In this document: piece by piece, positions 1-64,000 of the stretch | Layout of the letters: each line of letters begins with the position of its first letter | Numbering within the stretch: the stretch's first letter is position 1 | IMG/VR virus record: IMGVR_UViG_3300032239_001501 | Span: 32,001-96,000 of that record | DNA: 64,000 nucleotides | Strand: one strand, 5' to 3' | Source of the DNA: a virus | Lineage: Duplodnaviria; Caudoviricetes | Translations under genes and position numbers: made by a program | Notes under the pieces: generated by a model | Seen by the model: only the letters and a program-made list of their open reading frames with translations | What the model was told of the DNA's origin: nothing | The model's database searches: none

Positions 1-3000
1 ATCTCTAGAATACGCCAAAACTAATGAAAGACAATTTGTTGGTGTTGCGTAATTGTAAGTAAATAAAGAACCTGAAACTAAAGTAACTCCGTTAAGTACT
101 GGTACAGTACATGTTGAATCTATAGTTTTTGTAGGAACAGCCGAAACACCATTATAAGTCCCATCCAAATTAGGCAATCCTAAACCAGTTGCAGACGCAT
201 ACGCCTCATCAAAAGTGACAAGTAATTTTTTAAATTGAAGATTTTTATTACTTTCATAATATTCAGGAGTCACATTATTTATTGGCCAATAACATACATA
301 ATATTTTGGTATTCCAATTTGTTGTATTCTTTGAACATTTGGAGATAATCTTGATACCATAAAATCAATAAACTTATCAATACTTTCAAAGTTCGCAATA
401 GGTAATGTATTGGGATTGCTTTTAGCCGGTGATTCACCTGCCTGTACTTCCAAACATGAGTATTTTTTAGTAAAATAAATATTACTATTACCATAATCTA
501 TATCTAAAGTTACCGCAGCAAAGTTATTATTCCATCCAGCAATTAAAGGTTTACTACCTGTTCCTTGAAAACTTCTAACATAGCATATAGTATAAATAAT
601 TGTTTGAAGTACTGTATTAGATGTTTTACCTGTGATAGCATCTCTAAGTTCTTTGGTACTTTTTGATGTTAAAACTGTTGGTGTTGATTCCCATTTTTGT
701 TCATCATAAATAGGAAGAAGTTTCGCCTTACAAGCATTTTGAGCATTGTAAGAATTTTCAGCTTTTTGTAATATTTTAGCAGCTTTTGATGTGTCTGTAG
801 TTGCACCAGGTGCTGGAGTCTCATCTTTTTTATTAAGAACTGCCTGTTCAATTTTAGTTAATAAATTTTTATTAATACTTTGTAAGAAATTATCAATTGC
901 AGGTAAATCAAAAATACCTTGTCTTACACCTGTAATTGTTGTCTCAAAATTACCAGGAGTAATATTATGTGAAATTTCCGTAATCATATAAGGACCATTA
1001 AACATTGGTACATGTTGTAAATTAAAATACATTGTTGGTTGTAACAAAGCATTTCCAAGACATTGTACTGTACAAGTATAACTTCTATTTTTGTATAAAT
1101 TATAAAGACTCACATTTTGAGTCGCAACATTTCTACCACTTGCTTGGTTAATCATGTTTAACTGAGTTTCTATTGTTTCTGAAGTTGCCTTTCCAGCTTC
1201 TTGAGATACACTGAACGAATAAAACACATTTTGATTTCTAACACCAATATCAACATTAAACCCAACACATCTATTTGATAACGCATAATCTTTTTTATTT
1301 GCAATATTTTCAATTAACGGATTTTCAGATGCCTTTCTCATTTCAAAACTATCATCTCTAAATCTAGAATTTCCTTTAGGTAATTTTAAATACTCAGAAG
1401 GTTTTCCAGCATAAAAACAAATCATTTTTGGACCAGAATTTCTATAATCAACATTTAAAAATGTACCCCACATACTGTTGGCGAATTCAAGCGAACCTTC
1501 TGATTTTTGTGGTGTATTAATACCTGACACATCTTGAACATTATAAAAATTAACATAAGCAGGAAGTGGCATAACATTAAAGTTATTCTTGATTAGAATT
1601 CCACTTATTAAAGTGAATACACTCATTCTTTCATTATACGCATTTTTATTAAGAATATTTTGTAAATCAAAAATATCTATTATTATAGTATTTCCAATAT
1701 TTCTAGACGCTCTATCTAAGAAGAGCATATCTTCAAATAATGTTTTGTTTTTATAATCTCCTCCAGCTATCCATTTGTCATTAAGTCCTTTAAACACTTC
1801 ATAATTTTCTACTTTAGATTGTTGTCCATCTATTACAGATTGTATTGTTCTTTCAGGTAATTGTGATTGATTTGGAAGTGAAGCTCTTAACGCCTCCATA
1901 GTTTTATTTAGAATAATATTTTGTAAATTTGTACCATCTGAAATAAAACTATTTATTTGTGTTTTAAAATTTGCTGGAGTTATTGATGGATTCAATAATT
2001 TTCTTGTAGCATAAACTTTAATTAATTCTGCATACAACGTTATATTTTGTGTTGAAAACTCTACATTATTATCAACAAAGAAATCTGTTATATATGAACC
2101 CTGATTAGTATACTCTAAATTAACTATTGTTGAAAATCCAACTTCTGTTTGTAATGCAGCCCATTGTAATGGGTAATTTGCCTTACTTTGGGATAAAGTT
2201 GTTTGTCCATTTAATGTTGGCAAACTTCCAATAACATATGGATTATACTTAATAGGGTCAGTCGCTGTTCCAACAAATGAACCAAATATTCTTCTATTAT
2301 AATTTCCAGGATTACCATTTCTTAAAATAACATCATACTCCATAAAGTTTTTTATATTGGAAGAAAAAACTTGTAATTGATTATTAATTGTATCTAAAAA
2401 ATATTGGTTAGTATCTGTACCTGTCATTGTTGGAACTGTCATTGCAACTCTCATAAAAGATTGGAAGTTCTTAAAATTTGCATTAATATCAAAAGGACTT
2501 TCTCCTAATCCAACAATATCTTTTGCGGCAATTAATGTGTTAATTGGTTTACAAAAATTTAAAAATTCCGTTTCAAACTGATTCAATATAGATTTATTAA
2601 AAACTGAAAATATTTCTTCAATTTTAGAATACGTGTCTCCTGATAAAAAACTAAGTGGTGATTGATTTGAAGATAATGGATCAATATAATTTAAATAAGA
2701 ATCTGGTTTTGGTTTTACCTTTGTATATGTATCAAAATATCCATAGTTAGGTGCCGACCATAATAATCTAACACTACCATTATACATTGATTGATTATAT
2801 GTTAAATCAACTATTGTACCCCCTGTCGCATTAATACATTGTGAGTTTGTTTGATTAATAATATTACCAAATGATGGTATTACATAATATTCTCCCCCTT
2901 TAGTATTATTTGAAGGAACACATACCGATTGATTGTTATTTGAAGTGTCCATTAAATGTGGAATTACCACACTATATGGTTGAACTTTTAAATTTTTTGT

Positions 3001-6000
3001 TTTTTGTGTTGCAGTAATTTGTCCATCAGATAATGAAACTATCTTCATTCCATTAACCATACTAGCTTGAATTTCTTCATTACTATATGTTTGATAAAGG
3101 TCATAACCATTATAAAACACATTAAAATCATTAATTACTTTTGGATAAAATCCATTTTGTATTTTAATTGTGTCAGTAGTTTCATTTTGTAAAACAATTT
3201 GTTGATTTACCGTTACACCATTTATTTTAGTACTATAATTATACTCATGATTAACACTACTTGTTATTGGATCATAATTTGTGACATAGTCAAAATCTTT
3301 CCAACACGTATCTAATATATCAACATTAGTCTCAATATATTTTTTATATCTATACCAAATAGACCCCATTTTAAGAACCCAAGCATATGGCACTTTATGA
3401 ACAGCACCAAACTTTTTAAATACCGAAGCAATATAATCCAAATCATTTGTGACACCATTTGAATATGTTTTATATCTTTCTCTTAAAGTATCTAACGGTA
3501 ACGAGTTAATAAACAAATATGCCGCTTGAATATATGGATATGGATCTGAAGTTCTTGAATTATAAACACCATTTTGAATTGCATTAATGAAATACGGTGT
3601 ATTCAACATTGATGTTGTTGTTTGTGCAGGAAATGGTGTAACTGGTGATGGAAAATAACAATACCCTTCTGTTGGTACAAACTTTTGTGGTTCCCTTGCA
3701 GTGTAAAATATATTTAAATCACCATTAACAACTGTAGTTGACGGATTAGTAACATTTAAATACGAAAAGTTTGTAACAGGTCTATTTGTAGTATAATCCG
3801 TAATTGTATCAAAATTGGCAATAACATTATTCTGAGAATAAATTTTATACGTATTATTTGTGTTATATACAAGTTCATTAGGATTTTGTAATGCCTTGTC
3901 CATATTTTTTAAACACCATTGAGGATTCGTAAATGGATAAGTATCCAATAACATTGGAGTATTATAATCTGTTTTTATTATAGATTGTAAGGCTTTTGCG
4001 TCTTGTGCCGATGCTGGAATTTTACCTGTTTCATTTAAATTTAAAATAGAGAAAGGAGAATCTGTTAAAGCCTTGATATACGGTGTAACATAAAAGTCTC
4101 TAATAAAATCTTGATATGATCTTCCAGTACCTTGATTTGAAATTGTCTCAAGTGTACTAACATAGTTATTAGCATTCAATGCCAAGTTTTTCAATTTAAC
4201 AGTTAAAAATGGAGAACTACCTCCCAAACTTTTTACAAGATTGTCTGTCTCAACTTTCATTGAATAATCTGAAAATCCTCCAACACCATTACTATTACCA
4301 AGTAATCTAACATATCCAGAATAAAAAGATGTTAAATATTGTCTTTCCCAAATCTCATAAAAAAATTTTATCTCTTCTTTATTAACATATGCAATACCAA
4401 CATTTGGATATTCAATTGCGTTAACATTTGTTATCAATGTTTTTGTTTCCGTATCTAACGATGGTTGACTTGTTGGATTTTGAAACTTTTGTGTTAATCC
4501 TTTCATATACTCTTCAACAAACTCAACTTCAGGCCATTTATCATATAAATAACCTTTTGTTAAATTAACAACTGATGGGTCAGCAATATATTTTAATTGA
4601 AATCTTCCTTTTTTATCTTCTGGAGTTTCAACAAAAAATTGCGGCCAAGGATAAACAGGGATTTGTGATGTTGACAATCCTTGATTAGATTGTTGAGCAC
4701 TAATAGAAATTGAAACATTATCTATTGTGTCTGATCCAGGTGCTGATGATGGGTTATCTAATATTGCATTTTTTCTAACAGGGTCGTATTTAACATTCCA
4801 AGAATTTGTATGCACATCATCAAGAAGTCTTATAAACGCTTCTGCTGACGCCATTATTACTGCAACAATATTTCTTACTGTAGGTTTAAATCCTAAACCA
4901 GTCGCCTTATCTTCAATTTTTCTAGCCAAATCTGCCGATATGATACCTTCAACTTCAGCAAGTTTTGCCGTTGCTTGAGTTTCCATATTAGCAATATTTT
5001 TATCAAATTTTTTATCTCCTTCAAATATTATAAATCTTGGTGATGTTACTTTTTTGGGTAATCCAGTTTTATCAGTTTCAATAATTGGTACTAATTGTTT
5101 TTCAATACTTTTTTTTAATAACTCCTCTTGTTCTGGTGTTGGTAATACTGTACCTGTTTGATATCTAACTGTCTCTGGCCAATTTATATCAGAATAATTC
5201 ACATCTATATAAAAACCATCAATCTTTATTGGGTTTTCAATTGGTGATGTTTTATTTTTACCTAAAGTTTGATTTTCCGCCAAAGCTAAATTATATCTTG
5301 CAACTAAATCAGATAATTTAGATTGAGCTTCTTGTTTTGCGGCGTCATCTAAATTCTCTTTAAATGAATATACCATTTGACCACCAATTAATATAATAGG
5401 CTTGTTATTACAATAGGTATTAAACCAAGAAGAATCAGACCCTCTAACATTTGCAAAATAGTCAGTGAGTTTTTGTTTGTAAGTTCTAATATTTGTTAAT
5501 GGTTCAACATTAGATTTTTTATATGAATTAACAATTGCTTGTTCAAAGTTTTCAAGTTTGTTCATTAATTGTTGTACTGTTAATTCTGGAAAATCAGGAT
5601 CAACTAAACCTTTAGCTTTATATTCACTATAAATTTCTACCACTTTCTGATATCCTCGTTCACTTACAATTTCAGTTGTAACATTATTTGTACTGTTTGT
5701 ACCTATACCTGATTTATTTATTGATGTTGCATCTTTTGATTGATTAGCATTTTGTGCTTCTGTAGGTGATTGTGTTACCTGAAATCTTTGGGAATACATA
5801 TGAGGAGCAGCTAGAAGATGCCCAAAAGAAATTTCATTTAATATATTAAATTTATACCCTTTAAATTCCAAATCAATTATGTAATTACCACTAAAACTAT
5901 TAAATGATGCATTAAATTTTTCCAAATTTAATTGATATCTAATTGCCTGTCCGTAATAACCTTTTAGCGTTAAATAAAATGGACAATATGGTAAATTAAA

Positions 6001-6558
6001 AAACGCTGAATATGGTGAATCATTACCTAATTGAAATAACGCTCTCCCTTGAACATCTTCCAATCTAATAGAGACACTTGGAATAAACGATGTACTAGTT
6101 CTTATGGCAATACTTGTAATTCCAAGTAATCCAGTATCAATAATATTTGTTTGGTCAGCAACACTATTTATAATATATGGTTGTTCTCCATTTCCAGGAT
6201 TAACTGAGACTTGTTTTGGTTGATTAATTGCTTCATATTTAGTAGAATTTTCTCCAGTCAATTCATCATAATAACCTGTACCTAAATAACTATTTTTTGT
6301 TGGTTTTAAAAAATTAATTTTAGCAACAGATATAGTTCTAATTCTATCCTCAGGACTTCCCCCAACAGATAATTTTGTTCTTGGTATAACTTCAGCTTCA
6401 AGATTCGCATACATCACCAAATTTTCATGGTCAATAATTCTTTCTCTTATCTTACCAAATGAATCTATTGTCTTATTTGGATCAACCACAATAAGATTGT
6501 TATAATCAAAATCAACCAATATATCTCCGCTGTTATCTGCTTGTAAGTTACCTGCCAT
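1..6558 (-). CDS. Giant baseplate hub-like virion protein (>2186 aa, 3' end runs off the window); absent from the ORF track
   Basis: ATG at 6558 overlaps the end of 6548..6871 and reads MAGNLQADNSGDILVDFDYNNLIVVDPNK. The frame was open wherever I translated it (1-60, 241-660, ~930-1080, the 5' end), and the track lists no long closed ORF here. GNALLQPTMYFNLQHVPMFNGPYMITEISHNITPGNFETTITGVR (~920-1060) resembles the C-terminal barrel of gp27/gpD/VgrG-type hubs. Confidence 0.85.
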   Translation of the reverse strand, partial: MAGNLQADNSGDILVDFDYNNLIVVDPNKTIDSFGKIRERIIDHENLVMYANLEAEVIPRTKLSVGGSPEDRIRTISVAKINFLKPTKNSYLGTGYYDELTGENSTKYEAINQPKQVSVNPGNGEQPYIINSVADQTNIIDTGLLGITSIAIRTSTSFIPSVSIRLEDVQGRALFQLGNDSPYSAFFNLPYCPFYLTLKGYYGQAIRYQLNLEKFNASFNSFSGNYIIDLEFKGYKFNILNEISFGHLLAAPHMYSQRFQVTQSPTEAQNANQSKDATSINKSGIGTNSTNNVTTEIVSERGYQKVVEIYSEYKAKGLVDPDFPELTVQQLMNKLENFEQAIVNSYKKSNVEPLTNIRTYKQKLTDYFANVRGSDSSWFNTYCNNKPIILIGGQMVYSFKENLDDAAKQEAQSKLSDLVARYNLALAENQTLGKNKTSPIENPIKIDGFYIDVNYSDINWPETVRYQTGTVLPTPEQEELLKKSIEKQLVPIIETDKTGLPKKVTSPRFIIFEGDKKFDKNIANMETQATAKLAEVEGIISADLARKIEDKATGLGFKPTVRNIVAVIMASAEAFIRLLDDVHTNSWNVKYDPVRKNAILDNPSSAPGSDTIDNVSISISAQQSNQGLSTSQIPVYPWPQFFVETPEDKKGRFQLKYIADPSVVNLTKGYLYDKWPEVEFVEEYMKGLTQKFQNPTSQPSLDTETKTLITNVNAIEYPNVGIAYVNKEEIKFFYEIWERQYLTSFYSGYVRLLGNSNGVGGFSDYSMKVETDNLVKSLGGSSPFLTVKLKNLALNANNYVSTLETISNQGTGRSYQDFIRDFYVTPYIKALTDSPFSILNLNETGKIPASAQDAKALQSIIKTDYNTPMLLDTYPFTNPQWCLKNMDKALQNPNELVYNTNNTYKIYSQNNVIANFDTITDYTTNRPVTNFSYLNVTNPSTTVVNGDLNIFYTAREPQKFVPTEGYCYFPSPVTPFPAQTTTSMLNTPYFINAIQNGVYNSRTSDPYPYIQAAYLFINSLPLDTLRERYKTYSNGVTNDLDYIASVFKKFGAVHKVPYAWVLKMGSIWYRYKKYIETNVDILDTCWKDFDYVTNYDPITSSVNHEYNYSTKINGVTVNQQIVLQNETTDTIKIQNGFYPKVINDFNVFYNGYDLYQTYSNEEIQASMVNGMKIVSLSDGQITATQKTKNLKVQPYSVVIPHLMDTSNNNQSVCVPSNNTKGGEYYVIPSFGNIINQTNSQCINATGGTIVDLTYNQSMYNGSVRLLWSAPNYGYFDTYTKVKPKPDSYLNYIDPLSSNQSPLSFLSGDTYSKIEEIFSVFNKSILNQFETEFLNFCKPINTLIAAKDIVGLGESPFDINANFKNFQSFMRVAMTVPTMTGTDTNQYFLDTINNQLQVFSSNIKNFMEYDVILRNGNPGNYNRRIFGSFVGTATDPIKYNPYVIGSLPTLNGQTTLSQSKANYPLQWAALQTEVGFSTIVNLEYTNQGSYITDFFVDNNVEFSTQNITLYAELIKVYATRKLLNPSITPANFKTQINSFISDGTNLQNIILNKTMEALRASLPNQSQLPERTIQSVIDGQQSKVENYEVFKGLNDKWIAGGDYKNKTLFEDMLFLDRASRNIGNTIIIDIFDLQNILNKNAYNERMSVFTLISGILIKNNFNVMPLPAYVNFYNVQDVSGINTPQKSEGSLEFANSMWGTFLNVDYRNSGPKMICFYAGKPSEYLKLPKGNSRFRDDSFEMRKASENPLIENIANKKDYALSNRCVGFNVDIGVRNQNVFYSFSVSQEAGKATSETIETQLNMINQASGRNVATQNVSLYNLYKNRSYTCTVQCLGNALLQPTMYFNLQHVPMFNGPYMITEISHNITPGNFETTITGVRQGIFDLPAIDNFLQSINKNLLTKIEQAVLNKKDETPAPGATTDTSKAAKILQKAENSYNAQNACKAKLLPIYDEQKWESTPTVLTSKSTKELRDAITGKTSNTVLQTIIYTICYVRSFQGTGSKPLIAGWNNNFAAVTLDIDYGNSNIYFTKKYSCLEVQAGESPAKSNPNTLPIANFESIDKFIDFMVSRLSPNVQRIQQIGIPKYYVCYWPINNVTPEYYESNKNLQFKKLLVTFDEAYASATGLGLPNLDGTYNGVSAVPTKTIDSTCTVPVLNGVTLVSGSLFTYNYATPTNCLSLVLAYSRD

Positions 6559-6871
6559 AATAATAAAAATGATTTTCAAGTGCGGCTTTATAATCTTGTA
6601 ATGAAGATATTAACGGGAAAGGTATTATCAAAATAGCACCATCATAAATATTATTTTCCAATCCACCAAATTGTGGATTTGCTTGTAATATTAACCAGTT
6701 AAAATAAGGTGAATTATAAAATTCTTGAGAAACTTTATCTAACCTACTCTTAGCCACTTTATATATGTAAGTTTGGTCAGTAGGTTTTTGGCTTATATAA
6801 ACAAAAGGCACCACAGTTTGTTCACCATTAATAATGAATTCATCATAACGATTATAATATGGATACGCCAT
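6548..6871 (-). CDS. LysM-like baseplate protein (P2 gpX / T4 gp53-like)
   Basis: RLDKVSQEFYNSPYFNWLILQANP matches the LysM-like pattern of wedge proteins; lies between the tube initiator and the hub. Confidence 0.7.
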   Translation of the reverse strand: MAYPYYNRYDEFIINGEQTVVPFVYISQKPTDQTYIYKVAKSRLDKVSQEFYNSPYFNWLILQANPQFGGLENNIYDGAILIIPFPLISSLQDYKAALENHFYYYGR

Positions 6872-9800
6872 TAATTAAGTTTTAATTTTGAAACATATAC
6901 TGACGGTTTACCGTCATTATTATTCCAACTATTTTTATCTGTATTTGCCAATACTCTACCTAATCCAGTTATCATTGTTGTTTGACTTGCTGTCGGTGAT
7001 GTTGATTTTTCAAAAGTAAACAACCTATCTTTGACTCCAAATGGAGTATAATTAATATAGTCTTTTAATTGACCTTTTTCAAGGCTATCAAAAAATGCTG
7101 TCGTTATTGTATTTTCTTTACTAAAAAGAGGTTTTGCAATTCCTATCCAATAAGCATCAAATTGAGCACTAATATCAGAACTTCCACTACCAATAATATC
7201 CGTATTCTTAATTATATCACCAATTATAGCATTCTTAAAAGTTTGATATCTTTTATCATCTAATATTTCAGCAGATAAAATCATATACATTCTTTTAAAT
7301 GAAAGTACTTGAAAAGTATCATCCTTACTAAATGGTTCAAATACTTTAGACTTTAAATCTTTATCATATGTTGTCCCTTCACTACTTACACCATATAAAG
7401 CATTCCCTGTGTATTGCGAAGATTCATATGTAAATTTGCTTTTCTTTACTATTAAATCATAAAACGAACTAACACTATAACCAATTTTTCTAATATCATT
7501 TTGTATTTCAATAAAAGTGTCCGCAGCTTCAGAAGTTGAATAGACATTTGTAGTTCCACTAATATCGTATATTGTAATATTACCATTTTTTTCTTGTAAC
7601 CCGTCAGTACCTGTATCTGGTCCAGATTTGTATAAAGGTATTACATTAGCCCTTGTCAAATATTGAATATATTTTTGTTGTTGTGTAACAAGATCTTGAT
7701 TTAATTGAGTTATTGCACTTTGATAAGAACTTTTTGTATTTGTTACAAAATTCTTCATATTCATTTTTAGTTGTCTAATAACTTTAGGACTAAACCTTTT
7801 TTCAGTTCCTGACATAAAATTAATAAATCTATCCTGAGTTGCACTATCATCACTTTCTATATCTGCAATATAATCATTAGTAATATTATCAACTATTTTT
7901 TGAATGTTATCAGGTTTTCCTACAATTAAAATTTCTTTTCCTGGTGTTGTATCCACCAAGAAAGTTCCCGACACATAATTTCTACTTGAAGTCCAATTTT
8001 GCAACATAGCATTATTATATTGTTTAACACATTCTTTACTTTTATTAACAAAAGTTTGGAAATACGTTTGTGTTTCTGCAACAAAATTATTCATAAACTT
8101 TTTATAACTAATTGTTCCCGTTGTACCTGAAGTTGATAAAATATCTCCAATAGTTGCCTCGTTTGTTTGTGGATTATTATCTTGTGTTTGATTAAGTGTT
8201 GGGCCTGGCGGTTGGGGTCCTGCATTAATCCAAGCCTTATCAATTACTTTATAACTTAAATCTGTAACATCCGCTCTATCATCATACATTTCAGTATTAG
8301 CATAATAATTAAATGTTAATGCATTTTGTAATTTATCTACAGATTCTTTTAACCCACTACCTCCAACAAAATTAAATGATAATGTCACATTTGCAATCAT
8401 TGGTTGAATACCAATACCTTCAGGATTAATATCCAAATCTTCATATGTTAGTTGTAATCCTATTGGAATAATTTTTGTATTATAAAAATCACCAACTCTT
8501 AAAACTAATACTGGAGGTGCTCCAAACGCAGTGTTAGTTGCATTATTATACTGAAGTTCATTTTTTTGTCCAACAGTTTTAATTGTTGGAATTGTATCAC
8601 CAGGTCTCATACATTGTTGAAGAAATGTTAATCTAGTATTTAACCCTTCTGGCGTCATTGAATGAAATCCTGGTTGAAAAAACTTCAATTTTTCTTTAAG
8701 ATTATCATATACCATTGGAGAATCTTCTTTGATAGCTTCAAAGTAATTACATTCAGAAAGTAATGATCTTAATACTCTTTTAGTAATATTATCTCTTTCA
8801 ACCCATTTCTCTTCAATTTGTTGAACTGTTGTTGTTACTGGTGTAACTGTTCCTACGATTACATTTGAAAGTTGTGGTTGTGGTTGTTGTTGTACAGGTT
8901 GAGCATTTTGTTGTACAGGTGTTTGAGTTAATGTTGATTTTATATTAGAAATATATGCTCTTCTACAGGCCATTGCTGTTGTAGAATAAATTTTATTTGT
9001 TTGTGATAAAGTATCTCCTCCTTTAGCATTTGCATCATTATCAGTACAACTTATTGTTGTACCTTTTATAAATTTTTTAGTTTGGTCATCATATTGTAAA
9101 ACACTCGCTTCTTCACCAAAAGCAGTACCTGATGTAACTATTAATTTATTATTATAATATTGTGCAGTATCCGGATTAGTTTTAAAATATTGAATAGCAG
9201 AGTAAATTCTTCTTGTCGCTAATTGTTTATTATATGAACTACTCGCAGGTGCAGAACAACTCGCTTCAATTATTATTGTTATATTTCCTTCACCACTTTT
9301 ATTTTGTTCAATTTGATTTTTAATTAATGTACATAAATTTTTAATTTCAGTATAATTAGGTGTAACTACACTATTAAAAAATGATTGGGTTACTGACGCA
9401 GTGGTTTGTTTAGTATAAGACCCACTTAAAACATTACTACTATACGTATCATATTCAGAATTATAATTTGCAACTAATTCTTGTGTTTTTGGTATATCAT
9501 TATCAAAATAAAATCCAAAATTATCAAAATTTTCAAACGGATTTGTTGAATTATTTGGTGCAACTGGTTGAGTTTGTGGATCTGACTTTACTCCTGTTTG
9601 TATTGTTTTAACTGCATAAGTCAATTGTTCCTTAGTCATCTCTTTTGATGAAATCATTTGTTGAAGTTCATACAAATCATTAGGATTAATTGTCACATAT
9701 TTTTTAGCTAATTCATATAAATCATATGTTCTACATCCAGCAAAAAATGAATCAATAATACTATCAATTCTTGGTCTGTTTGTTTCGTTTTTTAAAACTT

Positions 9801-11898
9801 TATCAACAAGAACATTTAATACTGAAGGATGATCAACAACTATTTTCCAAGTAAGACTACCACTTCTACTTGTATTATTGTAAGTGTAAATTGGCTCAGG
9901 TCTTCCAATAAAATCAGTATTTTTCCAGTTAGCGGTAACTGATTCTGTAAATGTTAATCCATATGGAGGAAACCACATTACTCTACCACCATTAGGTCCT
10001 CTTTCACAAATAGCCAAATCTGAAACAGAATATCCTGGTGTATTAGATGTTCTCCAAGCAAGATTTTCTAACGAAAACATATATTTTTTAGCATATGATA
10101 GACTATTTGTTCCGATAAGATTTGTTGAATCTTGTCCACCTTCTTGTTTGTTTGGATAGATATTTAAGTTCCATGTTTTATCCATGACAGAATATGAAAA
10201 CTTTCTACCTTCAGTTGTCATACCATTTCTTTTCTGAAGATCATTGTATTGTAAATAAGGAACGTCTTTAGTAAACACACGACAGTATTCAGTACCAACT
10301 TCTTGTCCAATTGACCCAACATACTTCAATACTCTAGAACCCTTTGTAATCTCTCTATAACCATCATTAAAGACCTTACTAACTTGGTCTATAGCATTAC
10401 CAACATGTTGTAATCTTCTTGCTCCTGCAGGTTGGCTATTGATTAATCTTTGAGTATCATCAAGTATTGAACCTTCAGTATATGTTTGATTTGTTGATTC
10501 AGTCTTATCATATGATGATGGTCTAAAGTCCGAATCTTGTCTAATAATTTCTCCTCTAATTCCAACATATTTTCCCGCATTACCTTTATACTTTGGTGAT
10601 ACCCATGTAAAACCGCCTTCAATACCACCACCATTACCATATGTTGGTCCATTAGCTCCAAGTTTACTTTCTTTATCTGGACCCTCATATAGTGCCGCAA
10701 GTTCACTAGGACCGTAAACAGGTGATTGAACTTCTTGTCCAAATTGGTTTACTGGTATATCACCTCCAGGTGAAAATACTCTTGATGGATCTGATGTTCT
10801 TGACCCTACATAAAAATTACTATTATTGGTTGTAGATCCAACTAAAGCCCCACCAACTCTATCAAATAAAGTTCTTTGATAATCTGGCTTATATTTGTTG
10901 TAGTCAATATTTCCAAATAATCTGGATTTTTGACCACCACCTGTATTGTTTAGGAATAATTGTGAACCTGTTTTATCTCCACCTAACAATCTGCTAAATC
11001 CTTTACCAACAGATGTTTTAAGAAACGCAGCACTTAATTGTTGTATTGTTGTTGGTTGTCCTGAATTGATACTTGCATCAAAATAAGAACCTGGTATTGT
11101 TGATGTTGGTATTGTACTACCAGCAAGTCTTAAAGCAAAATCTGTTGCTGCAATTATTGGATTTGATGGAGCGGTGATAGTATAGTTAGGTTCAATTAAT
11201 GGAACTCTTCCTGTCACTAAATTCAAAACATCGGTTCCACTTCTTACATTAAAGACATTAGCTCTTCCAACTGTTTGTTGATAAATTCCTGTTGCAATTC
11301 TTTCTTCAAACCCCTTTCTTAATCTTGAAGCACCTAAACGAGCAAGATATGAGTCAGAACTTAATGTTCCATTACTACCTTGTGGATCAGGACTTAATAA
11401 AATTGAAACCGGTCCATAAGATGATGGATTAAAATTTGGATATGGTTGGTTATTATAATACCTTAAACTACCATTAGCATCAATAGTTTCTAATGATTGT
11501 ACAAATTCTGCACCATCATACAGTTGTTCACTACCGTTACCAAAAGCATTAACTTTTCTCCAATTTTTTGATTCTGGTTCTGCTTCACTTAAAATATTTG
11601 CATCTTGAAACCCATATTCCCCATTATTTGATACTGAGTTAGTATTACCTATTGGATCTGGAACTTGTTTGTACCCACCTTCATTACCCCATCTATTAAG
11701 TGGATATAATTTATTTGCAAATGATGGTTCATCTATTAATTGGTCAGGACTATCAATTACTGAAGTATCTGACTGTATATATTCGTAGTTATTTGGTGGC
11801 GTAGGTCTATTAGGAGCCTTAGCATAAGGTGTTAAGTTTCTCGTAATGAGTTTCTTTCTAAAAACTTCTGAATTAACTAAATCTAATGGACTCCCCAT
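6871..11898 (-). CDS. Large baseplate/tail tube-initiator-like protein with an OmpA-C-like inserted domain
   Basis: FPPYGLTFTESVTANWKNTDFIGRPEPIYTY and PPVLVLRVGDFY resemble gp48/gp54/CIS tube-initiator folds; directly follows the tape measure gene; OmpA-like motifs at ~8940-9520. Confidence 0.65.
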   Translation of the reverse strand: MGSPLDLVNSEVFRKKLITRNLTPYAKAPNRPTPPNNYEYIQSDTSVIDSPDQLIDEPSFANKLYPLNRWGNEGGYKQVPDPIGNTNSVSNNGEYGFQDANILSEAEPESKNWRKVNAFGNGSEQLYDGAEFVQSLETIDANGSLRYYNNQPYPNFNPSSYGPVSILLSPDPQGSNGTLSSDSYLARLGASRLRKGFEERIATGIYQQTVGRANVFNVRSGTDVLNLVTGRVPLIEPNYTITAPSNPIIAATDFALRLAGSTIPTSTIPGSYFDASINSGQPTTIQQLSAAFLKTSVGKGFSRLLGGDKTGSQLFLNNTGGGQKSRLFGNIDYNKYKPDYQRTLFDRVGGALVGSTTNNSNFYVGSRTSDPSRVFSPGGDIPVNQFGQEVQSPVYGPSELAALYEGPDKESKLGANGPTYGNGGGIEGGFTWVSPKYKGNAGKYVGIRGEIIRQDSDFRPSSYDKTESTNQTYTEGSILDDTQRLINSQPAGARRLQHVGNAIDQVSKVFNDGYREITKGSRVLKYVGSIGQEVGTEYCRVFTKDVPYLQYNDLQKRNGMTTEGRKFSYSVMDKTWNLNIYPNKQEGGQDSTNLIGTNSLSYAKKYMFSLENLAWRTSNTPGYSVSDLAICERGPNGGRVMWFPPYGLTFTESVTANWKNTDFIGRPEPIYTYNNTSRSGSLTWKIVVDHPSVLNVLVDKVLKNETNRPRIDSIIDSFFAGCRTYDLYELAKKYVTINPNDLYELQQMISSKEMTKEQLTYAVKTIQTGVKSDPQTQPVAPNNSTNPFENFDNFGFYFDNDIPKTQELVANYNSEYDTYSSNVLSGSYTKQTTASVTQSFFNSVVTPNYTEIKNLCTLIKNQIEQNKSGEGNITIIIEASCSAPASSSYNKQLATRRIYSAIQYFKTNPDTAQYYNNKLIVTSGTAFGEEASVLQYDDQTKKFIKGTTISCTDNDANAKGGDTLSQTNKIYSTTAMACRRAYISNIKSTLTQTPVQQNAQPVQQQPQPQLSNVIVGTVTPVTTTVQQIEEKWVERDNITKRVLRSLLSECNYFEAIKEDSPMVYDNLKEKLKFFQPGFHSMTPEGLNTRLTFLQQCMRPGDTIPTIKTVGQKNELQYNNATNTAFGAPPVLVLRVGDFYNTKIIPIGLQLTYEDLDINPEGIGIQPMIANVTLSFNFVGGSGLKESVDKLQNALTFNYYANTEMYDDRADVTDLSYKVIDKAWINAGPQPPGPTLNQTQDNNPQTNEATIGDILSTSGTTGTISYKKFMNNFVAETQTYFQTFVNKSKECVKQYNNAMLQNWTSSRNYVSGTFLVDTTPGKEILIVGKPDNIQKIVDNITNDYIADIESDDSATQDRFINFMSGTEKRFSPKVIRQLKMNMKNFVTNTKSSYQSAITQLNQDLVTQQQKYIQYLTRANVIPLYKSGPDTGTDGLQEKNGNITIYDISGTTNVYSTSEAADTFIEIQNDIRKIGYSVSSFYDLIVKKSKFTYESSQYTGNALYGVSSEGTTYDKDLKSKVFEPFSKDDTFQVLSFKRMYMILSAEILDDKRYQTFKNAIIGDIIKNTDIIGSGSSDISAQFDAYWIGIAKPLFSKENTITTAFFDSLEKGQLKDYINYTPFGVKDRLFTFEKSTSPTASQTTMITGLGRVLANTDKNSWNNNDGKPSVYVSKLKLN

Positions 11899-11947
11899 TT
11901 AATGTTTTTATTATAAATAGGTTAATTGGTATTTTTCTGATGATGAA

Positions 11948-13798
11948 TTATTTTGTCTTTTCTAATTCTTTGTTTTTTTGTTGGACATATGAGTATATCA
12001 TTTTTTTAAAATTTTCACTCTTAAGCAATTGTTCAAGATATTGAGTGCTAACTCCAGATGGTGCGTCTATTTTAACTGTAAATGTAACATCATCTTTAGA
12101 TGTTCTATTTGTTTCATTTACAGCAGATGTTAATGTTTGATTTGGATTTGATGCTTTATCTAATGATTCTGTTCCGTATAAACTAAGATTAGTTGATTTC
12201 GCATTTGCTGCGTTTGCAGTTGCGGCAGTAACACCTGATTTAGGTTTTTCTGATTTACCCTCTACAATATTTTTTAATTCATCCATTGCCGCCATAGACA
12301 TTTTACCAATTTCACCACTTTTATATCCTAAATTTTTGTCTTTTAAACTATTATAAATTTGTTTAGTTACCTGTTCTAAAGTTGCCGTAACATCTTTTCC
12401 TTGATCTTTAAACTTAGTACCCAATTCTGCAAAAACTTCTCCATATGATTTTTTACCTTCATATAGTTCTGATGCGGCATCTCTAATCGCGTCCGAAGCT
12501 TTTTCAAAAAATTGTTTATTGAAAATTTCAGATTTACCTAACTTATCAGATGCAATTCCAGTTGGAATTGTAATTGTTTTCCTTAAAGACTCCATATTAT
12601 CTTTAACAAAAGAAGTTGAAACTGCACCTCTAACAACCGCTTCTTTAATTGCTGCAACATCATTCGCCACAAGATCACTAGTTTTTAGTGATGCCCTTGC
12701 AATGTCTTCCATTGATTTTGGAGATTCTTTTTGTTCTTTAATTAACTTATCAAACTCCTCTTGTGTTACTTCACTTAATTTTTTTGTTGCATCCATTCCT
12801 GATGCATCTCTTATTTTAACAACATATTCTCCAGAAGCATCCATTTCAGACAAATTAGATAAAAATTGTTTGTCTGATTCATCTTTAAATTTAAGACTTG
12901 GACTAATTTGTGATAATCTTTTATCTGTTTCGGCAGCAGCTAATCCCATTTTGGTCAATGTACCTGCAGCTAAACCAGATTCTTTTTCCATCTCTTTCAA
13001 AGTAAGAATACCTTGAGGATTAATTTTAAATGTTTTTGATTTATCATCAAAATATGTAAATTGTTTTGCCACATTAGCCAAACTATCTTGTAAAGCTCCT
13101 GGATCATTAATTGACGCATTCATTAAAGCAAATGGGTCTGCAAGAGCCCCTGCAGATACTCCAAGTCTTTGAAAAGCCGACGCCATGTTAATTGCCGCCT
13201 CAGGATTCATCATTTTTTCTGCAAAACCAAGAGCAAAACTCATATCCACTCTAAGCATAGAAGCTCTTGCAGCCATTTTAGTCATTCCTTGAACTCCACC
13301 TTCAAAATTAAATTGATTAAGTTGTGATGCATTCTCAGTTACTTGTTTCATCACTGCTTTGGTATTCAATCCCAAGTCGCTTACAGTTGAAACTGATTTC
13401 TCTAATTCACCACCAATAACTCCAAATTGAATACCAACATCCGTAAATTTAGTAACAATATCTGAAACATCACCCCCTAAAACTTGAGTTGTAGCATATA
13501 ATTTGGCAACACTATCTGCAGAAGCTAATGTTTGTTTTTTTGTTGCATCAGCAATCGCAACCATTGCATCAGTAGTATCTTTAAAATCAGCCCCAAGTCT
13601 TCTCATTCTTGGTGCCGCTTCACTAACCGCAGTCATCATTTCACCAACCCTTGCTCGTGAAGAAGCAAATGCTCCTGTCATTTCATTGGCAGCTTTAGTC
13701 ATTTCTTGAGCTGATTTAATAAACTCCTTAGCACTAAAATTAGCAGCTTCCGCCATTTTTTCACTAAATCCTTCTGTTGTTGATTTGTCGTCAGCCAT
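11948..13798 (-). CDS. Tail tape measure protein
   Basis: Ala/Lys/Met-rich helical 616-aa protein directly after the tail assembly chaperone, in canonical sheath-tube-chaperone-TMP order. Confidence 0.75.
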   Translation of the reverse strand: MADDKSTTEGFSEKMAEAANFSAKEFIKSAQEMTKAANEMTGAFASSRARVGEMMTAVSEAAPRMRRLGADFKDTTDAMVAIADATKKQTLASADSVAKLYATTQVLGGDVSDIVTKFTDVGIQFGVIGGELEKSVSTVSDLGLNTKAVMKQVTENASQLNQFNFEGGVQGMTKMAARASMLRVDMSFALGFAEKMMNPEAAINMASAFQRLGVSAGALADPFALMNASINDPGALQDSLANVAKQFTYFDDKSKTFKINPQGILTLKEMEKESGLAAGTLTKMGLAAAETDKRLSQISPSLKFKDESDKQFLSNLSEMDASGEYVVKIRDASGMDATKKLSEVTQEEFDKLIKEQKESPKSMEDIARASLKTSDLVANDVAAIKEAVVRGAVSTSFVKDNMESLRKTITIPTGIASDKLGKSEIFNKQFFEKASDAIRDAASELYEGKKSYGEVFAELGTKFKDQGKDVTATLEQVTKQIYNSLKDKNLGYKSGEIGKMSMAAMDELKNIVEGKSEKPKSGVTAATANAANAKSTNLSLYGTESLDKASNPNQTLTSAVNETNRTSKDDVTFTVKIDAPSGVSTQYLEQLLKSENFKKMIYSYVQQKNKELEKTK

Positions 13799-13820
13799 TG
13801 AAATGTTTTATTATAAATAG

Positions 13821-13851
13821 AAGAAGGACTAATTTTTTTTTAGTCCTTCTT
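13821..13851 (-). terminator. Stem-loop, probable intrinsic terminator after the chaperone extension ORF
   Basis: Perfect 12-bp inverted repeat AAGAAGGACTAA / TTAGTCCTTCTT with a 7-nt loop; contains the TAA at 13840-13842. Confidence 0.65.
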
Positions 13852-13992
13852 GTTATTTTCAACCCATTTGTCTAATAGATATTTTCTTACAAATATGGGC
13901 ATTCGTTCAAAATCTTGCCATGTAATCTTGAGTAGTGTATTCAAATAAAAAAACTCATCAAGTTGTCCTTTTCTATAATCAGAAGAAAGGAC
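13840..13992 (-). CDS. Tail assembly chaperone C-terminal extension (gp51/gpT/gpE'-like), probably made by +1 frameshift
   Basis: 50 open codons, VLSSDYRKGQLDEFFYLNTLLKITWQDFERMPIFVRKYLLDKWVENNKKD, in the +1 frame of 13979..14722. It fills the gap to the TMP gene and has no ATG until codon 31. Confidence 0.75.
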   Translation of the reverse strand, partial: VLSSDYRKGQLDEFFYLNTLLKITWQDFERMPIFVRKYLLDKWVENNKKD

Positions 13993-14722
13993 GAAAAAAC
14001 TCCACCCCAAAACCGACGTTAACTGTCAGTCTATCTCCTGATGGGGTTGTTACTATTCGGTTCATGTCTAATCTTGGTTCATTTTCATCCATAAAATTTC
14101 TGATGAATTTTGAATCCATAATTGGCATTTGTTCAATAAATTTAGATATTTCTCCTCTTCCAGTATTTCCATCAACTTCAACAATTTGTTTTTCAAGTCT
14201 CCAAGTTACTTTAGGTACTGTTCTTCCTTGTGGATATAATTCACTCATTTTAGATATATTCATAACCTCACCATAAGTCATAGGTCTTAACTTAACAACA
14301 CTATTTGATTTTGGAAGAGTTACCAAGAATGTACCATCTTCTAACGGTTCTTGACCTTTAACAACATTAAGTTCATCTAAAACAACTGTTGTTTGAAATG
14401 GTTTTTTTGTTGCTGGATCAGTAACGTTAATTGTTAATTCGGGTCCAAAAGAAGTATTTCTTAAGAAGATTAGAATTGCTTCAACATCTCCTTCCAATAA
14501 ATCTTCAACTTTAATATCGGGTTCATATAACTTACCTTTAATTAAATTAGTAGTTACATCGTCTCCTCCTGCCATTAAAATATTTTCATCAGATGCGGTC
14601 AAATAACCAATCTTAACTGATTTCTTTTTGTTTTTGTAAAAAATTCCTTGTGATGGCAATGGAACCACATCATGAGGAAGTGTGAAATTCTGTTGTGCGT
14701 AATTTTGTGTTTGATTGTCCAT
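13979..14722 (-). CDS. Tail assembly chaperone / baseplate hub assembly protein (T4 gp26-like)
   Basis: N-terminal VPLPSQGIFY...YLTASDENIL and C-terminal VEFF; lies between the tube and TMP genes. Confidence 0.75.
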   Translation of the reverse strand: MDNQTQNYAQQNFTLPHDVVPLPSQGIFYKNKKKSVKIGYLTASDENILMAGGDDVTTNLIKGKLYEPDIKVEDLLEGDVEAILIFLRNTSFGPELTINVTDPATKKPFQTTVVLDELNVVKGQEPLEDGTFLVTLPKSNSVVKLRPMTYGEVMNISKMSELYPQGRTVPKVTWRLEKQIVEVDGNTGRGEISKFIEQMPIMDSKFIRNFMDENEPRLDMNRIVTTPSGDRLTVNVGFGVEFFRPFF

Positions 14723-14724
14723 AT

Positions 14725-14761
14725 AAAAAAAATAACCGTAAAGTTTATGCCTTTACGGTTA
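14725..14761 (-). terminator. Intrinsic terminator after the tail tube gene
   Basis: 11-bp inverted repeat TAACCGTAAAG / CTTTACGGTTA followed by a T8 tract on the minus strand. Confidence 0.8.
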
Positions 14762-14807
14762 AATATAATTTAAATTTGTTTTTTATAAATATTAAAATAT
14801 TAAAATA

Positions 14808-15296
14808 TTAATAAACAAGTACACATCTATCCATTCTTAATGAAGCTGAAATATCAGCAAGAGCATCAGTTGAATATCCAAGAGTACCAAAATCCACACT
14901 TGTTAAGAAGGTTCCATAAAGAATCCACTTTTCAACAACTACTCCTGTTGGGTCCAACATCTCCAAATCAATGTCTTTCTTATAACCTGCAGCATATCCC
15001 ATACGACCTGTTACAGACTCAGCATGTAAACGAACCCACTCCATAAGAGCTTGAGATGCTGAAGGTCCAATCGGGTCTCTAAATTTAACCGAAATTTCAT
15101 CCCAATTAAATCTACCAGCAACAAATGTTGATGTATTTAAAAATTGTATTTCTGTTGAAGCAATTTTGATAGACGGTCTTTTTGCGCTTTCCACAAACCA
15201 TTCATTTATTCCTAAACTTGAAGGAAACCTCAAGATGAATCGGTTTTGACGTTTCGGTTCGTAAGGAATCGGCATTTTCATTAGTAAATCAGCCAT
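14808..15296 (-). CDS. Tail tube protein (T4 gp19-like)
   Basis: YEPKRQNRF, FVAGRFNWDEISVKF, ALMEW, YKKDIDLEMLDPTG..VEKW motifs; 162 aa, downstream of the sheath. Confidence 0.9.
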   Translation of the reverse strand: MADLLMKMPIPYEPKRQNRFILRFPSSLGINEWFVESAKRPSIKIASTEIQFLNTSTFVAGRFNWDEISVKFRDPIGPSASQALMEWVRLHAESVTGRMGYAAGYKKDIDLEMLDPTGVVVEKWILYGTFLTSVDFGTLGYSTDALADISASLRMDRCVLVY

Positions 15297-15402
15297 GTTA
15301 TTTAAATTTTGTTTTTTTTTATTTTATATATTATAAATATAGTCTTCTTAAAAATATTTCTATTTACTTTATTTTAAAAAAGAATATTCATTATTTATAT
15401 TC

Positions 15403-16230
15403 TCATTTATATTCTTTCTTAGATCCTCCAGCAGTAGAATAAGTTTTAACTATATTATCTGGTTTATCTTTAAAATGCTTACTTATCTTTTCTACATTCT
15501 TTATATCATCATCTGAAAATCCTATTTTAGGTTTATCTGGTATAAAATTATTACTTATATCTTTTTTCAGAAATGCTTTTTTATTAAGAAATGCTGCAAG
15601 ACCTTTAACATAATCCACAAATTCGTCCATTGCCATAACTTTTAATTCTTCAGGACTAGCAGCACCATTTGTAGTTCCAAAAGAAACTGGATGGTATTTG
15701 TTAAGTTCTAAATATGACCTAATTAAATCATCATCAGACATATCTTGTTCATCCGCAAATGTTCTATACTTCCTAAGATTTTTAACTAATTGGGCTTTAT
15801 CTATACCACCAAAACCATTTATTATATAATTATAAATTGCTTGTTTTAATGTATTTGGATTGTGACCTCTTGCAGTGATTATTGAAAAAATTGAACCGTT
15901 ATTTATTGCCTCTTTAAAATCATCAAATGCTGGTCCTTTTTTAGCCGTCATGGCATCTATTAAAAAATCTTTATCACCTTCAGTTCTAAAGTTTCTAAAT
16001 GGATTATCTGCATACCCAACAATTTTTTCACCTTTATAATCTATAGGTTTTTTACCTAAATCATGTCTATATTTGGCAAAATCATCAGTACTCATTCCAA
16101 TTTCATCACCATCTTCAGTTTTTACCATAATTTTGGTAGGCATATTAACAATATTATCATCCCAATCAAAGGCGTAATATTTCATATCTGGTGTATGTTC
16201 TGACTTAAATCCTTCTACTATTCTTTTCAT
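15403..16230 (-). CDS. HAD-superfamily hydrolase/phosphatase-like protein
   Basis: HAD motif I YAFDWDDNI, motif II IITARG, motif IV GFSDDD. Confidence 0.6.
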   Translation of the reverse strand: MKRIVEGFKSEHTPDMKYYAFDWDDNIVNMPTKIMVKTEDGDEIGMSTDDFAKYRHDLGKKPIDYKGEKIVGYADNPFRNFRTEGDKDFLIDAMTAKKGPAFDDFKEAINNGSIFSIITARGHNPNTLKQAIYNYIINGFGGIDKAQLVKNLRKYRTFADEQDMSDDDLIRSYLELNKYHPVSFGTTNGAASPEELKVMAMDEFVDYVKGLAAFLNKKAFLKKDISNNFIPDKPKIGFSDDDIKNVEKISKHFKDKPDNIVKTYSTAGGSKKEYK

Positions 16231-16237
16231 ATTGGCT

Positions 16238-16266
16238 AATAAAGGGGGAAGTTAATCTTCCCCCTT
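16238..16266 (-). terminator. Intrinsic terminator after the tail sheath gene
   Basis: 10-bp inverted repeat AAGGGGGAAG / CTTCCCCCTT with a 5-nt loop, followed by TATT on the minus strand. Confidence 0.75.
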
Positions 16267-16273
16267 ACATGTT

Positions 16274-19200
16274 TTAAATATTTTCAAACGAAGCTCCTGT
16301 TGGAGTGATAAAGAATTCAATATCTATGAATTCTAAAGCCTTCGTTGGTTTAAGGTATATTTTACCCACTAATCTATTCGCATCTAAATCTTCAGGGGTT
16401 GAAGAAACTGTTACACGGAAATCGTATAAACCTCTATCTCTTCTAATTGAATCTAAGATTGGGTTAACACTATCTAAGAATTGTTGTCTAACGATTTGAT
16501 CGTTTTGTTCAAACAATAATCTTACAGCCACTGCAGATATTAATTTACGAGCTTGTAATAATAATCTTCTTACATTTAATCTATTTAATGCGGTATCAGC
16601 AACTTGTAATGTTTTATTACCCCAAATTACTGTTCCAACATCAGAGAAAGTAGCAATAGGATTAATTCTACCTTGATACAATGTATCTCTATTTTCTTGT
16701 GTTAGTTTTTGTCTAGCTTTAATTGAATTAACAAGACCTCTTGTGTAACCCGCTGATGCGAACCAAGGAAATGCTATGTTATCTGTCAAAGCCAAGTTTC
16801 TACAAACTTCACCTGTTGCAGGTAAATAAATTTGTGTATTATTAACTGTATCTCTTGTTAAGATCCAAGGATAGTAAGTTGCTGTGTAGTTTGAATCAAT
16901 TCCTGTGTTGTTTAAGTTATCAACTGCTTCTTGAGAATAGATAATATCATATTGACTTGAAGCATCTGGTGTAAACATATTATAGTCAGGAGTTGTTACA
17001 ATATAAACTGAGTCAGCTCTTGAATATTGAATCATATCAATAGCTTCTTCACATAAGTTAGAGTTATTAACATAATCTATACTTGCAGTTGCAAATATAT
17101 TAATATTTGTTGATTCAGGATTTGCAAAACTAAGAATACCAAGTAAGTAAGCGTAGTAGTCAGTATTTCCAAAGTCCTGAGTGTTATTTTGTACTACGAT
17201 TCTTTTGAATAAACCTTCACCCGTTGCGTTTGGATATCTTGAAGAAGGATATGCTCCCGCTAAATAACCACTTGAACCTAATTGGAAATTATCTGTATTT
17301 GTTCTGTGTTCTCTGTATATATCCCATCCGTCAAATCCACCAGCAAAACATACTGTGTATTTTCTTGAGTAAATAAAGTAATAAGGATTTTCTTGAGATT
17401 CAGGGTCAAATCTAAAATCAGCAGTACCACACTCAAAAGCAGTTTGACCACTTGTTTGGTAAGTATTTGCAATTGTTACAACTGTTGCTCCAGAATCCAT
17501 GTGAAAACCTTTACTTTGAACATTCCAAGGTACTGCTTCTTGTGTTGGATTTGAAATCCAACTAGCTGGTGTTTGTTTTCCTTTATAAGTTAAGAATGAT
17601 TCATCAACACCGTATTGAGTTGAAAATCCTAAATAAGCTCTTCTAACAATATCTCCAGCAGATTCAGTTGTATTTGCAGAACCACCAAATGGAGGATCGG
17701 TAATTGTTTCACCAGGGTAAAAATATTTTGTTTTATATTGAATATATGGTGAAGGATAATCAGAAAGATTGTAATATTCTCTTTGAATATAACCACGGAA
17801 TCCACAAGGAATTGCATCTATAGGTGCTCCATCAGCCATTTCAACCATAATATATTTTGAAATCAAAGCGTATTCACCATTTGAAGTACCAATTTTAACA
17901 CCAATGAAGTTGTTAGAACCTGGATCCATATTACAATTAGTGAATTTTTCAATTACAACAGGAGCAGCATCTGTATCATAAAAATTTCTAATCAATACAT
18001 CAAATGACATATTATTAAATGAAAGATTTGCAATTGAAACTTTAACTTCCATATTTGCAGAATCTCCATCAGAAATTGATATAAATTTAAATAAATTATA
18101 AACTTTATTACCTCTTAATTCTGAAACAAAAAATGGTGTTTCAGGTGATTGGTATCTTTCCAAATTATATGCTATTGATGTATTATCTTCACTTCTAGCA
18201 TCTGGAAGGTCAATCAAAGAACAATTTAATCCTTTAATATATCCTTTTTGATATGCAATATTTAAAGATGATTGATAAGATTCTTCAACAAATACAGGTA
18301 CTGTATATCTTGATTTACCAAAGTTATCAACACCAAATACTTTTGTAATGTATTTTGAAGAAGAAGCCAATAATGAAGTCTCAAATTGGAATGTTGTATT
18401 ATCTTTAGTTGCACCTGATAATAAGAATGTTCCATAAGGATTTGTACTTACTCCAGAATACGAACCATCACAAACCATAGTTAATCCTGTTGTTTCATAT
18501 TTAGGTCCGTGATTTTCAGAATCGGCATTGTTAGTGTATTCTGAAATACCTCTTGAACGTAATGTAGCAACAACCATGTTGTTATATTCACTATAAGCAG
18601 TTCCTGAGAAAGTATATATAGTTCCTGATATTACACCTGTGTATGAATCACCAGAACCTGATACTACTGAACTAACAACATAATCAAAAGAATAACCTGA
18701 ATAATTATCCGCAGAGTAGTTATCAAAGTTTGCATAATACCAAGGATCATTTGAACCTGAACTTAAATCATTATATTCTATATCTCCATCTCCTGGTACT
18801 CCATAAACATTTTCAATATTTGAATATACACTTACCAACGAATACCAATCATCTGCAGGTATTGAACCATAAATTACACATGTATTACCAGAAGCGTTTA
18901 AAGTATCTGTGATATTACTAATGTAATAATTAAAATCACGTTCTAAAGTTGAGACACTTCCATCACTTAATCTATATTGACTAGTATAACTATCCTGCAT
19001 TGTTAAAGGTAAAGTTGATGTATCTAATGTTACAGTATTTGCAGAATTACTACCTGTAAAAGCAGCAGTAAATACAGTTCCAGCAGAAGCTGCCGTAAAC
19101 CCAATAGTTAAAGGGTCAACGTTAGCAGTTACGGTGATTGTCCAAGAAGGACCTGCATCGTATCCCGATAAACCCAATACTCTTGTTACAAAAAGTTGGT

Positions 19201-19474
19201 TTGATTGTTGCAAATATGATTTAGCGATATAAGCAGCCTCATATTTTGGAATTTGTGTGTTCACAAATTTAACGGGTTCCGTTCCACCAAAATAGGCTTG
19301 GAACTCATCGTAGTTAGTTATGAAAATTGGTTCAAAAGCTGGGCCCTTAATTGTTTCCCCAACTATGCCTAACGTCGTTACACCTACACTTTGAGCGACG
19401 AATGATAAGTCCGTTTCTGATGTGTATACTCCAGGTGATACGTATACTTTTTTGTTTGCTTGTGCTGTTGCCAT
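16274..19474 (-). CDS. Contractile tail sheath protein (T4 gp18-like)
   Basis: SPGVYTSETDLS N-terminus; YYPW, PWFASAGYTRG, LYQGRINPI, IWGNKTL, LNVRRLL, LFEQND, IYLKPTKALEFI. Confidence 0.95.
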   Translation of the reverse strand: MATAQANKKVYVSPGVYTSETDLSFVAQSVGVTTLGIVGETIKGPAFEPIFITNYDEFQAYFGGTEPVKFVNTQIPKYEAAYIAKSYLQQSNQLFVTRVLGLSGYDAGPSWTITVTANVDPLTIGFTAASAGTVFTAAFTGSNSANTVTLDTSTLPLTMQDSYTSQYRLSDGSVSTLERDFNYYISNITDTLNASGNTCVIYGSIPADDWYSLVSVYSNIENVYGVPGDGDIEYNDLSSGSNDPWYYANFDNYSADNYSGYSFDYVVSSVVSGSGDSYTGVISGTIYTFSGTAYSEYNNMVVATLRSRGISEYTNNADSENHGPKYETTGLTMVCDGSYSGVSTNPYGTFLLSGATKDNTTFQFETSLLASSSKYITKVFGVDNFGKSRYTVPVFVEESYQSSLNIAYQKGYIKGLNCSLIDLPDARSEDNTSIAYNLERYQSPETPFFVSELRGNKVYNLFKFISISDGDSANMEVKVSIANLSFNNMSFDVLIRNFYDTDAAPVVIEKFTNCNMDPGSNNFIGVKIGTSNGEYALISKYIMVEMADGAPIDAIPCGFRGYIQREYYNLSDYPSPYIQYKTKYFYPGETITDPPFGGSANTTESAGDIVRRAYLGFSTQYGVDESFLTYKGKQTPASWISNPTQEAVPWNVQSKGFHMDSGATVVTIANTYQTSGQTAFECGTADFRFDPESQENPYYFIYSRKYTVCFAGGFDGWDIYREHRTNTDNFQLGSSGYLAGAYPSSRYPNATGEGLFKRIVVQNNTQDFGNTDYYAYLLGILSFANPESTNINIFATASIDYVNNSNLCEEAIDMIQYSRADSVYIVTTPDYNMFTPDASSQYDIIYSQEAVDNLNNTGIDSNYTATYYPWILTRDTVNNTQIYLPATGEVCRNLALTDNIAFPWFASAGYTRGLVNSIKARQKLTQENRDTLYQGRINPIATFSDVGTVIWGNKTLQVADTALNRLNVRRLLLQARKLISAVAVRLLFEQNDQIVRQQFLDSVNPILDSIRRDRGLYDFRVTVSSTPEDLDANRLVGKIYLKPTKALEFIDIEFFITPTGASFENI

Positions 19475-19594
19475 TATTAATTAGTTCTATTACAGATTTA
19501 TTTTAATGATAAATATTACGTATAAGGTGAAAAAACTTTACTTTTAGATATGTATTTGTAAACGGTATGAATTTATTCTACCTTTTTTCTCACC

Positions 19595-19756
19595 ATGAAA
19601 ACAAAGAAAGAAATAAAGAACATAAAGATATCACCTGAATCACACAATATATTGAAAATATACTGTGATAAGAGGGGAATTAAAATCTATAAATTTCTTG
19701 AAAATTTAATTATAGAAAAGTGTAAAGAGAAGAAAGATATCTATGGTGAGGATTAA
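19595..19756 (+). CDS. Small ribbon-helix-helix-like DNA-binding protein (53 aa, below the ORF track cutoff)
   Basis: MKTKKEIKNIKISPESHNILKIYCDKRGIKIYKFLENLIIEKCKEKKDIYGED: alternating beta-strand KNIKI, helix, G turn, helix. Confidence 0.65.
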   Translation: MKTKKEIKNIKISPESHNILKIYCDKRGIKIYKFLENLIIEKCKEKKDIYGED

Positions 19757-20793
19757 ACTAGTTTGTTTTCAAACTGAATAACTGACTGTAAAGTGTCATC
19801 TATTTTTGTAACTTCTATCCTTAAAACATCATTAGTTGTAATTTGTATGATGTTAACATCGCTTCCATAATAATTGTTATTTATATACACATCATAAGTC
19901 TGAACATTATCACTTCCTACTAAACTCATGTTTGCGGTAAAATCAATTACATCAACTAATATGGTAACGCCTGAAACAAAAAGAAAATTAAAATCAAATT
20001 CATCAGGATTTTTTGGAAATTTATTTCTTTTTCTGTTTGGGGTTCTTGTATCAACTTCAAATAGTTGGGTTATTCTTTGAATTGCTGGTTTAACTTGAAA
20101 TTCTTCTTCGTCAATCAGATATCCTAACATTGTAAAATCATAAGATTGGAGATAAAATTTTCTGGATTCAGTTGTCATTTGAGATTCATCTGAAATATTA
20201 TTCATAACAATTGGAACATATTGTCCTTTAATGAATGTATAAGCTTGTCTTGATGAAAACTTTTGCATTACAATCTTATTAAGTTCATTCAATTCTCTCA
20301 TTCTATTACAAACAATCTTAACACTATAATTGATATCAACTGGAACTGGTTGTGGTATTGTGTAGATATCCATACCTTGTTCATTACCGTTCCAAGTTGG
20401 AACTGAGGCATAATAAAATTGTTTTCTATTTGGAATTGTATATTGAAGTGATGGGTTTGTACCATACTTAACTTCAGGGCTTCTAACAACAGTAATAAAT
20501 GGCGGTTCAGGATTATTATCCATATCAACAAATTGTGCCGTTTCAACATATTGTGACCAGTTTTGTGTTGTGATTAAAATATCCAACATCGGAACAATTT
20601 TTCCTGCGGTAACAACTTGTAAATCTCCTTTAACAAAATCAAGCATTCCTCTATCCAAATCAGCATGCAAAACTGACTTAGGAAGATAAGTCCCATCTTT
20701 GTTGATGTATTCCAATAATTGCTCTCTACGAGCATATAATGTTTTTTTTGGAACTAACGGTAATGTTTTTTTTATTTGTTTTGGAAATCCCAT
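19753..20793 (-). CDS. Tail terminator / sheath stabiliser-like protein (T4 gp15-like)
   Basis: PVPVDINYSVKIVCNRMRELNEL resembles the gp15-family PVPY motif; lies in the neck/tail context. Confidence 0.55.
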   Translation of the reverse strand: MGFPKQIKKTLPLVPKKTLYARREQLLEYINKDGTYLPKSVLHADLDRGMLDFVKGDLQVVTAGKIVPMLDILITTQNWSQYVETAQFVDMDNNPEPPFITVVRSPEVKYGTNPSLQYTIPNRKQFYYASVPTWNGNEQGMDIYTIPQPVPVDINYSVKIVCNRMRELNELNKIVMQKFSSRQAYTFIKGQYVPIVMNNISDESQMTTESRKFYLQSYDFTMLGYLIDEEEFQVKPAIQRITQLFEVDTRTPNRKRNKFPKNPDEFDFNFLFVSGVTILVDVIDFTANMSLVGSDNVQTYDVYINNNYYGSDVNIIQITTNDVLRIEVTKIDDTLQSVIQFENKLV

Positions 20794-20794
20794 A

Positions 20795-21208
20795 TTACTT
20801 TTTTGTTACAACTATTTTATTTTTTGAATTAATCATATCCACTTCTTTTGCGTTATAAACTGGTTCTTCGCCATCTTTATACACAAAAGTATCAAACTTG
20901 TATGGGTCATATGTCACAATTTTTCCAAACTTTGTGACAGGTAAATCATCACAAGGATATTCACAATAATCCAATAATTTTCCAATTACAAAGGCATGAA
21001 CATTTTTTCTTTTTTCATCACGAACTTTTGATTTACCACCTTGTCTAACTCTAAATTCAACATCTTCAAGTTTAACATAATCGGCATGCATTATAACTTT
21101 ACTATCATATGTGACTGAAAAGGTATGTTTGTGTAAATTATAATACACCATAACTTTCTTACCAAGAAATAATGAATCAAATTGTGATTCTGTTATAATA
21201 ACTTTCAT
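20795..21208 (-). CDS. Hypothetical phage protein with an MKVIITESQ leader
   Basis: Intact ORF coupled to its neighbours; VYYNLHK and KRKNVHAFV blocks look like a conserved phage family, function unknown. Confidence 0.6.
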   Translation of the reverse strand: MKVIITESQFDSLFLGKKVMVYYNLHKHTFSVTYDSKVIMHADYVKLEDVEFRVRQGGKSKVRDEKRKNVHAFVIGKLLDYCEYPCDDLPVTKFGKIVTYDPYKFDTFVYKDGEEPVYNAKEVDMINSKNKIVVTKK

Positions 21209-21840
21209 TATAAGATTTTATTACTTTTTTTTAAATTATCTTCAGCCCAAAGAGGTTGTAAGTTTGTGTAATGACAAAGTTCATAAATTTGTTCTTCTGT
21301 TTTTGCGGATGATAGTGGTATTATGTGGTCAATATGCCATTTGCCATAATTTTCCCAAGACATATTATGATTAAATTGTTTTTCTAAATATTCTTTAAGT
21401 TGTGAATAAGAACATCCAATAATATCTAATGAATGGTTTTTTTTATTTTTTAAAAATTTATTAATTCTAATTCTTATATTTCTACTCAACTTAAATAAAC
21501 TATCGGTTTTTAATCTTTGAGTACTATAATTGTTTTTATATTCTTTTCTCTTATCTTTATTTTTTTCCTCCCACTTTTTATTTCTTTTTCTATATGAATT
21601 ACGAAAGTTGTCTTCATGTTTTATTGACCATTTTTTAGTCCTTTCTTTTTGAATTTCAGGTGATAAAGAATATTGAATTCTACATTTTTCATTAATAACT
21701 TCTCTATTCTTTTCACGATAAAGTTTTGATACGAATTTTTGACATTCTCTACATTCACTTCTTTTACCATCAGAATAACGTTTACTGAGATTGAACTCAC
21801 ATAATTCTTTATTAATATTACATTTACTACACTTTTTCAT
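21208..21840 (-). CDS. Free-standing HNH endonuclease with N-terminal Zn-finger (probable homing endonuclease)
   Basis: KKCSKC...CRECQ; WHIDHIIPL...HYTNLQPLWAEDNLKKSNK. Confidence 0.85.
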   Translation of the reverse strand: MKKCSKCNINKELCEFNLSKRYSDGKRSECRECQKFVSKLYREKNREVINEKCRIQYSLSPEIQKERTKKWSIKHEDNFRNSYRKRNKKWEEKNKDKRKEYKNNYSTQRLKTDSLFKLSRNIRIRINKFLKNKKNHSLDIIGCSYSQLKEYLEKQFNHNMSWENYGKWHIDHIIPLSSAKTEEQIYELCHYTNLQPLWAEDNLKKSNKIL

Positions 21841-21841
21841 A

Positions 21842-22354
21842 TTATAATCCTCTAAATTCGTTTTCCGAAACCCATGTTGCCATGATAGTCCTATAGTATG
21901 GTTTTACGCCTCCATACGAGTGGCGGTTATCCGAAACAACAATACCATCATCAATTACGGTATAGTATCTAACTCTATCTTCAGTTTCATAATACCCAAT
22001 ATAATCACCCATAAAAATATTCACATTAATATCATCCAAAGTTTTTTGATAAATGGAAAATTTCATATTACCTGGTTCATCTTGTTTAACTTTTGAATTA
22101 CCCAATAATTTGTTTGTTGGAGCCATTATTTGAACAAGACCTTTTAACTCAACGGGAGCCAAAAATTGAATACCATCTTCAAGAACTTCACCATAGACAT
22201 CATCTGTTTTTGTTTTATACCTATCAATACGATAAAGTATAACTGTGAAATTCATATCGCCGAGAAGCCATTCTTCTCCCATACCAATATCAAGTGCGAG
22301 ATCTTCCCCACCAAAGAATTTTCCTAAACGAGTTATAGGTACTAAATTTTCCAT
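21842..22354 (-). CDS. Neck/head-closure-like protein (T4 gp14-like)
   Basis: VILYRID..TDDVYGE..F.APVEL and GDYI motifs; near the terminator and neck genes. Confidence 0.55.
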   Translation of the reverse strand: MENLVPITRLGKFFGGEDLALDIGMGEEWLLGDMNFTVILYRIDRYKTKTDDVYGEVLEDGIQFLAPVELKGLVQIMAPTNKLLGNSKVKQDEPGNMKFSIYQKTLDDINVNIFMGDYIGYYETEDRVRYYTVIDDGIVVSDNRHSYGGVKPYYRTIMATWVSENEFRGL

Positions 22355-22355
22355 A

Positions 22356-22386
22356 TTGATAAATACTCAAAAGATAACTATATTTA
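22356..22386 (+). promoter_or_regulatory. Putative host-type (Bacteroidota -33/-7) promoter for the helicase
   Basis: TTG-N20-TATATTTA, one mismatch from TAnnTTTG; overlaps the divergent TATTTAT motif of the neck gene. Confidence 0.4.
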
Positions 22387-22406
22387 ATACAAAGATTTTT
22401 TAATAG

Positions 22407-24158
22407 ATGGAAATAAGTTTAGAATCAAGAGCAATGTCCTTATTGGAAACATATGAGGGTGCGAATAACTATTTGCTTGAGATAAAAAGAAAATCCCAAA
22501 TTAATAAAAAATTCTACCCAACAAGAAGTCAATCTGAATATATTATTGCCAATCACGACAAGACACCAAAGGTCGCCAAAAAATGGGTTATACTTGACGC
22601 TTACTTCGCACAAAAACTTGCCGATGATAAATTATTAACTGTAATTCCTGAAAAGATATGGGTTGAAAAGTTATTGGCGGATAAAGAAAAGGCTTATCAC
22701 ATTTGGGGCAAAATAACTGAATCACAAGAACTCCATGATTTTTGGTTGCCAAAAGCCGCAATTATAAAAGATAATACCGTTAAAAATGTTGTAATTAATT
22801 ATGAAAAATATTCTCACCGTCCACCATTATCTCACCAAAAAGAAGCTATCCAAAAATTGGTTGAAAATAAAAAGTTCATTTTGGCTGATGATATGGGACT
22901 TGGCAAAACTACTTCCACTATTATTGCCGCTATAGAATCCAATTCAAAAAAAATATTAATCATTTGTCCAGCAACACTTAAAATTAACTGGAAAAGAGAA
23001 ATTGAAAATTACTCTGATAAATCTGTCTACATTGCCGAAGGTAAAAATTTTAGTTCAGATGCCGACTATGTTATAATAAACTACGATATAATAAAAAATT
23101 TCCATGACCCTAAGAAAAAAACTGACTCGCAAATTATTAACTCCAATTTTGATTTGGTTATCGTTGACGAAGCACACTATATCAAAAATGGTTCAGCCCA
23201 AAGAACAAAACTAATCAATGACCTTGTAAAAAAAGTTGATAGACTTTGGTTATTGTCAGGAACTCCAATGACCTCAAGACCAATGGATTATTTTAATCTA
23301 CTAAGTTTGGTTGATTCCCCTGTTGCCAAAAATTGGATGGCTTATGCTATCAGATATTGTAGTGGGTATCAATTTAATACTGGTGGTAGAAAAATATGGA
23401 ATGTAACAGGATCTAGTAATCTTGAAGAATTAAGAGATAGAACATCATCAACAATATTAAGAAGATTGAAAGAAGATGTTCTTGACCTACCTGATAAAAT
23501 TATAACTCCAGTATATCTAAGATTAAGATCAAAAAATTACGAGGAAGTAATGGGAGAGTATTATGATTGGTACGATAAAAATCCTGATGATTCTAAATCA
23601 TTAACAGTTCAATTTACCAAACTAACAAAAGTTAGACAAATAATTGCGGATGAGAAAATAAGTCAAACAATTGAACTTGCAGAAAATATTATAGAACAAA
23701 ATAAAAAAGTTATTATTTTTTGTAATTTTACTGACTCACTTAATAAAATTGCAGAACACTTTGGAAAAATAGCAGTTAAGCTTGATGGATCTATGTCTAA
23801 ACCAAATAGACAACATAGCGTAGATGAGTTCCAAGATAATGAAAAGGTAAAAGTTTTTGTTTCAAATTTGAAAGCGGGTGGGGTAGGTATTACTTTAACC
23901 GCCGCTGAGGCAGTCATTTTTAATGATATATCGTTTGTTCCTTCAGATATGGCACAAGGAGAAGATAGAGCGTATAGGTATGGGCAAAAATCAAACGTTT
24001 TGGTATATTACCCTATTTTTGAAAATACCGTTGAAGCGGTAATATATGATATGGTTAACGCAAAAAAACAAATAATTTCCACCGTTATGGGCGATAATCA
24101 AGATAATGGTGATGTTGCTGAAGAAATCTTAAAGAGAATTAATGAAATGCGTCGTTAA
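22407..24158 (+). CDS. SNF2-family (SMARCAL1/HARP-like) helicase/translocase
   Basis: LADDMGLGKT (Walker A), DEAH, LSGTP, RRLK, GGVGITLT, QGEDRAYRYGQ. Confidence 0.92.
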   Translation: MEISLESRAMSLLETYEGANNYLLEIKRKSQINKKFYPTRSQSEYIIANHDKTPKVAKKWVILDAYFAQKLADDKLLTVIPEKIWVEKLLADKEKAYHIWGKITESQELHDFWLPKAAIIKDNTVKNVVINYEKYSHRPPLSHQKEAIQKLVENKKFILADDMGLGKTTSTIIAAIESNSKKILIICPATLKINWKREIENYSDKSVYIAEGKNFSSDADYVIINYDIIKNFHDPKKKTDSQIINSNFDLVIVDEAHYIKNGSAQRTKLINDLVKKVDRLWLLSGTPMTSRPMDYFNLLSLVDSPVAKNWMAYAIRYCSGYQFNTGGRKIWNVTGSSNLEELRDRTSSTILRRLKEDVLDLPDKIITPVYLRLRSKNYEEVMGEYYDWYDKNPDDSKSLTVQFTKLTKVRQIIADEKISQTIELAENIIEQNKKVIIFCNFTDSLNKIAEHFGKIAVKLDGSMSKPNRQHSVDEFQDNEKVKVFVSNLKAGGVGITLTAAEAVIFNDISFVPSDMAQGEDRAYRYGQKSNVLVYYPIFENTVEAVIYDMVNAKKQIISTVMGDNQDNGDVAEEILKRINEMRR

Positions 24159-24166
24159 ACAAAAAC

Positions 24167-24195
24167 TGGATTATTTATATGAAATGGATAATCCA
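24167..24195 (+). promoter_or_regulatory. Hairpin containing the TATTTAT motif, 5 nt upstream of the SOD start
   Basis: TGGATTATTTAT-ATGAA-ATGGATAATCCA forms a 12-bp stem with two G:U pairs on the plus strand. Confidence 0.55.
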
Positions 24196-24200
24196 AAAAT

Positions 24201-25739
24201 ATGAAAAAAATAAAAGAAAAAATAACACTCATTGAAACACAAATACTTGAGACCCACATTACACAAGAAAAAGAGTTGTTATTGACAGAAATGAAAAAGA
24301 TAGGTATAGAAAAATTACCTTATTCTTACTCCGCCCTCAAAACGTTTATTGATCCAGAGACAATGAACTTTCACTACAACAAACATTATAAGGGATATGT
24401 GGATAAATTAAACGACGCTCTATCAAAGAAAAAATACGGAGATTTAGAGTTAGAACAAATTATCAAAAATATAAGTCGTTACGATAAAACAATCAGAAAC
24501 AATGCTGGTGGTGCTTTTAACCACGCATTGTTTTGGAATATGTTAACCCCAACACCAAAAAAATTAGGTGGGGAACTCTACAAAAAACTTACAAAACAAT
24601 ACGGGACATTTACTGCATTCAAAAAAGAATTTGATAAGGTTGCCAAAGATAGATTTGGATCTGGATGGGTTTGGTTGGTATTAACCGCCAAAAATACATT
24701 CAAGATTATGTCTACACCTAATCAGGATAATCCATTAATGAATGTTATTGAAGGTGGAGGATTTCCATTGTTGGGATTAGATTTATGGGAACATGCTTAT
24801 TATTTGAAGTATAGAAATAAAAGAGATGAATACATCACAAACTTTTGGAAAGTTGTGAATTGGGATTTTGTTTCCAAAATGTATGAAATGAAAACTGAAA
24901 CAAAATTAATGGAATCGGTTATGTTAGAAAAATTATTGACTGAGTCTGTTGACGCAAAATTCTGTGAACCTAAAGAAGTTTTATTTTATAAAGAATTAAT
25001 AAATAATTCTCGTATTAAAAAAATATATCAAGATGGTGTTACCGACGCATTAAAGCAAGTATTTCATCAATTTTGGGTAGATGGAACAAGTAGTGAAATG
25101 TCAGGATTTTATGGTGTTGAATCAAAAGAAGGTAGGTCAATATTAAATAATCTTAATACAAACTTTAATACATTTTGTTTGCTTGTTAAGGCAGTTAATA
25201 AAGAAATTGTAAAAATTGGAAAAGAAGAAAAAATGTTTGATTTTTCTAAAAAAGAAAAAAGAACTGTGTCTGAAATTACAAGATTTGTTAAAGCATTAGA
25301 CCATTTTAAAAAAGATATTTTCACCAAACACAATGAAGATTTTCTTAACATAATAAGAGTTTTAAAGAAACTATGGGATAGAGGTCAAAAATCTGAAGAT
25401 AATGTATTAAAGAAAGTTGAAGATTATTTTGAAGGAAATGCCAAGTTAATTAAAGTTGGTGGACATGGACAAAAAAATGATGCTATTAAAGGTATTGATT
25501 TGAAAATAGAAATGGATGGAAAAATCCATACCGCTCAAGTAAAACCATATTCAAATACATCACTTGATGGAGATAAAGTTAAATTATATGATACTGGAAA
25601 TGTTAAACCATATAATGTGGATTGGTTAATTTTTATTCAAACTAAAACAAAGAAAATTTTAATATTTAAAAATAATCCAATAAGTAATGAGAATGTTTAT
25701 GTATTTAAGATAACTTCTCTATTATACGAAATAGAATAG
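24201..25739 (+). CDS. sod: Fe/Mn superoxide dismutase fused to a C-terminal PD-(D/E)XK-like domain
   Basis: MNFHYNKH, NNAGGAFNHALFW, FGSGWVWL, NQDNP, DLWEHAYY: all four metal ligands present. An extra ~270 aa carry GIDLKI...AQVK. Confidence 0.9.
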   Translation: MKKIKEKITLIETQILETHITQEKELLLTEMKKIGIEKLPYSYSALKTFIDPETMNFHYNKHYKGYVDKLNDALSKKKYGDLELEQIIKNISRYDKTIRNNAGGAFNHALFWNMLTPTPKKLGGELYKKLTKQYGTFTAFKKEFDKVAKDRFGSGWVWLVLTAKNTFKIMSTPNQDNPLMNVIEGGGFPLLGLDLWEHAYYLKYRNKRDEYITNFWKVVNWDFVSKMYEMKTETKLMESVMLEKLLTESVDAKFCEPKEVLFYKELINNSRIKKIYQDGVTDALKQVFHQFWVDGTSSEMSGFYGVESKEGRSILNNLNTNFNTFCLLVKAVNKEIVKIGKEEKMFDFSKKEKRTVSEITRFVKALDHFKKDIFTKHNEDFLNIIRVLKKLWDRGQKSEDNVLKKVEDYFEGNAKLIKVGGHGQKNDAIKGIDLKIEMDGKIHTAQVKPYSNTSLDGDKVKLYDTGNVKPYNVDWLIFIQTKTKKILIFKNNPISNENVYVFKITSLLYEIE

Positions 25740-25771
25740 TCAATATATTTATAGTTAATATAGTTATAATT

Positions 25772-26896
25772 ATGGCAGTTATACCAGAACCAGAAAGGTC
25801 AAAAATTTATACGAGAATCAAACATCTCTTAGGTGCCCCACTTAGAAGCGTGGAGGTTGAAGATGAAATGATGGATTCTTTAATGGAACTATCTATTCAA
25901 GATTACGAAGAATATATTCTACAATGGTTAATTGATAGTCAATGGGTTAACCTTGTTAATTTGAATATGAGCGAGAAATCTGTTGCTAAAGCATTGGTTA
26001 CAAGAACAATGGATTTTGAACAACAATTTGCATACTCATACTCTAAAATTGTAGGTCTTCAAACTATGGGGCCTTGGGTACTTAAAAAAGATTATTTTAC
26101 TTTAAGTGCTAACACACAAAACTACGAAATTCCTGCAGGAAGAGAGGTTAATGAATTGTTATGGTTTAGTGACCAAGCTTGGACGGCATTTGGTTTGGGT
26201 GGTGTTTCTGGATTTGGTGCTGGTGTAGGACTTGGTGCTGACCAACCAGGATTTGCTCAAATGGGTAATCAAGGTTCTTATTACATGATGTCAGGATTTG
26301 ATTACTTAATTAGAATGCAAGAAGCCAATATTCTTAATAGAATATTAGGAGGATCATTAACTTATAGAATTACAGGGTTACCTGATGGTAAAAAAAATAT
26401 TTTCTTATATAATACTCCTGGTGGTAAATTTAATTGGAGTAGTTATAGTAACTACGTAGGAAAAGCTGTTTGGTATTGGTATTACGATGTAGGTCCAGAT
26501 GATAGAGCTGCTTGTTTAAAGGCAAATAAAGATATTATTTTATTACCAACTGATGTTCCTATTGAAGAATTAACATGGGAAGATTTGAATGTCCCTGGTA
26601 AACAATGGGTAAGAAGATGGTTTACTGCTTATGTTAAAGAAACTTTAGCAAGAGTAAGAGGAAAATATAGTGGAAATTTAAAAACTCCTGATTCAGAAAT
26701 AACAATGGATTACCAAAGTTTATTAACGGAAGCTAAAGATGAAAAATCTAAATTAATGGAAGAACTTACAGGGGCTGAAGGTTGGTTAACAAGATTAAGA
26801 CCTGAAAAAGTAATGGAAAGAGAATCTCTTATTGCCGAAAATTTAAATAAACAAATGAAGTTTAGAGCAATGCCTCGTCAAATATATGTAATTTAA
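25772..26896 (+). CDS. Neck/head-completion protein (T4 gp13-like)
   Basis: IKHLLGAPLRSVEVEDE and WVRRWFTAYVKETLARVRGKYSG...MDYQSLLTEAKDEK match the gp13-family pattern. Confidence 0.75.
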   Translation: MAVIPEPERSKIYTRIKHLLGAPLRSVEVEDEMMDSLMELSIQDYEEYILQWLIDSQWVNLVNLNMSEKSVAKALVTRTMDFEQQFAYSYSKIVGLQTMGPWVLKKDYFTLSANTQNYEIPAGREVNELLWFSDQAWTAFGLGGVSGFGAGVGLGADQPGFAQMGNQGSYYMMSGFDYLIRMQEANILNRILGGSLTYRITGLPDGKKNIFLYNTPGGKFNWSSYSNYVGKAVWYWYYDVGPDDRAACLKANKDIILLPTDVPIEELTWEDLNVPGKQWVRRWFTAYVKETLARVRGKYSGNLKTPDSEITMDYQSLLTEAKDEKSKLMEELTGAEGWLTRLRPEKVMERESLIAENLNKQMKFRAMPRQIYVI

Positions 26897-26900
26897 TTTT

Positions 26901-27236
26901 ATGGCAATAGTAAAAACAATACCCTCAAGAAGAATTATTAACGGAATGGCAATTGATACCTCAGAAATTTCAATGGTATCTGAATTAGATTATCGTACAA
27001 ACGGAGAAGAATGTATAATAGTTAGAGGTATTGCATTCTCTGTTATTATTCTTGATTCAAGAACCACTGACCATGTAGTAATTAAATCAATGACTCATTT
27101 AACAATTAAACCAGATGTTGGTAAGATTGATGAAGATTATGATGAATTAGTTATGGATAGATTCGCTTGTGTTGAATTTAGATTTGTTGGTGGTAATTGG
27201 TACATATTAAGTTCAGACGGACTTAAAGGATCCTAA
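26901..27236 (+). CDS. Hypothetical small beta-rich protein, probably virion-associated
   Basis: Intact ORF 4 nt after the neck gene; ends VEFRFVGGNWYILS. Confidence 0.55.
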   Translation: MAIVKTIPSRRIINGMAIDTSEISMVSELDYRTNGEECIIVRGIAFSVIILDSRTTDHVVIKSMTHLTIKPDVGKIDEDYDELVMDRFACVEFRFVGGNWYILSSDGLKGS

Positions 27237-30008
27237 TTTTTCTTGCCAACCTTCTTCAGCTAAATCATATATATAATTAGGACTTAACCCTCGTTTTTCC
27301 CAATATTTTAATTCTAATTCAGTAATATCTAATACATCTTCCTGTAATCTATCTTGGTCTCCATCACCTAATGGATGTCCATTAATTAACTCACATTGTG
27401 CTGTAGTAAAAATACCTCTTTGTTCTGGATCTGTAACAAGTAAACTATTTCTAACTTCATCTTGAAAGACAACCATTAAAGGTTCCATTCTTTTATTAAA
27501 TGTTGCAATTGCTCTTGGAACATTATAATCTCCTGTTAAATTAGGATTTTTATCTAAAATATCTTTATCCAACATATAACAATTAATTTGAACTCCTGGT
27601 TCTACAATAGTAGGTTTACGAATTGGTTCAAATAAAAGTTCTGTTTGATTTATTGAACTAATCTTTTTTTCTGATGTTTTTACAACATCACCTTGAGATG
27701 CCTTTGTTCCGTTATTAACATAAAATATAACATCCCCTAAGTTAACATTTAACTTATTTTGTATTGCCAACTCCATATGAGCCATACGACTCATACTATT
27801 ACCAGATTTAGTCTTTGTTGATAATCTTGATTTATAATCTTCAATAGTTAATTTAACCTTTGCTCTTTGAGCAATCTTACTCAATGGAATTTCTTTATCA
27901 AATATCTTTTGAAGATATTCATAATAATATTCTACAAATCCTTTTCCATTACCTTCCAACAATAACTTAACCCCCTTATCCAAAAACTCTTCAATATATA
28001 AAGGTAATTTTTTTGACTTAATAGAATTGCCAGTCAACTTTATCTTTCCTTTGGCATCCATAACTGCATAATTTTTCCTGGCAAGATTTATACATGATGG
28101 CCAAACTCCATCAGTATCTAATGCCATTTCACCACGCATGAATACATCATTATATTCTGCAACATCTGCCTCAGGACCATAGTATTCCTTACCAAGTTTA
28201 ACCTTCCAATTAAGTCCACGACCAACATATACTCGGTCTTTAGCTTCATCAGGGCTAGAAAAGTTTACACCATCAGTATCCATTACCAATGGAACATATC
28301 CTTTATTCATAAAGAATTTTAACATTTGTCTCAAATATTGTCTTGCAGTACAAGTAATTTGTTCTCCCATAAACATATCACCCCAAGCGTAAACCTGTGG
28401 GGCAGATAAAGCACCAAACATTGAGTTAATGAATATTTTAATAGGTAATTGTTTATTTCCATATGAAGCTGATTTATCAGGATCACTTGTATAATATTTT
28501 TCTGCAAGTTCTTTATATTTGATACGAGTGTTACGGAAATAACTTAACATGCCTTTCATTGCGCCTGTTACATCACAAGTTGGAAAAACATCATGTACAA
28601 GTTGAATAGAGGGGTATAGAGAGGAGAAATCCAGCTTAAGTACATTCTTACTATAACCAACCTTAAGTAGTCTAGAAAGACCTCCTACGAAGTCTGTTTT
28701 TGATTCTTTGGCGGGGATTGCTAATCCATGTTTATGAGACCAAGCTAACATTAACATTTTCCATAATGTTGCTGTACCCATTGTTGATACCCTTTCATAT
28801 GTAGTTGGAATCATTGCTGCCAATAAGAATGACCCCTGATTAAATTCTTGGTCAACCTTTAATGTTTCATCCAAATCATCATCAAGATACATCTCAACTA
28901 ATTTATCTCCTGTAATCTTTTTATATACATCAGGAAACTTTATGTCTAAATCTTGATAATCTGACGCCTTCTTATAATTTCCGTTATTAATATTTAACCA
29001 ATATTCTTCTCTGTTTAAGAACATTTTACCAATATTCTCATGGTCAATGTATACTCGGTCAGCGGCTTCGGCATTAATATACTTTGTAATATATTTCAAA
29101 CCTGCGGCCTTAATACTTGAATTAATTGCCTGAGCCCTACGAACGGCATGGATAATATCAATTACATTATAACCCCAAATTGAAGTTTGAGTAAAACTCT
29201 CAACTTCATTTGCGAGTTTTAACATACTATCTTTTCGTGTAAATGAATGTTGTGGATGTAATGATCTACAAATCTTTTTTGGGTCAAGATTCAAAATTCT
29301 ACATCTTTCAAATATCCAATGCCAATCAAAGTTTGCGGAATTATATCCTCCAATAATACTTGGTTTAAGTTCATCAATAACTTTAAAGAATTCAATAATT
29401 GCGTTTCTTTCCTCAGATTCATCCATACACTCAATCACTCTATGATATCCTTTATTTGTTTTAATTCCAATCATAAAAATACGACCATCCTTTGGGTCAA
29501 GGGCTGTCGTTTCTAAGTCATATACAAGTCTGGTGACTTCATTATAATTTTCAAAACCTTTAAATAATCGTTTTTCTTTTGAAATTAAATATTGTTCTAC
29601 AGGAGGTAGAATGATTACCTTATCTTTTGTTCTATCACCCCATGGATCACAACCACCATCTCTAAAAAATTGAATAAGTTCTCTATAACCATTTAAAGAT
29701 CTAACCATGAAAGTCATACCTTTCTGTAATCTTTCATTGCCATGAGTTTCTAACTTATCTATGGTAATACCATACTTTGTCATGGCAACCTTTTGGGCTT
29801 CCTTAGAATCTCCATAAAAGTTTATACCGCGTAAATCTCCAACCCATGCGAATGCAATAAATGAATCCTTTCGGATTTCTTTTCCTTTACCAGGAATTTC
29901 TTTAATTTTATAAATGGAATTTGATGCGTAGTCATACTCAATTGCGACTATAAATTCTTCGGGGTCATTTCCTTGTAAGAAGGATTCTATCTCTTCATTA
30001 GATATCAT
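27213..30008 (-). CDS. polB: Family B DNA polymerase
   Basis: Exo I YDLETT, Exo II GYNSANFDW, motif A DFSSLYPS, motif B KIFINSMFG, motif C DTDG, RKNYA. Confidence 0.95.
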   Translation of the reverse strand: MISNEEIESFLQGNDPEEFIVAIEYDYASNSIYKIKEIPGKGKEIRKDSFIAFAWVGDLRGINFYGDSKEAQKVAMTKYGITIDKLETHGNERLQKGMTFMVRSLNGYRELIQFFRDGGCDPWGDRTKDKVIILPPVEQYLISKEKRLFKGFENYNEVTRLVYDLETTALDPKDGRIFMIGIKTNKGYHRVIECMDESEERNAIIEFFKVIDELKPSIIGGYNSANFDWHWIFERCRILNLDPKKICRSLHPQHSFTRKDSMLKLANEVESFTQTSIWGYNVIDIIHAVRRAQAINSSIKAAGLKYITKYINAEAADRVYIDHENIGKMFLNREEYWLNINNGNYKKASDYQDLDIKFPDVYKKITGDKLVEMYLDDDLDETLKVDQEFNQGSFLLAAMIPTTYERVSTMGTATLWKMLMLAWSHKHGLAIPAKESKTDFVGGLSRLLKVGYSKNVLKLDFSSLYPSIQLVHDVFPTCDVTGAMKGMLSYFRNTRIKYKELAEKYYTSDPDKSASYGNKQLPIKIFINSMFGALSAPQVYAWGDMFMGEQITCTARQYLRQMLKFFMNKGYVPLVMDTDGVNFSSPDEAKDRVYVGRGLNWKVKLGKEYYGPEADVAEYNDVFMRGEMALDTDGVWPSCINLARKNYAVMDAKGKIKLTGNSIKSKKLPLYIEEFLDKGVKLLLEGNGKGFVEYYYEYLQKIFDKEIPLSKIAQRAKVKLTIEDYKSRLSTKTKSGNSMSRMAHMELAIQNKLNVNLGDVIFYVNNGTKASQGDVVKTSEKKISSINQTELLFEPIRKPTIVEPGVQINCYMLDKDILDKNPNLTGDYNVPRAIATFNKRMEPLMVVFQDEVRNSLLVTDPEQRGIFTTAQCELINGHPLGDGDQDRLQEDVLDITELELKYWEKRGLSPNYIYDLAEEGWQEKLGSFKSV

Positions 30009-30019
30009 AATATATTTTT

Positions 30020-30067
30020 TAGATTGACTTATTTGCTTTCACAATATGTGAAATTTGTCTTCATCTA
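30020..30067 (-). promoter_or_regulatory. Structured 5' leader of the DNA polymerase gene
   Basis: Core inverted repeat TTTCACA-N3-TGTGAAA (30037-30053), flanked by GAC/GTC and TAGAT/ATCTA pairings; ends 11 nt before the ATG. Confidence 0.45.
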
Positions 30068-30098
30068 TAAATATAAAAATTATTCTTGATTAATCAAA
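30068..30098 (-). promoter_or_regulatory. Putative host-type (Bacteroidota -33/-7) promoter for polB
   Basis: TTTG-N19-TATATTTA on the minus strand, against the consensus TTTG-N19-21-TAnnTTTG. Confidence 0.5.
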
Positions 30099-30479
30099 TT
30101 AGCAACAAGCTGTTTCTGAAATAAAACTATCTTGAACATTAATAAATAATTCTTCTCTAATTGGTAAAATTAAATTACCATCATTATTTTTAATTAAAAA
30201 TTGTCCCTGAAATCTTCCAACTGTATTTGTGTCTCTTGAGTTAAACTGATAATAAATGTAATATTCTGTTGGAGCTCCATCTTCGGCAAAAATAAGTGGA
30301 ACAATATAACAAGGAGCTGAAACAATTTTTGGAATACCATTGTAAACATCCAACATTGAAAAGAAAATAGTTGATACTTCCAAATCTTGCATTAATTGGA
30401 TATAACCCGCTCTTCCGTCTTTTACAACTTGCATTTTTAAAACAGGTAATGTTGCGTTTTTCTTGATATAAAATTCCAT
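30099..30479 (-). CDS. BppU N-terminal-like (Ig-fold) virion adaptor protein; start revised to 30479
   Basis: MEFYIKKNATLPVLKMQV...YYQFNSRDTNTVGRFQGQF...LILP. The ATG at 30479 is 4 nt from a TATTTAT motif and avoids overlap with the upstream gene. Confidence 0.55.
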   Translation of the reverse strand: MEFYIKKNATLPVLKMQVVKDGRAGYIQLMQDLEVSTIFFSMLDVYNGIPKIVSAPCYIVPLIFAEDGAPTEYYIYYQFNSRDTNTVGRFQGQFLIKNNDGNLILPIREELFINVQDSFISETACC

Positions 30480-30500
30480 AACAATAAATATATTGTTATG
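30477..30500 (-). promoter_or_regulatory. Perfect hairpin pairing the upstream stop codon region with the start codon of 30099..30479
   Basis: CATAACAATA-TATT-TATTGTTATG: 10-bp perfect inverted repeat containing TAA, TATTTAT and ATG. Confidence 0.65.
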
Positions 30501-32166
30501 ACTCTTTTCTAAGATCTCGGTTATAATGATCAAATCTATCGTGTTCAGTTGGAGTTAAAAGTAATATACCAGGATATAATTCTCCCTTTTTAACTAACTG
30601 ATACATATGACTCATCCATGTTTGTTCAAAAGGATGTGCCCAAGTTGTATCTAAAAACATTTTTTTATTTCCTTCTTTTGTAACTATTTGAGGCCAATTA
30701 CAATAATAAACTTCACCTGTGGCATACGGTAATCCTTTATGTGACAAAACAGAATTAAATTCACACTTTGGGGCGTTTGGATCTAATCCCATTTGTGGTA
30801 ATCTTGGTTTACCTGGCCAAAATTCATCTCTAATGTGTTGTGGCACATTATACCAAGCCCATTGAGTTCCATTATCTCCATAAAATTCACTATAATTTAG
30901 TTTAAGAAAATCAAAATTTTCTTTCTTAACAATCTCTAAAGACTTTGTATATAAGTTTGGAACAAATCTATTAAATCCATTTCTACATACACCATCTTTT
31001 GAATAAAAAAACATATCGTCTTCAAAAAATAAATAACAATCTAAATCCAAAGTATCAAAATGTTCTGCAATCCATTGTCTACCACCACAAATACCTAAAT
31101 TATCTTTTTTAATATGTTCAAAATTATATTCTTTACATATTCTTGCGTATTCATCAAATGTTGATTCATCACTAGAATTATCTAATAAAAATTTAGTAGT
31201 CTTTAATAGGTAATCATTATCATAAAGTTTCATAGAATCAATCAATGTTTGAAATTGATTTGGACTATTAAAAGTTATAACATATAACCCAACTTTATTA
31301 ATATCTAAATTAGATTGATGTTTAACTGAAGTTTCAGATTTTGTTTGTAATTTATCATCCTTTAAATCTTCAAAAAATTTACCAATCAATCCATTACTTT
31401 CAATTTCAAAATTATTTATTAAATCAGAATGTTTATAACACATAATTGAAAAAATAGATTCTTCAGTACCCATATATCCATCTTCCAAAGTTGTTTTTAA
31501 TAACCCATAATATATCCCATTAATATCTGAAATTGAATCTTTTGGTCCTCCAAAAAATCCTCCTCTGGCAACTTTAGTTATTTTTGCGCCAGCGTATGAA
31601 TTTATTTTTTCATAATTAAATCCATGAATTTCTGTCTCGGCTCCGTATGGAAAACAAATAAATGAAAACTTATTAATATATTTTGATAACTTATCTAATA
31701 CTTTATCATGAGTAAAATAGCCTGGATGAACTGTATTGGTTAAACCACCATCAATCCAAAATAGATATTCTGAATCAAATTGGTCCATAATTTTGGCATC
31801 ATTTAATAGAAAAACTTTAGACATTACAAGTGGATTATAATTTTCTAATTTTGCTTGTGTTGATTCTTTTAACCAACTAACTTGGTTATACCAAGATTCT
31901 TTAGTTCTTATTTTTTGAATCATATCAAAAAATTCGTTAGTTCTAAACCAACTTAAAGGTCTTAATATAAATTGAGTATTTTTAGGGTTTCTTTTTTTGA
32001 AAACAAAATCTTTTAATTCTTCGTCTCCAAAAATTATAAGATTATTATCAACTTCTAAAAGTTTCTCAAATTTATCTAAATAATGTTGGTATGGTCTTGA
32101 CCATCCTTCAGATAATTCTCCTCTTCCAATATCCCAAATACCTGTTACTAATGTTATATTACTCAT
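30496..32166 (-). CDS. Two-domain glycosyltransferase: HtrL/YibB(WlaTC)-like plus GT-A fold
   Basis: TLVTGIWDIGR, FWIDGG, GGFFGG, GTEESI (HtrL-like); second half LYVITFNS, NLGICGGR, FFEDD. Confidence 0.75.
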   Translation of the reverse strand: MSNITLVTGIWDIGRGELSEGWSRPYQHYLDKFEKLLEVDNNLIIFGDEELKDFVFKKRNPKNTQFILRPLSWFRTNEFFDMIQKIRTKESWYNQVSWLKESTQAKLENYNPLVMSKVFLLNDAKIMDQFDSEYLFWIDGGLTNTVHPGYFTHDKVLDKLSKYINKFSFICFPYGAETEIHGFNYEKINSYAGAKITKVARGGFFGGPKDSISDINGIYYGLLKTTLEDGYMGTEESIFSIMCYKHSDLINNFEIESNGLIGKFFEDLKDDKLQTKSETSVKHQSNLDINKVGLYVITFNSPNQFQTLIDSMKLYDNDYLLKTTKFLLDNSSDESTFDEYARICKEYNFEHIKKDNLGICGGRQWIAEHFDTLDLDCYLFFEDDMFFYSKDGVCRNGFNRFVPNLYTKSLEIVKKENFDFLKLNYSEFYGDNGTQWAWYNVPQHIRDEFWPGKPRLPQMGLDPNAPKCEFNSVLSHKGLPYATGEVYYCNWPQIVTKEGNKKMFLDTTWAHPFEQTWMSHMYQLVKKGELYPGILLLTPTEHDRFDHYNRDLRKES

Positions 32167-33040
32167 AAATTCTATTAAATTCTTCTAATATTTTATAAAA
32201 ACTTTTATTTTGTGTAAACATTTCATCTGATACTCCTGATGGAGAATTACCTTTATACCACCATATATCAAAATGTTTTCTTACAAATAATTCTCTATTA
32301 TTTACATACATCATACTCATTATTTGTTCTTCATGAGGTAAACCTTTGTCTTCAGTTAATATTTTTTTAGTATAATCTTCAAACATATTAACTATATTAT
32401 CCCATTTATCTCTATGACCCCCAAACATTCCTCCAATGATATGAATACTTCTATCATATTCTTTATACCATTTTGCATCAACAGTACCAGACCAATAATT
32501 CCTATCATTTTCTTTACCTAATATTAAAAATTTATCTCCAGTATCTTCAATCAAATTCTTTAGAAATTCATTACTAAATAAACTACTTTCATAATATCTT
32601 GCTTGAGGGTGTTCTCCAATCAAATATTTTGGTGGAATCAAACCACAATGAGACAATCCAGCATCAATCCAATAATAATAATCATATGATTTATCTTCAT
32701 TCCACCACCAATGAAATTTTGAGTATTGTATTTCAATACATCTATCTCCTTGTTTAATTTGGTCTACATTTTTTCTTTTTTTAATTAAATCTTTTAATTT
32801 GGTATCATTAATATCAAAAACTTGAAACTTTAATTTTTCTTCTGAAATTTTATTATCAACATAAAAAAATTCTTTTAAAGAATTTATTTCTCTATCAGAT
32901 GTATAACAAATAAAATCTGCATCTGTCATCTTTAACAATGATAGTAAGCTATATCTGTAGTGACCATGTCTACCTGTTCTTCCTCCCAATTCAGTTCCAT
33001 GTAAATCACTATAAATTGATGTAATAAATTTAACTGACAT
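32159..33040 (-). CDS. HtrL/YibB-like glycosyltransferase
   Basis: YYWIDAGL, IGGMFGG, HEEQIM; paralogous to the N-terminal half of 30496..32166. Confidence 0.65.
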   Translation of the reverse strand: MSVKFITSIYSDLHGTELGGRTGRHGHYRYSLLSLLKMTDADFICYTSDREINSLKEFFYVDNKISEEKLKFQVFDINDTKLKDLIKKRKNVDQIKQGDRCIEIQYSKFHWWWNEDKSYDYYYWIDAGLSHCGLIPPKYLIGEHPQARYYESSLFSNEFLKNLIEDTGDKFLILGKENDRNYWSGTVDAKWYKEYDRSIHIIGGMFGGHRDKWDNIVNMFEDYTKKILTEDKGLPHEEQIMSMMYVNNRELFVRKHFDIWWYKGNSPSGVSDEMFTQNKSFYKILEEFNRIYE

Positions 33041-33773
33041 AATATTGAACGTGTATTTTTTCTTGTTTTATTTTTTCATTTCCTTCTTCACTTTTAAATT
33101 CGTTAGGAATTTTTTTGGGGGAATATAAATCCCAATTATATGTTTGGGTATAAAAGTTATTATACATACCATGAGACACATCAGAATATGAATTTCTTTG
33201 TGGCGCAATTGGTAATACGGGACAATAACTTTGAAATTTAGGATAAATAAATTTAACCAAATATCCGTCAATTGGAAAATAATAATCTCCTGATTCTGTA
33301 AATGCGGTTAAAGAAATATTAAACATTTCATCATATACAGATTTATCGTAAATCAAAATATTTGTTGCAAATGTTTCTGTATGATGTTCTTCTTTTGGAG
33401 GAATATTTGTAATGTCTAACAATAAATCATATTTGTTGCTAATATTAACTTTTCTATTCAATGTTGGAGTTATGTTAAAAACACCAAATTCAATTCCTTC
33501 AATTTGTTTTTCAATATCTTCCAATAATGATTTTGCATATGGCATAAAGACACAATCATCTTCAATAACCATAACACGATCATATCCTTTTTCTTTTGCT
33601 ATTTTAATGACTTCTAAATGAGATAACGTGCAACCCATATAACTGTTTCTATTAACAGCATTAAATTTTTCAAAATCCCATCCAATATAATCCATCTCTT
33701 TTTTTATTAGATTAAGATTATCAAGTCTGGTTTCTAAATTTACAACAAACTTTGGTATTTCACTAAATTTCAT
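33030..33773 (-). CDS. GT25-family glycosyltransferase
   Basis: FVVNLETRLD, GCTLSHL, VIEDD, PID, QRNSYSD. Confidence 0.8.
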   Translation of the reverse strand: MKFSEIPKFVVNLETRLDNLNLIKKEMDYIGWDFEKFNAVNRNSYMGCTLSHLEVIKIAKEKGYDRVMVIEDDCVFMPYAKSLLEDIEKQIEGIEFGVFNITPTLNRKVNISNKYDLLLDITNIPPKEEHHTETFATNILIYDKSVYDEMFNISLTAFTESGDYYFPIDGYLVKFIYPKFQSYCPVLPIAPQRNSYSDVSHGMYNNFYTQTYNWDLYSPKKIPNEFKSEEGNEKIKQEKIHVQYYVS

Positions 33774-35038
33774 TAACTAACTATATTATGATTTAATTGA
33801 CCTGTAATTCTATCACACCATCCTTTTGATTCTGAGTGAGGCCAAACAACCCAATATTGAGGTAATTCATCGGTTTGGAATTCTCTCCATACTTTACAAT
33901 ATTTATCAGGATCTCTCATAAAACCTGCAATTTCATTTTTATCTGCATCTTTTCTAAATAAAGTTTTATCTTCTTTACCGTGAAAGGCAACTACCCAAAA
34001 ATCGTAATCAGTTTCAGTAACTTGAGAATATCCAATATCAATACAATGTTTAAACATCATACAAAAACTATCTTTCCATTCTTGTTCTGTTTCAAAATTA
34101 TAAGGGTTTGGAGGGTAATTTTTATCTAATGTGTATTTGTCAATTGCTCTTTTTTCAAATAAAAGACCTGAATATTTTTCATAATCAGTTAATGTTCTAA
34201 CAGTACCAAATCCATAAGGACCATCATGACCTTCTTGTTTTTCACCATCCATTCCAAATAATTTTCTATTTGTATGGTGAGAATGTTTGTTTTTATCTCC
34301 CCAAGTCTTGTCATCATCCCATTGTTTTGTTCTACCTTTACGAGTATACTCATGGTATACAACTGGAATATGAGGATGAAATAAATCATAACCCCAAGTA
34401 TAAGCTCTTGCCGCAATTGAAATTTCTTCTCCATGAAAATAATATTCAGGATTATGTTGAACTTCTACGGAGAATTCACCTAAAGTAAAACAAAAGTGAG
34501 CGGAGTAGAATCTTGCCGTAACTGGTTTTGTCATCTCTCTCCAACCTGGAATTGTTTCAGGTAAAAAGAATACAGCTCCTTCAGGAATGAATCTATCAAA
34601 TACCATTCTCCAAGCTTCTTGTGATCTTCCTGCAGGGTCATTTTCGGGGTCAAAAGATGGAACATAACCCGTAAGTAAAGGTTTGTTGTACCCATCCTTT
34701 TGTAGCCCCTTTATCATCTTGATTAAGATATCATCCCAATCTTTAACAAATCTCATGTGAGAATCTATTTGTAATGTATATGTTTCACCATCATAAAGTT
34801 GTTGAGTTAAATTTCTTGCCCAACAAACACCTTTGGCGTCTTGATAAGGAATATCCAAGATTTTAAATCTTTTGTCTTTTCTATATTCATCTAAATTATC
34901 AAAACCATCTGTTTCGTTGAATTGTCTTGCGATTGCAAATACGAGGTTTTTTGGTCTCTTTGCGTTGGCAATCATGTCTTTTATTGTTGGAACTAATTGT
35001 GGGTCTCTGTAGGACGCGCATTGAATAAAAATCTTCAT
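33773..35038 (-). CDS. GT60-family polypeptide alpha-GlcNAc transferase homologue (Gnt1/OGNT-like); start revised to 35038
   Basis: IFIQCASYRDP, AKGVCWAR, LQIDSHMRFVKDWD (DSH motif), FYSAHFCF, FHGEEISIAARAYTWGYDLFHP, HEY, GFGTVRTL. Confidence 0.85.
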   Translation of the reverse strand: MKIFIQCASYRDPQLVPTIKDMIANAKRPKNLVFAIARQFNETDGFDNLDEYRKDKRFKILDIPYQDAKGVCWARNLTQQLYDGETYTLQIDSHMRFVKDWDDILIKMIKGLQKDGYNKPLLTGYVPSFDPENDPAGRSQEAWRMVFDRFIPEGAVFFLPETIPGWREMTKPVTARFYSAHFCFTLGEFSVEVQHNPEYYFHGEEISIAARAYTWGYDLFHPHIPVVYHEYTRKGRTKQWDDDKTWGDKNKHSHHTNRKLFGMDGEKQEGHDGPYGFGTVRTLTDYEKYSGLLFEKRAIDKYTLDKNYPPNPYNFETEQEWKDSFCMMFKHCIDIGYSQVTETDYDFWVVAFHGKEDKTLFRKDADKNEIAGFMRDPDKYCKVWREFQTDELPQYWVVWPHSESKGWCDRITGQLNHNIVS

Positions 35039-35062
35039 TAAGTTATATTTTGTAATAAACAT

Positions 35063-35092
35063 AAAAAAACCCCTCATAAAATGAAGGGTTTT
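35063..35092 (-). terminator. Intrinsic terminator between the mucin-like genes and the GT operon
   Basis: Minus strand AAAACCCTTCAT-TTT-ATGAGGGGTTTT (one G:U pair, valid only on this strand) running into a T7 tract. Confidence 0.7.
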
Positions 35093-35112
35093 AAATATAT
35101 TATTTTTAAATA

Positions 35113-36279
35113 TTAAGTATGTGTTGGTGTTGGTGTAGAAGTTGGTGTTGATGTGACAGATGGGGTACCAGATTGTGTTGGTGTTACAGTTGGTGTGTTA
35201 GTTGGAGTATTAGTTGGTGTTGAAGTTGGTCCACATATTGAAGAATTTAATACGATACCCGCAGAATTTAATTCATAAACAATACCGTTATAAACATACC
35301 AACCAGCCAAATTTACTCCAGGACAGAATCCTGAACTACAACCATAAAAGAATGAGTTATCCTCAAATACTGGACTTTGACCAAATATAGTTGCGACGTT
35401 TGAAGTACTACAAGCGCTTATTGATGAAGTCTCATCATGTTTTGTAGCAAATGTGTATCTTGCTGGTTGAGGGTCTGTTGGTGATGGTGTTGGGGTATGT
35501 GTTGGAGTTTGAGTTGCAGTACTAGTTGGAGTTGCGGTATTTGTTGGTGTGCTTGTGATTGTTGGTGTTGGAGTTACTAAAAGTGAACAACCTGCAACAA
35601 CTTTTTGAGTAATTTCTCCAGATCCTCCTGATACTAAATACCAATCATTTCCGTCAGAATAATATCCATTACCAGCAACCAAACTTAATGATGCGTCGGC
35701 ATATAAATAATCACCAACACTAAGAGTTGGTCCTTGAGCTCTTGCAATGTAAAGGAATGTTTCTGTTGCTAAACAAGCAGCGTTTTGTGTATCCCCAGAA
35801 CCCAATAAGAAACTATAATTAAATGGTGTTGGTGTATGTGTCGGAGTTCCGGTATTAGTTGGAGTATTAGTTGGAGTATTAGCCGGAGTTCCAGTTGGAG
35901 TTCCAGTTGGAGTTCCAGTTTGAGTATTTGTTGGAGTATTTGTTGGTGTTTGAGTGTTAGTTGTAGTATTTGTTGGTGTTTGAGTGTTAGTTGTAGTATT
36001 TGTTGGAGTATTAGTTGGTGTATTAGTTGGAGTTGTTGTTGATGTTGGAGTAGCCGTTGGAGTTGGAGTTGGTCCTACTGGAGGAAAGGCTCCCAAATTA
36101 ACCAAAACAATACTGTTTGGAAAAGCACTTGAATATGTTGTGTTTAATAACCAAATATTTTTAGTTTGATTTGGATTTAATTCTACTTGATATTCCCACA
36201 TTGCGTCGTCACATCTTTGGTAACTGAAATTCACAATTGATGAACCAGTGTTTGTTAAAGTATATTTACTACATGCCAT
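35113..36279 (-). CDS. Mucin-like Thr/Pro-repeat protein with Cys-bracketed beta modules
   Basis: Three TPT(N/S/Q)T tracts separate three small globular modules; TATTTAT motif upstream. Confidence 0.85.
   Translation of the reverse strand: MACSKYTLTNTGSSIVNFSYQRCDDAMWEYQVELNPNQTKNIWLLNTTYSSAFPNSIVLVNLGAFPPVGPTPTPTATPTSTTTPTNTPTNTPTNTTTNTQTPTNTTTNTQTPTNTPTNTQTGTPTGTPTGTPANTPTNTPTNTGTPTHTPTPFNYSFLLGSGDTQNAACLATETFLYIARAQGPTLSVGDYLYADASLSLVAGNGYYSDGNDWYLVSGGSGEITQKVVAGCSLLVTPTPTITSTPTNTATPTSTATQTPTHTPTPSPTDPQPARYTFATKHDETSSISACSTSNVATIFGQSPVFEDNSFFYGCSSGFCPGVNLAGWYVYNGIVYELNSAGIVLNSSICGPTSTPTNTPTNTPTVTPTQSGTPSVTSTPTSTPTPTHT
35826..36075 (-). repeat. Coding tandem repeats (12-bp units, one 30-bp duplication) encoding TPTN/TPTG
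   Basis: gtattagttgga-type units; tttgttggtgtttgagtgttagttgtagta occurs twice in tandem. Confidence 0.85.
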
Positions 36280-36410
36280 TTTGTTCTGTTTAAATTATAA
36301 ATATTATGATTTTGAATAAAAAATTACTAACTATTCGTATTAATCTATTATAACAGATAAATAGTGAGAACTATAGTAATATAATTAATTAAAATAAAAA
36401 AAAGTTTTTC

Positions 36411-37673
36411 TTAAATACATGAGAAATATGATCCTAATTGAGTACCTCCACTATTCAATTCAGTTACAGTTAAATTAAAACTATAAAATCCTGTCATATT
36501 AATTGATACAGTTCCACGAATATTATTATAAAATTGTGTGTTACTGGTAAATGACGGAGAGTCTCCATATATTACTGCGTTATATAATTGAGAACAAGCG
36601 TCAGTATAATTAGTACCTGAAAACGCCAAAAATTGGAATCTTAAGTGTGTTGGAGTAGGAGTCGGAGTATTAGAAGATGTAACGGTAGGTGTTTGTGTTG
36701 GAGTTGGAGTTTCTGTATTAGTTGGAGTATTGGTAGGAGTTTCAGTTGGCGTTTCTGTATTAGTTGGAGTATTAGTTGGAGTATTAGTTGGAGTTTCTGT
36801 GTTAGTTGGTGTTGGAGTATTAGTTGGAGTTTCTGTATTAGTTGGAGTTTGTGTTGGAGTTGAAGTTTCTGTATTAGTTGGAGTTTGTGTTGGAGTAGGT
36901 GTTTCAGTATTAGTTGGCGTTGGGGTGTTTGTTGATGTTTGAGTTACTGTAGGTGTTGGAGTTGCCAAATTAAGACATGCAAAATTATCTTTGTAAATTA
37001 CTTCTCCTGCACCTCCAGAAACAATATATAATATTGTTCCATTAGAATAATATCCGTCAGGAGCTGGAGTTGTAACACCAGCATTTGTATATAATATTTC
37101 TGTAACTTCAATAGTTGGCCCACCAGATCTTGTACCATAGAATGCCGTTTCAGTTGCAGAACAAGCTTCATTTGGAAATGTTCCATAACCTAATTGAAAT
37201 TGATAATTTATTGATGTTGGCGTTTGAGTAGGTGTAGCTGTTGGTGTTGCCGTTGATGTTGGAGTTTGAGTATTGGTTGAAGTATTAGTTGGAGTTTGAG
37301 TATTGGTTGAAGTATTAGTTGGAGTTGAAGTTTCAGTATTAGTAGGAGTATTAGTTGGTGTTGAAGTATTAGTTGGTGTTGGTGTTGAAGTTTCGGTAGG
37401 AGTTGTAGTTTGTGTTATAAATGGAGTTTCGGTAGGAGTTGGTGTTGGAGTAGAACTTGGTGTCGCAGATGGGCAAGGAACGCTTAAAATATAATTGTAA
37501 GCATATGTTGGAACATAACAATCATAACTTCCATACCAATAATCGGTAACATATGTGAATGGAAATATTTGATCACCTAAATTAATTGTTCCACCAGAAC
37601 AAGGATAAAAGGTAACATTAGCGGTTAATCCGCTTAAATTATCACTAAAAATTGATACACCGCAGTCAGACAT
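36411..37673 (-). CDS. Mucin-like Thr/Pro-repeat protein, paralogue of 35113..36279
   Basis: Two long TPTNTETPT tracts; both internal modules align by eye with those of 35113..36279. Confidence 0.85.
   Translation of the reverse strand: MSDCGVSIFSDNLSGLTANVTFYPCSGGTINLGDQIFPFTYVTDYWYGSYDCYVPTYAYNYILSVPCPSATPSSTPTPTPTETPFITQTTTPTETSTPTPTNTSTPTNTPTNTETSTPTNTSTNTQTPTNTSTNTQTPTSTATPTATPTQTPTSINYQFQLGYGTFPNEACSATETAFYGTRSGGPTIEVTEILYTNAGVTTPAPDGYYSNGTILYIVSGGAGEVIYKDNFACLNLATPTPTVTQTSTNTPTPTNTETPTPTQTPTNTETSTPTQTPTNTETPTNTPTPTNTETPTNTPTNTPTNTETPTETPTNTPTNTETPTPTQTPTVTSSNTPTPTPTHLRFQFLAFSGTNYTDACSQLYNAVIYGDSPSFTSNTQFYNNIRGTVSINMTGFYSFNLTVTELNSGGTQLGSYFSCI
36645..36965 (-). repeat. Coding tandem repeats encoding TPTNTETPT
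   Basis: Recurrent gtttctgtattagttggagt units. Confidence 0.85.
37215..37470 (-). repeat. Coding tandem repeats encoding TPTNTST/TQT
   Basis: 30-bp unit ttggagtttgagtattggttgaagtattag in tandem. Confidence 0.8.
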
Positions 37674-37699
37674 AATTATAAATACTTTATTTTTTCATT

Positions 37700-38260
37700 T
37701 TAATTACACAATCCTGTATCTAATATTTGACCATTGTAAATGTCTATTTGTATAAATGTTGCACTATCTGAGATAATATTATTAGAATTTATTGGTGGAA
37801 TTGTTAAAGATGCATCACCATAAACATAATCTCCGGCAACTAAAGATGAAAAAGATTTTTGACAATAAATTGTAACGTTTGATGGATTAGGTATATTAAC
37901 TAAATTACAAGCATCTTCAAAATATCCTGCAGTCCATATGTTATACATTAAGACCATTGTTGGTGTAACTGTTGGAGTTACATGTGGTGTAGGTGTAGGA
38001 GTTTGAGTTATAGATGTTGGAGTAATAGTTGGTGTTTGAGTTGGTGTTGGTGTTGTTGATGGACATAATCCTGCAAAGGCAATTGTTAATGGTGCTCCGC
38101 AATCTTGACCATACAAATCTTTAGCACAAACATAATGAGATTGAAGAGGGTCAATTGGCGTTACACTAACTATACCAGTACATCCTGTCCAAGCATAATA
38201 CCCTTGTTGAACGGTGTTATAGTTTGTTATTTTAAAATAGTTACAATCTGTTGTATGCAT
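37700..38260 (-). CDS. Small mucin-like Thr/Pro-linker protein with two Cys-rich modules
   Basis: PSTTPTPTQTPTITPTSITQTPTPTPHVTPTVTPT linker; the C-terminal module (DAC...VAGDYVYGDASL...GLC) is shared with the paralogues. Confidence 0.8.
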   Translation of the reverse strand: MHTTDCNYFKITNYNTVQQGYYAWTGCTGIVSVTPIDPLQSHYVCAKDLYGQDCGAPLTIAFAGLCPSTTPTPTQTPTITPTSITQTPTPTPHVTPTVTPTMVLMYNIWTAGYFEDACNLVNIPNPSNVTIYCQKSFSSLVAGDYVYGDASLTIPPINSNNIISDSATFIQIDIYNGQILDTGLCN

Positions 38261-38272
38261 TGTTTAATTATA

Positions 38273-40981
38273 TTAAATAAATCTTCCGTTATAATTTGTT
38301 AAATTATATTCTAAGCTTCTAACGTCTTGACCATCAATACAACTTGTGAATAAATTTAACGTAACCACTTGTCCTGTAGAAACTGCTCCATATGCGGCAG
38401 TAAATCCTTCATTAACAAACGTATACTCATCAGGAACCGCAACCATTGTACCCCCTTTATAGAGTTTTGCCTGGATATAAACAGGGTTAGTTCCGACATC
38501 TCCATACCAACCAGCATTTGCGTTAATTGTTATGATATTTTGACCAGGATAATCCAACTTAAATTGTATCAAATCAATTAATACAGATTCAAAACCTACT
38601 CCTGTATTATCTCCACCCCAAGTTAATATTGGATTACCTGATGTCGGCCATTGCTCAGAACAACACCATCCGATGTAGTCAGGAAGACTGTTTTGACCAA
38701 TATCAGGAATTGTAACTCTTGTTCTCGTATCTAAATCTGTTCCATCATTAAATGCGTAAGTTAATACAATATAATCAGCATCAAAAGTGAAATTACCAGG
38801 GATATATGGTATAGTTGTTGGAGTTGGTGTTGGAGTTGATGTTGGCGTTTGAGATACACCAATTGTTGGTGTATTTGTTGGTGATGGTGTTACTGTTGGT
38901 GTTGAAGTTTGGGTTGGTGTTATATTTTGAGTTGACCCAATTGTTGGGGTTGGTGTAGGTGTTTCAGAACTTGTTGGTGTTGGGGTTTCTGTATTAGTTG
39001 GTGTAATTGTTGGAGTTATACAATTATATAAATCATATCCTAAATCATTACAAGGTAGTGAAAGATATATCAAATCATTACAAGGTAACGGTAAATAATA
39101 TAAATCATTATTAGGTATTGTGATTCTACAATTTAAACAATTAGGATTTAATAAGTCATATCTATTTTGTAATATTCTAAAATTATGTGCAATTTGACCA
39201 GCATCCAATGGTTCAGTATACATTCTGAATGCACTAATATCTCCAATCATACTACCACCAAATATTTCTTCTAAATGGATATGAGTGGTTAATCCTGAAT
39301 AAATTGTATGGTCTAAATCATTAGTTGTTAAACATTCCGGATCTTGTTGATAAACTATATCATCTACAGTATCAGGACATCCTCCCGAAAAAGTTAAGTT
39401 ATCATGTAACCCTTGAGTTCCTCCACCCAATGAAATATTGTAACCAACACCAATTTGTTTTTCTTTTTCAAAATTTAAAAGTCTTGGTATTATTTCTTCA
39501 AAATTTTCTGCAACCATGAATAATTTACCGTTAACATAAATTTTCAAAGTTCCAACCCTAAATGGTTCTTCTAACAACCAATTATCATTAAAACTAACAA
39601 CTTCAGTAGTCGCTGGATCATAATCTTTTTCATGAGTTATTGGTGGTTGTATTAAACTTAAACTATTGTTGGCAGTTGTTGCGGTATATTGTTCGGACAC
39701 TATTAAACCAAGTCCTCCCTTATCCCATAAATTACATTCTCCAAACCACTCTCTTCTTCTAAATACAGCATCTATTTGAACCCAATGTTCAATATTAGCA
39801 TAAGTTGTACCTGAACAATCATCAAAAATTCCTCTTGTTGAACACCATTCATTTACTGATGTTCCTGTCACATATGTTTGACCTGTAAGACAAGTTCCTG
39901 TTGATTCACAATGACCTGTTATGGTATATGTTTTAATACATAATCTTGGACTACCTGTATCACCACTTAATCTTAAAGATAACGCATTTGAAACTTCATC
40001 ATATAATGGGTCTTTTTCAGGATATTCGGCATGTGTTGAACAACTACAAGGACATCCACAAGTACAAATTGTTGAAGTAACTCCTGACGGTTGATAAACA
40101 GGTAAACATCCATGAGATGCGGTAATGCCTGTTTGTTCACACTCACAAGTATACATACAAGTTAAACCTGAAGTAACTCTTGTATATCCAGTATCTTGTT
40201 TCGGATGACCATCTGCATAATGATAAAACTTATTTTCTGCTCTTGCTCCCATATAAAAGAACGTACCTTTATTGTTTGGGTATCTATTATTAAGACCTCC
40301 TGATGTATCTCCAGTCCATCTATATCTTAACATAAATTCTGCAGTCCAACCTAAATTAACTCTTTCAGGAAATATTTGGTAATCATAACCAGGCATTTTA
40401 TAAAATCCTTGAAAAAATCCACCGTTAAGTTTTGTAAAGTATCCTACTGGATTTCCATCAGTTGAATAAGATAGATTGTATGTATATGAATTATCATTCC
40501 ATAATCTATTTTCTATTGTTGTAAAACCAGTGATAGGGTGCATTTTCATTCTCCTATCATATTTGTATCTACTATATGTGTCAGCTGAAGTTGTATATAA
40601 ACCAGTTGTTAATTCAATTGTTTCACCTGACATTTTTTTAACAAGTCCATTATCAATTCCTGTAAGTCCGACATCACATAATTCCGTAACTATAGGACAA
40701 AAATTAGGGTCAATGTGGGTAGGGTTCCAATAATTTTCAGAAACAATTGTATCATAATCAAAAGAACAAGTTGATGTTTGGCAAACAGTTGTGGCAGAAT
40801 TATTGAAATCAAATTTAAATGGCATTCTATTTCCATCATCTTCTGCAATTAATAATGGTGAAAAAATTACTTCTTGGTCATAGTCTTTTTCATCAGATGC
40901 CAAGCAAATATCTGTTATTTCATTCACAGGGATAAGACCCAAACGCCTAAAATTATATTGATTAATGTTCTGATATGCCAT
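38273..40981 (-). CDS. Large Cys-rich LamG/concanavalin-A-like virion protein with a Thr/Pro linker and C-terminal domain
   Basis: GWTAEFML, HWVQIDAVF, GTLKIYVNG, GDISAFRMYTEPLDAGQIAHNF (LamG-like pattern); PT tract at ~38810-39020. Confidence 0.7.
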   Translation of the reverse strand: MAYQNINQYNFRRLGLIPVNEITDICLASDEKDYDQEVIFSPLLIAEDDGNRMPFKFDFNNSATTVCQTSTCSFDYDTIVSENYWNPTHIDPNFCPIVTELCDVGLTGIDNGLVKKMSGETIELTTGLYTTSADTYSRYKYDRRMKMHPITGFTTIENRLWNDNSYTYNLSYSTDGNPVGYFTKLNGGFFQGFYKMPGYDYQIFPERVNLGWTAEFMLRYRWTGDTSGGLNNRYPNNKGTFFYMGARAENKFYHYADGHPKQDTGYTRVTSGLTCMYTCECEQTGITASHGCLPVYQPSGVTSTICTCGCPCSCSTHAEYPEKDPLYDEVSNALSLRLSGDTGSPRLCIKTYTITGHCESTGTCLTGQTYVTGTSVNEWCSTRGIFDDCSGTTYANIEHWVQIDAVFRRREWFGECNLWDKGGLGLIVSEQYTATTANNSLSLIQPPITHEKDYDPATTEVVSFNDNWLLEEPFRVGTLKIYVNGKLFMVAENFEEIIPRLLNFEKEKQIGVGYNISLGGGTQGLHDNLTFSGGCPDTVDDIVYQQDPECLTTNDLDHTIYSGLTTHIHLEEIFGGSMIGDISAFRMYTEPLDAGQIAHNFRILQNRYDLLNPNCLNCRITIPNNDLYYLPLPCNDLIYLSLPCNDLGYDLYNCITPTITPTNTETPTPTSSETPTPTPTIGSTQNITPTQTSTPTVTPSPTNTPTIGVSQTPTSTPTPTPTTIPYIPGNFTFDADYIVLTYAFNDGTDLDTRTRVTIPDIGQNSLPDYIGWCCSEQWPTSGNPILTWGGDNTGVGFESVLIDLIQFKLDYPGQNIITINANAGWYGDVGTNPVYIQAKLYKGGTMVAVPDEYTFVNEGFTAAYGAVSTGQVVTLNLFTSCIDGQDVRSLEYNLTNYNGRFI

Positions 40982-40990
40982 ATGATATTG

Positions 40991-41017
40991 ATAAATACCT
41001 TATTGCCGAGTATTTAT
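40991..41017. promoter_or_regulatory. Back-to-back TATTTAT putative late-promoter motifs at the strand switch
   Basis: ATAAATA at 40991-40997 (serving the minus-strand gene) and TATTTAT at 41011-41017 (serving the plus-strand gene). Confidence 0.65.
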
Positions 41018-41034
41018 AAATTAAAAAGAAACAG

Positions 41035-41847
41035 ATGTTAACTGTAGACCAAGAATTTTATTCATCACCATATTATTTTTTCCTTAAAGATAAAGGAAAT
41101 GAGTATTCTTTATACTTATCTGCCGAGAAAACTATTACTGAAGCAAGAGATAAAGATATTATTATTAAAGTACCAAAATCAAAACTTGATGCGGTAAAAA
41201 AATATTTGGAAAAAGTTTTAAAAGGAAAAAAGAAAAAATCTACTAAAGAACTTAAAGGTGAGATTGAAGAATTAGTAAATCTTGATGGAGCATTGTCAAA
41301 TTCAAAAATTCCTATTTTGGATCCAAAACTTCACCCAAAAAAAACTATGGACCAAACCGTTGCTGCGGCAAGAATCACAAATGACCCAATTGCTCGTGGT
41401 TATAGAACATACTATGGTGAATCAATAGAAGAAGATGTAAATGAAGTGGACATGTCAGGAGCGTTTGGATATGAAGAAACTAAAGATATGGATGGTAAAG
41501 AAACATTTGATTATTTTGTAAAAAAATTGAATATGTCTCCTGAAGAAGCGGTGGAAAGAACAGAACAACAAGGTAAAGACCCTTCAGGTAAAAGAGATAA
41601 AACTAAGGAACCTGGTTCTGATATGAAACTTACTATTAGTGAAATTCAAAAACAAAAGGCAATCAAAATGGTTGAAGACCTTTTAATGAAAAATAAAAAT
41701 GGAGATAATTCTGAAGTAGGAAAAAAAGAAAAAGAAGATACTCAAGCATCTTCAATGATTAAAAGAAACATTAAATCCATTATTAAACAAGCAGAAAAAG
41801 AAGGGTTATCAAAGAAAGACATAATAAAATTGTTAGGAAGTGAATAA
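41035..41847 (+). CDS. Hypothetical charged protein, possibly head-internal
   Basis: Lys/Glu-rich intact ORF behind TATTTAT; several (I/V)xE motifs. Confidence 0.6.
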   Translation: MLTVDQEFYSSPYYFFLKDKGNEYSLYLSAEKTITEARDKDIIIKVPKSKLDAVKKYLEKVLKGKKKKSTKELKGEIEELVNLDGALSNSKIPILDPKLHPKKTMDQTVAAARITNDPIARGYRTYYGESIEEDVNEVDMSGAFGYEETKDMDGKETFDYFVKKLNMSPEEAVERTEQQGKDPSGKRDKTKEPGSDMKLTISEIQKQKAIKMVEDLLMKNKNGDNSEVGKKEKEDTQASSMIKRNIKSIIKQAEKEGLSKKDIIKLLGSE

Positions 41848-42316
41848 AGATTTATATAATAATCCAAAAGGGGAAATTGAATTCCCAAAAGATAGACAAG
41901 AACATATGAAGAAATGTTTTCATATGGTCAAAGGAGTTGACGAAAATACTGAAGGGTTTAAAAGAAATCAAGAACTTCAAACCAAAAACTTTATTGATTA
42001 TAAACAATTAAAAAGAATAAAAAATTTCTTTGATAATTTTAAAGGTAATCATAAAGAACCATCTTTTATATTAAATGGTGGAGTTGAAATGAAAAATTGG
42101 GTGGATAATATTTTAAGAAAAATGAGACAAGGATTGGATTTATCCAAAAGAAATAAGGCAGATGCTGGAATGCAAAACCAATACATAAAACCACATGAGA
42201 AAAAAGATTTTACAAATGTGAGAGCCTCTCAGAAACACCAATCAACCCTCAACAAGTATGATTCGGCAGTTACTGAATCTTTAAAAAGAATAAATGAAAT
42301 AATTTCTAAACTATAA
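41840..42316 (+). CDS. Hypothetical protein
   Basis: GTG start overlapping the previous gene end; C-terminal VTESLKRINEII. Confidence 0.6.
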   Translation: MNKDLYNNPKGEIEFPKDRQEHMKKCFHMVKGVDENTEGFKRNQELQTKNFIDYKQLKRIKNFFDNFKGNHKEPSFILNGGVEMKNWVDNILRKMRQGLDLSKRNKADAGMQNQYIKPHEKKDFTNVRASQKHQSTLNKYDSAVTESLKRINEIISKL

Positions 42317-42320
42317 AAAT

Positions 42321-42614
42321 ATGGCAAACGAAATAACCGTAGATTTAACACAAAATGAACCAAATGCATTAACAGCAATTGCAGATGTTGAAAGATCTAA
42401 ACTTATCCCAAAAAATGACTATAACCAAGTAGGTAATCCTTATTCATCAGTAAACCGTGATGCTGTTGCCGATGGAGATTCTATGGGAAGAGGTACAGGA
42501 GCTTTTTTAGATGTATATAATACAAATGCTGGCACAATCACAGATGTGATTGAAAGAAAAAGCGAAATAAAAATTAATAAATTTAATTCATCTAAACCTT
42601 ATCCTAACTTTTAA
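42321..42614 (+). CDS. Hypothetical protein
   Basis: Intact 97-aa ORF with TAATG coupling to the next gene. Confidence 0.6.
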   Translation: MANEITVDLTQNEPNALTAIADVERSKLIPKNDYNQVGNPYSSVNRDAVADGDSMGRGTGAFLDVYNTNAGTITDVIERKSEIKINKFNSSKPYPNF

Positions 42615-43024
42615 TGAAACTTCAAGAATCACTTAAAGGAATAATTAATGAAATTGCATCTTTAGATAGTATTATAAATGCAATAAAAAACAGGCACAGA
42701 GTCATAATTTATTATGATGGAGATGAGCCAGGAGGTAGAGGTATAAGAGAAATTGAACCAGTTTGCTTAGGAATAAGTAAAGCAGGAAATAAAGTTTTAA
42801 GAGCATGGGATAATGAAGGTTCATCCCATACAGCCTATATTGGAGACCAACCATTACCAAGTTGGAGATTATTTAGATTAGATAAAATATTATCTAATAA
42901 ACCAACAGGTGAGGTTTACAATGAAATAAGACCAGGTTATAATTTAAATGGCGATAAAAGCATGGTAAGTGTAATAATAAACGCCAAATTTGGTAATGAA
43001 CCTACACAACAAAATTTAGCATAG
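42614..43024 (+). CDS. Stand-alone WYL-domain protein
   Basis: AIKNRHRVIIYY...REIEPVCLG...VLRAWD...WRLFRLDKI. Confidence 0.8.
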   Translation: MKLQESLKGIINEIASLDSIINAIKNRHRVIIYYDGDEPGGRGIREIEPVCLGISKAGNKVLRAWDNEGSSHTAYIGDQPLPSWRLFRLDKILSNKPTGEVYNEIRPGYNLNGDKSMVSVIINAKFGNEPTQQNLA

Positions 43025-43025
43025 T

Positions 43026-43640
43026 ATGTCTGACTTAATGGAAAAATTAATAAAATCAAAAGCTATCATGGATAGAGCTGATACTATAAAAAATAGTAAT
43101 GCCATGAACGGAGGGTTACCTCCAACATCACTTCAACAATTTGATGTTCCAAATGCAAAATATAATATTCCTCAAGAATTCTTGCAAGAACAACCATCTC
43201 AACAAACTCAACCATACTTATCTCAAATGCCAAGAGAAAATACAAAGCCTGTTGGAATTCCAAGTGTAGATGCAATTAAAAATTCAAAATTACCTGATGA
43301 GATTAAAAAATTGATGATGGAGAACCCAATTGCACAACCATTACAACAAAATGTTACAATTTCAGATGACTTAATAGAAAGAGCCTCAAGATTAATGAAA
43401 GAACAAAGCGGATATGTTCCAGAATCCGCAAAACCAAAAACGGCTCAAACACAACCATCATCTACATCTCAAGTAGATTATAAGTTAATTAAAAAAATGA
43501 TTTCAGAAGCAATCAATGAAGCATTAACTGAAAATGGACTTATGGTTGAAAGTACTGAAAAATCTAATGAAATGTTTACGTTTAGAGTAGGTAAACATAT
43601 TTTTGAAGGAAAAGTAACTAAAATTAAAAAAGTTTCTTAA
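43026..43640 (+). CDS. Hypothetical protein
   Basis: Intact ORF with a Gln/Pro-rich middle, SKLPDEIKKLM and C-terminal RVGKHIFEGKV. Confidence 0.6.
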   Translation: MSDLMEKLIKSKAIMDRADTIKNSNAMNGGLPPTSLQQFDVPNAKYNIPQEFLQEQPSQQTQPYLSQMPRENTKPVGIPSVDAIKNSKLPDEIKKLMMENPIAQPLQQNVTISDDLIERASRLMKEQSGYVPESAKPKTAQTQPSSTSQVDYKLIKKMISEAINEALTENGLMVESTEKSNEMFTFRVGKHIFEGKVTKIKKVS

Positions 43641-43695
43641 CCGCTTTTCTTATTTGATATAAAGTATTATATTTTTGAAAAATATATTATAACTA

Positions 43696-44907
43696 ATGTC
43701 AAAAATTAAAGTACTTGTAATCCCATCCGATAGAACTGGAGTGGGTAAATTTAGGTCAGTTGACCCCCACATCTTTTTACAAAAATTATACCCAAACGAT
43801 TTTCATGTTGATATCATTTATGATGTCCCTATGACTGATATGAATTTTTGGAAAGAATACCAAATAGTGGCATTTCATAGAAGTATAAATCCTGATTTTG
43901 AATCCTCATATAGTTTAATTCAAAAACTTAATGAAATGGGTATCATAACAATAGATGATATTGATGACTATTGGTTACCAACAAAAGAACATCCAATATA
44001 TGATGTTATTAAATTTAATAAGATTAACGAAAAAATTACCAATAATCTTAGAGTTGCAAAATATGTAACAACAACTACAACATTATTTGCTGATGAAATA
44101 ATGAAATTAAATAAAAATGTTGTTATTTTTCCAAATGCAATTGATCCAAATGAATCTCAATTTAAAGAACCAACACTTGAATCAGATAGATTAAGAGTTG
44201 GATGGTTAGGTGGTTCTTCACATCTTCACGATTTACAATTATTAGACCAATCATTTAGTAAGTTAACTTCATTAAAAGATAAATTACAGTATGTTATATG
44301 TGGATTTGACACTAGAGGTTCTGTAACTGAAATAAATGCAGAAACTGGAGAACATAAAAAAAGAGATATTTTACCTCATGAAACTGTATGGGCTCAATAT
44401 GAAAAAATATTTACCCAAAACTATACTACAGTTACAGAAGATTATAAAAAATATTTGAATAGTTTTATAAATGAAAGTTATCCAAATGAAATGAATGAAC
44501 CATACCTAAGAGTATGGACAAGACCTGTTCAATCTTATGCCAAAAATTATTCAAAATTTGATATATCTTTAGCACCAATTAAAAATCATATCTTTAATAG
44601 AATGAAATCTCAGCTTAAAGTTATTGAAGCAGGGTTTTATAAAAAAGCAATTATTGCGTCTAATTTAGGACCTTATACTATTGATTTAAAACATTGTTTG
44701 GAACATGGTAACTTTGTTGATGGAAATGCATTATTAGTTGATGAAAATAGAAATCACTCCGATTGGGCTAAATTCATTGAAAAGTTAGTTAAGAATCCAA
44801 ACATGGTAAAAGATATGGGAGAAAGACTTTATGAAACAGTTAAAGACAAATATGACTTAAACGTAGTAACAAAAGCAAGAGCAGAATTTTATAAATCACT
44901 AGTATGA
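43696..44907 (+). CDS. GT-B (GT4-like) glycosyltransferase
   Basis: GVGKFRS..P, DDIDDYW, FPNAID, VGWLGGSSH, DISLAP...FNRMKSQLKVIEAG. Confidence 0.85.
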   Translation: MSKIKVLVIPSDRTGVGKFRSVDPHIFLQKLYPNDFHVDIIYDVPMTDMNFWKEYQIVAFHRSINPDFESSYSLIQKLNEMGIITIDDIDDYWLPTKEHPIYDVIKFNKINEKITNNLRVAKYVTTTTTLFADEIMKLNKNVVIFPNAIDPNESQFKEPTLESDRLRVGWLGGSSHLHDLQLLDQSFSKLTSLKDKLQYVICGFDTRGSVTEINAETGEHKKRDILPHETVWAQYEKIFTQNYTTVTEDYKKYLNSFINESYPNEMNEPYLRVWTRPVQSYAKNYSKFDISLAPIKNHIFNRMKSQLKVIEAGFYKKAIIASNLGPYTIDLKHCLEHGNFVDGNALLVDENRNHSDWAKFIEKLVKNPNMVKDMGERLYETVKDKYDLNVVTKARAEFYKSLV

Positions 44908-45605
44908 TAACAGTACCAATAACCAAAATACTTTTTTTAGATATTGAAACAGTTGGATGTGAATCTGATTGGGATTCTTTTAAAAAAAAGAAACCAGAAT
45001 TATCGTTTCAATTTGAACACATTCAAGACAACCTTAGAAAAAGATTTCCTGAGGAATCTGATACTCCTATTGATAAGTTATTTGTTAATAGAGCAGCATT
45101 AGTTCCTGAATTTTTAAAGATAGTTTGTGTTAGTGTTGCATTTGTTTTAGATGATGGAAGTGTTAAAATTCAATCTTTTCATAGTGAAGATGAATCAAAA
45201 TTACTTAAAGATGTTCAAAAATTGTTAAATCGTACTGGTGATTTAGGATTTTTCTTATGTGGTCATAATGTTAAAGGATTTGATATTCCTACATTGGCTA
45301 AACGTATGATGATACATGGATTGAAACCACCAAAACTATTACCAAGTTATGATACAAAGCCTTGGGAAATTAAAGCAATTGACACCAAAGATATTTGGCA
45401 ATATGGTGGATATGGTCAATTTGCATCTCTTGAGTTAATGTGTGTTTGTATGGGGGTTGAATCGTCTAAAAATACTGAAGTAACAGGAAATAGAGTGCAT
45501 GAAGCATATTGGACAGATAAAAATATTGATGGTATTGTAAAATACTGTGAAAAAGATGTTATAGTTTTAATAGATTTAATAAAAAAATTAATAAAATTAC
45601 AATGA
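44904..45605 (+). CDS. DEDD 3'-5' exonuclease (PolB exonuclease-like, stand-alone)
   Basis: FLDIET, GHNVKGFDIP, YCEKDV. Confidence 0.85.
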   Translation: MITVPITKILFLDIETVGCESDWDSFKKKKPELSFQFEHIQDNLRKRFPEESDTPIDKLFVNRAALVPEFLKIVCVSVAFVLDDGSVKIQSFHSEDESKLLKDVQKLLNRTGDLGFFLCGHNVKGFDIPTLAKRMMIHGLKPPKLLPSYDTKPWEIKAIDTKDIWQYGGYGQFASLELMCVCMGVESSKNTEVTGNRVHEAYWTDKNIDGIVKYCEKDVIVLIDLIKKLIKLQ

Positions 45606-46222
45606 TAGAAGATATAGAAGGGATAGACCCAAAAATGATGCAAGAAATAATGGAACAGTTTGAAAAAATAAAAAAAGAAGCTGGAATAGAACCTGATGAC
45701 CAATCTAAAAAAGAAATGGAAGATATGTTAGGATTTACTATGGATGAACTTGATGAAGATATTATTTTAAAAGCAAAAACAAGAATTTTACAAGTAAAAA
45801 AAATTCATCCAGATGCCTATAGTCCAGTTTACAATTATAAGTCAGATTCAGGATTTGATTTACATTCAGTAGAAGAAGTTAATTTAGAACCTTTTGGTAG
45901 AGCAATAGTTCCTACAGGTTTAGTTCTTGGTATTCCAGAAGAATATGAAATTCAAGTTAGACCAAAAAGTGGGTTAGCATTAAAACAAGGATTGACTGTT
46001 TTGAATACACCAGGAACTGTAGATGCAGGATACGATGGAGAAATAAAAGTAATAATATTCAATACCACTAATAATCCAGTTACAATTAATAAAGGAATGA
46101 AAATAGGTCAAGCTGTATTATGCCCAGTTGTTTGTGGAAAATATGTTGGTATTGAACTTGTTGAAAATATTGAAAAAAGAGAACGTGGTAATAACGGATT
46201 TGGAAGTACTGGATTATTTTAA
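45602..46222 (+). CDS. dut: Trimeric dUTPase with acidic N-terminal extension
   Basis: SGFDL, RPKSG, GTVDAGYDGE, KIGQ, RGNNGFGSTG. Confidence 0.95.
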   Translation: MIEDIEGIDPKMMQEIMEQFEKIKKEAGIEPDDQSKKEMEDMLGFTMDELDEDIILKAKTRILQVKKIHPDAYSPVYNYKSDSGFDLHSVEEVNLEPFGRAIVPTGLVLGIPEEYEIQVRPKSGLALKQGLTVLNTPGTVDAGYDGEIKVIIFNTTNNPVTINKGMKIGQAVLCPVVCGKYVGIELVENIEKRERGNNGFGSTGLF

Positions 46223-46249
46223 AAAAAATAAGTAAAAAATAATTAAATA

Positions 46250-47878
46250 ATGTTAACAATAGCATATTCAACAAGAAAACCAAATCCTGAATTTACAGAA
46301 TATTTGAAAAAAAGTTCTGGATTTAAAAAAATTAATGTAATAGAAAAAGTTAATAATGGAGAGAAATCATTATCTCAAGTTTATAACGAAATTTTATCTG
46401 AATCAAAAACTGACATAATTGTATTTTGTCATGATGATATCTATTTTGATACGTCAGGATGGTACAACAAAATAATGAAACACTTTGATAAAAGTGATTT
46501 TGGTATTATTGGTATGGCAGGATCGACAAGTTTACCAAGTAGTGGACAATGGTGGGAAGATAGAAAGAAAATGATTGGTATTGTTAATCATGAACATGAA
46601 GGTAAAAAATGGGCGTCAAAATATTCTGAAGATTTAAATAAAAAAATTAAAGAAACCGTAATGGTTGATGGGTTATTTTTTGCCGTTAGTAAAACAAAAT
46701 TAAAAAGTAATTTTATTGAAGAGTTTAAAGGATTCCATTTTTATGATGTTGCATTTTGTTTTGAAAACTTCCTTAAAGGTGTTAAAGTTGGAGTCATTAC
46801 AGATATTAGAGTTACCCATAAATCTATAGGTCAAACTAATGAACAATGGGAAGAAAATAGAAAATTATTTGTTGAAAAATATTCAGAATCTTTACCAGCA
46901 AAAACAGATTTTGATAAAGATAAAAGATTAAAGGTTTTAATATCGTGTCTGTTTTTTAGAACCCTAACAGGTTCAGAATTGTATGTTTATGAACTTGCAA
47001 AAGAGTTAATTAAACTTAATTGTAGCGTTACAGTATTATCACAAATAGGTGGACCTTTAACCGATATGGCAAGAAAAATTGGTATTAAATGTCTTTCATT
47101 TGAAGAAGCACCAGGATTTAAACTTGGTGATGGAAAGTGGGGATTTAATACTGAAGAAGGGTTTAAACCTTCAATATTAAATAATTTATATAGAATTTCT
47201 GAAGTTAATTTTGACATAATACATATGCAACATAAACCAGTTGCTGAAAGAATGATTCAATTTTACCCTGAGATAGATAAAATATATTCAATACATTCTG
47301 AAGTTATTGATTTGGAAAATCCAATTAAACATGAATCTATCAAAAAATATATTGCAATTAGACCTGAAATTAAGGATTATATTGTTAATGAATTTGAAAT
47401 TCCTGAGAAAGATGTTGAGGTAATTTACAATCCTGTTGATAACTTAAAGTTTCAACCAAAGGATAAAAAAGATGATAATTATGTTTTATTTGTTGGTACA
47501 ATAGATTACTTAAGAAAAGAAACTATTTTAGATTTGATGGAAAAAACAAAAGAAGAAGGGAAAGAACTATGGTTAGTCGGTGAAGATAAATCAAATTATT
47601 TACAACAAGTATTATTTGAACAACATGTAAAACATTTCCCTCCTACGTGGAACATTGAAGGATTTATACATTCTTGTTCTGAAACAGCTGGAATCCAATT
47701 AGGAAGGACAACTATAGAAGGTTGGATGTGTGGAAAACCAAGTTGGATATATAATGTAAATTCAAATGGATTTATACAATCAAAAGAATTATATCAACCT
47801 CCAGTTGATATTGAAAAATACTTTACATCAAATGTTGCAAAACAAATAAAAGAAAAATATATTGAAATTCTGTCGTGA
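46250..47878 (+). CDS. Bifunctional glycosyltransferase: GT2-like (GT-A) plus GT4-like (GT-B)
   Basis: FCHDD, DGLF, GFHFYD, HKSIG; then GSELYVYELAKEL, IYNPVD, GRTTIEGWMCGKP. Confidence 0.8.
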   Translation: MLTIAYSTRKPNPEFTEYLKKSSGFKKINVIEKVNNGEKSLSQVYNEILSESKTDIIVFCHDDIYFDTSGWYNKIMKHFDKSDFGIIGMAGSTSLPSSGQWWEDRKKMIGIVNHEHEGKKWASKYSEDLNKKIKETVMVDGLFFAVSKTKLKSNFIEEFKGFHFYDVAFCFENFLKGVKVGVITDIRVTHKSIGQTNEQWEENRKLFVEKYSESLPAKTDFDKDKRLKVLISCLFFRTLTGSELYVYELAKELIKLNCSVTVLSQIGGPLTDMARKIGIKCLSFEEAPGFKLGDGKWGFNTEEGFKPSILNNLYRISEVNFDIIHMQHKPVAERMIQFYPEIDKIYSIHSEVIDLENPIKHESIKKYIAIRPEIKDYIVNEFEIPEKDVEVIYNPVDNLKFQPKDKKDDNYVLFVGTIDYLRKETILDLMEKTKEEGKELWLVGEDKSNYLQQVLFEQHVKHFPPTWNIEGFIHSCSETAGIQLGRTTIEGWMCGKPSWIYNVNSNGFIQSKELYQPPVDIEKYFTSNVAKQIKEKYIEILS

Positions 47879-48585
47879 TAATATTAACTACAACATATAA
47901 TTGTTCTTCGTATGTGGAAAAATCTTTGTTGAGTATTATGTCGCAAAGATTTAAAGATTTTACTTGTTATATTACAGATGACTTATCTACAGATAATACA
48001 AGAGAAGTTATCAAAAAAACTATTGAAGGAGACTCAAGATTCATCTTAATAGAAAATCACATTAAATTATATCAACCAGGTAATTACGACCAAATTATTA
48101 ATTGGAGATCAATACCTGGTGAAGAAATATGCGTAGAAGTAGATGGTGATGATTGGTTGCCTGATTCAAATGTTTTTACAAGAATTAATGATGTATACCA
48201 AGATACTAATGTTTGGATGACAAGTGGTTCATTTAAGTATCACGATGGTAGATCGGGGTTTGCAAGTCCCCCAAAACAATTTAATAATATTAGACATCAA
48301 GCCTTCACATTATCTCATCTTAGAACTTGGAAATCTTGGTTATGGAAAAAGATTAAAGAAGAAGATTTAAAAGATGAAAATGGTAATTATTGGAATGTTG
48401 CAGGAGATTTATCATTTATGTTTCCAATGTTTGAAATGTCAGGGGAAGAACATTATAGATTTTTGCCCGATATAAATTACATTTATAATGAGTCAAATCC
48501 GATTAATGACCACAAAGTTAACATGAATAATGTTATATCAACAGTAAATAAAATAAGAAATAAACCTGAATACAAAAAAATATGA
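47875..48585 (+). CDS. GT2-family glycosyltransferase
   Basis: TTTYN, TDDLSTD, VDGDDW, YIYN. Confidence 0.85.
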   Translation: MIILTTTYNCSSYVEKSLLSIMSQRFKDFTCYITDDLSTDNTREVIKKTIEGDSRFILIENHIKLYQPGNYDQIINWRSIPGEEICVEVDGDDWLPDSNVFTRINDVYQDTNVWMTSGSFKYHDGRSGFASPPKQFNNIRHQAFTLSHLRTWKSWLWKKIKEEDLKDENGNYWNVAGDLSFMFPMFEMSGEEHYRFLPDINYIYNESNPINDHKVNMNNVISTVNKIRNKPEYKKI

Positions 48586-49199
48586 CACCAAACGAAAAAT
48601 GGAACGCAGATAGGGGTGATGATACATTAATCATTGATTACCCTTTAAATGAAAATTCACAAGTAATTGAATTAGGAGGATATCATGGATTATGGACTAA
48701 AAGAATATCAGAAAAATTTAATTGTAATATTTTAACAATTGAACCGATACCCGAATTTTATAATAACATGGTAAACGAATTTAATTATTATTTAAAAAAT
48801 AATAGAGATAAAATTAAAACTGAAAATTTTGGAATATCAACCGAAGAAAAAGAACTTTCATTTTCAGTTAATGGTGATGCAACTTCTGCACATCTACCAT
48901 CCTCAAACCAAACTACAATTACTTGTCACACTTTAGAATATTATTTACAAAAATATAATATTGATAAAGTTGATTTATTACAAGTTAATATTGAAGGTGA
49001 AGAATATCCTTTATTGGAAGAATGGACTAAATCAGGAATCATTAATAAAGTAAAATATTTACAAGTTCAGTTTCATAGATATGGTGAAAACTATGATTTG
49101 AGACATAAAACCATACAAGAAAATTTAAAAAACTTAGGATTTAAACTTAGGTTTGAATATGATTTTGTTTGGGAGGCGTGGGAAAATACAAATATCTAA
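48582..49199 (+). CDS. FkbM-family SAM-dependent methyltransferase
   Basis: IELGGYHG, IEP, VDLLQVNIEGEEY, LQVQFH. Confidence 0.8.
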   Translation: MTPNEKWNADRGDDTLIIDYPLNENSQVIELGGYHGLWTKRISEKFNCNILTIEPIPEFYNNMVNEFNYYLKNNRDKIKTENFGISTEEKELSFSVNGDATSAHLPSSNQTTITCHTLEYYLQKYNIDKVDLLQVNIEGEEYPLLEEWTKSGIINKVKYLQVQFHRYGENYDLRHKTIQENLKNLGFKLRFEYDFVWEAWENTNI

Positions 49200-49202
49200 T
49201 CT

Positions 49203-50021
49203 ATGGGTAATTTAATATCTTGTAATTTAATGGGAGGATTGGGAAATCAAATGTTCCAAGCAGGACATGCTTTGGCACAAGGGTGGAAACATAATAGAGA
49301 TTCTGTTTTTTTACCTAAGTCTTGGACTCCAATGCAAGGAAAAGATACTTCTCATTATAAAGAAAATGTTTTTAGAAATCTAACATTTGTTGATAATATT
49401 GACGGATTCACCAAAGTTCATGAAGGGCCTTGGGAATTTTCAGAAATAAATCCTGTTGAAGAAAACACTGTCTTTGAAGGTTATTTCCAAAGTGGAAAAA
49501 ACTTATTAGGATTTAATGATAAGATTAGAGTTATGTTTGGTCCAACAGAACAGTTTATAACTGAAATTACACAAAAATACCCACAACTTAATCAAGATAA
49601 TACCGTATCAATTCACATTAGATTTGGTGATTACAAACAAAATCCACATATACATCCAAGTGTTTCAAAAGAATACTTAGATAAAGCATTAGAGATGATT
49701 GGTTCATACAGTCATCTATTTTTATTTGGGGATGATAAAGAATGGTTATCAAATAACTTTACAGGTGACAAAATCACTTTAGTAAATGAAGACGATTATG
49801 TTGATATGTGGATGATGTCTCTTTGTAAAAATAACATAATACCAAACTCCACATTTTCTTGGTGGAGTGCGTTTCTTAATAAAAACATAAATAAAAAAGT
49901 AATTGCTCCGTCAATTTGGTTTGGTCCAAGTGGACCTCAAAAATACTACGATATGTACGAACCTGATTGGACTAAAATGGATGTCATTTACTCTGACGGA
50001 GAATTAAAACCAACAAATTAA
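49203..50021 (+). CDS. GT11 alpha-1,2-fucosyltransferase homologue
   Basis: GGLGNQMFQ, EGYFQS, SIHIRFGDY, MSLCKNNIIPNSTFSWW. Confidence 0.9.
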   Translation: MGNLISCNLMGGLGNQMFQAGHALAQGWKHNRDSVFLPKSWTPMQGKDTSHYKENVFRNLTFVDNIDGFTKVHEGPWEFSEINPVEENTVFEGYFQSGKNLLGFNDKIRVMFGPTEQFITEITQKYPQLNQDNTVSIHIRFGDYKQNPHIHPSVSKEYLDKALEMIGSYSHLFLFGDDKEWLSNNFTGDKITLVNEDDYVDMWMMSLCKNNIIPNSTFSWWSAFLNKNINKKVIAPSIWFGPSGPQKYYDMYEPDWTKMDVIYSDGELKPTN

Positions 50022-50022
50022 T

Positions 50023-50853
50023 ATGAACGACAAAATTAAAATTAGAAAAGTTTCTGATTATTGGGGACAATATGATTGTTCTTCAGCAAGAAACACTCCA
50101 AAAACATTACATTGGTTATCAAGAGATACTCAAGACCCATATGAGATAAGTGTCTATGTTGATAATTACATTAAAGATTTGGGATTTAATGATCCATCAA
50201 GAGAAAAAATTGGGTGGTTATTAGAATCCCCACAAATGAATGAAGGAACTATCAACTATCTTCTTAATAATTTAGATATGGTAAAAGAACACTATAAATA
50301 CATTTTTACTTGTATGGATAGTTTAATTGCTCTTGGTTCTCCATTTACATATACTATTTCAAACGCAGTGCCTTGGATATGGGAACAAAATAGAAAAATT
50401 CATGAAAAAACTAAATTAGTTAGTATGATTGCTTCTAATAAAGGATGGTTACGTGGTCATAAAAATAGATTAGATTGGGTTGAAAAATTAAAAGATAAAG
50501 TTGATTTATTTGGTACAGGAAGACCAAATCAATTGAATGATAAAGAGGACGGATTGAAAGATTATATGTTTTCTGTATCAATTGAAAATGATGATTCTGA
50601 TGGATATTTTACAGAAAAATTAACTGACAATTTTGTTACAGGAACAGTTCCAGTATATTGGGGATCTAGAAAAATTGTTGAAAAATATTTTGACCCAACA
50701 GGTGTAATCTTTTTAGAAGACGACCCGACACTATCAACTTTATCAGTTGAAAAGTATAAATCAATGATTCCTGCAATTGAAAGAAATTTCAAAGCGGCTC
50801 AAGAACTTCCTATTTCGGAAGATTATTTCTTTGAAAAATATTTAAAAAAATGA
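50023..50853 (+). CDS. GT10 alpha-1,3/4-fucosyltransferase homologue
   Basis: LESP, MIASNK, YMFSVSIEN, YFTEKL, GTVPVYWG. Confidence 0.88.
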   Translation: MNDKIKIRKVSDYWGQYDCSSARNTPKTLHWLSRDTQDPYEISVYVDNYIKDLGFNDPSREKIGWLLESPQMNEGTINYLLNNLDMVKEHYKYIFTCMDSLIALGSPFTYTISNAVPWIWEQNRKIHEKTKLVSMIASNKGWLRGHKNRLDWVEKLKDKVDLFGTGRPNQLNDKEDGLKDYMFSVSIENDDSDGYFTEKLTDNFVTGTVPVYWGSRKIVEKYFDPTGVIFLEDDPTLSTLSVEKYKSMIPAIERNFKAAQELPISEDYFFEKYLKK

Positions 50854-51680
50854 AATATCTAGTTTTAGGTTCGGAAGGCCAAATTGGCTTAGAACTTTGT
50901 AAATTTTTAAAAAAAGAAGGTCATGAAGTTTTAACTTTTGACATAGAAGAAAATTTTATGCAAGATTTAAGAATAAAAGGTATTGTTGATTCTCGTGTAA
51001 AAGAAGCTGACTTTGTAATGTTTTTAGCATTTGATGTTGGAGGTTCAAGATATTTAAAAAAATATCAAAATACATATGAGTTTATAGATAATAATGCAAG
51101 ACTTATGGTTAATACATTTGACGCATTAAAGTCATATAGAAAACCTTTTATTTTTGCATCATCTCAGATGTCTAATATGTCATATTCTCCTTATGGAGTT
51201 GCCAAAGCTTTAGGAGAATGTTATACAAAGGCTTTAGGAGGTATTACTGTTAAATTTTGGAATGTTTATGGGCCTGAACATAATTTAGAAAAATCTCATG
51301 TAATTACCGATTTTATTTTAAAGGCTAAAGATTATGGACATATTACAATGATGACTGATGGAACAGAAGAAAGACAATTCCTTCATGCTGAAGATTGTTC
51401 AAACGCTTTAATTATTTTATCTGAAAAGTATAATGAAATAGATAGAAACAAAGAATTACATATCACAAATTTTGAATGGAATACTATTTTAGAAGTTGCA
51501 GAAATAATTAAAGAACAAATTTATTGTAAAATAACCCCATCAAAAGAAATTGATACGGTACAACTTAATAAAAGAAATGAACCAGACCCATATATTTTAA
51601 ATTATTGGAAACCAAAAATTTCATTAAAAGAAGGGATTGGAAAAATTGTAAAACAAATTAATGATGGATCTATTTTCTGA
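50850..51680 (+). CDS. NAD-dependent NDP-sugar epimerase/dehydratase/reductase (extended SDR)
   Basis: GSEGQIG, FASS, YGVAK, NVYGP, RQFLHAED. Confidence 0.85.
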   Translation: MKYLVLGSEGQIGLELCKFLKKEGHEVLTFDIEENFMQDLRIKGIVDSRVKEADFVMFLAFDVGGSRYLKKYQNTYEFIDNNARLMVNTFDALKSYRKPFIFASSQMSNMSYSPYGVAKALGECYTKALGGITVKFWNVYGPEHNLEKSHVITDFILKAKDYGHITMMTDGTEERQFLHAEDCSNALIILSEKYNEIDRNKELHITNFEWNTILEVAEIIKEQIYCKITPSKEIDTVQLNKRNEPDPYILNYWKPKISLKEGIGKIVKQINDGSIF

Positions 51681-52524
51681 TATATTAACATCACACCATT
51701 ATGAATTATATTCCAAAGAATCAAAAACTTATATTTCTAAAAAAGATTCAGGATTATATTCAATATTAGTTTGGATTGTTAGAAAAATAGCATTACTAGA
51801 ATTAAATGGATTTCCTGTAGAAAATTTAGAAATTCAATATCATAATGAAGAATTATACGGATTACTTTTTGAAAAAAAAGATATTCAACTTGATTTTTCA
51901 AATATATCAAATGAAGAAAAAATCTTTTTTAAAGAGGAATTGAACACTACAGGATTTGGATTAGGTAGTAATGTTAAATTATTAAATTTTAATATTACTA
52001 ATCAAATTATTAATAAATTTTTCACACCAAATAAAACAGTATTAAATTATTATGATAATCTAATTAAAAGAAATAATATTGATTTAGATAATACAATATT
52101 TGTATGGGCAAGAAGTACAGATAAATCTGGTGAATCAAGACTACCAGGAGTATTTGCATATCTTAGTGTAATACGATCAATTGACCTTTCAGGTAAAGAA
52201 GTTTTAGTACAGACAGATGATATTAGAGTTTTCAAGGAATTTAATAGTACTAAAATTAAAATTAAAACTATTCCTGAAATTCCAATATCAGACAAATTAA
52301 GAGGATTTCATAATGAAATGAATGAAATGAGTGATGATAAGTTTAAAACTTTATATAATATTACAAAACACGAATATTTTTTACAAATGTATTGTTTGTC
52401 TTTAATCGGAAAAAATGCTTACAAAACAATACTGTACCCCGGAAATCCAACAACATATATACCAATGTTAAAAGGTTCTTTTGATAATTGTTATTTATTT
52501 AAGGATGATAATCATCTATTTTAA
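51661..52524 (+). CDS. GT23/NodZ/O-fucosyltransferase-clan-like protein
   Basis: VWARSTDKSGE resembles the HxRxTDK..E GDP-fucose motif of GT23; VLVQTDD resembles motif II. Confidence 0.55.
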   Translation: MMDLFSDILTSHHYELYSKESKTYISKKDSGLYSILVWIVRKIALLELNGFPVENLEIQYHNEELYGLLFEKKDIQLDFSNISNEEKIFFKEELNTTGFGLGSNVKLLNFNITNQIINKFFTPNKTVLNYYDNLIKRNNIDLDNTIFVWARSTDKSGESRLPGVFAYLSVIRSIDLSGKEVLVQTDDIRVFKEFNSTKIKIKTIPEIPISDKLRGFHNEMNEMSDDKFKTLYNITKHEYFLQMYCLSLIGKNAYKTILYPGNPTTYIPMLKGSFDNCYLFKDDNHLF

Positions 52525-52536
52525 TAAAAAAAAACT

Positions 52537-53172
52537 ATGAAGTCATATTCTCAATGTGGACAAGATTTATTTGTCTATTATCTAAATGAAGGAACACCAG
52601 GTAAATTTTTAGACTTAGGATGTTCTTTACCTAAAAAAATTAATAATACCTATCTTTTAGAATTAAACGGATGGGATGGAATATCATTAGATATTCAAGA
52701 TTTTAATGAACAATGGAAAGAAAGAAAATCTAAGTTCATACAAGCAGATTGTCTTAACCAAGATTATAATGAACTACTTAAAGATTATTATGATAACACT
52801 GTAATTGATTACCTAACATTAGATATGGAAGGTTGTGGAGATAGGTACAGACTACTTCAAAAAATTATTGAAAGTGATTATACCTTTAAAATAATCACAA
52901 TAGAACACGACGCATATATTGGAAGTGAATTTGTAAACAAAGAACAAATACCTCAACGTAAATTGTTAGAATCAAAAGGTTATAAATTAGTTTGTTCAGA
53001 TGTATCTCATTCAAAAAGTCCTGAATTATTTTTTGAAGATTGGTGGGTTAATCCTCAATATTTTGAAGAATCAGATATCACGGCTTGGAGCGACAATAAA
53101 ATTAGTTGCGATAAAATTTTTGAAAAATTAAATATTGTATATGAAATTGCAGACGAATCCAAAGATAGGTAA
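52537..53172 (+). CDS. FkbM/Methyltransf_21-like methyltransferase
   Basis: YSQCGQD, FLDLG, NNTYLLE..GWDG, IDYLTLDMEG, ITIEHD, FEDWWV. Confidence 0.8.
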   Translation: MKSYSQCGQDLFVYYLNEGTPGKFLDLGCSLPKKINNTYLLELNGWDGISLDIQDFNEQWKERKSKFIQADCLNQDYNELLKDYYDNTVIDYLTLDMEGCGDRYRLLQKIIESDYTFKIITIEHDAYIGSEFVNKEQIPQRKLLESKGYKLVCSDVSHSKSPELFFEDWWVNPQYFEESDITAWSDNKISCDKIFEKLNIVYEIADESKDR

Positions 53173-54262
53173 AAAAATAGTTGTTCTCGGTGGAGGAGGC
53201 TTCATAGGTGGACACTTAGCAAAAAGATTAAAAGAAGAAGGTAATCACGTTAGAATTTGTGATATTAAAAAACATGAACATTTTTTTCATGAAGAAATAT
53301 GTCACGAGTTTATTTTAGGTGATTTAACTGACCCTAAGGTCGTTGATACGGTTATTGAAGAAGATGTTGATGAAGTATACCAATTGGCTGCAGATATGGG
53401 TGGTGCTCTTTATATCTTCACTGGTGAGAATGATGCAAACCTTATGCACAACTCAGCAACAATTAATTTAAACGTATCAAGAGAATGTGTTAAGAAAAAA
53501 GTTAAAAAAGTGTTCTATTCATCATCGGCTTGTATGTATCCTGAACACAATCAATTAGACCCATTAAATCCAAATTGTGAAGAAAGTTCAGCATATCCCG
53601 CAAACCCAGATTCAGAATATGGATGGGAAAAATTATTTTCAGAAAGAGTGTTTTTAGCATACCATAGAAACTATGGATTAAATGTTAGAATCGCAAGATT
53701 CCATAACATCTTTGGGCCACAAGGTACTTGGAAAGGTGGTAGGGAAAAATCACCAGCCGCAATGTGTAGAAAAGTTGCAGAGGCTAAAAATGAAGATATT
53801 ATTGAAGTGTGGGGTAATGGTCAACAAACAAGATCATTTCTTTATGTGGATGAATGCGTTGAAGCTGTATTACGATTAATGGAAAGTGATTTTACAGGAC
53901 CTGTTAATATCGGTAGCGAAGAAATGGTTACAATTAATCAATTAGCAGAATTGGTGATTCAAATTTCAAAAAAGAATTTATCCGTAAAAAATATTGACGG
54001 AGAGGAATTTGTTAAAAAATATGGATTTAAATGTCCTCTTGGAGTAAAAGGAAGAAACTCTGACAATAAACTTTACCGTGAAAAAATTGGATGGGAAGTT
54101 AGTCAACCGTTATCTGTTGGTATAACGAAAACTTTTATTTGGATAAAATCTCAGATAGATATTTTTGAAAAAGAAACCCCATGGATTTATGAAAGTCCTG
54201 ATAAAGGAGAAACAATATATAAAAGAGAACCATTTAATACAGAAAGAATTAAAATAAAATAA
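53141..54262 (+). CDS. GDP-mannose 3,5-epimerase-like SDR; ATG start at 53141
   Basis: GGGGFIG, QLAADMGG, YSSSACMYP, PDSEYGWEK, RFHNIFGP, GGREKSPAAMCRK, WGNGQQTRSF, GVKGRNSDN are characteristic GME blocks. Confidence 0.85.
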   Translation: MKLQTNPKIGKKIVVLGGGGFIGGHLAKRLKEEGNHVRICDIKKHEHFFHEEICHEFILGDLTDPKVVDTVIEEDVDEVYQLAADMGGALYIFTGENDANLMHNSATINLNVSRECVKKKVKKVFYSSSACMYPEHNQLDPLNPNCEESSAYPANPDSEYGWEKLFSERVFLAYHRNYGLNVRIARFHNIFGPQGTWKGGREKSPAAMCRKVAEAKNEDIIEVWGNGQQTRSFLYVDECVEAVLRLMESDFTGPVNIGSEEMVTINQLAELVIQISKKNLSVKNIDGEEFVKKYGFKCPLGVKGRNSDNKLYREKIGWEVSQPLSVGITKTFIWIKSQIDIFEKETPWIYESPDKGETIYKREPFNTERIKIK

Positions 54263-54263
54263 T

Positions 54264-54644
54264 ATGATTACAATACCAGTAAGTGTTGGAGAATTAATTG
54301 ATAAATTATCAATCCTACACGTAAAACAATTAAAAATTTCTAACGAAGAAAAATTGGAGTATGTTAATAAAGAATTTGAACTATTATATAACTTATCATC
54401 ATATTATTTGAATAACCAAGAAGTTGAAAACTTATACCATCAATTAGTTGAAATTAATAAAAAATTATGGGACATAGAAGATAAACTTAGAGTTATTGAA
54501 TCTGAAAACAATTTTGACTTAGAATTTATAGATTTGGCAAGAAAAGTGTACTTTACAAATGATGAAAGATTTAGATTAAAAAATAAAATTAATTTAACTA
54601 CTTTATCTGAAATCAGAGAAATTAAAGACTATAAAAAGTATTAA
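54264..54644 (+). CDS. DUF6165-like protein (associated with glycosyltransferase clusters)
   Basis: IPVSVGELIDKLSIL, LWDIED, ARKVYFTNDERFRLK. Confidence 0.75.
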   Translation: MITIPVSVGELIDKLSILHVKQLKISNEEKLEYVNKEFELLYNLSSYYLNNQEVENLYHQLVEINKKLWDIEDKLRVIESENNFDLEFIDLARKVYFTNDERFRLKNKINLTTLSEIREIKDYKKY

Positions 54645-54660
54645 AATTTAAAACCACTTA

Positions 54661-55398
54661 ATGGGAAAAATAACGAAAAGAACCAGTACATTTCAAATAC
54701 CAAATGAAGAAGGTAAAATTATAAAAACAAAAAAAGAACAAATTTGTTCAATAATAAAAAAGAAAACAAAACAAAAGTTTTTAACTGAAAGTCAAAAAGA
54801 ATACTACGAAAAATTAAATTCAAATCAAATTACAATATGTTCAGGGCCAGCAGGGGTGGGTAAAAGTTTTATTGCAATGAAATGTGCAATAGATTTATTA
54901 TCGGATCCTGAAAATTCATATGAAAAAATTATAATTGTAAGACCCGCAGTTGAAGCAGAAGAAAAACTTGGGTCTTTACCAGGTAATGTTGAAGAAAAAT
55001 TGGATCCTTATATTTTTCCATCATATTATTTATTAAATAAAATTATTGGAAAAGAAACAAGAGAAAAATTAAAAGAAATTGAAGCTGTTGAAATTTTTGC
55101 TTTGGCATACATGAGAGGTATGAATATTGATAATTCAATTCTTATATTTGAAGAAGCACAAAATTCAACTCCAAGTCAAATGAAATTATTATTAACAAGA
55201 ATTGGATTTAATTCCAAATTTTTCATTTCAGGTGACTTAGAACAATTTGATAGACACAAGGATAAAACACATACAGGACTTTGGGATGCTATGAAAAAAT
55301 TCAGAGATTTACAAAGTATTGGTGTTCATGAATTTGGAGAAAATGATATTGTTAGAAACCCTTTAATAACGCAAATTTTAAAAAGATACGAAGAATGA
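54661..55398 (+). CDS. phoH: PhoH-family ATPase
   Basis: GPAGVGKS, RPAVE, LGSLPG, LAYMRG, EEAQN, GDLEQ, DIVRNP. Confidence 0.95.
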   Translation: MGKITKRTSTFQIPNEEGKIIKTKKEQICSIIKKKTKQKFLTESQKEYYEKLNSNQITICSGPAGVGKSFIAMKCAIDLLSDPENSYEKIIIVRPAVEAEEKLGSLPGNVEEKLDPYIFPSYYLLNKIIGKETREKLKEIEAVEIFALAYMRGMNIDNSILIFEEAQNSTPSQMKLLLTRIGFNSKFFISGDLEQFDRHKDKTHTGLWDAMKKFRDLQSIGVHEFGENDIVRNPLITQILKRYEE

Positions 55399-56006
55399 GA
55401 ATCGGTATAGAAATTAATGGAGTTTTACGAGATACTTTAAAAAAAATCCAACAAGAATATGAGAAATGGTATCTAAATGAAAACTGGAAAGAAATGGAAT
55501 TTGTTGAAGATGAAAAAGATATTGAAAGAAAAGTAATATCGGATGTTACATCATTAGATTTAAAAAAACATTTAGAGTTTAAAAATGAAGATGAAATATA
55601 TGATTTTCTTTATGACGAACATACTATGGAAATTTTTGGTCATGCCGGTTCTGTTGAATATAGTGGAATGAATGATTTAAATGATTTTTATGTAGATATG
55701 AGGGATTTTCATGATATTATCATTGTTTCTGACGAAATAGGAAAATCAAAACCGGCATCATTATTTTTTTTAGCAAAGTTTGGATGTATGTTAGAACAAG
55801 TTAAATTTTATAGTGAAAGTACAATTAATTCTCTTTGGGACTCTGTAGACATTTTACTTACAGCGAATCCTAATCTATTATTAAATCATCCTGATAATAA
55901 AATTATTATAAAATATAATACAATTTATAATTCGGATATAAAAAGTGAGAATTCAATTTCTAAATTGAAAGAACTCAAAACTAAAATAGAAAATTTAAAT
56001 GATTAA
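55395..56006 (+). CDS. 5'(3')-nucleotidase-like HAD-fold protein with degenerate motif I
   Basis: MRIGIEINGVLRD where IDxDGVL is expected; overall NT5C-like layout. Confidence 0.55.
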   Translation: MRIGIEINGVLRDTLKKIQQEYEKWYLNENWKEMEFVEDEKDIERKVISDVTSLDLKKHLEFKNEDEIYDFLYDEHTMEIFGHAGSVEYSGMNDLNDFYVDMRDFHDIIIVSDEIGKSKPASLFFLAKFGCMLEQVKFYSESTINSLWDSVDILLTANPNLLLNHPDNKIIIKYNTIYNSDIKSENSISKLKELKTKIENLND

Positions 56007-56280
56007 CGTACTTGGAGAAAATTATTATGTTGACTTAGATGAAATTGAATCTTACATTGATATGACCGATGAACTACCTGTTGAACAAACAAGTGGGACT
56101 ACTGAAATGAGAATTAATATTATTAAATTTGAAATGGTTAAAATGTTAATGGAAGTAATCTTAAGTGAAAATGAAGAAATGGATGAAAAATTAGGAATAA
56201 AATCAGGTTCTAAAACAAGTATACCATTTAGAATAGCATTCAATAGTTTATTAAATAAAAAACTTATCAATCATTATTAA
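55999..56280 (+). CDS. Hypothetical protein
   Basis: Intact coupled ORF; PFRIAFNSLL. Confidence 0.6.
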   Translation: MINVLGENYYVDLDEIESYIDMTDELPVEQTSGTTEMRINIIKFEMVKMLMEVILSENEEMDEKLGIKSGSKTSIPFRIAFNSLLNKKLINHY

Positions 56281-56281
56281 T

Positions 56282-57337
56282 ATGGGAAATTTAGCAGCAG
56301 AAAAAGTTAAAGAGTCAATTAAGACACTAAGGGATAAAAAATCAAGAATTTATTTATTCGCACAAGACACTAAAGGAAACGCAAAGGCATCTATAAAATA
56401 CATTTATGACATTGCACTAACTTTAAAAAGAAATGGGTTTAATCCAATAATTTTACACGAAAAAAATGATTACACTAGTGTAGAATCTTGGATGAGTAAA
56501 GAGTATATGGAAGAATTACCTCACAAATCAATTGAAGGACAAGATTTAGAAATCAGTCCTGAAGATTTTTTTATTTTACCTGAAATATTTGGATATATTA
56601 TGGAACAAATAAAACAATTACCATGTGCTAAAATTGTGTTAACACAATCTTACGCTTATATGTTAGAAACATTACAACCTGGTCAAACATGGGCACAATA
56701 TGGATTTTTTAAATGTATTACTACATCTAACAAACAAAAAGAGTATATTGAAAGAGTGATGAGACAATCTTCTTTTGATGTATTACCTCCATATATATCT
56801 GAAAATTATGTCCCAAGAAGTTTACCTGCAATGCCAATTGTTGCAATTCACACAAGAGAACAAAGTGACGCAATTAATTTAATTAAATCATTTTATCTTA
56901 AATTCCCTCAATATAGATGGTTTACATTTAGAGATATGAGAGGATTATCTGAAAAAGAATTTTCAAAAGCATTAAAAGAATGTTTTTTAAGTGTTTGGAT
57001 TGACGATAAAAGTGGATTTGGAACTTTTCCATTAGAATCAATGTCATGTAATGTACCGTGTTTAGGTAAAATACCTGATTTGTCACCAGAATGGATGAAT
57101 GAAGATAATGGTATTTGGGTAACTGATTTAACTATGATGGCAGACTATATTGCTGATTTCATACAAAATTGGTTGGAAGATAATATTAAACCAGATCTTT
57201 TTGAAAATATGAAGACTACCGCTAAACAATTTGGCAATAAACAAGAATTTGAATCAAAAGTAATCTCTTTATTTGAAGGATATTTAAATACTAGAGCCGA
57301 TTCATTTGAACAACAAATATCAAAAACAGAAGAATAA
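56282..57337 (+). CDS. GT-B (GT4-like) glycosyltransferase
   Basis: ILPE, GFGTFPLESMSCNVP acceptor/donor-site pattern. Confidence 0.7.
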   Translation: MGNLAAEKVKESIKTLRDKKSRIYLFAQDTKGNAKASIKYIYDIALTLKRNGFNPIILHEKNDYTSVESWMSKEYMEELPHKSIEGQDLEISPEDFFILPEIFGYIMEQIKQLPCAKIVLTQSYAYMLETLQPGQTWAQYGFFKCITTSNKQKEYIERVMRQSSFDVLPPYISENYVPRSLPAMPIVAIHTREQSDAINLIKSFYLKFPQYRWFTFRDMRGLSEKEFSKALKECFLSVWIDDKSGFGTFPLESMSCNVPCLGKIPDLSPEWMNEDNGIWVTDLTMMADYIADFIQNWLEDNIKPDLFENMKTTAKQFGNKQEFESKVISLFEGYLNTRADSFEQQISKTEE

Positions 57338-57338
57338 T

Positions 57339-58145
57339 ATGAATAACAAATTATCAGTATCGGTTATTTTACCTTTAAAATCATCTAAAGCAAAAAATTT
57401 TGATGAGTATTTTGAAAAGGCAATTACGTCATTAAAAAATCAACAAATTCAAATTGAAGAACTTGTTATAGTTCATTCTCAAGAAGAAAGTTTGGTAACA
57501 TTATTATCGTCATATGACTTTGGTAATTTAAATGTTACTAAATTAATTTGGGATAAAGAACCAAATTATTCTGAACAGATTAATTACGGTATAAAAGAAT
57601 CTAAAGGAACTTGGATTTCTATTTTTGAATTTGATGATGAATACGCATCAATATGGTTTAAAAATGTTTTAACATATACCCAAGCATATCCTGATGTTCA
57701 AGTATTTCTACCAGTTGTTGTAGATACAGATGAAAAAGGAATTTTCGTAGGATTTACAAATGAAGCAACATTTGCAGCAAACTTCTCACAAGAAATGGGT
57801 TATTTAACTAATGAAACATTACAAAATTATCAAAATTTTCAAACATCAGGTTCTGTAATTAAAAAATCGGTTATTGAAGATTTTGGAGGATTTAAAGGTT
57901 CAATTAAACTTACATTTGTATATGAATTTTTATTAAGATTAACTTATAATTCAGTATCAATTATGACAATTCCAAGATTGGCATACAAACATACTAACTT
58001 AAGAGAAGGGTCAATATTTTGGAATTATAAAAATAGTGAACCAAAAATGTTAGAAGATGAAGTTAAATTTTGGGTAGCGACTGCAAAAAAAGAATATTTT
58101 TTTACTGACGATAGAGTCATAAAATACCAATCAGAAAATGTATAA
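57339..58145 (+). CDS. GT2-like glycosyltransferase; start revised to 57339
   Basis: VSVILP, AITSLKNQ, INYGI, FEFDD, YEFLLR; ATG 1 nt after the upstream TAA. Confidence 0.75.
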   Translation: MNNKLSVSVILPLKSSKAKNFDEYFEKAITSLKNQQIQIEELVIVHSQEESLVTLLSSYDFGNLNVTKLIWDKEPNYSEQINYGIKESKGTWISIFEFDDEYASIWFKNVLTYTQAYPDVQVFLPVVVDTDEKGIFVGFTNEATFAANFSQEMGYLTNETLQNYQNFQTSGSVIKKSVIEDFGGFKGSIKLTFVYEFLLRLTYNSVSIMTIPRLAYKHTNLREGSIFWNYKNSEPKMLEDEVKFWVATAKKEYFFTDDRVIKYQSENV

Positions 58146-58912
58146 TGATAGAAACACTATCTGCAGTCACAGAAGTACTGTCTGCTGCGACAGAAGATGT
58201 TTCTTCAAAAAAAAGAGGAAGAAAGGCTGTTAAAGAAAATTATTTTGATGTTAGAGAAGAAAATGCTGTAAGAAAATTTTTATTAGCAGAATCTTCCTAC
58301 GACAAGAATAAAATTTATAATGAGTTTTTAAAAGATCCTCTTGATAAGATGATTTCATCAATTATTAGACGGTATAAATTATATCGTAAAGATATGGATT
58401 TTAATGAAATTCATACTGATACTCATTCATTTTTAATGACTAAGGTTGATAAATTTAAACCGGATAAAAATAAAAAAGCGTACTCTTATTTTGGAACTAT
58501 TTGTAAAAATTATTTAATGGGTCAAATTATTAAAGACCAAAAAGAAACAAATAGAAAAATATCATATGAAGATATATCATCAAGTTTAGAACAAAGACCT
58601 GATATGAGTTATAGAATTGATGAAGATGTTATTGAAAGTGATGCAGTAATTATAAAATATTTACAAGAATTAAAAGATTTTATTGATTTTGAAAATCTTA
58701 ATGAAAATGAAAAAAAATTAGGGTATGCATTAATTGATTTATTTGATAATTATCAGACCATATTTTCAGGTGCTGATAATAACAAGTTTAACAAAAATGT
58801 TATTTTGTTATCTCTTAGAGAAATGACTAATTTAAGTACTAAAGAAATTAGAAGTTCAATTAAAAGATTTAAAAAATTATATATTATAATTCAAACTAGG
58901 ATGAAAAATTAA
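58145..58912 (+). CDS. Phage RNA polymerase sigma factor, T4 gp55-like (putative late sigma)
   Basis: NYF...KMISSIIRRY...KFKPDKNKKAYSYFGTICKNYL resembles sigma region 2 of gp55-like proteins; C-terminal HTH-like LREMTNLSTKEIRSSI. Confidence 0.65.
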   Translation: MIETLSAVTEVLSAATEDVSSKKRGRKAVKENYFDVREENAVRKFLLAESSYDKNKIYNEFLKDPLDKMISSIIRRYKLYRKDMDFNEIHTDTHSFLMTKVDKFKPDKNKKAYSYFGTICKNYLMGQIIKDQKETNRKISYEDISSSLEQRPDMSYRIDEDVIESDAVIIKYLQELKDFIDFENLNENEKKLGYALIDLFDNYQTIFSGADNNKFNKNVILLSLREMTNLSTKEIRSSIKRFKKLYIIIQTRMKN

Positions 58913-58920
58913 TAAAAAAG

Positions 58921-58927
58921 TATTTAT
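58921..58927 (+). promoter_or_regulatory. TATTTAT putative late promoter, 4 nt before the ATG (representative of about 15 sites)
   Basis: Same motif in gene-sense at 11913, 13813, 15333, 19509, 22359, 24172, 25746, 30067, 30484, 36297, 37678, 40991, 41011 and 63172. Confidence 0.65.
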
Positions 58928-58931
58928 CAAT

Positions 58932-59297
58932 ATGCCTAGACCACAAAGAAAAGAAATTAATTTTAGTAAAGAGTCCATATTATCACTCATGCAAGAAATC
59001 TATAATGAGTTAGTGGAACAAAGAAATACCGCAATAAGGATTCAAAATAAAATGTTATCTATGTTGAAAGACCCTGAAGACATGACAACAATTGGTCCTG
59101 TAATTGAAAAACAACAAAAAATTGTTAACGATTGTGTTGAAAAAAAATTAAGTCTTTCTAAGCTACAATCTGGAATTTGGGAAAAATCCAACACCAATAC
59201 TGAATCATTTTCACTTGCAGATTTAGATGATGATTTAATTCAAAATCTTATTGATAAAGATGTCTCTAAAGAAGAAGAGAATTATAAATTAAAGTAA
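58932..59297 (+). CDS. Hypothetical coiled-coil protein
   Basis: Intact helical ORF heading a TATTTAT-led operon. Confidence 0.6.
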   Translation: MPRPQRKEINFSKESILSLMQEIYNELVEQRNTAIRIQNKMLSMLKDPEDMTTIGPVIEKQQKIVNDCVEKKLSLSKLQSGIWEKSNTNTESFSLADLDDDLIQNLIDKDVSKEEENYKLK

Positions 59298-59298
59298 A

Positions 59299-61389
59299 AT
59301 GGCATCACCAGATATTTCTCAAGGATTCAAGGATGTCGCTAATCAATTGGATGCTATTAAAGATTATAATACATCCTCTCAAGCAGAAAAACTTATATTA
59401 AATAAAGCTGCGGATTCTTCATCCCAAGCTGCATCTAAAATTTCAAAAGGATTAAATAATATTGCAGATAAACAAAAAAGATTTGAAAGAGATGTTCCAA
59501 CATCTATGGATGAACTTTTAAATTTATTTGGTAAAACTAATGGTCAAGGTCCAGAGTCTTTTAGATATTTAAGAAAAAAATTTTTGGAAGCTTCGGTTAA
59601 AATTGAACCTGAAATAAAAAATATTATTTCAAAAAACACATTAAAAGCATTAGGTTGTTCTCAACAACAAACTTTTAAAGGATTTAGTAAATTGCAGTAT
59701 GACCAAATTGGGTCAATGCAACAACTTCCTGTTCAACAAGGAATTTATATACCAGTTCAAAGTTTAGATCTTTTTGGTAATTTAAAAAATTCTCCTACTT
59801 CTTCCGTTGGAAAAGCCTATTATGAAGCCTCTACTCCATCAACAAGTACAAATTACAAATCTTATGGTGGAGGTATTCCGTTTCCAATGAATAAAGAATT
59901 GTACCAAAGAATGGATTCCACAAATGTTAATAGATCTTTTAAACAAGAATATGGACAAGTTTATAATGGAAGCTCAGGTCAACCATTATTTGATATGGAA
60001 TACACAAAAACAAATGAATTTGGAGTCTCAGGAGATTATTATAGAGTAATATTGCTGGATAGAGAAGATGGGACAAACGCTCCTGTAAATAAAGTTGGAC
60101 CTTTTTTAAACGATTATTTTTCAACAATTAAGTTAGTTGATTCATCCGATATTACATTACAAATTGTTAATTTACTTTCAGGTGCTTTAAGTACACAATC
60201 AAAACTTGGTCCTGCAGATATTGGAAATCAGTCATCTTTTGCTTTAATAGCCCAAAGAATTTTAGGTCTTTGTTTTGATTTTAGAAGACAAATTGATGTG
60301 AGCGGAGTTGCTAAAGTAGCTGAATTAGATGGTGTTGATGATGCCTTTTTTAAACCTACCGAATCTGATTTAAGAAACATAGATATTGTTATTAATAATG
60401 TTCAAAATGGTGTAATGGAATTTGAAGATTGTGACAATGTTAAATTACCTGTAGATTATGAATCATTAACAAAACAATTAGGTAATTTTAATTTAGAACA
60501 ATCAGGATTGACTTCAGAACAAAAAGTAACCGCAATGGAAAATATTATTGATAGTATTTCCCAAAATCCTTCTTGGAAATTGTATGTTCCGGCAAACTTT
60601 AATGTGAATGTCGCAATTAATACTAATGTATTAAAAAAACTTCCATTAGCAGTGGCCGCAGGAGTATTAACACCAAAAACGTTATTACCTATATTCACCA
60701 TGTTATCTGTTTTACAAACAAGTGCAAAAAATAGTCTTAATCAAGCAATAACATCTGCCAATACAAATATTGCATCAGGTAATACACTTGGTAATCAAAC
60801 AAATAATGTTATTAATAATGGAGTTGATTTTTTAAGTAAATTTAGAACATTTAATATTAATGTTATATCGGAAATAGGTGCGATTTATTTAAAAACTCTT
60901 TTTGAGATTTTAAAAAAAGATATAATTAATTTATTATCAATAATCATTGGTGATATTCTTAAAAACAAGATATCAACAAGATATGCGATAATTCAAAGGT
61001 TAGTTCAATTAGCGATAACAATTGTACAATTAATTAAAGATTTTAGGGAATGTAAATCTTTATTAAATGATATTCAAGCTCTTTTAACTTTAATTAATGG
61101 ATTACCAATTAAGAGACCAAAAATTCCAATGTTTTTAATGCCATTTACTGATTTTTTACCAGGTACTGATCCGTCTAGATCAAGTGTAAATACAATTCAA
61201 TTTTTACAAAAATTAGGTGTTCCAACAGGAACGCTACCGGATGGTTCTCCAAATTTAATGAATTTTTATATGAAGGCGATTCATAAAGGTGCTCATAAAG
61301 AACAAACTGAAAATGGGGCTTCTGATACAACATTAATTCCTAGTCCGATACCACCATATATACCCAAATTATATACTAAAAGTTATTAA
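59299..61389 (+). CDS. Hypothetical large protein, probably virion/baseplate
   Basis: 696-aa ORF in the operon with the spike gene; GVPTGTLPDGSPN. Confidence 0.55.
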   Translation: MASPDISQGFKDVANQLDAIKDYNTSSQAEKLILNKAADSSSQAASKISKGLNNIADKQKRFERDVPTSMDELLNLFGKTNGQGPESFRYLRKKFLEASVKIEPEIKNIISKNTLKALGCSQQQTFKGFSKLQYDQIGSMQQLPVQQGIYIPVQSLDLFGNLKNSPTSSVGKAYYEASTPSTSTNYKSYGGGIPFPMNKELYQRMDSTNVNRSFKQEYGQVYNGSSGQPLFDMEYTKTNEFGVSGDYYRVILLDREDGTNAPVNKVGPFLNDYFSTIKLVDSSDITLQIVNLLSGALSTQSKLGPADIGNQSSFALIAQRILGLCFDFRRQIDVSGVAKVAELDGVDDAFFKPTESDLRNIDIVINNVQNGVMEFEDCDNVKLPVDYESLTKQLGNFNLEQSGLTSEQKVTAMENIIDSISQNPSWKLYVPANFNVNVAINTNVLKKLPLAVAAGVLTPKTLLPIFTMLSVLQTSAKNSLNQAITSANTNIASGNTLGNQTNNVINNGVDFLSKFRTFNINVISEIGAIYLKTLFEILKKDIINLLSIIIGDILKNKISTRYAIIQRLVQLAITIVQLIKDFRECKSLLNDIQALLTLINGLPIKRPKIPMFLMPFTDFLPGTDPSRSSVNTIQFLQKLGVPTGTLPDGSPNLMNFYMKAIHKGAHKEQTENGASDTTLIPSPIPPYIPKLYTKSY

Positions 61390-61399
61390 AATATGTGAT

Positions 61400-61603
61400 A
61401 TGACTAAGGAAGAATTTAATAAAATAATTGAAGAACAAAAAAATTTAAAAAACTTACCTAATAATAATTTAATTATAATGATGGATTTATTATCATTAGA
61501 ATTTGAGGAAGTTAAAAAAAATATTATTTCAATGACATATCATTTAGATAAAATAGAAGAATTATATGATAATTCGTTAAAAGAATACCAAAGAAGAACT
61601 TAA
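61400..61603 (+). CDS. Hypothetical small helical protein
   Basis: 67 aa; TAATG coupling to the next gene. Confidence 0.55.
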   Translation: MTKEEFNKIIEEQKNLKNLPNNNLIIMMDLLSLEFEEVKKNIISMTYHLDKIEELYDNSLKEYQRRT

Positions 61604-63171
61604 TGAGCAGACCAATATTTTTTCAATGTTTAGTTTTAGATAATAATGATCCTCTTATGCTAGGAAGAATTAGAGGAACTTTAATAACGGATAACTATAC
61701 TGATATCATAAGAAGTTTTGATGATCCACCTTGGAATGAGACAAAAGATGCGTGGACAGAAAGAGACCCTTTTATTTTTAACCCATTATTACCATATTTT
61801 ATTTATCAAGTTCCAAAAGTAAAAGAACTAGTACAGATAATGTATTTAAATAGAGATTTTAAATATCAAAATCAATATTATGTACAAAACAGTTTTTATT
61901 CTCCAACATCATCTTATTTCACTTATCAAGAAGGGGCTAATAAATTTACTGGTACGGGTATGCAAATTGAAAACCCAAAACCATTAAAAAACACATTAGG
62001 GTCTACAGTAGTAGGAGGTGCAACAACAGCAAGTAATTCAGGTGGTATATATACTGAAAAAGGACTACATCAAGGAGTTTTTCCTGAGCCAGGAGATAAC
62101 GCAATTTTAGGAAGAGGAAGTGCAGATTTAATTGTAAAAGAAAATGAAGTATTATTAAGAGCAGGTAAATTTGAAGGAGAACAATTACAACCAAATGTAA
62201 TTCCTGTTGCAAATACAAAAAGAGGATTTTTACAACTTTCAAGATTTCCAAGTGTTAAAATTCCATTAGAACCAAAAACTTATTTAGAGATTGAAGAAAA
62301 AGTTTTAATTGTAAGATATCTTGTAGAATGGTCAATAGATAATCCAGAAAATACTTATGACTTATTTACAGGCGCAGTTTATTTATATCAACTTAAACCT
62401 GATTTATCAACAAATACACAAAATGTTACAGTTAATTCGGTTATCAACGAGAATTTAAAAACTTTAGTTACTTTTCAAGAATTTATTGGTTTAAATAGAA
62501 CAGACACAATTAATTATATTAATAATTTTATTAGATCATGCAATAGTGATTTTATTACAAAACAAGGTAATCAATTATTTCCATCAACTTTAACTGATAG
62601 ATATCCAATTTATTATAGACCCAATAATAGAACTTATTCATATATATCACCATCAAATCCTACAACACAAAATATTGAATTTAATAATGTTTCAAACATA
62701 TTTTCTCAAATAAGATTATTTGCACCATTAAAACAATCAGGATATGGATTAATTTATAAAAAAGATACTGTTGGCACCCCAATGGATACGAAAACAATTA
62801 TTGTCCCGCAATCAAAATATTACGGAACTCCACAAACATATTCGGCTCTTGGTGGAGATAAATTATTTTTATTATCTCATCAAAGTGCAATACCAGGAAA
62901 GAAAAAAATTAATTTTGACGATACTTTATATGGGATATCTAATGATAAATTTTCTGATGATATAATGCCTAATACGTCAAGTACTGTTAGAGGAGAAGAG
63001 TTATTGGAATTGTTAAATTTAATCACAAGATTTTTATTAACACATACACACGCATTTCCTGGATTACCTCCAGTTCCTATAACTCAAGATGGAACATCCT
63101 CAACTCAAATACTTACAGAGCTACAAAACGCGGTTACAAAAATTTTAAATGAGAATATTCGTATTAATTGA
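61603..63171 (+). CDS. Baseplate central spike protein (gp5/gpV-like)
   Basis: N-terminal OB-fold VLDNNDPLMLGRIR...PKVKELV; GDNAILGRG; C-terminal VRGEEL...THTHAFPGLPP (HxH apex motif). Confidence 0.75.
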   Translation: MSRPIFFQCLVLDNNDPLMLGRIRGTLITDNYTDIIRSFDDPPWNETKDAWTERDPFIFNPLLPYFIYQVPKVKELVQIMYLNRDFKYQNQYYVQNSFYSPTSSYFTYQEGANKFTGTGMQIENPKPLKNTLGSTVVGGATTASNSGGIYTEKGLHQGVFPEPGDNAILGRGSADLIVKENEVLLRAGKFEGEQLQPNVIPVANTKRGFLQLSRFPSVKIPLEPKTYLEIEEKVLIVRYLVEWSIDNPENTYDLFTGAVYLYQLKPDLSTNTQNVTVNSVINENLKTLVTFQEFIGLNRTDTINYINNFIRSCNSDFITKQGNQLFPSTLTDRYPIYYRPNNRTYSYISPSNPTTQNIEFNNVSNIFSQIRLFAPLKQSGYGLIYKKDTVGTPMDTKTIIVPQSKYYGTPQTYSALGGDKLFLLSHQSAIPGKKKINFDDTLYGISNDKFSDDIMPNTSSTVRGEELLELLNLITRFLLTHTHAFPGLPPVPITQDGTSSTQILTELQNAVTKILNENIRIN

Positions 63172-63191
63172 TATTTATTGAAAAAGATTAA

Positions 63192-64000
63192 ATGTCAATT
63201 TTAAGGTCATACATAGATAAAAATAATACCATCACATCAAATTCATATGTTAACACAGCAAGGAACCCTATTGTTGAGTTAAATTTTGGAGCATCGGATT
63301 ATATTGTCCCAAACTATGGGTATACAAGATACATCTTTAATTTAGATTTGGAATTGTTAAGAGAAGATATTATAACAGGAGTTATATCAACAGGTTGTAC
63401 TTCAGCAATGACTCACACCCTTCAAATGACAAATACATCGTCATTTGATAATGAATTACTTAATACATTCATGTCAAATGAAAGAAGAAGAGCATCATCA
63501 TTTGATTTAATATTATTTAGAATACCAAAAACATCAGGAGATACTGGAAATCCACAATATTGGGATGAAGGTGTTGGATTTGATTATAACGATTTTAATA
63601 TTAACCACAATAGCGCCATAGGAGGATCTACCCCACTTACTTATGTAGATAGTAGATCATTCTCAACAAGACCTTCAAATTGGTACCAAACAACAACAAT
63701 AGATGATTGGTCTCAACCAGGAATTTATAATAATAAAAATCAAGGATTAGTTAATTACGATGATTTAACAATTGTTGCAAGACAACATTTTGAATTAGGT
63801 AATGAAGATATTAATATGGATATGACTTCAGAAATTCAAGGTATCTTAGACGGGTCTATTACAGGAGTTACAGGGTGGGGATTGGCTTATTTACCACAAA
63901 TAGAAAATATCACTGGATTAACCGACAGTTATAGTGTTGCATTCTTTTCCAAATATACCCAAACTTTTTACCAACCATTTTTATTAACAAATTACGATGA
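63192..64000 (+). CDS. Virion structural protein, partial (runs off the window); absent from the ORF track
   Basis: ATG at 63192 behind TATTTAT; MSILRSYIDKNNTITSNSYVNTARNPIVELNFG...YTRYIFNLDL...YWDEGVGFDY, apparently open to the edge. Confidence 0.75.
   Translation, partial: MSILRSYIDKNNTITSNSYVNTARNPIVELNFGASDYIVPNYGYTRYIFNLDLELLREDIITGVISTGCTSAMTHTLQMTNTSSFDNELLNTFMSNERRRASSFDLILFRIPKTSGDTGNPQYWDEGVGFDYNDFNINHNSAIGGSTPLTYVDSRSFSTRPSNWYQTTTIDDWSQPGIYNNKNQGLVNYDDLTIVARQHFELGNEDINMDMTSEIQGILDGSITGVTGWGLAYLPQIENITGLTDSYSVAFFSKYTQTFYQPFLLTNYD

Follow-up and report, generated by a model that had tools for sequence, protein, structure and literature searches.

Long-tailed phages are described in one account as conserving a G-T frameshift in their tail-chaperone genes 'except T4' (PMC5009743; Xu, Hendrix & Duda 2004 as cited there). 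In lambda (gpG/gpGT) and P2 (gpE/gpE+E'), a gene that neighbours the tail tube gene and immediately precedes the tape-measure position yields a short product and a frameshift-extended one with a common N-terminal body, the shift being to the -1 frame at a heptamer of the form X_XXY_YYZ. T4 encodes gp26 (208 aa) and gp51 (249 aa), both listed as hub assembly chaperones; gp51 is needed for assembly and is absent from the particle (PMC3004832; Leiman et al. 2010). These two proteins are made from separate genes on opposite strands, without recoding, and neither gene is adjacent to the tube gene.

Shifts in the +1 direction are known from other settings. In E. coli prfB (RF2), a P-site tRNA slips by +1 on a U-rich codon, with a stop codon in the A site and a Shine-Dalgarno (SD) sequence three bases upstream. 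Schwartz and Curran reportedly described UUU-Y in E. coli as shift-prone +1 sites in 1997. The influenza A PA-X site is UCC_UUU_CGU_C, and amalgaviruses have UUU_CGN +1 sites; a slip of tRNA-Phe from UUU to UUC before an Arg CGN codon is proposed for them (PMC3498833).

We analysed a 64,000-nucleotide stretch (hereafter, the window) of a freshwater giant phage, IMG/VR record IMGVR_UViG_3300032239_001501. Very probably, this phage uses one gene to make two tail-assembly proteins that do the job of T4 genes 26 and 51. Like its lambda and P2 counterparts, the gene neighbours the tube gene and directly precedes the tape-measure position, and it is predicted from sequence to give a short and a frameshift-extended product on a common N-terminal body. 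It differs from them in that the shift would be +1 at UUU_UUU_CGY, and in that the protein belongs to the PF12322 family, with a body of roughly double the length (243 aa). The UUU_CGU_C core is identical to that of PA-X and the amalgaviruses, as are the direction and the proposed tRNA-Phe slip, and the E. coli UUU-Y sites are alike in core and direction. Unlike PA-X, the site would act on a bacterial ribosome in a phage late gene, and its family tolerates other A-site codons. Unlike prfB, it has a sense codon, CGU, in the A site, and in place of an SD sequence three bases upstream it has a GGGG run 5-8 nt upstream, in a genome with no SD signal.

Organization of the locus

Table 1. Coordinates of the chaperone gene, its putative shift site and the neighbouring features in the window.
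Feature	Positions	Strand	Remarks
Tail tube gene, upstream	14808..15296	-	162 aa; phrog_4542 tail tube, E 1.5e-22; weak Pfam gp19 match
Terminator-like hairpin with T8 tail	14733..14761	-	between tube gene and chaperone gene
Short chaperone ORF, frame 0	14722..13979	-	247 aa (P0001); C-terminus ...GFGVEFFRPFF*
GGGG run	14005..14008	-	5 nt 5' of the T-run; invariant; includes rare Gly codon GGG
Candidate shift site TTT TTT CGT (UUU_UUU_CGU)	13999..13991	-	TTT TTT 13999-13994; CGT 13993-13991
+1-frame extension	13992..13843	-	50 codons; predicted helical; homologue of gp51 C-terminal module
TGA ending frame 0	13981..13979	-	from ORF reading
TAA ending +1 frame	13842..13840	-	from reading of the +1 frame
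Perfect 12-bp hairpin around the +1 stop	13821..13851	-	z -4.1 vs shuffles
Downstream gene	11948..13798	-	616 aa; tape-measure-like by position and size only

The gene order is sheath, a 275-aa ORF, tube, chaperone gene and a 616-aa gene, with the tube gene directly adjoining the chaperone gene (Table 1). The first-pass annotation had read the frame-0 end as GAG TTT TTT CGT CCT TTC TTC TGA, and this was confirmed on the minus strand, where the full 3' end is GGG GTG GAG (14002-14000) TTT TTT CGT CCT TTC TTC TGA. Its description of a +1 frame open for 50 codons to a stop inside a hairpin was likewise reproduced: the frame is entered at GTC (13992-13990) and runs through VLSSDYRKGQLDEFFYLNTLLKITWQDFERMPIFVRKYLLDKWVENNKKD to a TAA at the loop end of the hairpin; beyond the hairpin come TATTTAT and then the ATG that opens the next gene. 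From base composition, we estimate the chance of a 50-codon open frame at 30% GC at about 1.6%. The -1 frame, as had been claimed, is not the one that fills the gap, closing 38 nt past the stop in the window and being closed in 80/80 relatives. The predicted long form would comprise 243 + 50 = 293 aa (P0003), with the junction ...GVEFF-VLSSDYRKG....

In SP-15, a terminator is annotated at the place equivalent to the hairpin between the tube and chaperone genes. Only its position and size suggest a tape measure for the 616-aa gene; the gene downstream of the chaperone carries a tape-measure annotation in LIS04 and HSE3. Profile searches with the 616-aa protein gave only weak coiled-coil matches and no family, BLASTP against the LIS04 TMP and T4 gp29 was uninformative, and the single Atlas lead, PF10145 PhageMin_Tail (score 0.91), was weak. 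Neither this protein nor the 275-aa or fused proteins had an NCBIfam match.

Relationship to T4 gp26 and gp51

The 247-aa protein matched Pfam PF12322 T4_baseplate with 33.9 bits (cut-off 24.5, E 3.3e-8) and phrog_150 'baseplate hub' with E 2.1e-13, and both T4 gp26 and gp51 match these two models. Judged by homology, the gene at 14722..13840 (-) most likely encodes a gp26/gp51-type chaperone for assembly of the tail or baseplate hub. Adding the +1 extension moves the end of the phrog_150 match from profile position 232 to 251; in this 282-position profile, gp26 covers 14-235 and gp51 13-280. Correspondingly, gp26 ends at the junction (...KEFFELL*), as the short form in the window does, and gp51 runs on in frame into a C-terminal helical module homologous to that of the predicted long form. 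An hhalign comparison of the fused family with the gp51 family gave E 1.8e-4, with the alignment passing through the extension. The extension alone aligned with the gp51 C-terminus at P 3.4e-4, scoring 20.7-23.5 compared with 9.2 +/- 2.3 (maximum 18.8) in a column-shuffle control. The fusion also aligns without gaps at the junction to T4 gp51 and to two family members in which the module is in frame, P0351 and P0367; the spacing of FF, four residues and DYRK that a +1 junction gives equals that in P0367 and P0351. The gp51-like motif that the first-pass annotation had pointed out in the extension thus agrees with both hhalign and the gapless alignment. Among family representatives of at least 240 aa, about 109/111 stop no more than 12 residues from the FF motif, and the module is in frame in two only. 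A search for loci related to P0351 found none. Four Cys of zinc-ribbon-like motifs are kept in gp26, SP-15 and others but are absent from the window protein.

The AF2 model has a mean pLDDT of 88.7 and places helices in the extension at residues 247-265, 268-272 and 276-290. In an unbiased structure search of the modelled core against 48,161 PDB chains, 3KLU ranked 1 (Z 5.8, rmsd 3.6, 83 aligned), 3FGX ranked 2 (Z 5.5, rmsd 4.2, 90 aligned) and 2OB9 ranked 4 (Z 5.1, rmsd 4.5, 90 aligned). According to PMC9603447, these three are the known tail assembly chaperones. Z-scores of 5-6 are modest alone, and the striking part is the enrichment of chaperones at the top; the modelled core fold thus appears modestly chaperone-like. 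The best Foldseek match of the model was also 2OB9, with a probability of 0.82 but E 0.47. A family-profile sequence search of the PDB gave nothing meaningful, the best hit being an unrelated protein at E 0.018.

A conserved candidate site and an extension with a coding signal

We compared the locus with 80 IMG/VR metagenomic loci at 69-94% aa identity, which provided 33 unique site sequences for the site comparison and 44 unique relatives for the comparison of codon changes. The homologue alignment that the first-pass annotation had proposed as a check came out in its favour: all 80 relatives retain TTTTTTCGY together with the early stop, and their +1 ORF spans about 46-50 codons, so that every one pairs UUU_CGY with a +1 ORF, as in the sites of the PA-X and amalgavirus type. 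Moreover, TTTTTTCG[T/C] is invariant across the 80 loci and the 33 unique site sequences. In L002 and L021, a +1-frame TAG lies two codons 5' of the site, between a TTG at 14010 and the T-run. Because this TAG and the frame-0 TGA bound it, the shift window is GAA TTT TTT CGT CCT TTC TTC. Among the best 120 matches from a search of 5.8 billion proteins, the relatives (more than 100, at 71-97% identity) are 247-249 aa long, bar a few truncated calls.

By its substitution pattern, the extension behaves like coding sequence in the +1 frame and in no other. Over 48 codons, +1-frame stops were found in 0/44 unique relatives, compared with 44/44 for each other frame. Changes between distinct codons were synonymous to nonsynonymous in a ratio of 87:59 in the +1 frame and of 22:128 and 48:107 in the other two, and already in the first 20 codons of the extension the ratio was 30:18. 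Codon-position entropy in the +1 frame (0.49/0.22/0.82) is similar to that of the upstream gene in frame 0 (0.43/0.32/0.88).

Distant relatives keep the module out of frame in either direction

The C-terminal module is out of frame in distant phages as well. A +1 layout was found in SP-15, LIS04, HSE3, GXN1, Mel-JY01, LR756508, L090 and the L091-L115 clade, huge-phage clades included, and a -1 layout in Atu_ph07 and LR756511, at U_UUU_UUC. The proposal that tRNA-Phe slips from UUU to UUC at UUU_CGU fits this survey: most +1 relatives have UUU_C or UUU_U at the site, and HSE3 and GXN1 keep TTC TTT CGT CC, and with it UUU_CGU_CC, without the T-run. LR756508 has AAC TTT CTA, also without a T-run, and the FFWP clades (Mel-JY01, L090) have a T7 run. 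Across the family, the A-site codon varies among CGY, CAC, AGT, CTA and TGG. There is no single site rule for the whole family, because L112-L115 carry NTT TTC CTN with no UUU_N in frame 0.

Weighing the explanations

The conserved site and +1 ORF, the coding pattern confined to the +1 frame, the distant out-of-frame homologues and the gapless fit to in-frame long forms together support a programmed +1 shift, and on these sequence comparisons we consider it highly likely that a programmed shift into the +1 frame makes a long form of the chaperone. An indel introduced by sequencing or assembly, or a decaying gene, would instead mean that an in-frame 293-aa gene was broken by a homopolymer error, and T5 in place of T6 would indeed restore the frame with an identical peptide. 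In-frame fusions in relatives had been named beforehand as a pointer to such an error. At close range none was found among proteins of at least 99 aa in a search with the 56-aa +1 ORF, whereas T4 gp51 and the few distant cases (P0351 and P0367) are in frame. However, T6, the stop and the frame offset are identical in 80 independent metagenome assemblies, more than 100 clusters are 247-249 aa long, cultured phages sequenced independently share the out-of-frame layout, and codon changes show purifying selection in both the frame-0 gene and the +1 extension. Conservation across independent assemblies rules out a sequencing indel, and the chance of this reading is negligible. It is highly improbable, too, that the 50-codon ORF is a separate gene, translated alone and never fused. 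The first-pass annotation had stated that the +1 frame has no usable start of its own; a TTG does exist at 14010 and opens a 56-aa ORF, and GenBank records carry small separate ORFs at the extension (SP15_046, HSE3_gp075 and Atu_ph07 gp687), but the TAG in L002 and L021 excludes initiation at this TTG in those two loci. Beyond it, the +1 frame offers as start codons just a TTG at codon 20, which is not conserved, and an ATG located 17 codons before the end, and the natural in-frame fusions P0351, P0367 and T4 gp51 speak for a joined product. On the strength of the TAG and of coding selection on the first 20 codons, we reject an independent start of the +1 ORF.

Two further readings keep the fusion and change how it arises. 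The polymerase could slip on T6, dropping one U or adding two, so that some mRNAs encode the fusion in frame. The T6 run is strictly conserved, reaches T7 in the FFWP clades, and is overlapped by a G:U-rich hairpin with a U-rich tail. Efficient bacterial polymerase slippage, however, usually takes T runs of about 8-9, so T6 falls short of the usual length, and the -1 relatives carry U_UUU_UUC, a classical ribosomal heptamer. Slippage of tRNA-Phe is favoured over that of the polymerase because HSE3, GXN1 and LR756508, with only T3, keep the +1 architecture, making a long homopolymer dispensable; transcriptional slippage is thus very unlikely. Alternatively, the ribosome could slip by -2 on U6, with tRNA-Phe re-pairing two bases back on UUU to give the junction EFFF-VLSS. 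Every member of the window's clade has U6, which permits perfect re-pairing, and at the LIS04 site, UUU_UUU_AGU, shifting by +1 off the second UUU would place the tRNA on UUA. Nevertheless, the same three T3-only relatives reach the +1 frame through TTC TTT C or AAC TTT C, where -2 re-pairing would be mismatched, and the -2 junction is one residue longer than in P0351 and P0367. We therefore regard a -2 slip as quite unlikely and infer that the shift is ribosomal and +1.

Proposed mechanism and sequence context of the site

For the programmed +1 shift, we propose that most ribosomes would end at the frame-0 UGA, giving the 247-aa short form, which would correspond to gpG of lambda and gp26 of T4. 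A minority would shift at UUU_UUU_CGU, where peptidyl-tRNA-Phe (anticodon GAA) on the second UUU would re-pair with UUC, so that GUC would be decoded next. The resulting 293-aa form, with a 50-residue helical tail matching the gp51 C-terminal module, would be the analogue of lambda gpGT. Its predicted junction peptide is LTVNVGFGVEFFVLSSDYR; the -2 variant would have an extra F. By analogy with G/GT, the core common to both forms would be the part that binds the hub or tape-measure proteins, with the extension bringing in a further tail component at a fixed ratio. The shift efficiency, the role of CGU and the binding partners are all framed here as predictions.

Whether the slip is specifically from UUU to UUC with a pause at CGU is, in our estimate, evenly balanced. 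That CGU is a less-used Arg codon holds, with 138 CGT and 5 CGC among about 1550 Arg codons in the genome as opposed to 1245 AGA; that the ribosome waits there is plausible only, given the other A-site codons and the in-frame TTT_CGT elsewhere in the genome, which is not avoided (7 observed vs 5.5 expected). Because the A site varies and TTT_CGT is not avoided, UUU_CGU alone may be a weak site or need context. No tRNA-Arg or tRNA-Phe gene was found in the phage sequence.

The surroundings of the site were searched for such context. The GGGG run is invariant in the 33 unique site sequences and able to pair with a conserved YCCU 3' of the site, and GGG accounts for 78/1041 Gly codons in the window. 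A candidate stimulatory hairpin right after the site, GTCCTTTCT...AGAAAAGGAC, was rejected, as its 3' arm varies without compensation and alifold drops the stem, and no conserved downstream RNA structure was found among the relatives. A candidate SD-like stimulator, GGGGUGGAG, was also set aside: other clades have lost its GGAG, and the genome makes no use of SD sequences, which occur at 6/132 gene starts vs a 7.4% background. The sequence comparison thus makes SD-like stimulation at the site unlikely.

Implications for the T4 family

We lean towards a wider reading, in which T4-type and many giant myoviruses would have the gp26/gp51 family as their tail assembly chaperone, expressed ancestrally by programmed frameshift (mostly +1 at UUU_N, in some -1 at U_UUU_UUC), and T4 genes 26 and 51 would be a derived, duplicated and 'unshifted' pair. 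No paper that connects gp26/gp51 with frameshifting or with tail assembly chaperones turned up in literature searches. If true, this reading would close the 'except T4' gap in the universal tail-chaperone frameshift, and the UUU_CGU +1 site of influenza PA-X would gain a counterpart in bacteria that is independent of SD sequences. This locus and its relatives already indicate that the gp26/gp51 family follows the two-product logic of long-tailed phages, very probably with a +1 slip making the pair here, which suggests, testably, a role for the poorly understood T4 gp26 and gp51. Few +1 sites are known from bacteria and phages; the one described here would add a widespread and strictly conserved case, in a genome without SD signals.

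In public records, these genes go under 'baseplate hub', and the extension either lacks annotation or is entered as a tiny separate ORF. Our reading would correct both this label and the missed or split extension.

A conserved +1 extension behind the chaperone gene

The short chaperone gene (P0001) belongs to Pfam family PF12322, T4_baseplate (33.9 bits, cut-off 24.5), and matches phrog_150, "baseplate hub" (E 2e-13). A tail tube gene (phrog_4542, E 1.5e-22), itself preceded by the sheath gene, lies directly upstream. The 616-aa gene directly downstream has no family match in the profile searches, and only its position and one weak Atlas lead point to a tape measure. From GTC (13992) the +1 frame holds 50 open codons, encoding VLSSDYRKGQLDEFFYLNTLLKITWQDFERMPIFVRKYLLDKWVENNKKD, while the -1 frame is closed 38 nt beyond the frame-0 stop. 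The first-pass annotation had described a chaperone gene continuing in +1 past a T-run to a stop inside a hairpin, with no usable start of its own; this was correct, the sole amendment being TTG at 14010, a formally possible opener of the +1 ORF.

Features of the chaperone locus (window positions)
Feature	Position	Strand	Remark
P0001 ORF, 247 aa	14722..13979	-	3' end ...GGT TTT GGG GTG GAG TTT TTT CGT CCT TTC TTC TGA
T-run	13999-13994	-	
CGT codon of shift site	13993-13991	-	
TGA stop of frame-0 ORF	13981-13979	-	
TAA ending +1 ORF	13842-13840	-	within perfect 12-bp hairpin 13821-13851
Hairpin at +1 stop	13821-13851	-	arms AAGAAGGACTAA / TTAGTCCTTCTT, loop A7; then CTATTTATAATAAAAC and ATG of 616-aa gene
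Invariant GGGG	14008-14005	-	includes rare GGG codon
Upstream hairpin	14733-14761	-	11 bp, then T8; between tube stop (14808) and chaperone start (14722)
275-aa ORF	15403-16230	-	between sheath and tube genes

P0001 has more than 5,000 relatives, and the best 120 (to 71% identity) measure 247-249 aa, save a few truncated gene calls. The first-pass annotation had proposed aligning homologous loci, and across 80 related IMG/VR loci (69-94% amino acid identity) both the TTT TTT CG site and the +1 ORF proved conserved. The shift site TTTTTTCG[T/C]CCTTTCTTC is kept in 80/80 and so is the early frame-0 stop, mostly TGA, with five loci terminating two codons later. Wherever the contig is long enough, the +1 ORF has a length of 46-50 codons, with the -1 frame closed. 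Variability by codon position, calculated over 44 unique sequences, is 0.49/0.22/0.82 in the +1 frame of the extension, compared with 0.43/0.32/0.88 in frame 0 of the upstream gene. Distinct-codon changes are synonymous to nonsynonymous at 87:59 in +1, whereas the two other frames show 22:128 and 48:107; stops occur in 0/44 sequences in +1 and in 44/44 in each of the other two. Given this coding signal and the conservation of site, stop and +1 ORF in 80 loci, we rejected a chance open frame or sequence error. Positions +7 to +21, counted from the T-run start, are nearly invariant, and the fact that they encode both RPFF* and VLSSD can account for much of this.

In two related loci (L002 and L021), a +1-frame TAG two codons upstream of the T-run excludes an independent TTG start in them and limits the change of frame to GAA TTT TTT CGT CCT TTC TTC. 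At the level of sequence comparison, the predicted frame change is shown to go into +1, within seven codons around the T-run.

The same split gene in distant phages

A homologue labelled "baseplate hub" or "hypothetical" is present in Bacillus phages SP-15 and HSE3, Listeria phage LIS04 and Microcystis phage Mel-JY01; the tube gene flanks it on one side and the next large gene, which the LIS04 and HSE3 records call tape measure, on the other. Each homologue stops a few codons past an FF motif, and a +1 ORF of 69-94 codons occupies the otherwise unexplained gap. Streptococcus phage GXN1 has the same arrangement, with neither neighbour annotated in its record.

Shift-site contexts in distant relatives
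Phage or clade	Context	Extension frame
LIS04	GAG TTT TTT AGT	+1
SP-15	GAA TTT TTT CAC	+1
HSE3, GXN1	GAR TTC TTT CGT CCC	+1
Mel-JY01, L090	AAC TTT TTT TGG	+1
LR756508	AAC TTT CTA	+1
Huge-phage clade L091-L111	TTT CTN	+1, about 80 aa
Atu_ph07 (L086, 2444-3510)	CAT TTT TTC (U_UUU_UUC)	-1
LR756511 (L087, 3150-3390)	GGT TTT TTC (U_UUU_UUC)	-1

The family comprises 1,446 clusters at 50% identity. Among the listed representatives of at least 240 aa, about 109 of 111 stop within 12 residues of an FF-like motif, and only P0351 and P0367 carry the C-terminal module in frame.

The two phages with the homologous extension in -1, behind the heptamer, are giant phages; in Atu_ph07, an Agrobacterium phage, the gene lies apart from any tail genes. 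The GenBank records (KT624200, OQ999172, MF418016, PP395634 and NC_042013) call the main gene "baseplate hub" and either leave the extension unannotated or list it as a small hypothetical ORF (SP15_046, HSE3_gp075, a Mel-JY01 ORF and Atu_ph07 gp687, which covers part of it); in LIS04 it corresponds to an unannotated gap of ~230 nt before the tape measure gene. None of the public records examined annotates a frameshift fusion.

Relation to T4 gp26 and gp51

T4 gp26 (208 aa), with the C-terminus ...KEFFELL*, stops right at the junction and spans phrog_150 positions 14-235 of 282, and gp51 (249 aa) spans 13-280, running on in frame beyond the junction. When the fused-protein profile was compared with a gp51 profile (93 sequences: T4 gp51 and 92 homologues), the alignment ran through the extension (E 1.8e-4). 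The extension alone matched the gp51 C-terminus alone with P 3.4e-4 (score 20.7-23.5, against 9.2 +/- 2.3 and a maximum of 18.8 in 60 column shuffles). In the joint alignment, the predicted fusion ...VEFF|VLSSDYRKGQLDEFFYL... is gapless against the in-frame P0367 ...PEFL|GVTPDYRKNLDEEIFLV....

Both gp26 and gp51 are listed as hub assembly chaperones, with gp51 absent from the particle (Leiman et al., PMC3004832), and the G-T frameshift is described as conserved in long-tailed phages "except T4" (Atkins et al., PMC5009743). Read most simply, gp26 and gp51 correspond to the short and long members of the chaperone pair, encoded in T4 by two genes, whereas here one gene of the same family would be read with a +1 shift. 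A chaperone pair made by frameshifting is of a kind already known. The variant predicted here combines a +1 shift at UUU_UUU_CGY, its occurrence in the gp26/gp51 family, and an unshifted counterpart in the two T4 genes; our literature search found no paper describing it.

Proposed mechanism of the frame change

We propose a slip of peptidyl-tRNA-Phe, which would leave the second UUU and re-pair with UUC, GUC being the next codon read. This slip is favoured because HSE3, GXN1 and LR756508 keep UUU_C without a T-run, because UUU precedes C or U in most +1 relatives, because the -1 relatives carry a classical ribosomal heptamer, and because the +1 junction matches the spacing of the in-frame forms. 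A -2 slip, which would reach the same frame, is less favoured, since it adds a residue relative to those forms and the same three phages lack the T-run. That lack also counts against polymerase slippage, likewise less favoured, as does the heptamer in the -1 relatives. The tRNA-Phe slip does not accommodate four IMG/VR huge-phage contigs (L112-L115), which have no UUU_N codon pair in frame 0; their shift site or mechanism would lie outside a UUU-to-UUY rule. These contigs have a conserved +1 extension with frame-0 NTT TTC CTN (or GTC) at locus positions ~2080-2640.

The core UUU_CGU_C is identical to that of influenza PA-X (PMC3498833). CGU was said to be less used than AGA among arginine codons, and the counts bear this out (CGT 138, CGC 5, AGA 1,245). 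Pausing at CGU may accompany the slip, but the A-site codons of other clades (CAC, AGT, CTA, TGG) count against it, and in-frame TTT_CGT is not depleted in the genome (7 observed versus 5.5 expected). No conserved downstream RNA structure was found at the shift site among related loci. The invariant GGGG is able to pair with a conserved YCCU past the site. An SD-like stimulator is unlikely because the whole genome (165,509 bp, GC 30%, the window being 32001-96000) lacks a Shine-Dalgarno signal: the SD core occurs at 6/132 long-ORF starts, against a 7.4% background. By analogy with lambda G/GT, efficiency would be a few percent.

The leaders of the 132 long ORFs are A/T-rich, which, together with the absent SD signal, suggests a host not using SD-led initiation, for example Bacteroidota. 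The six phage tRNA genes (Trp, Asn, Cys, Glu, Thr and Ser; five clustered at 131.3-134.5 kb) include none for Arg or Phe.

Predicted fold and local features

The AF2 model of the 293-aa fusion (mean pLDDT 88.7) has a confident body (residues 20-240), and the extension is modelled as helices 247-265, 268-272 and 276-290 (pLDDT 56-82). In Foldseek, the HK97 tail assembly chaperone 2OB9 came first among PDB matches (probability 0.82, E 0.47). An unbiased comparison with 48,161 PDB chains in VIA-align ranked 3KLU (YqbN) first (Z 5.8, 83 aligned), 3FGX second (Z 5.5, 90 aligned) and 2OB9 fourth (Z 5.1, 90 aligned), the sole further match at Z of at least 5 being to the helical tail. These three are exactly the structurally known tail assembly chaperones (PMC9603447); each Z is modest, and the weight lies in the enrichment for chaperones.

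The hairpin at the +1 stop (folding energy z -4.1 versus shuffles) could couple translation of the chaperone and 616-aa genes, or act as a terminator/attenuator between them. The upstream hairpin looks like a terminator; if it acts as one, the chaperone and tape measure would be expressed less, relative to the tube. At the equivalent position, a terminator is annotated in SP-15 (L082 5849-5881). The 275-aa ORF has no match in Pfam, PHROGs or NCBIfam. Two CxxC-like pairs (e.g. KCPSCG, ECPNSACGED), a zinc-ribbon-like site, are kept in SP-15 (L082 5920-6660), LIS04, HSE3, GXN1, T4 gp26 and many others; P0001 contains no cysteine, and in the freshwater clade TDPATKKP and TTPSGDR replace these pairs.
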